From Trichosphaerium sp. ATCC 40318 (taxonomy: Eukaryota; Protista; Tubulinea), in contig JALMLS010000204.1 of assembly GCA_038496445.1 (NCBI GenBank), positions 310,001-374,000 of the forward strand: a stretch of DNA of 64,000 nucleotides, in the 5' to 3' direction. Under the pieces are notes generated by a model that saw only the letters and a list, made by a program, of their open reading frames with translations, made no database searches and was not told where the DNA came from. Numbering within the stretch: position 1 is the stretch's first letter; every line of letters starts with the position of its first letter. Of this stretch, positions 1 through 64,000 are shown one piece after another. The position numbers and the translations under genes are program-made.

Positions 1-1434
<1,434 letters not shown>

Positions 1435-1593
1435 GGTTACTTCCCACTTCAATTGAGGTTAACAGAAAACAAGCGGCAGTTAAGTCAAAAATCGTCAAAG
1501 GCGTTCAAATTTTTTAACACTTTACTCTCTGACAGGCACCTTAACACTTCATTGTATTGGTCCATACGAGATAGCCAACAAGCGTTTGCTCAC

Positions 1594-3589
1594 ATGGAGC
1601 CGCTTTTAACCGACAGTGCATTAGCTGAGCTTTTACAGAGAGCAGAATACGAGAATGAGCAACGCAGGTATGGTAGACGCATTTTAACTGCTGTAGAATG
1701 CGATGTAAGTATTTTTCCTAGATTGAATACCGCCAATGCCACGAACATTGATAAAGATGACTTGATTGACCCAACACCGGATGTAAGGGCGTTATTTGTA
1801 CAATTCAACCGAGAATACTTTGATGGTATTCTAAGTTGCGTAGAAGTACGTTGGAGCACGCGGATGACACTGTACGTGCGTTCATAATTCAATAGCACCA
1901 ATTTAAACAATATGCAGTTTTTCGTGTCAAAAACAAATCTGACAATCACTAAAACCGTCACAGGTGCGCTGGAGTATGTGAATTCCGACGTGGTCATTGT
2001 ACTGTAAAACTGAGCGAACCGCTATTAAAATTCCGATCAAAAAAGGACATAATCAATACTCTACTCGTACTACCTCTTTTTGAATTTGTTCTTACACGCT
2101 TAAACCTTTCCAACTAGTTTCAGTATACTAATCATAAGTCACACTATAGCACGAGATGATTCATGCATACATATTCGTAACACGTTGTTCACGTGATAGA
2201 GATAGTCATGGTGAAACATTCACTGACATGATGAACAAGATAAATGCCGCAGGAGGATGGAATATAACTGTATATCATTCATTTCGTGCTGAAGTTGAAT
2301 ACTACCAGAATCACCACTGGCTTTGTAAGGTAAGTTGCTTGGCAGCAAGTCACTTTGTAGCCTGACTCTTTTTCCTCTTTAGAAGTGTAATTTTATCGTC
2401 AAAAGAGCCAAGAATGTTCCTCCTTCACGAAGAGACAACTGGTACGCTAATTGGTAGATCCCTAAGAACGCGTAGTAGCATTGTATTTACGTACTATACT
2501 TCCGTTGACCTCTTTTTTTATGCGCGTTTTTGTAGAATTCGTCGTTAAGTGTTTTTTGACACTTACTAGGTGGAGTAAACACGTCAGAGAGTGTGGCGGC
2601 GATTTTGAGAAAATAAAAGAGCCTGAAGGCTACGGGAAGAAAAAGAGTACGTATTGTTACTTACGTGTTACGAAAACTATTTTTCAGCGCTGATTCTCGT
2701 ATTTTAGGCAGGAAACGGCCTAAAAAAAAATCTGACGTTCAAACTAACCCAATTTCGCGTTATTTCAAACGCGTAAGCACACCGGCACCTCCTCCGCAGA
2801 AAAAGCCCCGCGTATTACTCCCTCTACCTAAAACAACCACTAATACGCCAAAAACCTCTCCTCCACCTACTTCAAACATACCAAGTATGTTTAAGAAGGC
2901 CATACAAGAAATCAAAGAGCAAAAAATACAAAACAAAGCACCAAAGCGAAAACCAACACCAGTGTTGATAGAAGATGATGAAGAGTTTGTCACTCCGCCA
3001 AAAAAAAGACAAAGAAAACAAAAACGCGCAACCACGCCAAGTCGTCAACGTGAAACACATCGTAACAACTCTACAGCGCACAGTCGTATACCAAATCAAA
3101 AGCCTAGAGTAACTCCAAGAGTAAGTAACGCTTCAATTGCTTGGTTTTCTCCATTCTTTGAACTCGATTTTTGTTTTCTTACGTTTGATTAGAAGGATGA
3201 ACCAGTTCTCATTATCGACGATGATGATGACTCTGATGATGAAATACAGTTAGTACGCGTTAATCCTGCGCAAATACGAAGACAATCATTCCGAAGACAA
3301 CCACAGCAACGTACAAGTATACAAAGACGGAGAAGTCGAAACAATATAAATAGTACGTACCTGTTTTTATCTCATCAAATCAACTTTATTAACACTCTTC
3401 TTATAGGTATGCGTGTGGATAGTACAACGCCTTTGAGACTCATGGAATTCAAGTTAACTCAGATGATACGTATGTCCTATACACGTGATTAATTGTTTTA
3501 TTAACAACAGTTTTTCAGAGCGTTCATTTCGGGAAAAGAGAATACAAGCAACACTTGATAGACAAAGAGATCCAGATTGGACACCAGGG
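1594..3589 (+). CDS. SPRTN: SprT/Spartan-like DNA-dependent metalloprotease (5' part of gene)
   Basis: Spliced exons give DLIDPTPDVRALFVQFNREYFDG...VEVRWSTRMT..AGVC..., HEMIHAY (HExxH at 2150), DRDSHGETF, and the zinc-binding part ending WWSKHVRECGGDFEKIKEP. A K/P-rich disordered tail follows. Confidence 0.9.
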
Positions 3590-3735
3590 GTAAGCTATAT
3601 AACAAGCCTTTATTTGTAGTTTATAATAATGCAGCGGCCCAATTGACTGTATAGTAATGGGCTTTAATGCAATGTATTTTTCTGAAAAGACTTTTTTTTT
3701 TTGAAAGATTTTTCGTTTATTTACAAAAAGATTAG

Positions 3736-4571
3736 GGTCCCTCTATTAGTACTTCAACACATTTAATGTCTGATGAGGATGAATATGATGATGATGATTA
3801 CTATGATATAAACATGTCTCCGCCAGTAGAGATGAAGTCTTGCCCTATTTGTAACAAAAAGATTCCTGCTGACAATGTAAATAATCATATCGATCTATGT
3901 CTCAAAGGTACACTTACTCCCTTTTCATCATCATCAATTCTAAATGCCCTCGTAGATGAGAAAGAGAGAAAGATACGTAAAGAGCTCATGGAACACCAAC
4001 AGAACGAGTATTTGGCGTCACTAGATAGAGATAGAGAAAAGGAAAGACAAAAAGATGAAATCAAAGAGGTTCGTGCTCGCCCTGCTTTTGAAGATGATTT
4101 TGTTTTTTCTTATTTTTTTCTTGCTTTTACTGTTATACCAGTTGTCGTTTTTTCTTCCTTTGAGGATTATGTCCTTACAATATATTGTTGTAGAAAGAAC
4201 AAGAAGCAATTAGAATAAAAGAGATTGAGGAAATGAAGGAAGAAGAGAGAAAGAAACAAGAAAGTGAATCGCTTAAAACAAAACTCGAAAAACTACCAAA
4301 AGAGCCTTCAGCTGATGATACTCGATCTACAACTAGGTTACGTATAAGATTCATGTCTGGTGATCATATCACAAGGCGGTTTTTATCAAGTACAAGACTA
4401 TCAGTGATCAAGGAGTTCATAGAATGTCAAGCTCTTAACGGAAAGAAAATACCTAGCCGTTTTTCTATTATTTCTGATTTTCCAAGAGCTGTTTTTTCTG
4501 ATTATGATAAGACTCTTGAAGATCTTGGATTAATAGGTAGTCGTGTTCTATCAGTTGAAGAGGTTCTTTGA
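3736..4571 (+). CDS. UBZ4 zinc finger + coiled coil + UBX domain; probably the 3' exons of the SprT gene
   Basis: CPICNKKIPADNVNNHIDLCL (UBZ4/Rad18 type). UBX: TRLRIRFMSGDHITRRF...SDFPRAVF...KTLEDLGL. The frame is open upstream of ATG 3766 back to an AG at 3734-3735 that is in phase with the SprT donor at 3590. Confidence 0.8.
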
Positions 4572-5295
4572 AATATAATTGAAAACTGATTGATAATAAC
4601 CTTAGTGTATTTGTAAACAACAAAAAAAAAAAAATAACAATAAAAAACTTGTACTTATCAAGAAGCTATTCATTGGCCGTTTTCCCCCTACAGATTAAAT
4701 AAGTAAGCAATCACGGAGTTATAACTGAGCCAATATCATTGGCAAAAAAAAAAATTAAACATTGCAAAGTACTTTGGTACTGTTTGAGATATTGGGAATC
4801 TTAAGAAAAAAGGGTAATGCTCCACATAGTATTATTTGTTGTGTAGTGCCCGCTGCCGAGTGTTTAAGTAGGTAGGTTAAGTTGTATGAGTATCCGCTGT
4901 ATGGCTGAAGTAGTTATTGTTTCCTACTTTAAAGTCCTGAGTGCTACGTAGAAAGTATAATTAGGATGTAGTACTACCAAAGCCCGTGAAAGATCAAAGA
5001 TTTACGGCACATACGCCTACATGGACATCCAAATAAGGTGTCTAAATCAGAAGACACTTCATCAAACGTTAGAAACAGCCTTGCCGAACTGTGCTTCTAT
5101 TGTACATGGCAGAGTGAGCAGTGCTTCGCAAAGTTTTGGGAAATCGCTGAGTTTTCTGCCCCATTTCAGCCATGACTTATGTGTCATAAGGTTCTACAAG
5201 ATAACAGGCACGTATCACGTCACGTATGATTTAACCTGAAATATCCTAAAACCCGGTAGAAGGCATATCAGCACTCACTTCTAACGATAATAACA

Positions 5296-6082
5296 ATGAA
5301 CACAGCACTGGTAGTATTGTGCATAGCGCTAGTTTGTTTTTGCTCAACCACAGATAGTTATTGTGATGATTTATCTTTTTACATAGGATCAGACTGGTAC
5401 GGAGCTGCCTAAACCAATGACTAAAAACTCTTTTTAATTCAAGGAAAAAAAATTAAGTGTTTTGTCGTAGGTGGTTGGGATACTCACGTGATCAGTACCA
5501 CATACAAGAATCATGTTCATCTTTCAAGATTAAGAGCGTTTTGTACCCTTGCAAGCCAGCTCAACCCTTGGTTGAGTGCAGACTAGATAGCGATTGTAAC
5601 GGTACTGAAAGGTGTCCAGTAGGTATCTTGCCAACGTACTGCGCCACATGCTCATCCATTCCGGGAAAACCGAATTATGATAACTTTACAGTGATTGTCA
5701 ACGAAACGGAGAAGATGTTAAGTGGTAACCCTTGGATCACGGACACCTTTCACAACCACACTGGAAGCGATTTGATATATACTTACGAATCATGGTCATG
5801 GAATGCTAAGGGAACAGCACTGCGGAATACCTTTTCCTCAATCACGGTATGCAACTAAACCATGCAATAAGAAGACTAACTATTGTGTAACTTTAGAGGA
5901 CAACATGGGGCGACCAGTATGATGGAACAATTTACGTCGCCTATACGAATATTTATTCTGAGTTCAATAATACCCATATTCAATCTCAAGGCGTTTCACT
6001 TAGGACTACCACTTATGATAACGGAAAGATTGAGCTTGATAGTTCTCCAGGACCTTTTGTTATTTACTATCCGAAAGCGTAA
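5296..6082 (+). CDS. Secreted Cys-containing protein of unknown function (about 3 exons)
   Basis: Signal-peptide-like MNTALVVLCIALVCFCSTTDS. Several Cys and many N-x-S/T sequons. Last exon ends ...GPFVIYYPKA*. Confidence 0.6.
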
Positions 6083-6179
6083 TTACTGTTAATTAAAACC
6101 TCTTACCGTTCAATGATAAGTAACATTGATAGGGAAAGTCTTTCATTTATTTGTGGGCATACATTGTTCATATGTAAAT

Positions 6180-7586
6180 TCAAGCCAAGAGAATGTTAAC
6201 AGCTCTTTGGATGTTACCTTTACTTCTAATAAGAGCTTGCAAAGATGTTTTCTTGTTCGAAAAGCCCATTGTTTCCAAGAGCTTTAATGATTCAATGAGA
6301 TCATTAGCTTTCTTGATTTGAGATGTAGTAACACGTGGTACCAAGACAACACGGCGTTTAGGTTCTACAATAGGTTTTGCTGCTCTTTTTTTAGCAGCTG
6401 ATTGCAGTTGAGCAAGAAATAGCTGGCGGCTGTTTACCTTCCTTGCTGATACTCTTCGTTTAGCGCAACCATAGCTTCTATGTTTGTTCTTTAATATCGA
6501 TGCATTGACGCTTGATAATCGTCTTTGAAGTTCTTCAAGTTTTGCGACAATATTCTTGTATGTCTTGTGGCTCCTTTAAGAAAAAAGTAAGAACAGAGAT
6601 AGACAGTTTTTTCTTTTGTATTGAAATGTGAAAAGAATGTTATAATGTACCTTATGCTATCTAGATCCTTATCTGTCTTCAAGTGGCGAACATTTTTAAA
6701 TCCGCAATAGACACTTTGAGATAACATGACCACAGCATTTTCTGTGTGTCCAAGCAATGCCTCGGCACAAGCGCTGTTATACCATGCGATATTATCCTTA
6801 GGATCAAGCTTCAGTATAGCTTTCAAATATGCCTTTGATTTTTCAATAGCGCCTGACTTGTTTGTATCCAAGAGTTGTAAAGAAGCTGAATGCAATATTT
6901 TGACCAACTGATTTTCAATCATTGTTTGCACTTGACTTAAAGACTTTGGTGATGTTCTAGTCACGTGTTAGTAATGTATTTTTGAATATAACTTAAAAGG
7001 ACTATTAATAATGGTGAGCATACCTATAGAAAGATGGAAGGTTCTTCGCAATAACGAAAACAAGTGTTGAGATATCTTTTGTTAATTTATCGTCATTGAC
7101 TTTTTTGATTAAGTTTTGCGTTACTTTTTCAAGGAAGACTGGAAGCTAGACGTTGACCTTTAGAACTTGGTTGTTATATTATCGCGTACTCTAGGTGTTC
7201 TACAAACATTAATAGCTATTGGTGCAACCGCAGAAGAAGCACAACGTCCGGACGTTGCATTTGAAATGGAAACGCGCAAAATCCCGCTAGTATCAACCAT
7301 AGTGACAGCTTCGCGTAGTTCTTCGTCAGAACCAACCTATAGACTTTTAGTTTGAACATCTAAACGGAATTCTCATCAAAGCTAAGCGTACGGTTATCTT
7401 ATCGCCATCAGTATCTATGTACTTGATTGTGACAGCGTTTACGCGCGAATAACCAAAATACGTTGAGAGTTTTGTTTGAAGTGTTGCAAACGTTAGGCCA
7501 TCTTTTCGTAGCGTAAATCTTCGCATTTCTTGAGTTCCTTCACGTTTTGCTTTAATTGTAACTTGTTGGTTTACAGGAGAGGACAT
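6180..7586 (-). CDS. PB1 + TPR-like + C-terminal UBA protein
   Basis: N-terminal PB1 (TIKAK...RRFTL...IKYIDTDGDKITVGSDEELREA). TPR (AWYNSACAEALLG...HLKTDKDLDSIR). C-terminal UBA (LKLLETMGFSNKKTSLQALIRSKGNIQRAVNILLA*), read by hand on the - strand at 6180-6300. Confidence 0.8.
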
Positions 7587-8165
7587 TTTTGATAGTAAGA
7601 GCTTGTTGTTGTTGTTGGTATGATGTTGAGTTTATGATATATAATAAGTGGAATGTTGTTCATAGAAGTGAGTTTTTTCTTCCAAATCAACTGTTCGTCC
7701 AAAAAGTTCGAATTGTATCGAAATTTCTCTCAATTTTGGTGTTTCAGCTCTAGAGGAGAATTGCAACTGTGGTTTTGCTCAAAAATATGTTTAGTGAACA
7801 GTTCAACAAGTTACAAGTGGATTTTTTGCGCTAAAATTATATTTAACAGGATTCACATAATGACTTTCGTGCAGCGTTGTCTACGTTTTGTAGCACCATA
7901 AATACAATAAAGACTGTTTTATGAGAGTATGTATGGGTTTTAGTAAGAAATCCACTAAATATTACTAGCACAAACATCAAAAGTTGAACAAACTGTAAAA
8001 AAGTAACTTCGGTTTTTATCACTTAATTTAAAGATAACAACACAAGAGTTTAAAAAAACAACATTTTATAGAGTACACCCGCACTACGCTTATTTACAAA
8101 TTTACAGAATGGGGGAAAAGCCTCAGCGAGAAAGAGGCAAACGCCACGCCTTTTTTTTTCTTTGG

Positions 8166-10731
8166 TTATAAAATTACAGGGTGGAGGAGAGTGCCAACGG
8201 AAGCCAAAGAAACTGATACTTCAACGAGTTTCTGTTGGGTCTTGGTTCTCAAGTTATCTATAAAACACCAGTAAGAAATTGATCGATCAAGACTCTAAAT
8301 AAAGGAAATCAAGACGTACCTAGTTTACAATTTAAAGCACGGTCTTCGTTCTGTAGGGCTGTTTCAAAGTTCTTTTGGTAAGCTTGAAGAGCGCTTGAAA
8401 TCTCAGAACGGGATTCGTCTAGGGTAGTTTGCATATCTCTAAAGATAAAGGCGTAAGTTCGGTTTCTTTTTCGAACAAAACGTTTTGATTTCAGTGAAAA
8501 CAATTCTTTGTGGAGTTCAAGGTCTTTCTTACCTTGTCATGTTTACAAACTTGCTCTGAATCTCTTCTCTGGATTCTACAAGCATTTCATCTACAGCAGC
8601 CAACGCTTTGCGTTGTTGTTCAATATCCTGACCCTAAGAAAACATTAGATACAGTGTACGGGTTTTTTTAGGCTTCCTTCTTTTTTAGAGTACGTACTTC
8701 CTGATTCTCAAAGTTTTTACCAATGGTGGCTTTGAGGTCGTCAAGCTTTTTATATACAGATGCTTGAACGTCACTGAATTGATCAAGAACGCGTTTCTTA
8801 ACCTTATTAATTTGATCATCTGTAACGCGAAGTGAAACGACTTGGTTCAAAGTAGATTTGAGGTAAACATTGCCTATTTAAAAAAAATCGTAAGAATAAA
8901 CTCCCGAACAGTCACAAACAAACCTTGTTGGCGCATAATACAATTGTTGGTCATATTTACATTCATGGCACCTATTACAAATAGTGAGTAAACGAAGGAG
9001 GAAAAAAAACGCCACAACGCGAGAAAAATAAGCTTTTTATGGACAAAAAGGAAAAAAAAAGACAAAAAAAAAAAGCAAGTACGAACCGTTGTGTACACCG
9101 TTTGGGTTAACTTGGTTTTGTACAGGTGTGCCACCGTTCATTTGTGTATTTATACGAGGTTTCGGAGTCTCAAAAGTATTTACAGTTGATTTACGACCAA
9201 GCTAAAGGCAAACGTAAACAAATTAAACCAAAAAAGTTCATGCAGGCTACAAAAAAAAACCCAAAAAAGGATATACGTACCAAAAGGCCAGAACCAGCGC
9301 CAGAGTCAATTTCCATAGTAGTTGGACCAGTATTACCAACAGGAGAAGTATTTCCGCGCGTGGAAGAATGAGCAAAAGACGCAATATCCATTTCAGTTGG
9401 TTTCGTTGGAGAACCAGCAAAACCACGTAGTCCCATGGTTTCATGCCTGCCGAAACTAAAGAGAAGCGTAAATAAGATTTTTACAAAGTTGTAAAAAAAA
9501 AGTTACATTTTCAAATAACGAGGCCAATTACACTGGCCTTTTTGTCAAAAACCAAGTATTTTCAGTAAAAATGTGAAATAGCACGTACGGTCTTGGTTTA
9601 ACTGTAGCGCCTTTACGCAGGCATTCAAACTCTGCGAATAGCCACTCTCTAAGACCTATCGGAGGTAAGAAAAAGCGAAGGGAAACGGAAAAAAAAATCG
9701 AAACAAAAAAAAAATCTAGAAGCGAGAAAACCAGAAAAGTATTAATTAACGTACCAGCAAGCTCGGTTTCGCGCTTAGTTCCGACAGCGTTTAATGTCTG
9801 GCGCATGCTCATGAGCCTGCCACGAAGGGTCTCAAGCTCGTGTTCCTCTTCAAGGACAGCCTCAACAGCATCCAGGAGTTTGAGAAGAGCAGTATTTTCT
9901 TCAGGTGTCTAACGCGAGTTTAATATTGTATGCAAACGCTTACGATTAAATTTGTACCTCCGTTTCCACAACCGCTTGATCTTCCAAATAGGCTTTAGAA
10001 GCCCAAGTAGGCTTTTGGCGTTTGGCAGGTCGTTCAAGGGATCTATCTACGCTCACAGGTGCAGGAAGGTCTATAGAAGGTAATTTAGCGCTTATTTAAT
10101 TTTTGTTTTTACACATCGTTGGGTTTGTAAAAGTGGTTGTGTAAAGTTACACAAAAAGCGGTAGAAAAATAGAGCGTGCAAAAGGGAATTTAGCAAGTGC
10201 AAAGAAAAGGCAAAGTTATGTGGGCCAGTACGATCAAACGGCAATTCCACTAAACGGCCAACAAACACTAAAAAAAAACGTTTCGCACTACGTACCTCTT
10301 GATTTACGCTTGCGGGAACAATTGGAGCAATGAGCTCCAAACTGCTGGCGATTTTTAAACGCAGTGATAGGCCAGGTCATATGGCAATAGCGACAGTAGT
10401 ACACATCGCGTTGCTCTTCCGTTTTTTGAGATTTTGGTTTTCGCCCTCTTCGTGGTTTCACTTTTGGTTCCGGTGTTGGTGGAGTTGGTTTTTGAATTGG
10501 CATTTCTTGAGGCTCATTGCGCTTTCTGATGCTCCACTTCACGCCACAAGCGTTACATAGTGTGCTCTTGCCCGTGGGACCCCTGCGCCACATTGGCGTA
10601 GCGGTACAATAGCAAAACTCACACTTTTTCTCATTGGCTTGAGCATCGGGCGAGAGCGGTTCTGCTGCTTGCACGTTCCCCTCTATTGGGAACGCTAGTG
10701 TCTCAGTCGTTTTGAGGGTTGTTTGAGCCAT
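8166..10731 (-). CDS. GATA zinc-finger transcription factor with second Zn-finger-like motif and C-terminal coiled coil
   Basis: [30 protein letters not shown] (C-x2-C-x18-C-x2-C). Downstream exons on the same strand encode a coiled coil ending ...HPVIL*. Linkage of the 3' exons is inferred from splice sites. Confidence 0.8.
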
Positions 10732-11985
10732 TATAGAGTTGAGAGAGTTAGGTTCGTAGGGATCTTGTGTAAGGGAGCGTTTAATCGCGTAAAATTTTGG
10801 TGGCGATGCTGTATGGTTATTGTTGGAGTGCTTGAAATATTTAGTGAAAGTAGCAAGGAACTTAAGAAAAACCGTTTAGTTAGTCAGAGAATAAATTTAG
10901 AGACTACAAACATACTCGTCTACTATGTGTTCGTGTTTTGGTAGTGATTTGAGTCAAAGTTACAAAGCAACACTTAAAATATTTTATTTTGTGTAAACTT
11001 GTATTGTTGGGCACCGCCAAGCGCGTGTGGATACAATTACAGTGACTCAAAAGCTTTGTACACAAAACTGTACTCAATGTAAACTTAGTTTTTTGTTTGA
11101 GTGTGTAAGCCCATTTCATAGCGTGGCGAAAACAAGCGGCCACTTTGCGGGAGTATTGGGCGGTAGAAATCACTCACCTCTGTGCACTGAATTCCACTTT
11201 AGTTGTCCGTCCTGGTTACTTTGGGTACCGCAATGCCATAACAAATACTACGATTCAATTTAACGCAATACAATTAAATTAAATAGCTCGTTTAACCTTT
11301 CATTAGTGACAGCTTGAATCGCTTACGCTAAGAAACGTACCTAATCCTACAACAATTATATCGCACGAAGGTAGCTTGCAGCTAGCGCAAAATTTCTAGT
11401 TTTTCTCCCGCCAATACTGCATTACTTGACACAGCGGTAAGTAACGAACTAGAGAACGACTAGGAGGCGTATTAAAATACAGGCAAACAGTGCGTGCATA
11501 GCGACATTTTTGTTTGTGAGCGTTGGGAACAAGAACTACCTCAGAAGATTGCTTTAAAATCTCCTGTCGCGCGCAACTTCGCGTGATAGCGTAATGCGAA
11601 GTGTAATAGGCGTTTTGTTCAAAAAACGAACCGACAAAAACCATCACATTCCTTTTCGGCTTTTCAGTCATTATTACGCAATAAGAGTATGATTTAACGA
11701 CCAGCTAAAAAAAAACGACTTTCTCGTTAAAACAAACTGCTGTTGTCTTTTTTTCTCTCGCCACGCGTAGGCTAACGCTATGCGATACTTCTTTTTAACG
11801 CGGTTTTGTGATGACGCGTTTTTTTGCCTAAATAAAACCAGAAGCGTTTGCGAAATTTCGCTAAAGAGAAAAGTGCTCTTTACACTACAACTGCGCGTTT
11901 AGAAGGATTACTTTATCAGTTAATATTTTAAACCAGGGAATTCGTATTCTTTTAGGCAATGGTAGTTATGTATATCACCTCCAGC

Positions 11986-14341
11986 CTAAACGAATGCGTC
12001 AGGGTACTGCGTTGTATTTTTTTGTTACGTTTACAAAAAGTTTTTTGTTCTTTCCAAAGTTCGTGACTCAGCACAATTGTGCTTTCATAGACATACCTGT
12101 GGATTAGATGGCACGCCACGCATTATCGTACGACACCTCTGAGCAGCAAAACGGGTCATATCAAGACTTTGAGGATCAGACCACCAAGTTTCTCCCACTG
12201 CACCCAAGTATGGTGTAATTTTTGTAATGATATTTCCTAATGTCGTTAGAAAAACAGAGGTTACTGGCTATCGCTGATAAAGCGTTAATTACCCGAATCA
12301 GTAATTGCTGCGTCATCAAAAACCGTTAACTGCCCACCAAGAACTAATGCTTGTTCGCTAGCCGTACCTAAGAGTGGTTGAGACATAAAAACATCTTCTC
12401 ATTATTTTTTTGTACCCGAAAAATCTGTTGGATTTGTAGCATACATTTGTTGCCACGTGTACGATTTTTGGATATTTTCTCTTCTAGGATCAACGACATA
12501 GTATGGTCCGGATAGTATGACGTGTCCACCTAAAAATGGCAAGGGTGTCACCGAGATATATACAATGACATCATAAACGGTTTTTTGATTTTTGTATGTA
12601 CCTTTTGAGGTCAAGTCTTTAAACGCTGGCTGCCACTGTGTATTTGGTATCCAACCATCCCAAGTGTCATATGCCAAGTTAGGGTACTTTGATATTGGTG
12701 TTAGAGAAGGAAGGCCTAGCAGAACATTTCAGCAAAGTTCCTTGAGGCATCAAAAAAAAAGAAGACTTACCAGGATACCATCCAAGCGCCTTTTTGTCTA
12801 TAACAGGAGTTAGCTCGTTTCTTTTAGGCGAGAACGTACTGTATTTTGCTAGAATAGTGAGTAATCTTTCGCAGTAGTATCCCAACACTTGACTGACTTG
12901 TGTGAACCCTTTCTGTTTCATTAGAGCTTGCACAGCGGGAGATTTTTGCCATTGAGATAAATCAGTTTCGTCGAAGCCTATACCAACTTGATCTGACGGG
13001 AAAACACTAGCTACATAACTCCACATAGAGTCAAAGAATTCCCATGTTTTTTCATTAGATGGGTCAGGTAGAACACCACGTGATAATTTACCATTCTTTA
13101 AATACAGTTAAAGGGGTAGACAAGGTTAGAGGTATCGTACCGATTCATACTCAACACATAGATCAGGGTATGCATAACAAATAGAGTAAGAGTGTCCTGG
13201 TGTATCAATCTCAGGTATTATCTTAACACCGCGATGCAAAGCATACGAAACCAGGTCCTTAACATCACTCACAGAGTATGTGTGAGCCTGTTTAGAGTAA
13301 GCACCTAAGAAGAATTAACCTTAGTTTTAGCATAAAGAGCGCACCTTTCTGTGTAAGTAGAGGATATCCTGGTACTTCCAGAGGCCATGAATCGGTGTCA
13401 ATAAGGTGTAAATGTAATGAATTAAGCTTATAGAAGCTCATTTGGTCAATGAGGCCTTTAAGTGAGCTAACAGTCATAAACCTTCTTGCCGTGTCAATCA
13501 TTACTACAATTCTTGTAAGTATTCAATCCTTGACGGATCTCAAACCTCCGCGATAACTCAATCGAGGCCTATCTGATATAGTCACGAGCTTTGCGCTGTA
13601 TTCATACGAATTATAGTTAAACGTCACCAATTGAGAAAACGTTTCAAGTCCGCGAAGAGCACCTAGCAAACTATCAGGTTTTTTTCCTTTGTTCTGACTT
13701 ACCAAACACTGTATTTGCTTTCAACGTAAAGGCTGTTTTAGATAAGGTAAGATCATAGGACTCATCAGTAGATAGGGTGAGGTTTTCATTGTAAGGGAGA
13801 TTTAGAGTGACCTCCAATTTTGATACTGAGCTTGTGCCCTTTTATTGAAATATTAATAATGTGCTGTGATCTGCAGCATACGTTTTGAGTTGGTATAGGG
13901 AATAGATATTTCATATATCTAGATATTGCATCTTGTAGTATTGACCCAGATGAGGATGATGAGATACTTAACCCAAATAAGCAAAAGAGGAGAAAAATCT
14001 AACAGTGAATTCTGGAAAATTGTACCGAAAAGTTGTTGGGTTAACCGTTATTGTATCTCCACTTGAGGTCATTTGCCTTGGCAATGGCCATAATCCGTCT
14101 GGTAGAGAACCAATACCTAGAATATATGTTATCGTAGAAGAGTAACAAAGAGAGGTGAGGATAAAATTGATTTTTTTGATCTTTCTCACGTGTTTTGTTT
14201 GAAACTCTTTATTTTACCTTCACCAACGTGTTCTCGTTGATAAGTGTACTCTTCGAGTGAAGGATGTATTGGCTTGTCAAGCGACCAGCCGTGTAAAACG
14301 TTGACACAGAGTAGCAAAAATATTATTAACGAGTTGCGCAT
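11986..14341 (-). CDS. GH20 beta-N-acetylhexosaminidase-like, secreted/lysosomal
   Basis: Signal peptide. Motifs LWPLPRQ, DESYDL, GALRGLETFSQL, ISDRPRLSYRG, IDTARRF, HLHLIDTDSWPL, IIPEIDTPGH, catalytic DE in GIGFDET, and FAAQRCRTIMRG. Confidence 0.9.
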
Positions 14342-14421
14342 TGGTTTCGCAAAGTGTCTAACTGTTGATGTTTAGTTAAGGCGGAGAAAACCAAGTTTTA
14401 AAGTTAAAATCGTTTAAAACA

Positions 14422-15069
14422 ATGCGTACCTTGTTGGCTGTCTTCTTATTAGCGTATTTTGCACCTCAGGTGTATTGTGCTGCATCTGCGTGTAATGCTT
14501 TCACAGACTGCGATAGTTGTATTTTTAACCCTGACTACCAGTGCAAGTGGTGCGCCAGCTCTGGTTGTAACCCAGTTTCGTTTCATTGCGACACTGCTTA
14601 TTTAAATTCATGTACAGGCCGTTGTTTGATCATTGCTAATGCGTGTAGGTTGCAAAACATCCAATATAACGACTTGCCAAGCGTCATCAAAATGTAGGTG
14701 GTGCGGATTTGATATAAAGCGCTGTGTGGATGTGGTATGGGATATAAACGCGTAAATATACAGTTTTATACTAAGCATCTCGTACAGGAACTTAAATGCC
14801 CTATTGGTAAGATTACTATTATCCTTATAGTAGTTGGTATTGTAGGAGGGGTGCTAGTTGCCGGTACGCATAATTCTTAGCGTATTTGCTCTAAAGTGCG
14901 TGTAGGTATTCTTTATGGGCTATGGTACTACTGTTGCTCTAAACCACCGCAACCGTACTGGGTGAACGACGAGAGGTATAAAAATATCAACAAAGTGGGT
15001 TGTCAAGTCTCTAACATTGCTGTTTTAGAAGAGGATCAGGTTCAAGAGGCTCTGGTTACCGTCCCTTGA
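14422..15069 (+). CDS. Small single-pass membrane protein with PSI-like Cys-rich repeats (PTTG1IP-like)
   Basis: Signal peptide. CNAFTDCDSCI...CKWCASSGC and a second C...CRWCG...C unit. TM segment IILIVVGIVGGVLVAGILYGLWYYCC. Confidence 0.65.
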
Positions 15070-15359
15070 GCACGGTTGATAGAATGGAGCCTAGTGTAAA
15101 CTAAAGCGCTTGTACAATTTGTACATTAAAAAAGCTAAACGGTTTGTCCGTTTTTTTTTTCACTTGGTTTTTTGTTGTCAAAAGGTGGCCTGCAAAAAAG
15201 TTTCGTTCGACAATGTAGTCTCCTAACATAATATCAACGTTATAAATAATAGTCGTTGGCAGTTGGCTTCAACACAGCGTTCGCACTAACCGACAATATG
15301 AGACTTTCCTCGACTTTTGAAACAAAAACCAATTTTTTTATATCACGTGCCAGTACAAC

Positions 15360-18300
15360 ATGTTTGCGCACATTGTTGGCTTGCTTGTAGTTTGCTCTAG
15401 TGTGCGTAGCGCTAGTTTTGGATCTGGTAACTACGGAGAGTGGTTTAATGACGAGTTTGGTACCATGCAATACTCAACCTAACTCTCAACTTCTAAACTC
15501 TCTTAAAGACATACCTGCGTATAACTTTACGGATGGACCTATGAAAATCCAAGAGAAGCCTCAGATAACGTTTCAAGTACAAGACTCTAGCTTCAACGGG
15601 TTTTATAACATACTATTTAGGTGGGTAATGCACGATTAGTGTTAATCACGTACAGTGATGGTACTGTAGCGCTTCGGCAGGATGAAGGCAGTCCAAAATT
15701 TTTGAACGACATGGATGCAGCCAATAGTCAGTTCAGAGGTAAGCCTTGATGTTTTTGACGCCCTCACGAGTATTAAGGTGGTCGTGGATACGTACACGAT
15801 GGAGAAAACGTTGTGTTAAGTACAGTTTATGACAAAAACTCAAAGCAAGAGTATTATCAGCAATTCGGCGTTGGGTATTACAAAAGGATCGTTGAGAACG
15901 TTGAAACGGGTGTACACGTTGAGAGTACACTTATGGTTCCATTTGGGTGCGATTTCTAACACGTGATTTTATTCTGAAATGAGGTAGTGACGATCCTTTG
16001 GTTTTTGAAAGAGTAGTGATTTCTAATAAAGCTTCAAAGCCTCAAAACGTTGGTTGGGTTGAATACTGGGCAAGTAAGATATTCGAACTTGATGCAAACT
16101 TTACTAGGTAAGTCAAGGTACTACTTGGTAGCTTCAAGCTAATTCGATCATTGTATAATAGAGAGTATGCAGACAAGTACACAAACAAGTTTAGTTTAGT
16201 CAAAGGTGCAAAATATTCCGGCTTGAAGAACACACCTTCACCGCCTTTTCATGGTGTTAATGCTGGTAAAATACCAGCTCAACATGATCTAAATCCTAGA
16301 GAAACATTCCTCGTTTGCTTATCACATGATATTACATCATTTGGAACAAATGGTTCTAATCTATTTGTTGATAATAATCCATTTCAACTTCATCTTGATG
16401 GATTTGACAATAGCCTCTTAACAACAGGAAAGACTTCTGTCATGGCCTTAAATATTGATAACATACAAATTAAGCCAGGTCAATCAAGTTCTTTATACTT
16501 TGCTTATGGCTATTTATCTGATGAAAAGCAAACAGTACAATCTCTCCTCAACAAGTACGAGATTGGTTTCGAAAAAATTTGGCAAAATTCAAATGAACAA
16601 TGGACGAAAACTCAAATGTCTTTGTCGGTTCCTTCAGATGGTGATTGGATACAGGTACTATATTTAGTACCTAAGGTAATTTATTTATTAAAATTAATGT
16701 AGAGAGAAAGCATATGGCATAGCTACATGATAAAATCGATGTTAACTTATGATACATTTTTTGGTAAATCAAAAAAGAAAGTAAAAAAACCTTGAAGTAA
16801 CGCTTGTTTAAAGAGCGCCATATTCTTAATCAAGCGGGTGTCTATCAGTATAGAGACGGATTTCAAGGTATGCATAGCAATTTTGTAGCAAAGCTTATTC
16901 TCTTCAGGAGCCGCACGTGACCCTCTCAATCATGTGATACCATTGATATATATGAATCAAACAGAATATGTCAAGGACACTATCTTGTACACAATTGAGG
17001 AAACGTGGGAGAATGGTAGAATTCCTTGGGCCAAATGTGCTTATGGCTCGGTAACCTTTTGTTGTAAACTGTATTATCTTATTATGCTAGGACTGCTATG
17101 ACGCCAGGAATACTAATGATACAGGTCCAGGAATACATGAAACAAAGTACTTTCCAAGCGACCTAGAGATTTGGTTAGTGAGCACATTATCTCTGTATGT
17201 ATTAGGTATGTATCTTGTCTGAACCTCCACATTTTTAACGTTGACTTGTATGTAGCCACACGTGATATTGAATTCTTAAATCAACCTGTAAACACCAATT
17301 TTGGTCAGCATACAGTTGAATCAGCTACTTGGTATGTACTGAGCATAGTCGTTTTTGTTGTAGAATTGACCTCACTCTTTGTGAATTTAGGTTCATTTTC
17401 AGTCATCTAATAAATGTTACTGGCGTTGGCAAACACAATCTAAACAAGATACTATTTTGTGATCACAACGATGGATTATACTCTTTCTTGAGCTTAAACA
17501 ATGCTCAGAAGGAAGAAGCAATTCGTACTGGCGAAAGGTACGCTACATTGATTAAATGTCACAAAACCCTCAAGCTAATACTGACGTGAGTGTGATGAAC
17601 GCAGCAATGGCAACCTACGCTTATAAAAAATATTCTGAAATGCTTGGATACGTAGGGAAAACGTGGAAGCAAGATTGTGTTGAATCACTACAAAGAGAAC
17701 AAGTAGCAGCAGTCGGAAATACTTGGAACGGAAAATGGTATAACAGGGCATGGTTGGGAAATAATTATGGATGGCTTGGTGATACAAAAGATGATACGCT
17801 GTGGCTTGAACCGAATGCTTGGGCTATATTAGGTGGCGTTAGCATCAATCAAAACCACACAGATAGCCTTGTACGCATGATATTTATCAGTTCAGCTACA
17901 GCTGTTTTTTCAGCGAATTTCGAAATTGCCATATGCGCTTTGCACGTGGTATAAGTTGATAGAAATTATTTGATATTAAAGACTACTGGCGGCTTTATTG
18001 ATGATCTTTTCCTTAAGGTTAAAGAGATAAATACAAGAAATAGAGACGTGTCACCAATTGGGGCATTATTTAGTAGTAAAACACATTTAACTAAATATCA
18101 CTACACAAGTACCCACCTTCCTACAAACTGACCTTTCTTCGATACAAGTTTACTCTTGCTTTAGGTTTTTGGTATTGCGGCACATTACCTCTTCAGGTGA
18201 GGATTTTTTAACAACTATTCGAGTTCTTTGTTTTTTCTTATTTTATTCTTCATTTACAGCAAGCTTTTGGGCAAACTGGATACAATGACCTAGCTTATGA

Positions 18301-18982
18301 TGAATGGAAAAAGTCATCATTAGCATACCATTCTAATATATACCCAGATTATTGGTTTGGCACTTGGTCTGGTTGCGATTCAATAAACTCAGTCCTTGGA
18401 CCAGTACGGCGAAATAACTAAATTCAAAAAATGACTTCCAGGTAGAATCCTGGGTCTGTTGGCACACCTACTTATCCAGTATTAAACGCTTGGTCACATA
18501 CAACACCTCTAGCTACGATTCCATATTTGGTCGGTAAGCTGAAACGCAGAAGACCTTAGAACTAGCCTAAAATACTACCTTGTATGACGATCATTTTTTT
18601 AACTAAACGTGAGTGCTGTAGGTCTTGAATTTGTTCATAATGGTGTTTCTATAAAACCAAAACTATCCTTAACAAAGTACACTATATCTTCTTACCTTTT
18701 TGGAATCCAAAAGCACAATACAGGAGAATACTCTGGATGGTACGCTCAAGATCATTTCGTTCTTTTATAATAAGTCATAGGTACACTATCAACAGTAATG
18801 ATGTTGAAGAGCTAGTGTTCAATTTTGAATTTGACAAAGAAGAAGCCTTAAAAATCAATTCTGTTTTTGTTAATAACAAGAAAGTTCAGCTTGTTAGACC
18901 TTCAGACAATACAATAACTTTCAAAGCACAATTTAGTAACAAGACAATAAAGTGGATGCTTTCCACTGGTGAGAATCGTTGA
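15360..18982 (+). CDS. Secreted GH94-like (alpha/alpha)6-barrel glycoside phosphorylase/hydrolase
   Basis: Signal-like MFAHIVGLLVVCSSVRSA. Motifs parallel to cellobiose-phosphorylase family: GAARDP, CDHNDG..ESVMNA (cf. GDWND..ESVW), WNGKWYNRAW (cf. WDGEWYRRA), LWLEPNAWAILG. Many introns. Confidence 0.65.
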
Positions 18983-19360
18983 TACCAGGATGCCAGAGAG
19001 CAATACATATCAATCAATAAATGCATGGTTTCTTTTTAATGTAACCTCTTTGAGTACATTTCTTTGTATTGGCGTTCAAAGTCAACTGCAAATTTTACTT
19101 CTTTAGTTCATGGTACCCAATATTTATACACTAGCAGTACAACACTAAGACATACTTTTTACTGTAGTACGATAAACAAATGGGAGGTTCTATCCTCGGG
19201 TTTGGAAGTTCAAATAAAAACAACTCCAAATAAGCGGCAAAAGGGCAGATAGTTAACAGGTTTATACAATCTCCGTTTACCATTATTGAACCAAGATTAA
19301 TGGGTTCCTCTGTACATATTTTCCTTTACCAATTCATGGCATTTGAATCAAAGGGGCTCT

Positions 19361-21308
19361 CTAGCTAATAATTCTATCTATGAACATGTGAAATCACACC
19401 ACATCACATTTTTCTCGAATAGAACCTACACGTGCTTCTTAGCCAATGTGAGGTTTTAATCAAAAAGTCCTACCTTTCCATACAGTCCATCTTCCAACCA
19501 ACTCAATTGCTGTCTAATAAACCTGGTTAGAACGAACAAACTACTTCAGGGAGGCAGCAACCTCTAAACTTCTCAAATCCATCATGTCAATATCAGACTT
19601 AAAAGGAATGAATTTTTCGGATGTCTTAAGGACTTTCATGGCTTCTTGTGCTGTTTTAGAATGTCTAAGGACATCAATCATACCCTAGTAGAAAATTTAA
19701 TACAATAGTTTAGCACGTGATTAAAGTTAACTTACAGCTTGAAAACCAATAAGTTCTTCATCTTGATAAATTCGATTTACATCAACATTTATTTTACCAT
19801 CTTCGTTTTTGATAACCGTCTCAAGTCTTTGGCTCTCTTGTTGTGTATTTGTAAAAAAGAAAAGCATTGTACTATCATTTAGTACCACATGGTTTTATTC
19901 CTTTTATTTTGGACACACGTGTAAAATCATGTGCTTCAACAATTTTCTTTAGCCTGTTTTTTTGTTTTAGTTGGTACTCTAACTCAAATTAAAGCAACGT
20001 TGAGTACCTTCTGAACTCTTCTCTTAAGTTTTCTGAATCTTCTTTACCATTTATCGTATTGCCTAATCTCTCTAGTATAACTACTTCTACATTTGGACAA
20101 GAATCTAGTACAACTGGAAGTAAAGCAAACACCTAAAACCAAGTTAAGTCAATAAGTAAAAATAAATCACAATAATCTTCACAAACCTCTTCAGGTACAG
20201 GTCCGTCATGAGAATCTCTTCTAAATTTACCCCCACTAGGGTCACATGTTGGGTTGCTAAACCTTCCACCACTCAAGTGAATCTTTAAGAATAGTTATTT
20301 AGATGAAGCAAAAACTTGAGCTCAAAAAATCCTACCTCGAGTACTTTATCCAATGGGTACAATGAGAGCAAGGTTTCGATGTCCATATCAAAATTATATA
20401 ATTGGCAATACAGGTTGTGAATATCAAGTAAGATAAAACCATCGATGGGACTCAAGATTTTGTTCAAAAAAGAACCTTGCTCAAGAGCTCCCTAACAGGA
20501 TTTTAGAAGAAAAAAAATAACAATCTTTTTTACATTTTTATGCCAAGACAATGCAAGGTTTTCCATTCCAATTTTAACCTTTAAAGTTGTCACATAGAGT
20601 TAATAGAATCATAACGTCGCTTACATCTATACCCACTATGTCTTGTAGCATTTTCATACGCATCTGCGTACCAAGGATAGCTCCTAAGAAGGTTACTGTT
20701 AGTTAAATCAACCGAAAGATGGTCACGTGCCTTTTGTGTAGGGCACGGGAAGAGGTGCTCCATGAACCTAATTATGTATAGGCATGACATACAAAGATTG
20801 AATATATTTGCGTACAGCTTCACCAGCTGAACTGCAGCCAACATGATCGGAGATGTGTTTGAACTTATACTTACTAGTTATCTTTGCAAAGTGGTTTAAA
20901 TAACGCTCTTGACGCGGTTTCCACTGTGAACTGTACGTTTTATTACGTTTTTGTGGGACTGTAGTCGTAGAATAGTTAAAAAAGTACCTCATCGGGCTGA
21001 ATGTAATAGCGTGACCATATAGAGAGCCTGTGATGCGCATTTAGAATTGTTATAGTGTAATCTATACCTTTGTCGCCGTATTTGGTTAAAATAGCGTTCG
21101 ACCACTCTGGTATGCCTCCAAAACCCATGTCTAGGCTACAACACGAATTAAATCGTATTAGTAACGGTTTTTACCTATACTCCACTGCTTCGATCTCTCC
21201 ATTGTCAAACAGCTCATCAAACGCTTGTTTGAACCCATTGCTGTAAGGCATAAAACTTACACCTACCAAAGGCCTGGAGCGAATAGATTTATCTCCATTT
21301 GGCTCCAT
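19361..21308 (-). CDS. DUF692 / MNIO multinuclear non-heme iron enzyme (ChrH-like), about 410 aa, 13-14 introns
   Basis: Hand-spliced protein: RPLVGVSFMP..EAVEYSLDMG..LYGHAITFSP..KHISDHVG..HGAPLPVP..IGMENLA..GFILLDIHNLYCQ..YPLDKVLEIHLSGG..RRDSHDGPVPEEV..CPNVEVVILERLG, then a C-terminal extension ..DLRSLETAIELVGRW. The DUF692 ligand motifs H, SDH, EN, DxxN, HxxG, DxH and E occur in the expected order. Confidence 0.88.
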
Positions 21309-21448
21309 TGTAATGCTTAATTGTACTACTAATGTATAACCTGTGTATTTTGTCGTTAAGAGTCTTTAATATTAAGTGAACAAGGGACGAACCCGAACAG
21401 TTTTTTTTTGAATCACGTGAAATAAAAAATACCATTTTATTCTTTCAG

Positions 21449-22162
21449 TTAGTTGTCTTCTGTACTCGCAGCGTCTTTGTCTTTTTGCACACCCAGAAGG
21501 TATTCATAGTCAAGTTTTCGCTTTCCGTCAACGACAAATATGATCCTCTCCATCTTCTTAGTGCCTGGACGCTCCAGCCACTTTTTTGTTTCTTCGACAG
21601 CTATCTGTGCTGCCTCTCTAAGAGGATAGCCATAAAACCCAGTAGCGATGCAAGGAATCGCTAGAGATGTTATTGGATAAGCGTTAACAAGGGCTAGTAG
21701 CGTTTGGTAGCAACTCCTGAGCAATTTCGGTTGAGGCTTTCCGTCATCGTCTAAATATGGTCCTACTGTATGTAGTACATATGTAGCAGGTAATTTATAG
21801 CCTTTAGTTATTTTTGTATCTCCTGTAGCGCATAAGTTGTCCTTTGTTATCATAGCGCATTCTCTTTGAAGTAGAGGCCCTGCTGCTTTATGTACGGCCT
21901 CGTCTATACCACCTCCACCAAGTAAACCTTCATTTGCAGCGTTAACTATCGCATCTACCTCTAAACGCGTAATGTCGCCCTTGAATATCGATAAAACGCC
22001 TTCTATGATTGGAATATCTGAAAGAGCTACAAAATTATCTTTGCATCTGTAATACTTCCTCTTGGTTGCTCTGTCAGTGATCAGACTGATATTTAATTCC
22101 TCTGCATCAATTTCTTTAGACAGGACTGTTGAACACTGCTCTTTAAACCAGCTGTGACTCAT
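21449..22162 (-). CDS. Macro domain ADP-ribosylhydrolase / O-acetyl-ADP-ribose deacetylase (MacroD/YmdB type), single exon
   Basis: GDITRLEVDAIVNAANEGLLGGGGIDEAVHKAAG, TKGYKLPATYVLHTVGP, IPCIATGFYGYP. Confidence 0.9.
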   Translation of the reverse strand: MSHSWFKEQCSTVLSKEIDAEELNISLITDRATKRKYYRCKDNFVALSDIPIIEGVLSIFKGDITRLEVDAIVNAANEGLLGGGGIDEAVHKAAGPLLQRECAMITKDNLCATGDTKITKGYKLPATYVLHTVGPYLDDDGKPQPKLLRSCYQTLLALVNAYPITSLAIPCIATGFYGYPLREAAQIAVEETKKWLERPGTKKMERIIFVVDGKRKLDYEYLLGVQKDKDAASTEDN

Positions 22163-22543
22163 TTCTAGTTGTTTTTGATTGTTTTGATGCTAAACCTGGT
22201 ACTTCTCTTCAGTGAATTGCTTTAAGCTTTTTAGTGCATGTAGCGTTACTGTTGCTATGTCAATTTACTACCTGTACTTGATAGCAAGTTGGGGTTTTGC
22301 AGTAAGCTGTCTAAACATAGGACTGAAAGTCGAGTAAGCTATTTAAAAAAAATACAATGTGCGCGAAATTCTGTAAAAAGTGTATTCAGAATGTACAACC
22401 TTCCTTGTATCACAGCTGAAATTACCGTAACCTTCTGCAAAAGATCTACGCTAACAGCAGGGCAACAACACATTTATTAATAAAGTGTATGGTATTCGGT
22501 GTGGATGCCAATTCTCGGAAAACATTATGATAAAAAAAAGTTG

Positions 22544-24351
22544 TCATCGAAATTCTCTAACTTCCGAATGATTCTTGTATCCCAATTTATCTGCAACTAC
22601 TTCCGCTATTGCCTGGAAGATGTTAAGTCAGTGAATTGATATAACATTGTTTTGTTGGTTGTTTTACCAATGAAGAAGTCAAGCCTGGTGACTCAATACC
22701 AATACAATTTACAAGACCAGGCAATTTATGATTGCTTTCTTCTTCAATAATAAAGTCTCTGATATTATAAGAGCTTATTGACGTTTGTTCATATCTAGTG
22801 GCGTACCTAAAACCTTCCCCTGGGCCAGCAAGTTTTGGTCGAATCCCTACAAGTAAATGTGTAAACAACAAGTGAATGTACACAGGTTTGTGAACAAAAA
22901 GCTCAAAAAAATGTACCTGCGTAATCCATGTACATCTTCTCCTTGTCCACTTTTGGTAAGTACTTTTTTGAAAACTCAAAGTATTTATCAATCACGTGAC
23001 TACTATCTTCGCCAGAAATATTGTAATCATAAGGAGAATCGACATACTTTGTATCTGGTCCTAGCTTCATTCTGCCAGATAAATCTATTGTTGTGTGAAC
23101 ACCCAAACCTGCTAGATTTTTCTCAGGAACAGGATATGTTAATCGTGATACCTGGTAGCAATCAATTAATAGATATGTATCGGAGGTATTTTCGGAACTT
23201 ACAAGACTCTTTCCTTGATACCCAACGTAATGTCCTTTACAGAAGTGAAGCTTGTATGTTGTTGGCATGATATCTCCCATTACCAACTTTGCGACCTTAT
23301 CGGCATGTAACCCTCCAGCATTTATTACGCTTGAGGCCTTGAATGTACAATCCTAAGAGTATTACTGATGTACAAGAGAACATGCACACTTAATATTTGT
23401 GGTACTTACTGGCGTTTCTACAAGGTAACCACCTTGAATATATTCAATCGAAGAGATTGGTGTATTAAGAGCAACGTCACCGCCATTTTGAGTAATATCG
23501 TGCTCCAAGAACTTCATTAACTTGACAAATACATTAACGTATTATGTTTTAGGTATACCGTACCTCATGAGAGTCTATAATTCCAGTCTCAGGCGATGAT
23601 AGTACAGTATGTGCCTGCAAAGGTTAGTAATAAAAAGACTGTTTTACAAATTTTGGGCTTACCCTAAGTTGAGGCTCTTCATCCTTAATTTGTGATGCTG
23701 GTAGGAACTTTAATCCAACCCCTAGAGAATCACTACGAATTTTAATATCCTCAAGGATCGGCACTTCGTCTTCAGTGACGGCGAATATCCATTTACCACA
23801 CTTTTTAAACGGAATGTTATACCTTTTTTACAACGTATTTTGTTAGTTCTACAGCAACTTCAAGATAAAAGCAAGCCGTACTTGGAGGCTAAAGAATATA
23901 ACATACGCCTTCCTGATATACAACACTTTGTCTTTATACTACCCTCAGGGTAGTAGATACCAGCATGGATGACCTAAAGCAAGTGTTAACTTGCATTAAA
24001 GTGTGTTGCAAACAAAAGGTCTAACTTCCGAATTTCTGCTGCTGGTCTCCTCACCAATTAGAGTATTTTTATCTACAACTGTAATCGATCCCTTTTGGAG
24101 CGTTAGACGTAATCACAAAGTGTGTCACGTGCGCAACCTCACGAGATAACCTCCTAAATTACATTTAACGCTACAAATCATGTCTCTTAGCGTGTACCGT
24201 CCTATAGCCAAACCAACTACACCTGGCGCTCTTAGTTAGCTTACATGTGTCTAAAAAGTGGCAAACCTGCTCCTATAACCAAGAAATCAGTCTCAAAATC
24301 AATTTTTCGAGCGTGAATTTGCGTTTGGGCGGGTACAACAAACTTCGCCAT
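22544..24351 (-). CDS. L2HGDH: L-2-hydroxyglutarate dehydrogenase (FAD-dependent, L2HGDH/LhgO family)
   Basis: Spliced [88 protein letters not shown]. Confidence 0.92.
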
Positions 24352-24750
24352 TTTATTTTCTGGAGGCGTTTCTTCTGAGGAATGACAACGCTATTGTGCA
24401 ACGGGTAGCTCTGACGTTGTTTTGATCAAACGCATTCCTGCCTTGAATGGAATTAAGCAACATTATCCTGATAAACAGTTTATAGTTATACCGCTAGTGT
24501 TGCTCGCTGTAGATAAAAAAAGGTACTTTAACAACTGATTTGACGGTTTAGATAAAAACTATTATGGCGCTGGCGTAAAATACCACCAGTGTTATTGCTA
24601 TGCCATAGCGCTTTTAACCTAAACTGATCAAGGGAAATACCCGCACTGTTTCTAAAACACGCTCGTATTTCTCCGTAACTTACTTTTATATTAGTTCTAT
24701 GCCAAAAAGAACATAAATAGGGTGTTTTTGAATAGTTTTTTTTTTGGCAA

Positions 24751-27700
24751 ATGACGGCACCTGCAATTCGTGCTTGCAAGCAACTGCAGAACCACTGCGC
24801 TCGCCTACTTCAAACCGCTTTATCAGCGTTAGAAATCGGCCAAGTTAATGTCGAAAACATCACACTTCTCGCTGCCAAGGTTGTCAAGAGAGTAAACACG
24901 CTACGGAAGCAACTCAATTCCACAGAATACAATGAATCATCCAAACAAGAAATTATGCGCAAATACAAGGACGCTAGGTATGTTTACGTTTGTTTTTGTA
25001 CCCACAGCATCGTATCTACGTCCAATTTTGGTAACATGTCCAATGACGCTATTGCATAGGCGTTGTACGTCAGGCTTTATAAGGATAACGAAAGAACAGC
25101 TAGAATACCTACCAAAAAAGAAGAACGACTCTCCAGGCAAAATAAAGAGTAATTACCAACTTATCGTTCAAACGCTTGCAAGCCTCATTGAACACTTGCA
25201 AAAAGCAAAACCACCAACAGACGACAAAGCTAGCAAACTAAGACGAAGTCACAATAAAGGAGATGGCGAAAAAGCTAAATTGGCTGCATTACTGCCATCC
25301 CATAAAAGGTACCGTTCGAATACAGCTGGCAAGGCAAAAAAGTATTGATTTTCTAAAAAGGGGCTTTGAGCGATCGCCTTCTTACAAGATGGACCTTCTC
25401 GCACGTAACGCTAGCGTACCAACAGACGATAAGTATGTTTTTTATTGTTTTTACGTTAAATAAATTGTTTTTTAGGGCCTGGAATAGGGATGATCCTCCT
25501 GGAGCTGAGTACCCACCTGGAGCACGTAAAAAATCACAAAGAGACCGCGCAGAGAGTGTTAGTAGTGTTGTAAGTCAGAGTTATTACGAGAGTTTTTTGT
25601 TATTGTCAACACTTGATGAGTACTACTTGCTGTGGTTTAGCTAAGTTTTTTCTGTAGCCTTTGCTACGAAAAGTATCTGAAGGAAGAGCTAGAGACGCTT
25701 TGGATGCTAGAGGTAAAAGCCAATCTGCTCGCGAACACAAGAGACGAGACTCAGAGGCTGTACCAATACCTAGAGGTGTAAATTCACAAGGTAGCAGTAA
25801 ATCTTTTCGCGCACTTGGCTCTCCTACAGGCTTCTCAGGTATATATTTTTTTTCTTTTTTTTTGTTTTGGCCTCAGTCTTGTTTCCTATTTATACATTTT
25901 TTACTTATTACTGCATATAGGCATGATAGAAGAGTATCAACTATCATCACCAAACTCTTGTCCATCTTCATCACGCGTAAAGCTGTCACAAAGACAAAAG
26001 AGATCATTCACTTTCTCACCTTCGTTTTCACCTGCAAACCTTGATCATTATATGCAAGACGTAAGTCTAAAATACCTTCATCCTGATGATGGCCTAACGC
26101 GAATTTTCTTTTTGTAGGCCAAACTTGCTGCACAGAGTATGAGACGTGTTCAGTCTGAGCCTTATTTGAACTCATGGGACTTTGAAACAATGAGAAATAA
26201 CACTGTTGTCATTGCACAGAAGCCAAAGATTATAAAACCAAGTAAAAGAAAAAAGAAACGACGAAAATCAAAGAGAGCTAAAAAACGAGCAAGAAGTGAT
26301 GTATCATCTATGCAACTTGATGGGTAAAAAAAACACATCATTTATATTTCTTGTAGACTGAAAATACTGATTTTTCGATTAGGCTTTCTAAAGCGTCGTT
26401 TAGAGCGCGTTTAAAGCAATATGAGCATCCGTATGCTGTTGTTACAAGTATTGAACACCATAAGGATAGCACAGAAGTACTTGGAGGGACATTATTCTGC
26501 TTACTTAACGTTCTAGTAAACCCAAAGTTATGCAGTATGTGCTTTTTTTAGTTTTTTTCTTTTTTACGTGCTTTACTCGTTTTACAATTTTTGATCAATA
26601 ATCCTTATAATCCCTTGTAGAAGCTGATTATGTTGATGCTTTCCTCGCTACTCACCAACAAATCATCGATTCCTTGGTATTTTTCGAGAAGCTTATGCGT
26701 AGATACAATGCGCAGCCTCCTGAGGGTATACCTCCTTCTGCAGAGTTTGCACGAGATAGCGACACGATACAAGAAGGGTACGATGGTCTTTTGTTTGTTT
26801 GTTGAGTTGCTAACATTGCGTAGTGTCATACGTGTGCTTTTGAGGTGGATTACGCTATATTTCAACGAACTCGTTAATAATATCGAATGGTTGGAGATGT
26901 ACAAGCATTTTTCTGACTCACTTAAGCGTGGTATGTAACGCTATTACCTCATAACCAATTGAAGGCTTGTTATGCTAATTGATGTATCATAGGTAATCAA
27001 AAGGATAAAATGTACTTGAACAGGTTGGCGCGTGAAACTATGCGTCAAAAATACTTGCTAGAGAATCCTGAAGAGGTTGAGGTGCCTATACCTTTTATAC
27101 CAAGTACCAAGCGACAATTATCTCTATTGTCTATAAAACCAAAGGAAATAGCTAGACAAATCAGTTTACTTCAATGGGGTTACTTTGTTGTACGTGTAAT
27201 ACAATCAGAAAAGACCAAAACCGGAAACCTAACAGGCTTAACACTAAAACCTCTTCCTTAGAACATTGACACTAAGGAATTTCTTAATCAGTGTTGGATT
27301 AAAGATCCTGCATCGTCTGAAAGCTTAACAGCTCTTATTCATGAGTTTAATAACGTACGCATTGCAAATACATGCAATACGATAAAAATCGATGTATAGC
27401 GTCTCCAAAATACACTAACGTGTTGTTTGCAACTGTAGGTTTGTTATTGGGCAGCAACAGAGATAGTCTCCGCAGCGAATAGAAAAGCTCGTGTAGTAAC
27501 CCTCATACACATTATTCAAGTAGGAGAGTCATTATGGGAGTTACAAAACTACCATGGACTTATGGCATTATTCTGCGGAATGAACTTATCTGCCATTCAA
27601 CGCTTGAAAAAGACGTGGAAGCGCGTACCTAGAAAGTTTATAAAGACTTTACGCGTTTGGCAACATTTTCTCGATTCTAGAGAGAATTACAAGGTGTATC

Positions 27701-28075
27701 GTAGCAAGGTTAACAATGAACTAGAGAATACAAAGAACCCAGTTCTACCGTATATGGGTACGCGTAGTCGATGAAAAAAAAACCTAAAAAACAAACCAAT
27801 ACTAACTATACCACTCTTCAGGTGTAATCCTTCGTGCTTTGACACATCTGGAGGAGTTGGACGATAAATTGTCGGCCATGCCAGAATACTATAACTTTGA
27901 TAAGCTCCAAAAATATGCTAGACTGCTAGGAGCAGTACGGGAGCTTCAAGGCAGACCATTTTTATTCGCACCTGTTCAATCGATTCAGGACTACTACATC
28001 AACTCCACTAAATTTTCTGATGACCAGCTGTTAGCGCAGAGTAGACTCTGTGAACCAGTATCGTTTGATTCGTAA
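24751..28075 (+). CDS. Ras guanine-nucleotide exchange factor (REM + CDC25 domain)
   Basis: REM (GGTLFCLLNVL...FLATH...RVLLRWI). CDC25 (LLSIKPKEIARQISL, WAATEI, LQNYHGLMAL..GMNLSAIQRLKKTW, PVLPYMGV..LTHLEE, YNFDKL). Confidence 0.9.
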
Positions 28076-28225
28076 AACGATGGGTCCCTGTATTGTAATG
28101 TACTATGGAATTAAAAAAGTGTAAGTCAGTTTTGATTTGTTGATGGCTTAAAGCCTGTCTTTCTACATCTGCGTGGAAGTATGACAGTAAAAGATATTAT
28201 AGTATTAGCGCGATTTTGTGTTTAA

Positions 28226-30309
28226 ATGCGTGGTGCTGCGTCTTCCGTGCGTGTAAGGCATCACTCGAAGCGTATTAAAGCAAATGAACGGTATGTATAA
28301 GTTTAGACACGTAACTGACGTCTACAGCTCAAAAAGCAAGCCACATGGGTATTGGCATGATATTGCGAACCGACGAAGGAGCTTTGATGCTGCTGGCGTT
28401 CGTTTAGGTGTAACTAGGCTAGATGATTGGTATACTATACCTCGATCAAAAATTAGGGAGTTAGATGTCATAATAGGCCAGTAAGTGTCAAATCATTTCG
28501 AATTTTCATTAACTTTTGTGAAAAGTTACAACGGATCCTATTTCACGACATTGAAGGAGTTGTACCCAGAACACAACTGGGAGTACTACCTTTTTGTTAA
28601 AGGATCCTATAAAGCGTAAGTACATACTTACTTTCCAACGTTACGGTTGTGCTTACAATCAACAAGACGAAAGGCGTTATCACCTAGAAAAGAAAAGATT
28701 GGTCTGAAATCAAAGAAAAATATTACATCTAAAAGCTATGCAAATGCAGCACTGAAGGTTGTTTTTGATGAGATAGCACTTAAACTGGATTTAAAAACAT
28801 GTGAAGATTGGTATGATGTTCTAGCTAGCGATGTACACTCAATAGATGGAGGTAATTTAGTAAAAGAGTATGAACCTTTAAATTTGTTTTGTATACTCAC
28901 TTATGTTTAGGTTTGCCTCACTCGCTGATGCATTGATACATGTGTACCCAGAGTTCAAGTGGAAAGAGACATTATTCAAGTGAGTACTTAGAGCCTCTAT
29001 GCAGGCTGTATGTGCCATTCACTTACTTTTTTTTAGCAGTGTATCACCAAAGTACTATTGGGATGACGTTTCAGCACAAAGGCGTCGTTTTGATGCAATT
29101 GCACGTGAACTTGGACTTAGTTCACTAGATGAATGGCACAATGTGACTAATATTTCTCTATGTCGTGTTCTTGGTGGTGCTGGTATAATCAAAAAGTAAG
29201 TTGAAAACAACAAGCCATTGGCTCATGTTCTGTTATTCTTCAAGCTAAACAAATTATTAAAGGTATAGTCACTCACTTTCTAAAGCTTTGAATGCTATCT
29301 ACCCTGAACACAACTGGCGTTTTAAAAAGTCCGTGACTCCTCACTTCACTGTGGTATCCATGTTTATTTGTTTAGACAACTACCTTATGGCTACTGGCAA
29401 GACGAAGAGAATCAACTTGCGTTTTTACAAAAGTTGGCTGTTGAACAGAATATTACTAATCCTGAAGCATGGTGTGTTTTCTTTGCATCATTCTTTTTCC
29501 TTTGTCTCATTTTTGTTATTATAATAAGGTATCGTGTTTCTTCAGTTGATTCTGCTCCTGTATATAGAAGATCTTCTTTTCCATTTATATTGGAAAGATT
29601 ACATCCTGGTTTTGAGTTTGATTGGACAAAGTTTGTTTCAATATCAAAGAAATCAAAACAAAAGTAAGTCAACTCAACATCTTCTGTACACATTTATCTG
29701 TTTCTTTACACATCTTGTTCTTATCTACAAATAGGCAATTATTACAGTATCTAAAGAGGTTATTGCCTGATGTATCTATACAAGAAGAACACTATATTCA
29801 TGGTGGTACACTTGGGTCACCTTTATCTGTCGATATTTTTATTCCAAAATACAATCTTGCGATTGAATATCAAGGTTTGTAACAACAACCAACTCCTTCC
29901 CATACAATGTTAACTTAATATCTAGGCGAGCAACATTATATTGATAAGCTGAAGTTTATTCCTCCATCAGCTATTTTCAAAGGGCGTGATAGCGACAAAC
30001 GTGAACAGTTTGCTCAACAAGGTAAGTAGTTTCTCAGAATTCAGTTATTGACAACATGGTTGGGACATGGTTACTTTATGAATGTCAAGAAAGAGATTAA
30101 TTTGATGTTTAGGTATAACGCTTGTACCAATACCATATTGGTGGAAAGGTGATATCGACAGTATAGCGTTAACACTTAATAAGATAATGCCAGAATTAAA
30201 TATAGAATATAAACCAGGAAAACATGCACAGCTACTTTCGGAGATGGTTCCTGAAAGTAACGAGAGTATTTCTATTATGAACACAGATAGCGTGTCTTTT
30301 ATTACATGA
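28226..30309 (+). CDS. Helical-repeat protein with C-terminal PD-(D/E)XK/RAP-like domain; possible organellar targeting
   Basis: About four repeats of P.GYW.D..N.R..FD.....LG...LDDWY....YPE..W. Tail LSVDIFIPKYNLAIEYQGEQHY...RDSDKREQFAQQGITLVPIPYWW. Arg-rich N-terminus MRGAASSVRVRHHSKR. Confidence 0.75.
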
Positions 30310-30769
30310 GACGACTATATCTGGCTGAAGTCGTGTAACATAGAATTTGTTAACATTAATGGACAGTGGAGTCGGTAAATAAGGTAACAAGTGTGATTTT
30401 GTCGTTCTACTCTGTAATTGTACTGTACATCATTTCAAATTAAACCATTTGTTTAATATGATTAGTTTCATAGGCATAATGAAGTCATATTTTTGTATTT
30501 GTGTTATCAAATTCAAAGCATCGCGGGCCACTATGGGGCAACAGTGTTGGGAATTTCACTGAATTTATTTTTGTATAAGTATTGCACCTACTTGGCAGCT
30601 AGAGATACGTTTGTTGTGCTCTACTAGTTGGAAAAACATGCAATAATTGTACTTGCGTATCTATCTATTTGATCCTTGTGGAATAAAGTCGAATCTTATT
30701 TTGACTTCAAGAAGAAAACTGATTTTGACTGTCAAAACTTTTTTATTTCACTTCGCGGGCAAATCTACA

Positions 30770-33263
30770 ATGGCCTCAAGGAAGAGGAAATACGGTGATG
30801 TTACTTCTAAAAAGAAAGCTTGTAAAGAATGTAGACTAAAACACGTCAAATGCAATGGAAGACAGCCGTGTAAGCGTTGTAAGAAGTTCGGTGTTACTTG
30901 TACATACCTTGCGCCAAAAAAACGTGGTCCTCAGCAAGGTACACGTTTTATTTTCAGTTTTTATGTTTTTTGTCGTAAAAACATGTGTAGGATATCGAGA
31001 AAAGACTCGTTTAGAGATGATTGAAGCAAAAGCAGAGTTAGAGGAACAAAAAAAAGAAGTCGCTCGTTTGACCCAATTGTTCAATCAAATTAAGCCAGTA
31101 CGTTCTGGTGGTTGTTGAGGGGGTAGGATTAACTTGATAAAGGCGGTTTCATGGATAGAGGCCCACTTTGGAGTAGTATCACATATTACGTCTCACTTTG
31201 AGATGTACCATAAGTACATGTTGCCTTGGCATGTACGCTACGACTTTGGGGGTTTTTTTTTGCATTTCGGAGTACTTTGATTGAATTTCTAGTAGGGAGT
31301 TTCTTTGCAGAAGTGGACTGCTTCTACATTATTAGATATGTTACGTACAAGCACAAGTATGTAGTTTATGGCTAGAAGTAGTAATCTTTTTAATACACTT
31401 CCAGTTTGTCGCGTGCTTTCAAAAGGCGGAATTGCTAAACAGATTATAGCTTGGTTCTTAGATCCAAATGTGCTTGAAGTAACTACTTGTTTGGCTTGGG
31501 GTGCAAAGCTAGGTGGTTATCATGATCATGCGGAACAATTTTGTGGAACATCAAAACAGATTGTGAAGAATCTGTTCGATACTAAGCATACAGCACTTGC
31601 ATGTTCGTTTTTTTTATATTCATCTCGTTTTCGATGTTTACTTTTGTTCCAGCTGCAGGGTATAACTTAGGTATTTATTTGGCAAACTTTGGTGATATTT
31701 TTGAAGGTCGCTTTTACGAAGACATGGCACTAGGTCAGAAAAGAAACCTTCTAAATAGTTTTTTTTTTTGAAACGTTCACGTGCTTTTTTGTAACTTTTA
31801 CCTCTTTAGCTATGACACGACTCTTAGCGAAAGATAAAACTATAATGAATGACCCAGTGAGTATGAGAAGGTTACGTACAATAGAAACAAGTTTTGGATT
31901 ATACCGAATGAACGAGAAATCCCGGTAAGCAAACATCAAGTTTTTTTGAACAAGTTTTTTTATACGCTAACACGTGCTATTGAAGAAATGATGCCGCAGC
32001 CAGTTATAGCAAAGTAAAGAACGCATTTACTGATACAAAAGATTTCAACGAAGTTGATGTCATTCAAGCAACATGGGGAGCCATACTAAGCGTAAGAATG
32101 AAGCCTTAACATTATTCCTAAACGAACTAAAGGTATGGGTTAGAGTGGCCAGATTACCTTTTTTTACGGAGCCTATAGCTCTAATGGTATGTATTAACTT
32201 ATTAACCATACAATTTTCATTGATAAAATAGTACCCAGAGGAATACACGCACGTAATGGATCAATTAAACAACGCAGAACATTTCATAGAACATCACCTA
32301 AAAATAGCTTCACCGTTGAATGTAAATTTCTTTTCTACATTGATAGCTTCTATTGTACCATTAGTGAATCAAGCAGCAAGATACCATGAAGAAGCCCGTG
32401 ATGTACGCTTAAACAAATAAGTTGCCAGTGGTAAGATGTTAACTGTTGAAAATGTTAAGGGTGCTTGGGCATGTTGGTACACTTACCGATATTGTGCTTC
32501 GATAAGAATGTTTCCTGCAAGTTATTGTATACCATATAATTGTTCATGCATGGCAATAATTAATGGAGATGAAAACCTATTTAAAGATGTATGTAGCTTC
32601 AAAGTGGTTTTTGGTTTTTATCACTAAACTTTTCTTTAGGCTTTCAAAGAATTGCTGGCACTGTCGAAAAGTTGGAGTGTTGCAAAAATGCTTGTTTGGT
32701 ACCTTTGATATTGTTACATAGAAAACTAAGTATAACACATAGCTTTATCTTTGAAGAGAGTAAAGAACAACATTTTGACTTGAAGGAATTTGATCATGTT
32801 GTTAGAACAATCAAAAGAGAAATGTAAGCACAACACACCTTTGCAAGCTTAAGATATTTACACTCTCAATAGGGGTATGTACGTAGATAATTCACAAATG
32901 CAAGAACCAGTTGATGGAGACTATTCAAACGGTAATATAGACTTGTCTCCAGATGTTATACAGCCATATAATCCGGATATATTGTCACCCTCTTCTCCTG
33001 AGATATCATTACCTTATCAAGAACCAAAGATCTTATTGCCTGATGTGCCAGCTACTAATATAGGTGATATGTCTATGGATAACCCAGAGAAATTATCAAC
33101 GTGTACACCATCAGAAGTATTACCACAAGAAGCGCAAGAGATCGGTTCATTGTTCACCTCTTTGCCTCAAGATGAAGTTTTCTCCTCGTTTGGACCTAAT
33201 AATGTTGATGACCAAATCGTATATATTGATAGCTCTCCACCAAAAATGTTTATTATCACGTGA
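30770..33263 (+). CDS. Zn(II)2Cys6 binuclear-cluster (GAL4-type) transcription factor
   Basis: KACKECRLKHVKCNGRQPCKRCKKFGVTCTY followed by KKRGP, a coiled coil, a helical middle region and an acidic C-terminal tail. Confidence 0.85.
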
Positions 33264-33458
33264 CAACAAAAAAAAAATAAAAATTGTACAATGCCTTACC
33301 ACACCGTTTCTCAAACTCCGCTTGTTTGAATATTTGACAAAGGCATTAAACAATTATTTGAATTAAATGCGTCGCTAAAAATTCGAAAAGAGACGGAACA
33401 TGCTATGTCATTATTTACAGGTTTATTTTAAAACTACAGCATTAATTACACATACACT

Positions 33459-35929
<2,471 letters not shown>

Positions 35930-36112
35930 TCGTCCACACCTGGTTTTATACTAAAGGCCCTGTTGTTCAAATAAACTTCTCAAAACTTTAAGTTTTCTGC
36001 TATGCTTTCAAAACGAAAGTCAAGCTCGTTCAATTAATTGAAACGTCAATTTTTGCTGTGTTGCTGTGCTGTATGCTCTTCTGATATGTGCCTACGAGAT
36101 TATTGAAACAAT

Positions 36113-37652
36113 TTAAGTAACCAAATCGCGCATTGCGTGCTTCAAAGAGCTAGATAGAGAGTTAGACTAAGAGTCTTTCTGAGCTGATTAAAGTTCAGTA
36201 TTATACCGCTGGTGTGCGCGTTTATCTCTGTTAGCGAACTCTATAAAATTCCATACTACTTCAGGGTAGAACTGAGTTAACATGTTTGGATAATAAGGTA
36301 CTAAACCAACAGCACCATGCTTGATTATTTGAGATCTTGATACTCTATACCAATCACTTGGCTTGTTTATATTATATTCTCTTTCTAATGCCATTATACT
36401 TCTTTTTACATTCTCATCGTTTAACCAAAAACTCTTTGGCTTCCTTTCTAGATAAGCACGACGTGAGAATTTAAGTTTTATTCTCAAAATTTCACTAAAG
36501 ATTTTGACACGTACCGTTCACTGAAGTTCGAAATTTTGACACTTGCCATTTGTATTTGGGGTATAACTTCTGTACCATTCTTGAGAATGTTCCATAGTTT
36601 CTTACGAGTTGGTGTAAACCATAACTGCATGTAATACAAAAATTGCGTACTCTAAAAGGCCTGAACCACCATGATCTGTTAATCTCTTACAAGTCAAGTT
36701 ATAGTAATCAGAAAGTTGGTACAATGACAGGTCCTTTTCCATCTACAGTACTAAATTAATACATAACAGTACAATGTAACACAGAGAAGAACATACATGG
36801 TAAATGTATTGTCTTTGATTTGCTTTTATAGACCAAAAACCACGTGGAACGCTTGCTACCAAAGATGTTAATCTTTCCTTCATTTCTTGTGTTTAACTTA
36901 CGAAACTTCCACGGTACCCACTCATGTTCGGGATACATACGTTGAAGCAATTTCTGAGGAGACTCTCCGTATTGTCTTATGTACGTTAAAAGATACAGTG
37001 CAAGTGTCAGAAAAAAAAGGAAAAAAAAACATACGACAACAAAGTACGGCCTTGCAAAGCCACTATCGCCTCAAACGTCACGTTATACCAATCCTCTGGC
37101 TTACTAATGCCAAGTTCTTTTTCTGCCTAATTCAAGTAAGTCTTGCAGAATACATAGTTCTATCCTTGACATACGTAAGCCATCCACATTACTTGGTTTT
37201 TCTTTTGTTGCCAAAATCCTGGCGGTAACTTATCAGAGAATAGCCAAGGGAGCCATGAGTATTCTGGATATACTGCAGACGCTATTGCGAATACAGAGCC
37301 ACATAGACTGCCTGTTGTTAGTTGTTAATTGAAGCGTTTTTAACCGTACCGAAGAACAGGTACGCTAGCGAAGGTGGAGAGCTGTGACAACGTCACAGAG
37401 TACCATGAGTTGACATTTTCAAAATTAAGCGCTACTTCAACCTATAAGAGCGGTTATGATGTATATACGCGTATATAAGTACATGTGCAGCAAGTTGTCG
37501 CTGTATACTAAGTTTATCACGCTTTCTTGCTAATATTGTTACATAACGCGTTTATACTATAGGTTGGTACCAACAGCGACATTAGCAAGGTTTTTGGCTT
37601 GATTTGGCCTGAAACGGTATTGTTGATTGGCTAATAAAGCACTCCCGCGCAT
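36113..37652 (-). CDS. Helical-repeat protein paralogous to 28226-30309, lacking the nuclease-like tail
   Basis: Repeats PPGFWQ..ENQVMWM, LVKPEDWY, YPEHEWVPWKF, RKPKSFWLNDENV..INKPSDWYRVS..FYPEVVW. Ends DKRAHQRSLKHAMRDLVT*. Start inferred (MRGSALL...). Confidence 0.7.
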
Positions 37653-37807
37653 TACGAGATGAGAAACAGTAAAAAAAAGCGTTCAAAACGCGTCACATTG
37701 TCCACTATGGTCAAAGCTACATGTCGACATTTGAAAATGCCATCAACAGTATGGGTATTACATGGTACAATAGTTTGATATGAAGTATATGTGATGAGAA
37801 AATTTGT

Positions 37808-39645
37808 TTATTTATATTGGGCGTTGAGTAGTTGCAGCCAGTCCGGTTTGCTAAACATGTGATTGTTAGTTAAGTTTTTTTTGTTTGTTGAGTTTTTAGG
37901 TTTTTGTTGATTTTTTTCCATGTACCTTTTTTCTATTATTGAGAGTAACTTCATTCTAGAGAGTAATGTATTACCTTTTCTCTCTGATACAATTTTTTTA
38001 TATACAGCAATAAAAGCTTGTAATAAATGAACACCTTGTATTGTTTCTTGGTTATCTATTTCTATAAGGGAGTCATCATCACCTATTTGGACCTCTTTCA
38101 CTATATTTGATGCGTTTTCTTTGCCCTGTTGTCTAGCAATAGCTTCTCTTGCTGCACGAATACATGCTTCATTTGTCAAAGACTTTAAATCACCGCAGTT
38201 GAATCCTATTTTTTGTTTAAGCCTTTTCGATTAAGTCAGATGGTTCTTTGTTGTACCTCTTGTGCAATTAGAAAATAATTCAAACATCTTTTCACTCTTA
38301 AGATTGAGGTAACCAGGTTTTTTTTGTAGGTAGAAATCAATAAGCTCCTTTCTTGTATTGACATTTGGCATTGGCATGTTGATTATTCTATGTGGTGTTA
38401 AGTTTCGAACCCTTTTTTTTTTGGGTTGATTGTTGACTTACCTGTCGAATCTACCACTTCGTAGAAGAGCTGAATCAACTTTAGTTACATCGTTTGTGGC
38501 AGCTAGTACAAATATATTCGGATTCCTTCGTGATAAGCCATCCATACACGTGAGCTTTTACATTTTTTGTTAGTTCATTTTTAAGCAAAAAGTTTTGGAC
38601 TTTTACCATTTGTGAAAGCGTTTGTGTTCTATTATCCATTCTATTACGAGTACCCAATGAATCCAATTCATCTATAAATATGATACATTTTTGGGTAGGC
38701 TATTTGTAAACGTCAGAAAAAAAACCAACAAGATCTTGATTCCTCTTTTTTTCGGATATTTCTTTACCTTAACAACTGCCTTTCCAGTAAGTGAGCTCCA
38801 AAACTTCTCTGTAAAAGAATTTGTAGTGTGTTTTTCAGCTTGATCAAATAATCCTCGAACACGTTGGGCACCACTACAAACATCTCGACGTCAAAAAACG
38901 CATCTCAAACCCTAAAAAAAAAAAATCATACCGTCCAACATAAACTTCATCGAACTGTGCAGCGCTGGCATATAAAAATTTGGCATCAGTGATCCACGCC
39001 AATGCACGTGCGTAATGTGTTTTACCAGTGCCTATAAAAGAATGTAAAAAAAGGAACTCAACATCAACAAACAAGTCTTCTTAACCTGGTGGACCAACAA
39101 GAAGAACACTAAAAGTCGCTTTAGCACAATTAACAGAAAAAAGTGTACAAACTATTGTATATAGCTTTCTTTACGATTCGTACCCTCCAGGCGTATGAGA
39201 ACCAAAGCGTTGATACACCTCAGGGTATTTTATAAGTGTGATAATCTCCTCTGCGTCTTCTGGCATTTTACCTGTAAGAATTTAGCCCACTGAGTACGAG
39301 AAATAGCGATAGTATGCGTTATTGCGTTTAAATTTAATGTGTAGCGGTATAAAGCAATATACCTGCCCAAAACTGCTCCAATGCACGATTCTTGTCTTTT
39401 GAAGCGCCTTTAAGCCTAAAATTGAAGTTTGTCTTGTCTGTTAACATTCTCTTCATTAATCTGTACATATTAGGGTTGTATAATGATTTCTACGCGTACA
39501 GTTGTGTAAGGAACACCATTAAAGAAAATCCGAGCAAAGTTTTAGCCAATTGGAACAGAAACGTTGCAGTTTGCTTTTTCTAGTGCTTGTCATCATTCCG
39601 CGGGCGTTTATTATCATACCTTGGCAGCATTTGTAGCTGCAGTTC
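37808..39645 (-). CDS. Membrane-anchored FtsH-like AAA+ ATPase without a protease domain (5' end uncertain)
   Basis: TM segment LLGFSLMVFLTQLLM. Walker A GPPGTGKT, pore loop FDEVYVG, Walker B IIFIDELD, second region of homology DSALLRSGRFDR. No HExxH before the stop. Confidence 0.8.
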
Positions 39646-40030
39646 CTAAAAGATTGCCCATACTAATGAATCTTTAACTGTACGTTTGTAGACAACAATG
39701 ACTATACTTCAATAGAATTTGACTATCAAACCGACTTCTTGTTTTGGATGATAACAAAACAATCTGCTTTTCGTTCACAATAGTGCAAGGTGTGAAGAAT
39801 ATTAACATGCTGGACAACGAACATGTGACACCCACGTGATTAATTATGGTACATTATTTTAAAGGTACGCTATCAGGTCTGTGCCAATAGAGTCCCAAAT
39901 GGTTACAATAACATCATTGGTTCATGTATACCTTATGAAATGGTTTTATTTATTATCACAAAAAGATGGATATTAACAATATTCTAATTAACTAATGTAC
40001 ACTTTAACACTTTTGTTAAAGAAATCAACG

Positions 40031-42799
40031 TTACTGTAGTAACGCTAATAGATCGCTTGTTTCATGTTCTAGAGATGCTAGAATATCATCCAACTGCGAA
40101 GACTCTAATAATTTATTAATTCAAAAGAAGAGAACCCAATTCACAAACAAAATATTTTTGAAGAAAAAGGTTAGACCTTGTTGGTCTTGACGTACTTCTG
40201 TACAAAACCTTTTTACTTTTACGTGGAGGTGATAAAGCTCTAGCACTTTTATTAGTACTAGTAAAGCTATTCCAAAACTCATCATCAGCATCCAAGTTAA
40301 GCATATCGAGGTTTGAAGTATCCAAAACATTAGATTCTCCACCACTTTCACCGCTATTACCAGCAGCTTGTTGCCTCTTTTTAAGTAGATGAGGTCCGAA
40401 AGATGCTTCTGAGGATTTAGGACCATTACTAGACGTATTTGATATTGTAATAGTTGGGTTTCTTTCAGCTCTCTTTTTAGCAAGCTGAGAGACAATACTT
40501 CCCAAAGAAAACATATTATCGGCCACTTGTTCTCGCTTATGTTGAGAAGGCTAAGCGCTTAAATTAGCGTACTCTACAACATTAACACTTTACGTACGCC
40601 TCCAGTTTTCCTGAGTTGTACACCAGCTTTAATTTGATCTATTAATGCGGCTAGTAGTAGCGTTTAGTACGTATAAAGTAGGTAATATACGTACTTGTTA
40701 TTGGATCAAGTCTTGAACGTTGTCCTGTTTTATTGATTTTAAGTGCTGTGCTAGCAGAACTCATTGGTGGTAATGGAGGAGGTGGTGGTGCAGCTATAAG
40801 TATTGTTTAAGTCAAGGAAGCAGTTTGTATTGTTTCTATAGCACTTACGGCCGAGCTCCAAAGGACCAGTGAACATATCAAGTACTATATGGAGAGTTAA
40901 TAAGTGCAACACGTGTTTCTTTTTTAATACTTGTGGACGTACTACTGTCATCATTAGAGCTAGGGAATGTTTCCGACTCTAGCTGTTTGACTCTATCTTC
41001 TGCCCTTTCTGCACGTGTTAAGGCTTCTTGGAGTTTCTAGAAAGATAAAGTTAATGACATAAAATCATTACACTACTAAAGGTTTTTTTGAATATGAACA
41101 GTTACCTTTTGTAGTTCGGCTGTATCGGTTCCAACTTCGAAGTTGTCTATGTTCTGTAGTGGCTTTATCTAGTATAAATTAAACTAAAGACTTGTTTTAG
41201 AGCGAACATTTGCTAATTTTTCTTGAGCTTCTTTTAAATCTTTTTCAAGTTTTAATCTAATCTCCTTTTGTGTTTCTTTATCTTTTTTTATTGCCTCAAC
41301 TAGACGCCCTGTCTTGCTCTAAGAGTACTTATATAAGCTCCACAATCTTAATTACTTACACAAACAACAATTTATATGAACTACGTACTTGTATCTGAGC
41401 TGTAAGCACCTCTGCATTTCGAGCTCTTTTTAAAATACATTAACAAAAAACGCAATGGCTATCTATAGTTTACCTTTCTTCTGCTTGAAGAGCTCTACTC
41501 TCCAAGTCTGAACTACTAGTTTGCAGTCTTACAGAATTCTCTCCTTTAACAATAGCTAACTAAAGAAACAAGTAAACAATCAGCGAACCATACAAGACCT
41601 TAAAATGGTTTTTTTTACCTCTTCTAGCTTATTTCGAAGTTCGTTCCTTAAAACCTCATTTTGCCTTTTTACAACAGCCATTTCATTCTCTAGTATCTCA
41701 TAATGCGTTTCACCATCAATTAACTTTACTTTCATCTCTTGTAAAATAGAACCAAATCTTTGTTTTTCATCTTTCAAAGTTTGACATCCTTCCCTAAGAC
41801 GTCTAATAACCTCTATTTTACAAGTTAAAAAATTAATCACGAAAGAAAAATGCTTTAGTTCAAATCATTCAAACTCTTCGCTTTTTTTCGCCCCCACTCC
41901 TTGAAGATACTGTGTTTATAAGCGAAACAAACGCTATGTCTTTGTGGGGTGAGGGATAAAAGTTGGATTGGTGAGCTGTGATTATGTCAGAGGTCTATTT
42001 CTTTCTTACCAATTGAGAACTTTAGTTTTTTTGGATACTCCTCTATTTCAGCCTTTAGCTGAATATTTTCGCTCTCTATTTGGTCTAGCTGATCACTAAG
42101 CTGTACTACTAGTCCTTCAGCCTCGTTTGCTCTTAAAACAATTTAGTAACCTTCCCAATGCAAGACAAAAAAAAGATGTCGGTTTACCGTGACTCAGCTT
42201 CTTGATACTGCTCTAGAGCAGCTGGATTACCAGCGTTGCCATCATTTATCTAATTTGGAATGACATTACTAATTTTGGTTGAAACGATCTGAGAATACTG
42301 TACCTGTGCCAGTACAGATTGGTGCCTGACTCGCTCAGATTTTATTACACCTACTAGTTGAATCATCTTTTGCTCGTATTCGTTGGCTCTTATTGTTTCA
42401 TCATCTAGCGCTTCTGAGAGCTTGTTGAATTCCTACCAAGCGTTCTATGAGCGAAAAAATAGTCCAGTACAAATGCAAAGGGTAAAAATACCCTAAACGT
42501 ACGTTTTCGGCACTTTCTCGCTCTTGGTGAACTGCTTCAGCGAGTGCTTCCAGTTTTTGTTCAGTAGCCAATGCATGTAGTTTTAACTCGTCGTACTTGC
42601 TTTGCCAGTACGTTTCATCTGCCGTAATAGCCTCAAACGGCGCTTGCTAGCGATTTCTGTAAGCTAATTGTGTAAAATCGCTTTGTAGTACCTGTGGTAC
42701 TGCCTCGGGTTCTGGTGCTCGTGGTGTGACATCCGATGATGCTAGCGCATCAATTTCCGCCTCTAAGCTAAATAAGATGCTGTCTACGTTTTCATCCAT
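40031..42799 (-). CDS. Coiled-coil protein with polyproline and WH2-like motif (putative actin regulator)
   Basis: Long heptad exons; APPPPPLPP; ALIDQIKAGVQLRKT (WH2-like helix + LRKT); LD-like helices at both termini. Confidence 0.6.
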
Positions 42800-43203
42800 G
42801 AATTCCATCGCTAGCGCGGCTAATAAGCCGATAATAACAAGTCTGCTTCGGTATACAAAAAAAGTCAACGGTAGCTACCGTTTTACGATTTGTTGCGGAA
42901 GAATGATAGCCGCTTCGTCTAAACCTCCAACTAGCAAATCGAAGCTAAATTACGCTCATTGCCTGTAAACATAAGCTGAGATATTTATTGTTGCACGTGA
43001 TTTGTTGACTGTAGAACAACCTTTGGCCCGCTGTAGTTTCCGTTTCTTCCTGGTTGTATATTGCTGATTTGACGCACGTGGTCTTTAGTTAGCCCAGAAA
43101 TAGGAAACCTGATAAGTCAGAAAGGAAGTTTAGAAACTTGTTTTCACATAAAAAGTGTAAAGCAATCTGTTACAAAACCGCAATTCTCTCATCTTATTTT
43201 GGT

Positions 43204-44223
43204 ATGATGGCTTCGGCCAAGCAGGCTAGAATTGTTGAAATAAACGTTGGTGGCGAGGTATTCGTTACTCTCCTTTCGACACTGTGCTCTGTGCCTGGTT
43301 CAATGCTTGAAGCTGCCTTTTCTGGTCGCCATACCTTGCTAAAGGACGCAAATGGCAGGTATCGCTGTTTTACGCTTTATCACATTACAAACATCAAGTA
43401 CTAGGCATTTTCTAGACCGCGATCCAAATTACTTCCGATATGTGCTCAACTACTTGCGATCTAGTAAGTTACGACTACCAGAGGTACTATTGAGTTATTA
43501 TTGTGGCTCTACAAAGAACATGACATCAATCGTTTCTAACTTTCCTTAGGATAGCGTCCAAGCGCAAGTACGTACCGAAAACAATGCGTGTCACTTTAAA
43601 ATCACCAATATTAATTTTCTATCAGTACGTTATGGACGAATTTAGCTACTTTGGCGTTACACCGCGAGAAAGCAAGCTAGAAACGCCGAACATATGGCGA
43701 AAAGAAGAATTTGTAAATTGTAAACTAGTAACGCTTCAAGAAGCACTTCACAAGTTTGTACAGCCTACAGAATGTAGAACAGTGATGCTACAAAAGTATA
43801 GAATTAATTGGATTGAAGTGTCAATGGTACGTTTGAAGTTATTTCGAAATAGAAAAAAAAAACGCCTTCAGCCTTCTCTACTTCCATGTAGAGCTAATGA
43901 CTCAACTCCATACTAGGGAAGCACACAGTATTATTATATAAACGCATCACACGATAGCATAGATGGACAGCAAGTGCTCATGTGGTTAGTAGCGAATAAG
44001 TACGAGTTCATCATGCAGGCACGTTTTTCTTTTTCACATAACTTTTGTTTTTTGTTGATCTCATGGAATTGTATTGATTTTCTCTGTTGTTTATTGTTAT
44101 TAGCATCTCCAGCATTATGTCATGCAAAAGAGATGGCCTTGGCATCATGTAAAGCAGAACACAGCCAATGAAAAGAAATTAAAAAAATTAAAGAAAGGTC
44201 TAGCAAACAGCTCACCGCAGTAA
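43204..44223 (+). CDS. KCTD-type BTB/POZ (T1) domain protein
   Basis: IVEINVGGEVFVTLLSTLCSVPGSMLEAAFSG..KDANGRHFLDRDPNYFRYVLNYLR..EFSYFG. Confidence 0.88.
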
Positions 44224-44687
44224 CCTTGCAACGCTTTTATTTTTATTAAGCAAGCAGCCAACCATGTATTAGTACAAATAATAAACAAATAGATTGTTTT
44301 CATACGTACCATTACTAGTGGAGGTAAGCTGTTAAGAGAATACTTTACTCTACCATCTTTAAAATCTCGAGATTCTTCGGGTTTTTTAAATCCCATGTCG
44401 AACTGTTGCGCTATCTTTTGCCCTAGTAACTGACGAGTCAAAACAACATAAAGAAAGAAGTTGTCACTTTGGGAATATTAAGGTAATCAAAAGGGTAGAT
44501 GCTTTTGTTTTTACACGCACAGTGACGTGCAAACTTCTGTCGTAATAATAATCCATAATAAACCAATATAAATTGCCAGTAAAGGTATATGTGCTTCCAA
44601 TTGTCCCCGACAAACGACAAATGGCGTATTTGTTTTTTTTTACTACAATACTAAATGTGATCTTTACTCCTATTGACTACCAAAACG

Positions 44688-47496
44688 ATGAAGAGATCAA
44701 GGAAAAGCAGCATCTCTAGCAAGGTCACCCACTTTGGTTCTGACTTGTTAACAAAGGCTATTGCCACATCAGAAGGATCTCTTTCTGAAAAACCAGCTAT
44801 AGAGCTAAAAAGACGTATAGAGAGTCGTGTGGTCCTCCATCCAAAGTCCTCAAGCGAAATGAAGCTTGTAAACTCATTTAAGGAGTGTAAGCATGATATT
44901 AAAGAGATAAAGTTCTCAACGTTATTCTATTGCGTAAGGTATGTCATATGTTGAATCCCACACGTGCTTGAACGCTTTTAAGGGTAAAATAGGCAAAAAA
45001 AGAAAAAACGCTTCGTTTTATTCCTTTTTTAGACTAATGACGTAATAAGCTTCAAGAACTCTCCGTTACTACGCCTTCACTTTGCCAAACGATCTCCTGG
45101 CGTTGTAGACTATAAATCGGATATTTTAGCTATTGAAGTGTTAGGAGAACATATTTTGTCCCTACACGCCGATAAAACACTCCGAGTACGTAGTTTTTAC
45201 CTTTTATACACGTCTAGTTTTGAATCACGTACCCTTCGTAACATCAAAAAGGTGATGGATAGCAGTACAGGCGATATTACAACCTCAAAGATACCACCAA
45301 TAGCAAAAACAGAGTCTTTAATCCAGCTTGTTGCTACAAGGAAGTATGTAGCTATAATTGGCATCAACTACCTGCATACTATTGAACGCCACGATAAGGT
45401 TTCTTTCCTCGTTAATACATTCCAATCTACAAAGCTGAGTATGCAGCCAAAGGTACAGTAATATAGTAGTATTATTTTGCACTTTTTTTTTGGAGTTTAT
45501 TTTCTTGAATCATTGTTGACTCACGTGTTTTATATAGGCATCTCTTACAAGCGCTGCCGGTGAACTTATTTGTATTGGATCTACTAGCGGGTTTTCTTTA
45601 CATAATATGAAGACGTCCGTTAAGTTACAAGAAGTTAAGCTTGGACACTATGAGAATTTTATTCGTGTTGCTTTCTGTGGCATGTGCGTTGTTGGATCTA
45701 CTGGCCATGGACTTAAACTATGGAATTTCTCTACAGCAGGTACATTTCTATACAAAACAAGCGAGCTATAGTTTACGAAGTACGCAGATATTGGTCAAAA
45801 GGGAGACAAACCAATTAGCGACAGAAATATTGACGATGATCATTATTTGATGCTAGACGAAGAGTCTGGAACGCTCATCACTGCATTGCATATCGATGAA
45901 TCTTTTCTTCTTACTGGTGACGAAAATGGTAAAATAACACTGCGGTACGTAATCTCATTTGTCTCAACGCAACTTATTGACATGTTCGCAGACATGGCAG
46001 CAATGGAGAAAGTTATCATGCTCTAAACGGTAAAGAAACCTACACTAAGGATACAGATATTGGAATTAGAAAGTCCCTTGCACAGCTTGATCTTGCGCAA
46101 AGTATACTAAAATTATACCGTGTTGGTTCTTGTGTTATTGCTGGACACAAGGAAGGGTACCTTATTTTTTTGTAGCTAAAAATCAGTCTGATGAAACTTT
46201 AGATTTATCTCGATATGGTCTATTAATAAGAGAGATAAACGAACTCCACTCCTGTCCCATAAAGTAGGGCAGCCTGTAAAATCGTTCATTGTTTGTGAAA
46301 ATCTTTTGACAGCCCGTACGCTTATATTTTTATTGATTTTGTTTCTTGATACCAACTTTTTTTTCCAAGTTGCTTTTGAACCTGTCGAGCGAAATGTCAA
46401 GTTACTTACATGGACAATCGAAATGCCAACCTTCTTCAAAGAAAATCCGTTGACAGGAAAGAAAGGTTCCAACGCTGTAACAAAAACAACGTATCAAGAA
46501 TATGTCGAGACATTCAAGAATCCAGTTCATTGGGCAGAGACCGAAATTCAAAAGAACGTATTCACTGTTCTGGTGTTCGTGAGATCAGGTGATGACCAAT
46601 TCTGCTCGGTACGATTATTTTGATATATCCTAAAGCGTGTTAAAGGGTAGGACTTCAATTGTTCTACATTCACGTGCTACAAGAACAAAAAAAGTTGCAA
46701 GATTCTTATTTTTTGTTGTAGCGCTTCTTGACCCGTTGGAATGCAATGAGTCAGTACATTGACGAGATAGGAGCTAAAATATTCGCTATATCTGCAGAAA
46801 GACCAGAAAAGGTCAAGGCGTGGAAACAAGAGTTATTCTTTCCTGGTATTTCGGATAGAAAGAATAATCTTGCAAGATTCTTTAATGTTCATTTAACAAA
46901 AAAGAAAGGTTTCGAATTCAAAATGCCGGAATCTGGTACGCTTATCTCTTAGTCACTAATGTCATACTCATAATATGATTGATAGCTGTTATTGTACTTA
47001 CTAATAAGCGCGATATCATATTTGATTGGCGTAACAAACCTGTGCTCCGTAATCTAATGGGCGGGAAAGAAAGGTGAGTTTTTCCTGCTTTTTTCTCATT
47101 AAAGTTACAGTGCACAACCTTATTTTTTATTCTAGACCCGATCCATATGATATCATGCTTGTAATATTTGATTATGTTCTTAACTTGGAAGCAGGTAAGC
47201 TCCTAGTATGTAAAAAGCACCCTCTCAAACGCCTAGGGAATACAACTTGTTTGGATGCTAAGGTTAAAGTACATTTCGGTTGTCCTCTCACAAAGGTTGG
47301 GTGGAACTCATGGGATTTAGCTGTACGCAATTAATTGTTTTGGCTTTTGTTCTTATCAATTACTTTATAGAAATGGAAGACACGTATTGAGGCAGAGAAG
47401 CAAGCAAAGAATAATCGAGTTGAGTCTGGAAAACAAAAAGATTCGACTTCTGAAATGGTTACTAAAGCTAGTATCAAAGTATCTGTTTGTTTGTAG
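44688..47496 (+). CDS. WD40-like beta-propeller fused to a C-terminal peroxiredoxin/AhpC-TSA-like domain
   Basis: Propeller blades (GHGLKLWNF, LLTGDENGKITL, IAGHKEGFISIWS) splice in frame into VLVFVRSGDDQFCS..GAKIFAISAE..FPGISDRKNNLARFFNV..AVIVL..RPDPYDI. Confidence 0.6.
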
Positions 47497-48433
47497 AAAA
47501 AACTGTTGGCATTATTTGCTTTGTTGTATATTTGTATAAATGTTAAAAACAAAATTAAAATCGCTTTATAACAACGAGTCTAGAACGCTTAAACCCATGC
47601 TACGGAGTTTCGAAATGGTTACAAAATCTATCAATTGTGAGAATAAAGCAAGATTGTATTCTCTATTCTATAGGCTAGCTTGTCTTCAATGAAGGATGTG
47701 TTGTGATAGCTTGATATTTAAGTAGGGCTCTTGCTATATCGGTGAATGATAGCTACAAGTGGACAGAAAATTGCTGGTACAAGGGCCTTTCTGTCGTGTC
47801 AAGAGGTTCTATTTGCCAGCTGTCTTAAAGAAGGTTTCATGACTTAGCCCTTGCGCCTTGTAAAACAACTTGGGTTACAAGTCTGCCGTCTCGCTGATAC
47901 ATTTTGTGAACGTTGCACAAGATATTCTGCAAGGCCTGACTTATTAGCAAACCTGCTTAATCACAAATCCTTGTTCGCTTTACGAAATAGCCGCTAATTA
48001 GTGCGAAAAACACTAGAAACCACTCTTAAAAACCGTTTTAACTACAATTTGTTGTTTAATAGCGTATGGTACGTAAAATGCCACTTCAAAACAGTTGCAC
48101 CCACTTTATATAAGCTACACCATACGTTTTTCAACCAAAACTCGGCTTTAGTCAGTGCAAGCTATCTTTTACTCCGTAAAAAGGGGACCATAGTTTTTTA
48201 CGAATTTTCCGAAAACAAAAATTCGAAAAAATAGAATTCGTAGAAAGATGCATAGCTAGGGCAGTCCACTAAACTACAAAGCGCCTGGTTCACTTACGGT
48301 CGGGTCCTCGCTGTGCTCGGAACTAGAACCCGACCTTCGCTCACATATAGTGATCCATAAAAAGCACAAAACCTACACTAGCCTTGTAATTCATAGCTAA
48401 AGAGAATCTCCTCTGACCTTTTTATTCTTGTAG

Positions 48434-49651
48434 TCTCATTCGAAGAATAAAAAGATAGACAGCAAACTTGGTCGTTTGAGTTTACTGGATATTCCATGTG
48501 AACTTCAAACTTATATTTGTACTTTCAACATAGAAGCATTCACAAAATTCCACAGCCTATCGAAGAGAGCTGCAATTAATACACATTTTGATGAAACACT
48601 ACAAAGGAAAGGATTATGGATACAATGGTATAAAAGTGGCAAAGTAAAGTGTTATATACACATAGGGAGTGGGGTGTCTAAAGAATGGTATGAGAGTGGA
48701 CAATTGAGGTTCAAGAGCATGTGGGTTGACAACAAACAAAATGGTGAGAGTAAGGAATGGTATGAGAACGGGCAACTAAAAGGAAAGCATGTATGGGTTG
48801 ATGATAATCGGCATGGCGAAAGTAAGGTGTGGTATGAGGGCGGACAACTAAAAGGACAGTATACGTTTGTTGCTGGTAAACTGTGTGGTGAGAATAAGGG
48901 ATGGTATGAGAGTGGTCAACTAAAGGAACAGTATATGTTTGTTGATGATTTTCTAAATGGTGAGAGTAACGAATGGTATGAGAATGGACAACTTCGTACA
49001 CAAACCATGTGGGTTAATAATAAAGAGCACGGTGAAAGCAAATCATGGTATAAGAGTGGGCAACTAAAGGATCATCAGACATTTGTAGATGGTGAGCTGA
49101 ATGGTGAGTGTAAAGGATGGTATGAGAATGGGCAGCTTCAGGGTCAATTGACGTGGGTTGATGGTAAAGCACATGGTGAATGTAAAGCATGGTATGAGAG
49201 CGGACAACTAAAGGAATATAAGACATTTGTAGATGATAAACAGAATGGTGAGTGTAAAGAATGGTATGAGAACGGACAGCTGCAAGGACAGCATATATGG
49301 GTTGATGATAATAGGCATGGCGAAAGTAAGGTGTGGTATGAGGACGGACAAGTTAAGGAACATTACATGTTTGTTGATGATAAACAGCATGGTGAGTGTA
49401 AAACATGGTATGAGAGCGGACAACTAAAGGAACAGTGCATGTGGGTTGATGGTAAACCGCATGGTGAAAGTAAAGAATGGCATGCTAATGGGACGCTTGA
49501 GGGACAAGGCATGTGGGTTGATGGTAAACCGCATGGTGAAATTAAGAGATGGTATGAGAATGGGCAACTCGCTGAACTAAGTACATTTATTGATGGGAAA
49601 CCGAACAATGAAACCAAGGAATGGTATGAGAACGGACAAATAAAACAATAA
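48434..49651 (+). CDS. F-box-like + MORN-variant (YwqK-like) repeat protein; terminal exon, upstream exon not located
   Basis: LLDIPCELQTYIC followed by about 14 repeats of WYExGQL. No ATG; the frame opens right after an acceptor-like TTCTTGTAG ending at 48433. Confidence 0.8.
   Translation, partial: SHSKNKKIDSKLGRLSLLDIPCELQTYICTFNIEAFTKFHSLSKRAAINTHFDETLQRKGLWIQWYKSGKVKCYIHIGSGVSKEWYESGQLRFKSMWVDNKQNGESKEWYENGQLKGKHVWVDDNRHGESKVWYEGGQLKGQYTFVAGKLCGENKGWYESGQLKEQYMFVDDFLNGESNEWYENGQLRTQTMWVNNKEHGESKSWYKSGQLKDHQTFVDGELNGECKGWYENGQLQGQLTWVDGKAHGECKAWYESGQLKEYKTFVDDKQNGECKEWYENGQLQGQHIWVDDNRHGESKVWYEDGQVKEHYMFVDDKQHGECKTWYESGQLKEQCMWVDGKPHGESKEWHANGTLEGQGMWVDGKPHGEIKRWYENGQLAELSTFIDGKPNNETKEWYENGQIKQ
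48670..49645 (+). repeat. Tandem 72-bp (24-aa) coding repeat array
   Basis: The unit TGGTATGAGAxxGGACAACT recurs with 72-bp period. Near-identical copies at ca. 48795 vs 49299 and ca. 49437 vs 49509. Confidence 0.9.
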
Positions 49652-49718
49652 AATTGGAATCCGATTCTACTCAGCTGAATAAAACGTTTTATTATTATGT
49701 ACAATAACGTTGTCACAG

Positions 49719-51568
49719 TCACAGTTTGTTAACATGAAATAAAGGTTCATACTTATACTTTTGAATAGTTGCAAACTCTAATTCAACTGAGTTTGGTTTG
49801 TCTGTTTCTGTCCAATTGAACTGTTGAACAAGTGATGGAATTGCCTTGTACAACAAAGTGATTGCTATACGTTCTCCAGGACATCTCCTAACACCTTGTC
49901 CAAATGGATTGATTTTTGTTTGCTGTGGCTTCTCCCATCTGGATGGATTAAACTTTGATGGTTCGTCCCAAGTATCATTGTAACATTCAGATTGATGCAT
50001 CAAATAAACGATTGACTAGTAAAAAAAGGTGAGTATGAAGAAATTGTTTAAAAAAGGAATCACGTGATAGGTGACAGTACTTACGTTTTTAGGTACATTG
50101 TATCCGCCTATTGTAACACTTTCTCTCGCTTTGTGAGGTACTTGAAGAGGTGCTATAGGTTTGATTCTGAAGACTTCTTGTACAAAGTTCTTTAGGTAAC
50201 TGATTGCTTGAAGCTCCTAGTGTCGTGTTAGTCTTTTGTTTTTTGATGAAGTTTCAATTACCTTAACAGACATTGATGATATATCTTTATCCCCTATCGC
50301 TTCTCTGAGCTTAACTTGAATATCAGGATGTTTGGAAAGCATTGTAAATGCGCTATGAGCAAAGTGTCAGAGCTTGAAATTTTAGCTATTTTTTCACTAC
50401 ATACGTTTGCAAACCATGTGCTGTTGTATCGAAACCAGCCGCTACCATTTCGTTGAGAAACGCAATAAGCTCTCCATCAGTTTTTTCAGGCATAGAAGTC
50501 AAGATTATATCAAGCCAATGTCTTGTTTCTTCTGGATCATAAGTGTCACGTGCGTTTTTAACAATATCCCCAAAAATCTGATTTCGCTGTTCCAAAAGAG
50601 ATGAAAACTCTGCAACCTTGAGGTTGATGTTAGTTTACGGTTATGGTGTCAAAGCAAACGTACTCTTTTTGTTTCCAATACGGAGCACATTGGAAAGATA
50701 TCTTGCAAGAAAGGAACAAGAGCGCCTTCCATCACTGCTTTTGATACTTTGAATAGGTCTGATAGCTCATTGTTGTCCTTTTTATACGCTCTTATACCGA
50801 ACAATAGAGTTGTTATCATATTGAAAGTCATCGCATATGACACTTCACTTCCGGTTACAACTTCACCATCTTTGGATCTTTGTGTAAAAGCAGTGATAGC
50901 TGCATTTATCTCGTTGTCGATTATTTTATTTATTTTCTATTGAAAAAAAAAGTAAGAAGTTTGGTGTCACAATTTGTATTGGTTACCTTCATTCCTTTTC
51001 CAGAAGCTAAATCGTTCTTGAAAATGTATCTGTAACCCTTATGGTAATCGTTATGGTCAGAGGTAACACACCCTATTCATGCGTTAGCGGTAAAAAGAGA
51101 GATTCTTTCAAACTTGCCTCCTCTTGGGTCTGTACTGTAGATTGTTCTTAGAGCGTGAAAGTCATTCAATGGTCTATCTGATAATACGTTTCTGTGTTTT
51201 ACTACTGCTTCTTTTATGAGAGAAGCATCTGATATAAAAACAAACTAGAGACACATGTGAGAAAAGCAGCGAACTCTTTTGATTTTTTTTTTAAGCGTAC
51301 TGTTTTAGAGCCAAAGTCCATACTGAAGATACCTCCGAGTTTGTTTGCGTAGTAAACTGCTGTACTAAAAGAAATGTTAGCTAGTCCTATAGCGGATTAC
51401 CAGTACGTACTTGACCATTTCCTTTGGATTTGTCCAGAGGTGAAGGTGACCAATAATTGGAACACTGAGTGGACTTGGAGGAAGACGCTTGCGAGATCTG
51501 TTCCAGTTTTTATAAAAAGTGGTTGCTACCACTAATGCTGCCAATGTAATTGCTATCAATAGAATCAT
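49719..51568 (-). CDS. Cytochrome P450
   Basis: N-terminal anchor plus LPPSP..PIIGHLH; I-helix AAGFDTT; ExxR (EVFR); FNPSRW; heme motif PFGQGVRRCPG. Confidence 0.93.
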
Positions 51569-52325
51569 TTGTTGTTACTTTAAGAATTTCTGTTGTGGTT
51601 GTTGCTTGGTTGTGTTTCTGATTTTGATTATTATTAACAACCCACGTGAACGTGGAAACGTCAACATTCAAATCTTGTTCAGTGAAAATAACTCATTCAT
51701 GAAAGTTAAGCCAACGCTTCATTTTCACGTGAACGATACTTCTCTTCATTTACTGAAAATTCATCGTCTTGGCTATAAACAAACAACGCTTTGCTCCCAA
51801 GAACTGTTTCGGTTTTCATTTGGTAAATCTGTATGATGCTATCCAAGAAACAACTTTATCCCGAAGTGACGTTTCTTGACGAGTCCGTTCGGTATAACAT
51901 ACTTTCGATTCCACGTCCTTGATACCGTGGTCTGTGTTTAGGGATAAAAACTTGCTGAGAAGCCAACGTCGCAATCTAACCACGAAAGAGTACTTTACCA
52001 TCGATATGTATCTTGGAACGTGAAACGAGCGATACGGACTCGGAACCCGCTCATCAACCGCCATGCGGATTCACAAATACGCACATGATGTAGTTAACGT
52101 CAGTCAACTTGTCCAAAGCAGATTGGATTCATTTCTGGATTTAGTGCATTCACGATAATTTAACAAGAAGCTGATGTAACATTAACTCATCAACACGGTC
52201 GCCAAGAAATAAGTGAGAACCGCACTATCTGAGTTTCCTGGGCTGATTTAATTTATCTTCCTCACTTGAATTCTATCAAAGTTTTAAGAAGCTTAACTTC
52301 TCTTATGAACAATCTAAAATTTATT

Positions 52326-53690
52326 TTACAATTTTTCTTCGCTTGACTTCTCTTCATTATCATCAGAGTCATCGTCTTCCTGAGCTTGAGTTGCTACAGC
52401 AACAGATGCTTGTTGTGGTACAGCAGTATAATACATACCAGCACTAGCAGCCTGTGGAGACAACGCAGAACCAGGCATACAGAAGAAGCTAGGAGAAGTA
52501 TACGGTGGTACCCCAACACCTGGGTAATAAGGCGAAGCCATAGGGTACGGTGATACGATATAAGAAAAGTCTACTGGTGTTTGTATTAGCCCTTCACTTG
52601 GTGTATTCAATGATAGAAACCCAGGAAATGTCCCTGTAGTTGGTGTTTTAGGTATAGAAACTGTAAGATTTCTGAATCTTTTCGCTGGTCTTGGATCATC
52701 AGGTGGATCACGTTCTCTGTTAATTTGAGGTGTAGTGGTAGTTGAAACATTAGGCATAGCGAATAAAGGACGAACTTGATCTGAGAGAGAGATGATTAAC
52801 ATAAGACGTAAAAAGAGGGCTGGAAAAAAATGACTGGTTATTGGACGTACTGTTGTTTACTATTTGTGGTTGTGTTGGTGTTTCCTTCTTACGTTGTGTA
52901 CGAGTACGCCGTTGTGTAGTTGTAGGTGGCTGTCCGTGAGGAGATTCTGTTTGTGATGGAGAGTCCGCTACAACTGTGTTTGATCCAGGTGTGTTGTATT
53001 GTGGGTCTACAGAAGGCGGCGTTGAAGCGCTTTGTTGTTGTTGTGCTTGTTGCATCTGCTGCATTTGTTGCATTTGCTGCATCTGATGCATTTGTGCTTG
53101 TAAATGTTGATTCTGAACTGCTGCTTGCCAAAAAGCGTATTGTTGAGGATGAATAGCTTGTTGGAATGCCACAGCCGGCTGAACTGGAGTACCTGGTGCT
53201 TGAGCTTTACAACAAAGGTCAGATTGTAATAAGGCAAATCTCACGTCTATAGATTTGATCAAAAATGTACGTACTGACTACTGGGATATGGGCCATTGGA
53301 GGCACAATTTGTGGTGTTACAAAGTTTTGATGTGGTCGTATTTCTGTTGCTGTAGGAGAAGATGTTTTTGATTGAACTGCTGGATTTTGTTCTGTTGATT
53401 TTGGAGACTGTGTAGTTTGAGGCGTATTGTTTGGTTGTTGTTGGACTTGTTGCGCTTGTTGAACTTGTTGAGTTCGTTGGGCTTGTTGTGATTGAGCTTG
53501 CTGTGCCTGGTGAGCCTGATGAACTTGTTGGGCTTGCATTTGAAGAACTTGTTGTTGATATAATTGTTGAACTTGTTGTTGATAAGGATTCGCGTAAGCA
53601 AGATTTACTGTTTGTACTGGGAACAATGATGTGTTTGGTACAACTGTACGATAGACAACAGGTTGTACTGTATGATTAACAGGTAGCTGA
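52326..53690 (-). CDS. Gln/Pro/Thr-rich low-complexity protein (5' exons not resolved)
   Basis: Three ORFs on the same strand joined by GT-AG introns; poly-Q tracts; many S/T-P sites; acidic C-terminus. Confidence 0.55.
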
Positions 53691-54607
53691 AACAAAAAAA
53701 AATTATTGACGTGAATACATAGCAAAGTAAAAGAGAAGACAACAAACAAAAAGGAGGTGAGAAAAAACGTTGGATTTTCCATTTTGTCGTTTCGGTTTTG
53801 TGGAGTTTTTTTTTTTTTTTCGCCGTACTGTTTTTTCACCGTCTTGTGCTTTGTTTGGTTCTCCTGGAGCGAATAATTTTGTATACTAACAGAAAAAACG
53901 TTATTGTTTTAGGCGAAGGAGGTATAGCTCGTATGGGCTTTGTCTGTGCGTACTGAATTGTTAGTTAGCGGTTTGCTTGGTGTATTTTTGACTTTATCTA
54001 CATAATTTGAAGCGTTCTAATTTATTGTTAACGCTCACTGCTCCTTATGCGTTTTGATGGTACCTTCAATAGGTCATTGTGAGAATTGTAAACGTGCCAA
54101 TTTTCTTGACCTAGTTCGTCCGTTTCATACACTACTACGCCCACCGGACAGTCACACAATATAGATAACTCCATCGCTTTTTTCATAACACCATTTTTGC
54201 GCTTATGAAACGTATTCTGGTGTGACTGAGTTATTTACACGGCGTATCTACGATATTTGTACGCACCTGTCGTTTCTTTTCATTTTGTATTTTCTTTATT
54301 TCGATCTTCTTCCTACCCATTGTGTACGGTTGATTTTATCTGTTATTCTTAAATGCGTTCTAATCGTATTGTATTTTCAGAAATAATACCCAAAATCTGC
54401 TGTTGTACGCGACTTGCACAATGAGGTAGTATTTGTGCTTAAACGAACCTTGTGCGTTTTAGTTCCTGTGAGGAGTTGGTCAAAAAATGTAGACGTTAGA
54501 ACTTTTTCAGTTACTTAAAACAACACACGTGGTTCTACAAGGTTCTTTAATTGTATCAAAACAGACGTGGTAAGTTTACAAGTTTATAGTACATCATTCT
54601 AGTTCAT

Positions 54608-56194
54608 TTACAGCTCGTGATCGAATTTTTTTATAAATTTGATTGCTTTTAGTTTAGCAGCTTCTGAAATAGCAGGCGTATTCGCTATATTGATGCATTG
54701 AATTTTTTTACAGTTTTCTAACGATTATAAGCTGAAAATAGGTCGAAATCAAAAGAATCGTACCAAGAATAGCGTTAAACGACAAATCTGTAGCGTAAAT
54801 CAAGCCTTGAAGACCTAAATTTACCAAATCAGGACACTTCATCGCCAGTGCCATTAAGCTTGGATCTCGCAAGTCGTAGCATCCTACTTCGTATAAGCAC
54901 AACGGAATCAATACAACAGTAATCAGTACCACTAAGACGAAGAGTTTTGAGCTTATTCATGTGCTTTGCAATGAGAAACAACGCCCCATTATCCATCAAC
55001 ACACAATTTTGTAGGCTTAGCCATTCCATATTTATACATTTTTCTGCAAGCGTACTAACACCTCTAGGACCCATAGCTCTGTTCATTTGAAGATTAAGAT
55101 ACTTTAACGTAGGTCCTACAGTGTTGCCAATAATAGTCAAAGCTTCATCTAAGACATAGCATTAGATAAATATGAACTCTTATTGAAATGTCAAAAGTAC
55201 CATCTAGCGTATAACAAAAATCAATTTTGATGCTCTCTAACTGCGTTTGTGGTTTAAGTATCATCTCTAGTTGTGTATTACGCATCTGAGCATTCCTTCC
55301 AACATCCAATGACTTTAATTTAGTGAAACGCATACCAATAAGACCACTCAAGAAGTCCATTTGTTGGCATTCTAAAAATATTAATATAAGATTTACTACA
55401 TCATTTACACTGTACGTACGTGTCTTACGGATACTGAGAACCTCTAAATCAGGATGTAATTTGTTGAAAATGCTTAACAGAACTTCTGGCGTGACATGTG
55501 TCAAAAAATGTGACCACCTAAGCAATACCAAGGTTAGAAAAAAGTACATGTTTTGAAAAAACAATACCCAAAGTCGACTGCTCGGAGATTAGGGAGCTTG
55601 GAGAGTAGATATATAACACCTATAATAACTATTAATCCACGTACAATGTGAAAAACCGGTATAATCACTAACAGAGCGTAGATTGTCATTGTACCTTGAT
55701 GGGTGATTTTGTAACATTCTCGCAAGTTTAATGATGTAATTAACTCTTTACAAGGTAGCGAGTCAGCAAGACGCATCAATCCTTTGTGATGGTGTTAGTT
55801 TCTTTTGAAGTTTGGGTGTCAAAAAGATTCTAAATACAGAAATGTACTGTACCTTCATCACGAAGGCTCGATTTGTGCAAATCGAGCGTTGTTAACCGCA
55901 TATCGGATATTACTGTTATCATCCCATCAGTTAATTTTTGTGCGGAACACAGCTTTGCAAATAGTCTCATGCGCACGTTGGCGGTCAAAGCATTCCATTT
56001 TGAGTACTACACAATCGTTAAAAAAACAAAACGAGTCGAAAACGCGTACGTTATCAAAGGTGTGACTCTCTCGTAGAATACACGAGTAGCATATATCCTG
56101 CAGAGACGCTAATTTGTTTTTTCCTCCTTTACCAATCTATTCACGTTAACGAGTTGCCAATACACTTTCATACGTACTGCATAGTGTGTCGCAT
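54608..56194 (-). CDS. Leucine-rich repeat (cysteine-containing type) protein with N-terminal BC-box-like motif (AMN1/FBXL-like)
   Basis: SLQDICYSCI near the N-terminus. LRR-CC units ITSLNLRECYKIT, LKSLDVGRN, LKYLNLQMN, MEWLSLQNC, LKTLRLSGCYDL, LVNLGLQG. Start approximate. Confidence 0.75.
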
Positions 56195-56638
56195 GAGTTT
56201 CGATGCACCAATATTCTTTTGCTTTAACATCATGTCGTAGTTTCTTAATATCCTTAATAATACCGATCATAGTTAGAGTTGTTGCGTGTTTGAAAGTCAA
56301 GGTGTAATACGGCAATGTTGGTAAATTTGAGGCGAATTTAGACGAAAAAGTTGTGAAACAATTTTGACGGAGCAACAACTTTTTTTCAGCTGGTTCAATG
56401 AAGACATACTCGTGGTTGCTTGAAACGTTTAATAGCGCTTGTACACACTATGAAAAGTACATGGAAACTAAACACCATTACTATTTAACGCAATATTACG
56501 GTGTAAGAAAATGAGCGGAAAAAAAAAAAGTCAAAGGTCAATTCGTGGTTTTGTTCGGTTTGGTTCGCAACGTATTTAAGGATTGTGGTTTCTTGAAGTA
56601 CTATAACTTTATAATTATTTGGCGAGAGATATGAAGAA

Positions 56639-57952
56639 ATGAAGGATTCCGCAAGCACAAAAAAGTTTAAGGTTGGACGTAAGATTGGGCATGGACTCAC
56701 TTGTGAGGTATTCATACTATATAACGCGCGTTATTTTCTTTTTACTAACTCGTAGTTTAATAGGTTTTTGCCGGTCGTTGTAGAGAAACGAAGGAAAGGG
56801 TGGCTATTAAGTATATAAACACAGAGTTTTCGACAAAGTTTCGAAAAGATATCCGTCGTGAGATAAAAGCTCTAGAGCTCATTGGTTCACACCCACACAT
56901 CATAGGATACAAAAGCCAGTTCAAAACCGACCAAGGTACGTGCGGAAAGCTGTTTTCAATCACATTTTCTCCAATTATCCCCCATTTTCTGTAACATTAA
57001 CTTGTCGTACTTTATGACACGATAGTGTGAATTGCACGAACAAAAGTAGCGCATTGAAAATAGAGTTTCACATTTTAATAATTTCGTTTTAGGCAAACCC
57101 GCGCTAGTCTTTGCGCGAGCTCGTAAGACGCTTCGCGATCATTTACGTCAAAATAGCACAATTTCATACAAACGAGTTACCTCAACGGTAAAACAAGTAC
57201 TTCTTGCGCTTGTAGCTATACACAGGGTTGGGTTAGTACACTGCGATGTAAAAATGGGTACGTTGAAAGAGGAAAACGGTTTTTTCGTGCTAACGCGTTT
57301 TTCGTATGATCAGGAAATATTTTCATTGGTTTCGATGGTGTAACCAAGCTAGGCGATTTTGGGTTCGTTAGAACCATAGCCAAAGCTAGCCAAGGTGATT
57401 TACCAACGATTAAAGGGACACCAGAGGTAAACGCCCTTCAAAAGCCTACTTTTTGGCTTTTTTTTGTTAATTCCTACGCTGCCTTCTCGTTTTTCAGTAT
57501 TTGCTATTTATGGAAGAGAGTTTCGTTGATAATTATTAATAACATATGATTAGTACATGGCTCCAGAGCTTTACGTTGGTAATGGCGCATTTAGTGAAAA
57601 GTTTGATATTTGGAGTGTTGGTGTTGTTACGTTCATAATGCTTCTTAAAAGACAACATCATCAGCTTCGTGGCACTGCTATAATGAAGTGGAAGCTTAAG
57701 GCAGTACACAACAAAGGATACCTAGACTTTGAAACGTATAAAAAGGAATTGAGTACAATGGAGATATCTTTCTTGCAAAGGCTTCTTTGCGTTGAGCCAA
57801 ATAAGAGGCCAAGTGCAAAGAGGTGTTTGAGGCTTGATTGGCTACGAGGACCACAATGCAGTGACAGTGACTCCATCAGACGTCACTCTCTTCGAAATAG
57901 CTTTAGAGAGAGGTACAGACAGCGTCGTAATACTCTCACTGATTTTGTGTGA
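56639..57952 (+). CDS. Ser/Thr protein kinase (non-RD)
   Basis: IGHGLTCEV, VAIK, REIKAL, HCDVKMENI, KLGDFG, GTPEYMAPE, DIWSVGV, KRPSA. Confidence 0.92.
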
Positions 57953-58122
57953 ACGGTATAGACAGTGTTGTATTATCTCTCACCAATTTGGAGTGAATTT
58001 TTTTAAACAGAATGTAGCATAGTAAAGAAGAAATTTGAAGTGTTTTAGTTTTTTTTTTTGGTTTTTTTTTCTGTCGGACGGAGTGTTAAGTTCGTTTTAG
58101 CTTATATTACGTGTGAGCAACC

Positions 58123-59375
58123 ATGGAGCTACCTGATGAGGTTAAGAGCGGTTAAAGTCTGTTTTTAATTGTGTTTAGACTGTTTTAACAATATTTGGTT
58201 ATACAGACGTTAATGTTCTGTTCTCGTGCATGATGACATGTCGAAGGTGGAGTTCTATTGCTTTAGACGCGAAGGTGGCGATTTTGGTTTACAAAACTGT
58301 TTAACGTTTCAGTAGTTATGGCAAGCGTTGTTTCTACGTGATTTTAGTGCGCAGGCACGAAATGAAGCCAAAGGCAAAGGACCACTAGAGAAATACAAAT
58401 ACGGAGCTGCTGAAATGCCGGTAACCGCTTTCAACGCATTTTATGTACTAACACAACATCTAAGCTTCGCATTTTGAGTTATGCGAAGCTCATACTGCAT
58501 TATGGGAGTGAGTGACAGGTTTTTTTTGGTTTTTTTGATTGTTTTTTGGCAGATTTGCAAGGCAGAAACTCGGAGAAGCATTTCATCGCGTATTGTTATA
58601 GAGGTAAAGACAAAAACAAGTCATAATTTTTTTTTTTCGATTTCAGCATGAAATTACTACTTGGTTTTCTGAACAATTTTTTGACATTAGGTGAACTCCA
58701 AGCCATCAAAAATAATGCTATTATTGATAAATCAAATAAAGCCTATTATGATATTAATACACTTTATTGTTATAAAGGGTGGTCCTATGGTAATAACAAA
58801 ACTAAGAATTTCTTATTTTTTTCTGCAAGTTAGTTAACTACAATTATAGAATGTGATTATGAATACTTTTGGGGTGGTATAGGTACTTGACGAAGGTTGT
58901 ATATCATCTCATTTCTCTTTAGAATATTCTAGGGGGTGTCACATTTACCTTCCATCTGATTTTGACCAAGCACATCCGACTACAGACCACTATAGAGATA
59001 TTGTACGTTTTTTTTTTACTCACCACAAAGTTCTTCCAGTTTCTTGTTTTTAACTGTTACAATTTCAGGAATTAGATCCTCCTATAGAGTATGGGGGAAC
59101 ACCTATCATGTGGGCATGTATTCAGGGTCATTTGAAGGCTGTTAAATTGCTTATTCGACTTTTTCCTGAAGGTTAACTACAACTCTTTGTATTGTTTATT
59201 AACTAGTTTTATAGTGGATCTATCAGTTGGTATTACTCATTTAAACAATGCAACAGCATTGGATATTGCATTAAAGAATAAACACTTCACATTAGCGAAA
59301 TATCTATCAAAAATGCAAAAAAAGCAGATAAAAAAGAGAAAAAAAGAGGAAAAGAAACAAGTTACAGGAAAATAA
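58123..59375 (+). CDS. F-box + ankyrin repeat protein
   Basis: MELPDE..LTIFGY..CMMTCRR..LWQALFLRDF (F-box). GGTPIMWACIQGHLKAVKLLI and NNATALDIA (ankyrin). Confidence 0.75.
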
Positions 59376-59690
59376 GAGCAAGTAAAAATAAAGTATTTAT
59401 TTATGTTATCCATGAGCCTCTATTGATAATCTTGATTATGTGTAGTCTCCTCGTCCTATCTGTACTTTCGTTACCGAGCATGTAATTCTTTGTTGAACAA
59501 TAAGACTTAGTTCCTCACAACCGAGTAGGCCTTAAACTGAACTTTATTGATGGGAATGTTACATTCTTTTCACCTCTAATGTTAATATCTTTCTACAAAC
59601 AATTATATGTCAAAAATGCAAATATGCGTAGTGAGATATAGCCTTTACATCTGCTTGATGATTTGCTACGAGTTTATTTGGTGAATCAGT

Positions 59691-60980
59691 CTACGATAAA
59701 TACTTTGACCACGGAAAGGATTTATCGTTGTTGTCCATGTGCGCCCAATAATGTCCACTCAATTGGCCATTGTCATCATAATAACTTTTGTACCTCAGAG
59801 TACCGTCAGAGTTCCAAAACTCATCTGACTTTTCACCGGTAAGTTGTCTTGTAAACATGAGTTGACCATCGCTATACCACTTCTTTTGAAACTCCTTAGT
59901 GTAATGCTTTGACATTTGTCCATTTTCATACCATTCCTTATTTTGTTGGCCTTTTTTGTAACTTTTCATTTGACCATTTTCGTAATAGTACACAAACTCA
60001 ACAACATCACCAAGAAGACTGTAAGTCTTTCTCGCCTTTATTTGGTCACTCTCGTCATACCACCATATCCATTCACCTGCCCTCATGTTGTTTTTCATTT
60101 TACCTTCCGCAAAAACACAGCCACTTGCATACCACCCAGTGCATGGACCATTCTTGTACCCGTCTTTGTAGAGTTGTCGAATCTTTCTGCCTTTTGCAGT
60201 GTACTCCCTTATGCCATCAAGTTTATCATGTTTATATGTTGTTAGCCACCTAAGATTGTTTCGGTAGTGCTCAGTGTGTGCCCCATGAAGCCTTCCTTGG
60301 TTGTCAAAAGCTTTTCTTTGGATGTAAAACTCTGTGGAGGAGTAAGCTCGTCTCCATGCCTTCCAATACCCAACTTGTTTTAATTCTATTGAATAATGTG
60401 TCATAAATGCAGCTTTTCGTGAGAGAACATGCCTTAAACATAGATATTAGAACCCGGAACAAAATGCAACCAATTACCATTTAGAGAAGGTTGTACGTTC
60501 CATTTCGCAGATGTACTGTTGTATTTCAGGTGGTAATGACAACAGCAAGGAAGTATCGTCATCTAGAATGGTAGCGTGTTCAGCTATAACTCTTAGTGCA
60601 GGCACTGTTCTTCTGTTTGCCTTTAAAATGCGACGGGATACTTCAACAACTGGTTTTGGTTTTGGTTTTGCACTTGTTGCTACATCAGGAGGTGCTGCTT
60701 GAGGTTTGGGTTTAAAAGCGAGTTGCTCCTCTTTTATCTGTTTTTTGGGTATGAAAGTAAATGAAGGTACAGCATCAGCATGAGCCGAAAATAGAAAAAG
60801 AGGTGGTTGATCTGCTTCAGCTTTTGTATTTGACAAAGGAGTAGTCGGGTTGAAAACAAACGGAGTACCTTGAGCGGAATAAATACGAAGGCAAAACAAC
60901 AAGAAGAATAAGTAGAAAAATAATCGCCAAAGAATACCTTTGATACTACTACTGTCACTGGGCTTTGTAGGTTTTTGCAT
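59691..60980 (-). CDS. F-box-like + MORN-variant repeat protein, paralog of 48434-49651
   Basis: LLSLPPEIQQYIC..SKW splices (60476-60434) in frame to HVLSRKAAFMTHY and then degenerate YYENGQ/WYENGQ/WYSDGQ repeats. Confidence 0.78.
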
Positions 60981-61476
60981 GGGAAGACACGGTGCTTTGC
61001 CGGCAAGTAGTTTATGGTTTATTAGAATAGAAGAAATGACACGTGACATACAACAAAATTCACGTGAATTCGACGAAAGTTCTGTGTAGCACAAAATAAG
61101 TGGTCTCTTTTAAGAAGAATTGAAGATTAATTTTCGAAGAACTACACTGCAATAATGTAATTGCAATAGAAATAGGCGAAAAACTATGAGTTGTATCACG
61201 TGGCGAAGAAAATCCAGATTCTGGATTTTTGTTCATCTTTGTCCTAAATGAGGCTTATTTTTTAATCTACTGTCACTAGTCCTGTTTCACAAGAAACAAT
61301 TACTATTAAGAGTGCACTTGTTCTTATTTTAGCTGTTATGCATTTATTGTTCTATTTGCCTCTCTTGTGTAGTAAGTTTAACTAACAACGCGTAAAAAGT
61401 TAGTTTTAGCACGTGAACCCAATTTATTTGATTATTCACTGTTTTTTTGTTGACATTGCTTTGGACGCTTTGGTGC

Positions 61477-61930
61477 TTATTTTTTAGCTATCCCAATCCT
61501 AATTTATGACTCTACATACGCTACTTGCCAGTTTTTAATACCACGGACAATTTCGGCAAAGGAAAGCTTCATCTACAACGTAAAAGCGTCAAATCACGTG
61601 TTTTGGAACAAAAAGGTAATAAACATTCAAAAAAAAAGACTATTTCTAGGCGCACATCTCCGGTGGAATCAAAACGCTCAAAAGCCTTCTCAGACGCGAA
61701 TTTAGCTATCTCTGAGGGTAATCCAAAGAGGGATACAAGTGCCTGTGACAAATTAATGAATGTTTTGAAAGAAATTTCGTTTAAAGGAAGCTAATGTTAG
61801 TACATACTTTTTGGCTATCTGTTGGCGAGAGTAGTCCTCCCTGAATATTATTTGCTGTTGTAAACACTTTAAATTTATCCTCTAGCTCTTTCTCCGTTAT
61901 ACTACCAAAAGCACGTGTTAGCTCCTCCAT
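61477..61930 (-). CDS. Small EF-hand-like protein
   Basis: Spliced AFERFDSTGD|MKLSFAE gives a 12-residue loop D-x-T-x-D-x-K-x-S-x-x-E. Gene ends uncertain. Confidence 0.45.
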
Positions 61931-62531
61931 TATTTAACTTTCCGAACAGATAAGGGTAGTTTTGTTAGTTTGATGTCTTTTTTGTTTTTAGTACACTTTT
62001 TCTCCGTTTGTCAACGGTGTTCTATTGAGCACAAGTTATTGATTGTTTCTTCTTGCAGCACATGTAGCCATTGGGGTAATTATTTATAAATACATCACGC
62101 TTATCTCAATCAACACAAGATAAATAATTAATGCGAGAGCAGTCAACGGGGTTCTCCTGGATACTTTCCATTAGTGTGGCCATTGGTTGTCTCTACAAAA
62201 TTATAAAATCAGATACAGTTGACTGTCATCTTAAACACCCTTTGCAGTGACGTACCTTGGTACAGAAGGTGGAGGACGTGTTCTAGAGTCAGAATTACGC
62301 CAAGTGTAAGGGTCAGGCCAATTAGCACTCGTTCTATTATGAGGCAAAGTAGGCGATTGAGAGGCATCGTTTGGGTTTGCAGACAATCTGTTCAATGGCG
62401 CTGCACGAGGACGAATCTCAGAACGTTGTTCTGAACTACGTGGTGAAGTACTGATGCCATTTAAGAAGTTTAAAGCAGCGCGTTTCCACGTGATAAACTT
62501 TTATTATTTTGTTGCAAGTTTTCTGTTTTCT

Positions 62532-64000
62532 TTACAAACTTATCATTAGCGTATGTTGGCCATCTTCGGTTTTTTCTTTACACTTCCCTTTACAACCAAG
62601 TTTTCTTTTATCGCCAGGTGGAAGTTTTACACTAATCGTGTTGTACGGTAGCTCATATGATCCTTCAACAGTAACATCTACTTCAACAAAATCAAGTTTT
62701 GTGTTCACTCTCAAAGAAACAATAGAGAAGATTTGCTTCTCCAAGAAATCGTTCGTTGACCCTTTGAAATATCGTTAGTCACACATGTGAGAGTATTTAA
62801 AAAGGTTATGTAAATTACCATCATCTTCATAAAGGTCAAATACACTTTCTTGCCCTGGTTCGAGAGATGGAAAGATTAGAAATGTGCGCCCATCATCTTG
62901 AAGTTTATCACACGTGCTAGACCCAGCATGGTTTGAAAATGGTATAATTCCTCCATCAGGTACAAATAAAGGTATAGTATCGAGTTTAACAGGAACTGAA
63001 CGAAGTTATTTAATTAGAAGAAGCCACCAAGACAATAAACCAAAAACGAAGACAAAAACATACAGAAAAAATTGAGAAAAAGTTCTTGCCTGTTATCGTT
63101 GTTCCACCCTTGTAACGTTCTCCTGTAAACAATGACACCCAATCATTTGATTTTGGTAAGTAAACAGTACGTGTTTTGGCTTCTTTTTCGTATACTGATG
63201 CTACAAGAAGATTTTTACCAAGCATAAAATCAAATGAATTTTCTCGACACTTAGGATCTTGTTGGTAACTGTACACCTATAAAGAAGGTTTTAATTCTAT
63301 TGTATTTACTCAAACAGCAGCTCAAGTCACTTTAAATCAGAGATATATGTACCATTGGGCGCAGAATTGGAGAACCTTTAGAACAGCATTCATGAAATAG
63401 TGTATAAATGTAAGGAATCAGTTTATATCGAAGTTTTATCATTTCCTGGACAATAGGAAGAACTTCACTATGCATCCATGGCTCATTTGCTGTCTGATCA
63501 GTATTCCAAGAGTGAATAGAGAATCTAGGCATAAAAATACCTTGCTAGAGGACAACGTCAATGGTACTTTCGTATTTTTGTAAATTTGTTAAGCAGTACT
63601 TGAACCCAGCGAACCCATAGTTCCGTATCTGGTTTAGGTCCAGCAAATCCTCCTACATCATGACCATAGTGAGAATAACCAGAAATGGCCATACCTAGTA
63701 ACTATTAAGAATTTTCTAGTCGGGTCAAGTAAAATAGCTAACCCAAACCCATAGGAATATTCCACTTTAGAGTGTGCCAACTGGTATGATTGTCTCCTGA
63801 CCAAGTTGCAGCGTATCTGTTAATACCATTATTTTTTTATTAGAAGCGAGCAGTATCGTACCTATGAAGACCTGTACAGCCAGACCTAGAGATAACGTAT
63901 GGCCTTACTATGTAAAGACTTAAAAACAGCAAATTAAAACGCAATACCATTTGGAGAGTGTTTAAGTTGAGCTTCACGTGAAGCCATTGTCATCAAGAGT
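62532..64000 (-). CDS. GH31 alpha-glycosidase, C-terminal part; runs off the window end
   Basis: RYAATWSGDN, GHDVGGFAGP, RYKLIPYIYT, PILRPM, FMLGKNLLVASV, VYLP..W, IPLFVPDGGIIP, LYEDDG. Confidence 0.92.

Follow-up and report, generated by a model that had tools for sequence, protein, structure and literature searches.

Gene structure and splicing

A predicted gene for a multinuclear non-haem iron oxidative enzyme (MNIO) lies on the minus strand of the window, the 64-kb stretch of DNA analysed here, with its ATG at 21308 and its TGA at 19396-19394 (Table 1), and a eukaryotic macro-domain gene sits 140 bp upstream of it. The MNIO gene is divided into 15 exons by 14 introns and reads as a single 412-aa frame with no internal stops, in keeping with an earlier reading made from the sequence alone, which had described 13-14 short introns splicing into one stop-free frame of about 410 aa. 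That sequence-only reading had placed the gene at 19361-21308; the upper limit coincides with the ATG, but coding ends at 19394 and position 19361 falls in the 3′ untranslated region. The introns are 39-57 nt long, 13 with GT-AG borders and one with GC-AG borders, and their lengths are not multiples of three in five of the 14 cases. Retention would bring an in-frame stop into the message for 11 of the 14. The GC-AG intron, which had been proposed at 20684-20730, is predicted at the same coordinates by the new model from the homologue frame and the alignment of its acceptor.

Splicing was seen for three of the 14 junctions (20336/20282, 19562/19513 and 19474/19425), which appear as CT..AC skips, of the type left by RNA, in spliced contigs from two public runs belonging to two studies; these contigs are of low depth and guessed library type, and come from two contig sets of low share, the whole yield of a run search that gave no raw RNA reads. 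Ten further junctions sit inside ungapped alignment with homologues. The remaining junction, 19886/19836 in a variable linker, has GT-AG borders and found no backing from spliced contigs or conserved alignment. One of the contigs (X1) runs unspliced as far as 19322, giving a 3′ untranslated region of at least 72 nt. Alternative borders were considered and rejected at three places. Acceptors at 19522 and 19437 for exons 14 and 15 result in an internal stop, and the spliced contig fixes them at 19513 and 19425. An exon 6 acceptor at about 20695 creates a 4-aa insertion relative to all homologues, which the acceptor at 20684 abolishes, and use of a GT donor that lies four bases past the GC donor of intron 5 leaves no acceptor that preserves the homologue-matching frame.

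Table 1. Features of the MNIO gene in the window
Feature	Coordinates	Strand	Evidence
Whole coding span, 15 exons, 412 aa	19394..21308	-	Full-length alignment with bacterial and amoebal homologues
Exon 1, aa 1-45, N-terminal strand, motif PLVGVSFMP	21175..21308	-	Next intron matches Balamuthia intron 1 in column and phase (2)
Exon 2	21068..21135	-	GT-AG borders; both junctions in ungapped alignment
Exon 3, His73 (LYGH), Fe1 ligand position	20988..21027	-	His in 75/75 members; equals H65 in the L005 DybH-type protein
Exon 4, Asp109-His110 (SDH), Fe1 ligand position	20816..20930	-	MNIO_ChrH positions 72-102, 17.4 bits; His invariant
Exon 5, GAPLPVPYTK	20731..20767	-	Alignment; GC donor follows
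Intron 5, sole GC-AG, 47 nt	20684..20730	-	Predicted from homologue frame
Exon 6	20625..20683	-	Homologue alignment
Exon 7, Glu157 (MEN)	20534..20578	-	Glu in 74/75, Asn in 75/75 members
Exon 8, Asp189, His191, Cys195 (LDIHNLYCQ)	20336..20491	-	PF05114 and MNIO_ChrH matches; 3′ junction in X2 contig
Exon 9, His220 (EIHLSGG), Asp241/His243/Asp244 (RRDSHD), Fe2 and Fe3 ligand positions	20187..20282	-	Invariant columns; 5′ junction in X2 contig
Exon 10, Glu271 (ILERLG), barrel end	20008..20132	-	MNIO_ChrH positions 236-275, 30.4 bits; Glu in 75/75
Exon 11, variable linker	19886..19953	-	GT-AG borders
Exon 12, start of C-terminal domain	19736..19836	-	Bacterial C-terminal profile
Exon 13, C-terminal domain	19562..19684	-	Profile; 3′ junction in X1 contig
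Exon 14, C-terminal domain, LETAIELVGRW motif	19474..19513	-	Both junctions in X1 contig; motif common to all homologues
Exon 15, coding part and TGA	19394..19425	-	5′ junction in X1 contig
3′ untranslated region, at least 72 nt	19322..19393	-	X1 contig

Family assignment and comparison with known MNIOs

We searched Pfam, NCBIfam and large protein collections with the exons one by one, and made full-length comparisons with scripts. Exon 8 alone scored 29.0 bits (E 7.9e-7) against PF05114 (MbnB_TglH_ChrH, formerly DUF692), above the gathering cut-off of 25, and exon 4 gave a weak, collinear match to the same model. Among the NCBIfam models, exon 8 matched MNIO_ChrH (NF050165) at 63.9 bits (E 1.4e-17), a score far beyond chance and about 40 bits ahead of BufB (23.2 bits) and HvfB (20.7 bits), with ApyH at 12.7 bits. 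MNIO_ChrH was also the top NCBIfam model for exons 4, 9 and 10, in collinear order with exon 8. The four scoring exons, which cover 163 of the 412 residues and were scored separately, total about 125 bits against an equivalog cut-off of 600 bits, and this shortfall stays because the remaining exons are less conserved. Given that score, and an identity to characterised enzyme types of only about 35%, the substrate or chemistry of the window enzyme may have drifted.

The motifs follow one another as LYGH (70-73), SDH (108-110), MEN (156-158), LDIHN (188-192), EIHLSGG (218-224), RDSHD (240-244) and ILER (269-272), and the columns of H73, H110, E157, D189, H191, H220, D241, H243 and E271 are conserved in 74-75 of 75 aligned subfamily members. 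The ligand positions of the window protein coincide with H65, H102, D179 and H210 of DybH, while D228 and H230 are offset by two residues in numbering (DybH ligand residues from PMC13733907). The HNLYCQ cysteine and all other subfamily-invariant columns are intact. Further, residues 338-402 match a profile built from 41 bacterial C-terminal domains, with eukaryotic sequences excluded, at 48.8 bits, compared with a top score of 6.4 among 1000 shuffles. This C-terminal domain is a trait of the ChrH/DybH subfamily and is missing from MbnB and TglH (PMC12636315). Over its full length the protein aligns at 33-40% identity with Bacteroidota, Melainabacteria-type and amoebal homologues. These data show that the gene's predicted product is a full-length ChrH/DybH-subfamily MNIO, with a predicted TIM-barrel part, all iron-ligand positions and a fused C-terminal domain. 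The DUF692/MNIO identity first proposed for the locus, together with every motif listed for it and their order, is borne out by these profile and alignment results. The description of the enzyme as ChrH-like stands insofar as the best models are ChrH and the C-terminal domain is present; the Chryseobacterium branch is not its nearest relative.

Among characterised systems, DybH of Dyadobacter crusticola and its Bacteroidota relatives (loci L001-L005) have the same MNIO barrel and fused C-terminal domain in proteins of about 380-410 aa, an identical ligand set (the L005 protein carries the numbering of DybH H65, H102, D179 and H210) and the HNLYCQ, EIHxSGG and RRDxHD motifs in common with the window protein. 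DybH is reported to work without a partner protein (system described in PMC12636315 and PMC13733907). The window protein is 33-37% identical to this group and falls outside the Bacteroidota clade. The Bacteroidota genes immediately follow a precursor of lipoprotein type that ends in CP[AG]CG[ML]G, whereas the amoeba gene is interrupted by 14 introns and lacks a linked precursor. ChrH, the chryseobasin maturase of Chryseobacterium to which NF050165 refers (PMC10214503), belongs to the same subfamily and shares the C-terminal domain, but the window protein does not reach it as an equivalog over the four scored exons. ChrH, encoded in a Chryseobacterium-specific cluster, additionally S-methylates its product (+10 Da), a step on which the window data are silent.

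The Melainabacteria/Myxococcota-type members (MelH/MelHc and ArlH; PMC12636315), represented in our set by P0175/L008 and P0006/L010, share a GLSLMP-type N-terminal motif with the window protein and have precursors ending in CxxCG(M/L)G, and P0175 is among the top full-length matches to the window protein (272.8 bits). Unlike the amoeba gene, theirs are bacterial genes that lack introns and sit in clusters with their precursors, and in MelH the C-terminal domain that is fused in the amoeba is a separate protein. The same two-domain layout as in the window protein is found in three eukaryotic proteins: P0158 of Balamuthia (annotated 'DUF692 domain-containing protein'), P0059 of Pellita and the contig protein P0157. 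The Balamuthia gene contains 4 introns, compared with 14 in the window gene, and the barrel of its product carries an acidic insert of some 27 aa. Our sequence search of the PDB returned no structure of the ChrH/DybH subfamily; its sole match was the distant 8HCI ('DUF692 family protein'; E 0.016 for exon 8 and 23 bits for the Pellita protein), which is presumably TglH. TglH and MbnB are structurally solved MNIOs of the same superfamily. Both are without the C-terminal domain and require the partners TglI and MbnC, respectively (PMC12636315).

Substrate and proposed chemistry

In 7/7 loci examined among the bacterial relatives, the gene directly upstream of the enzyme gene encodes a precursor with a CxxCG(M/L)G ending. 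We found no CxxCGxG-ending frame in any of the six frames of the 64-kb window, where looser forms of the motif also gave nothing credible, nor within 10 kb of the Balamuthia gene. The genes near the window enzyme (macro domain, GH20-like and GH94-like) show no tie to peptide maturation.

The explanation that we consider likely overall is an expressed ChrH/DybH MNIO gene in the nuclear genome of an amoeba-like organism, acquired once from a bacterium long ago, whose enzyme would keep the bacterial type of chemistry and act on a substrate encoded at an unlinked site. By analogy with the bacterial enzymes, the amoeba enzyme, using O2 at a two- to three-iron site, would convert the second Cys of a C-terminal CPxCGxG to a thioaldehyde, after which the backbone would be rearranged into a hydantoin ring and a small macrocycle closed onto the first Cys, for a net change of -4 Da (PMC12636315, PMC13733907). 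A partner protein would be unnecessary and recognition would involve little beyond the motif (PMC12636315, PMC13733907). In the amoeba, the gene for the substrate would lie at another place in the genome and not adjoin the enzyme gene. We infer the activity of the enzyme, its substrate and the role of its product in the amoeba from these bacterial counterparts. On the same grounds, the gene suggests that eukaryotes have a pathway of peptide modification not described before, as the sequence-only reading had proposed. In its most specific form, to which we give roughly even credence, the proposal is that discosean amoebae possess a working MNIO pathway, the first in eukaryotes, in which a vertically inherited, intron-bearing enzyme installs a hydantoin-macrocycle on nuclear-encoded peptides ending in CPACGMG, the genes being unlinked, unlike in every bacterial example.

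Another possibility is that the enzyme is active but that amoebae use it on a different substrate or for a different reaction, such as another Cys-containing peptide or protein or a non-RiPP target, and make no chryseobasin-like product. The lack of a linked substrate gene in the window and near the Balamuthia gene would fit this, as would the 33-37% identity to bacterial members and the long branch leading to the window protein (1.13 changes per column), and the MNIO superfamily is known to catalyse many different reactions (PMC12452194, PMC13733907). However, the window protein retains the C-terminal domain and the invariant subfamily columns, including the HNLYCQ cysteine, and the CxxCGxG tail occurs in every bacterial relative examined, distant clades included. 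We regard a change of substrate or reaction as unlikely.

If the enzyme acts like its bacterial relatives, amoebae produce peptides or proteins whose tail bears a hydantoin-macrocycle, and a second, very different host could aid the search for the role of this group. It would also mean that a peptide-modification pathway can outlive its move to a eukaryotic host in which the genes for enzyme and substrate lie apart. The recognition tag, reported to be seven residues long, makes a test of the pathway idea cheap.

Eukaryotic relatives and origin of the gene

In our trees the window protein lies among ChrH/DybH-subfamily members and groups with P0158 of Balamuthia mandrillaris, the Pellita catalonica transcript product P0059 and P0157 (support 96/95), and this eukaryote-only group was recovered in 95% of bootstrap trees. 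The 13 Bacteroidota-type sequences form a clade of their own with 100% support that leaves the window protein outside, contrary to the initial suggestion that it best matches the Chryseobacterium ChrH branch. No bacterial sister group of the eukaryotic clade is resolved by the trees. The eukaryotic proteins are 36-51% identical among themselves, and the window protein is 36-40% identical to the other three; unusual composition was flagged for the window protein and for P0157, and a common AT-rich composition could help to draw the eukaryotic clade together.

Balamuthia mandrillaris is a cause of fatal brain infection, and its gene lies on a 349-kb contig with eukaryotic genes around it. Of its 4 introns, the first matches intron 1 of the window gene in both alignment column and phase (2), and a second pair of introns falls within the same glycine codon; by a naive count, chance would give one shared intron among four roughly 1 time in 20. 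On its contig, P0157 is encoded by one continuous reading frame. No additional named eukaryote came out of a third search for homologues, which started from the Balamuthia protein; besides this genome, only Balamuthia, Pellita and the P0157 contig turned up as carriers in very large protein collections. No protein exceeded 64% identity in an exhaustive search with exon 8, and for the neighbouring macro-domain protein the matches, covering part of its length, did not go beyond 66% identity, which indicates that this genome's own proteins are absent from the collections.

These trees and introns suggest a single acquisition of the gene, from a bacterium, by an ancestor of discosean amoebae, with a later gain of introns and with the Balamuthia and Pellita genes as its closest kin, and the old bacteria-to-protist transfer put forward at the outset fits both the eukaryote-only clade and the intron shared with Balamuthia. 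The four eukaryotic genes could instead stem from separate transfers out of related bacteria, or from transfer between amoebae, in place of one acquisition and vertical descent. The distribution is patchy, with four carriers in very large collections, the proteins are no closer to one another than the identities given above, the P0157 frame is uninterrupted and the trees leave the bacterial sister group unsettled, all of which would suit several transfers. Set against these are the well-supported eukaryote-only group, the position and phase of intron 1 in common with Balamuthia and the second intron in the same glycine codon, and we find multiple transfers quite improbable.

It is very improbable that the gene is a transcribed but decaying and functionless relic of the transfer. 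Although a close relative for measuring selection is lacking and the RNA support is thin, the frame is open for 412 codons over 15 exons, the ligand and subfamily-invariant columns are all retained and the C-terminal domain still scores 48.8 bits. Moreover, to have gained 14 introns the gene must have been resident for a long time, in which a frame not under selection would have been disrupted.

The MNIO gene belongs to the nuclear genome of an amoeba-like eukaryote and is expressed. As judged from its predicted protein, a ChrH/DybH-type enzyme, hitherto described only in bacteria, is present as a real, spliced eukaryotic gene. The literature that we searched treats MNIOs and their peptide products as purely bacterial and contains no description of a eukaryotic MNIO or of the Balamuthia, Pellita and P0157 proteins. 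The sole paper to report DUF692 genes from assemblies of eukaryotes (fungi) ascribed them to contaminating or associated bacteria (PMC8070225). For the window gene, bacterial contamination or an assembly artefact, already argued against in the sequence-only reading, is refuted by the observed splicing and has next to no probability: three of the 14 spliceosomal-type introns are removed in contigs from two independent runs, homologues occur in Balamuthia (with introns) and Pellita, the macro-domain neighbour is eukaryotic, and the G+C content of the MNIO exons (0.39) and introns (0.31), in a window of 0.35-0.42, matches that of the host.

Gene model and intron removal

Three-frame translation of positions 21450-19200 revealed the family motifs of an MNIO (DUF692, PF05114) gene spread over all three frames, with short stop-rich stretches between them. 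Joining these motif pieces at GT-AG borders on the minus strand gave 15 exons (see table) encoding a protein of 412 aa with no internal stops, in agreement with the single open frame proposed in a sequence-only reading of this DNA. The 14 introns measure 39-57 nt, and 11 of them would introduce a stop if retained; 13 are GT-AG and one is GC-AG, located at 20684-20730 exactly where that reading had placed it. The G+C content is 39% in the exons and 31% in the introns, with values of 35-42% across the window. The previously proposed span of 19361-21308 has its end, at 19361, in the 3' UTR.

Removal of introns was observed in one contig from each of two public sequencing runs from two studies (X1 and X2), which match the locus at ≥99% identity and skip segments whose CT..AC ends read GT..AG on the gene strand. 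The X2 contig joins 20336 to 20282, while the X1 contig joins 19562 to 19513 and 19474 to 19425 and then runs to 19322. The three junctions seen in this way do not include the GC-AG junction and come from runs of low depth whose library type is a guess. Ten further junctions sit in ungapped alignment with homologues, and the junction 19886|19836 is a prediction within a variable linker.

Exons of the MNIO gene and other frames in the window
Feature	Position	Strand	Basis
MNIO exon 1	21308-21175	-	spliced model
MNIO exon 2	21135-21068	-	spliced model
MNIO exon 3	21027-20988	-	spliced model
MNIO exon 4	20930-20816	-	spliced model
MNIO exon 5	20767-20731	-	spliced model
MNIO exon 6	20683-20625	-	spliced model
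MNIO exon 7	20578-20534	-	spliced model
MNIO exon 8	20491-20336	-	spliced model
MNIO exon 9	20282-20187	-	spliced model
MNIO exon 10	20132-20008	-	spliced model
MNIO exon 11	19953-19886	-	spliced model
MNIO exon 12	19836-19736	-	spliced model
MNIO exon 13	19684-19562	-	spliced model
MNIO exon 14	19513-19474	-	spliced model; borders set by X1 contig
MNIO exon 15	19425-19394	-	spliced model; 5' border set by X1 contig
Macro-domain gene, intronless, 237 aa	21452-22162	-	PF01661, E 6e-38
MORN-repeat variant frame, long, intron-free	48476-49651	+	PF07661, E 6e-63
MORN-repeat variant frame, long, intron-free	59691-60404	-	PF07661 type
GH20 catalytic domain, exon-sized frame	12679-13026	-	E 4e-9
GH94-like, exon-sized frame	17556-17954	+	E 2e-6

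Family assignment and domain architecture

Exon-by-exon comparison to Pfam and NCBIfam confirmed the DUF692/MNIO identity, with exon 8 alone passing the PF05114 gathering score (29 bits, E 7.9e-7); the protein did not group with barrels of the xylose-isomerase or AP-endonuclease type. The top NCBIfam model for exons 4, 8, 9 and 10 was MNIO_ChrH (NF050165), on which they are collinear (positions 72-102, 157-205, 206-235 and 236-275), and exon 8 scored 63.9 bits against ChrH, 23.2 against BufB, 20.7 against HvfB and 12.7 against ApyH. The ChrH sum over these four exons, ~125 bits, is far under the 600-bit equivalog cut-off, so by NCBI's strict definition the protein does not count as a chryseobactin maturase.

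When prokaryotic genomes were scanned with exon 8, five Bacteroidota loci emerged, whose proteins (377-380 aa) align end to end with the spliced model at 33-37% identity. Residues H73, H110, E157, D189, H191, H220, D241, H243 and E271 of the window protein fall in columns conserved in 74-75 of 75 subfamily members, as does the cysteine of HNLYCQ, which the window protein also retains. The DybH ligands reported for Fe1 (H65/H102) and Fe2 (D179/H210) have the same residue numbers in the Spirosoma protein (L005), whereas those of Fe3 (D228/H230) are two residues off (PMC13733907). The only sequence match in the PDB was 8HCI, a distant DUF692 protein.

The ChrH/DybH subfamily typically carries a C-terminal domain that MbnB and TglH lack (PMC12636315). 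Using a profile of 41 bacterial domains, with eukaryotic sequences left out, we located this domain in the window protein at residues 338-402 (48.8 bits; best of 1000 shuffles, 6.4), a stretch that spans RNA-confirmed junctions. The architecture is ordinary for the known subfamily; the enzyme stands out for its host, for how deeply it has been domesticated and for the lack of a linked substrate gene. Some high-G+C bacterial members of the subfamily are ~720 aa long (P0064, P0094, P0104); P0064 ends in zinc-type alcohol dehydrogenase domains (PF08240, PF00107), the other two look similar to it by sequence, and the MNIO literature consulted makes no mention of this architecture.

Eukaryotic relatives and phylogeny

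Exon 8, searched exhaustively with HMMER against 1.84 billion cluster representatives, gave 157 matches, none above 64% identity. Among the best full-length matches to the window protein was a transcript (P0059) of the amoeba Pellita catalonica, and a search seeded with it recovered a Balamuthia mandrillaris protein (P0158), whose annotation reads only 'DUF692 domain-containing protein', as well as a contig protein (P0157). The Balamuthia gene has four introns and is surrounded by eukaryotic genes on a contig of 349 kb. Balamuthia and Pellita are both Discosea, of different major lineages. P0157 is an uninterrupted frame of 404 aa (L011 504-1718), 325 bp downstream of the C-terminal end of a HECT-type ubiquitin ligase (L011 3-179, recognised by eye), which suggests that the contig is probably eukaryotic; either the gene is intron-free in its organism or the contig is of RNA origin. 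Another search, starting from the Balamuthia protein, added no other named eukaryote, so the family is rare.

In a maximum likelihood tree (LG+C20+F+G4), these four proteins formed one group (ultrafast bootstrap 96, SH-aLRT 95, 95% of bootstrap trees) with the window protein branching first, although the composition of the window protein and P0157 is unusual and the window protein sits on a long branch. This group has no resolved bacterial sister, and the Bacteroidota ChrH/DybH sequences stand apart as a fully supported clade. The ChrH-like assignment of the sequence-only reading thus holds for the subfamily but not for the Chryseobacterium branch; with that exception, its main interpretation of a domesticated eukaryotic MNIO is upheld. 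Intron 1 of the window gene shares alignment column and phase with Balamuthia intron 1, which is supporting and not decisive, as the naive chance of one exact coincidence among four introns is ~1 in 20. The GC-AG intron and Balamuthia intron 3 split the same glycine codon one base apart. Unlike the window protein, the Balamuthia protein (L007 10001-11735) has an acidic low-complexity insertion of ~27 aa in the barrel, immediately ahead of the LLDxHN strand, as well as another, small one following ERxGNT.

MNIOs are treated as bacterial in the open literature (including PMC12636315 and PMC13733907), and the sole mention of DUF692 in eukaryotic assemblies, in fungi, was put down to bacterial contamination (PMC8070225). 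Our search of open literature combining DUF692, MNIO or PF05114 with eukaryote and amoeba terms found no description of eukaryotic members. As far as we can tell, the amoeba family is public, through the generically named Balamuthia protein in GenBank, but undescribed.

Probable substrate and gene neighbourhood

DybH and ChrH target a C-terminal CPxCGxG motif, whose seven residues suffice even on GFP, and need no partner protein (PMC12636315). Oxidation turns the second Cys into a thioaldehyde, the backbone that follows it gives rise to a hydantoin and the first Cys closes a macrocycle, for a net change of -4 Da; the full product requires all three iron sites (PMC13733907). Upstream of all seven bacterial relatives checked, which are from distant clades and include Melainabacteria-type proteins among the best matches of the window protein, we found a small gene, or a pair of them, with CPACGMG, CPACGLG, CPGCGMG, CTGCGLG or CYACGMG directly before the stop. 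The substrate rule therefore applies throughout the subfamily, to members on either side of the eukaryotic clade. Since the amoeba protein keeps the ligands, invariant columns and C-terminal domain, it most likely modifies a CxxCGxG tail in the same way. No signal peptide is evident in it by eye, so it would work in the cytosol, much as the bacterial enzymes do their work ahead of export. Six-frame scans for CxxCGxG and looser forms came up empty, both in the window and up to 10 kb from the Balamuthia gene.

The Melainabacteria-type precursors carry a hydrophobic, membrane-anchor-like N-terminal part in place of a lipoprotein signal. L008 encodes two in tandem (5500-5982; tails CTGCGLG and CPACGMG) and L010 one (5711-5977; tail CYACGMG), indicating that Thr and Tyr are tolerated at the second motif position.

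The genes near the window MNIO do not suggest a cluster. The GH20 and GH94-like frames probably belong to intron-bearing genes flanking it, and the macro-domain gene ends ~140 bp upstream of its start codon on the same strand. The best matches of the macro-domain protein are metagenomic (56% identity); from a named organism, the closest is a Balamuthia mandrillaris protein (47%). The contrast between this intron-free gene and the 14-intron MNIO gene directly beside it is striking.
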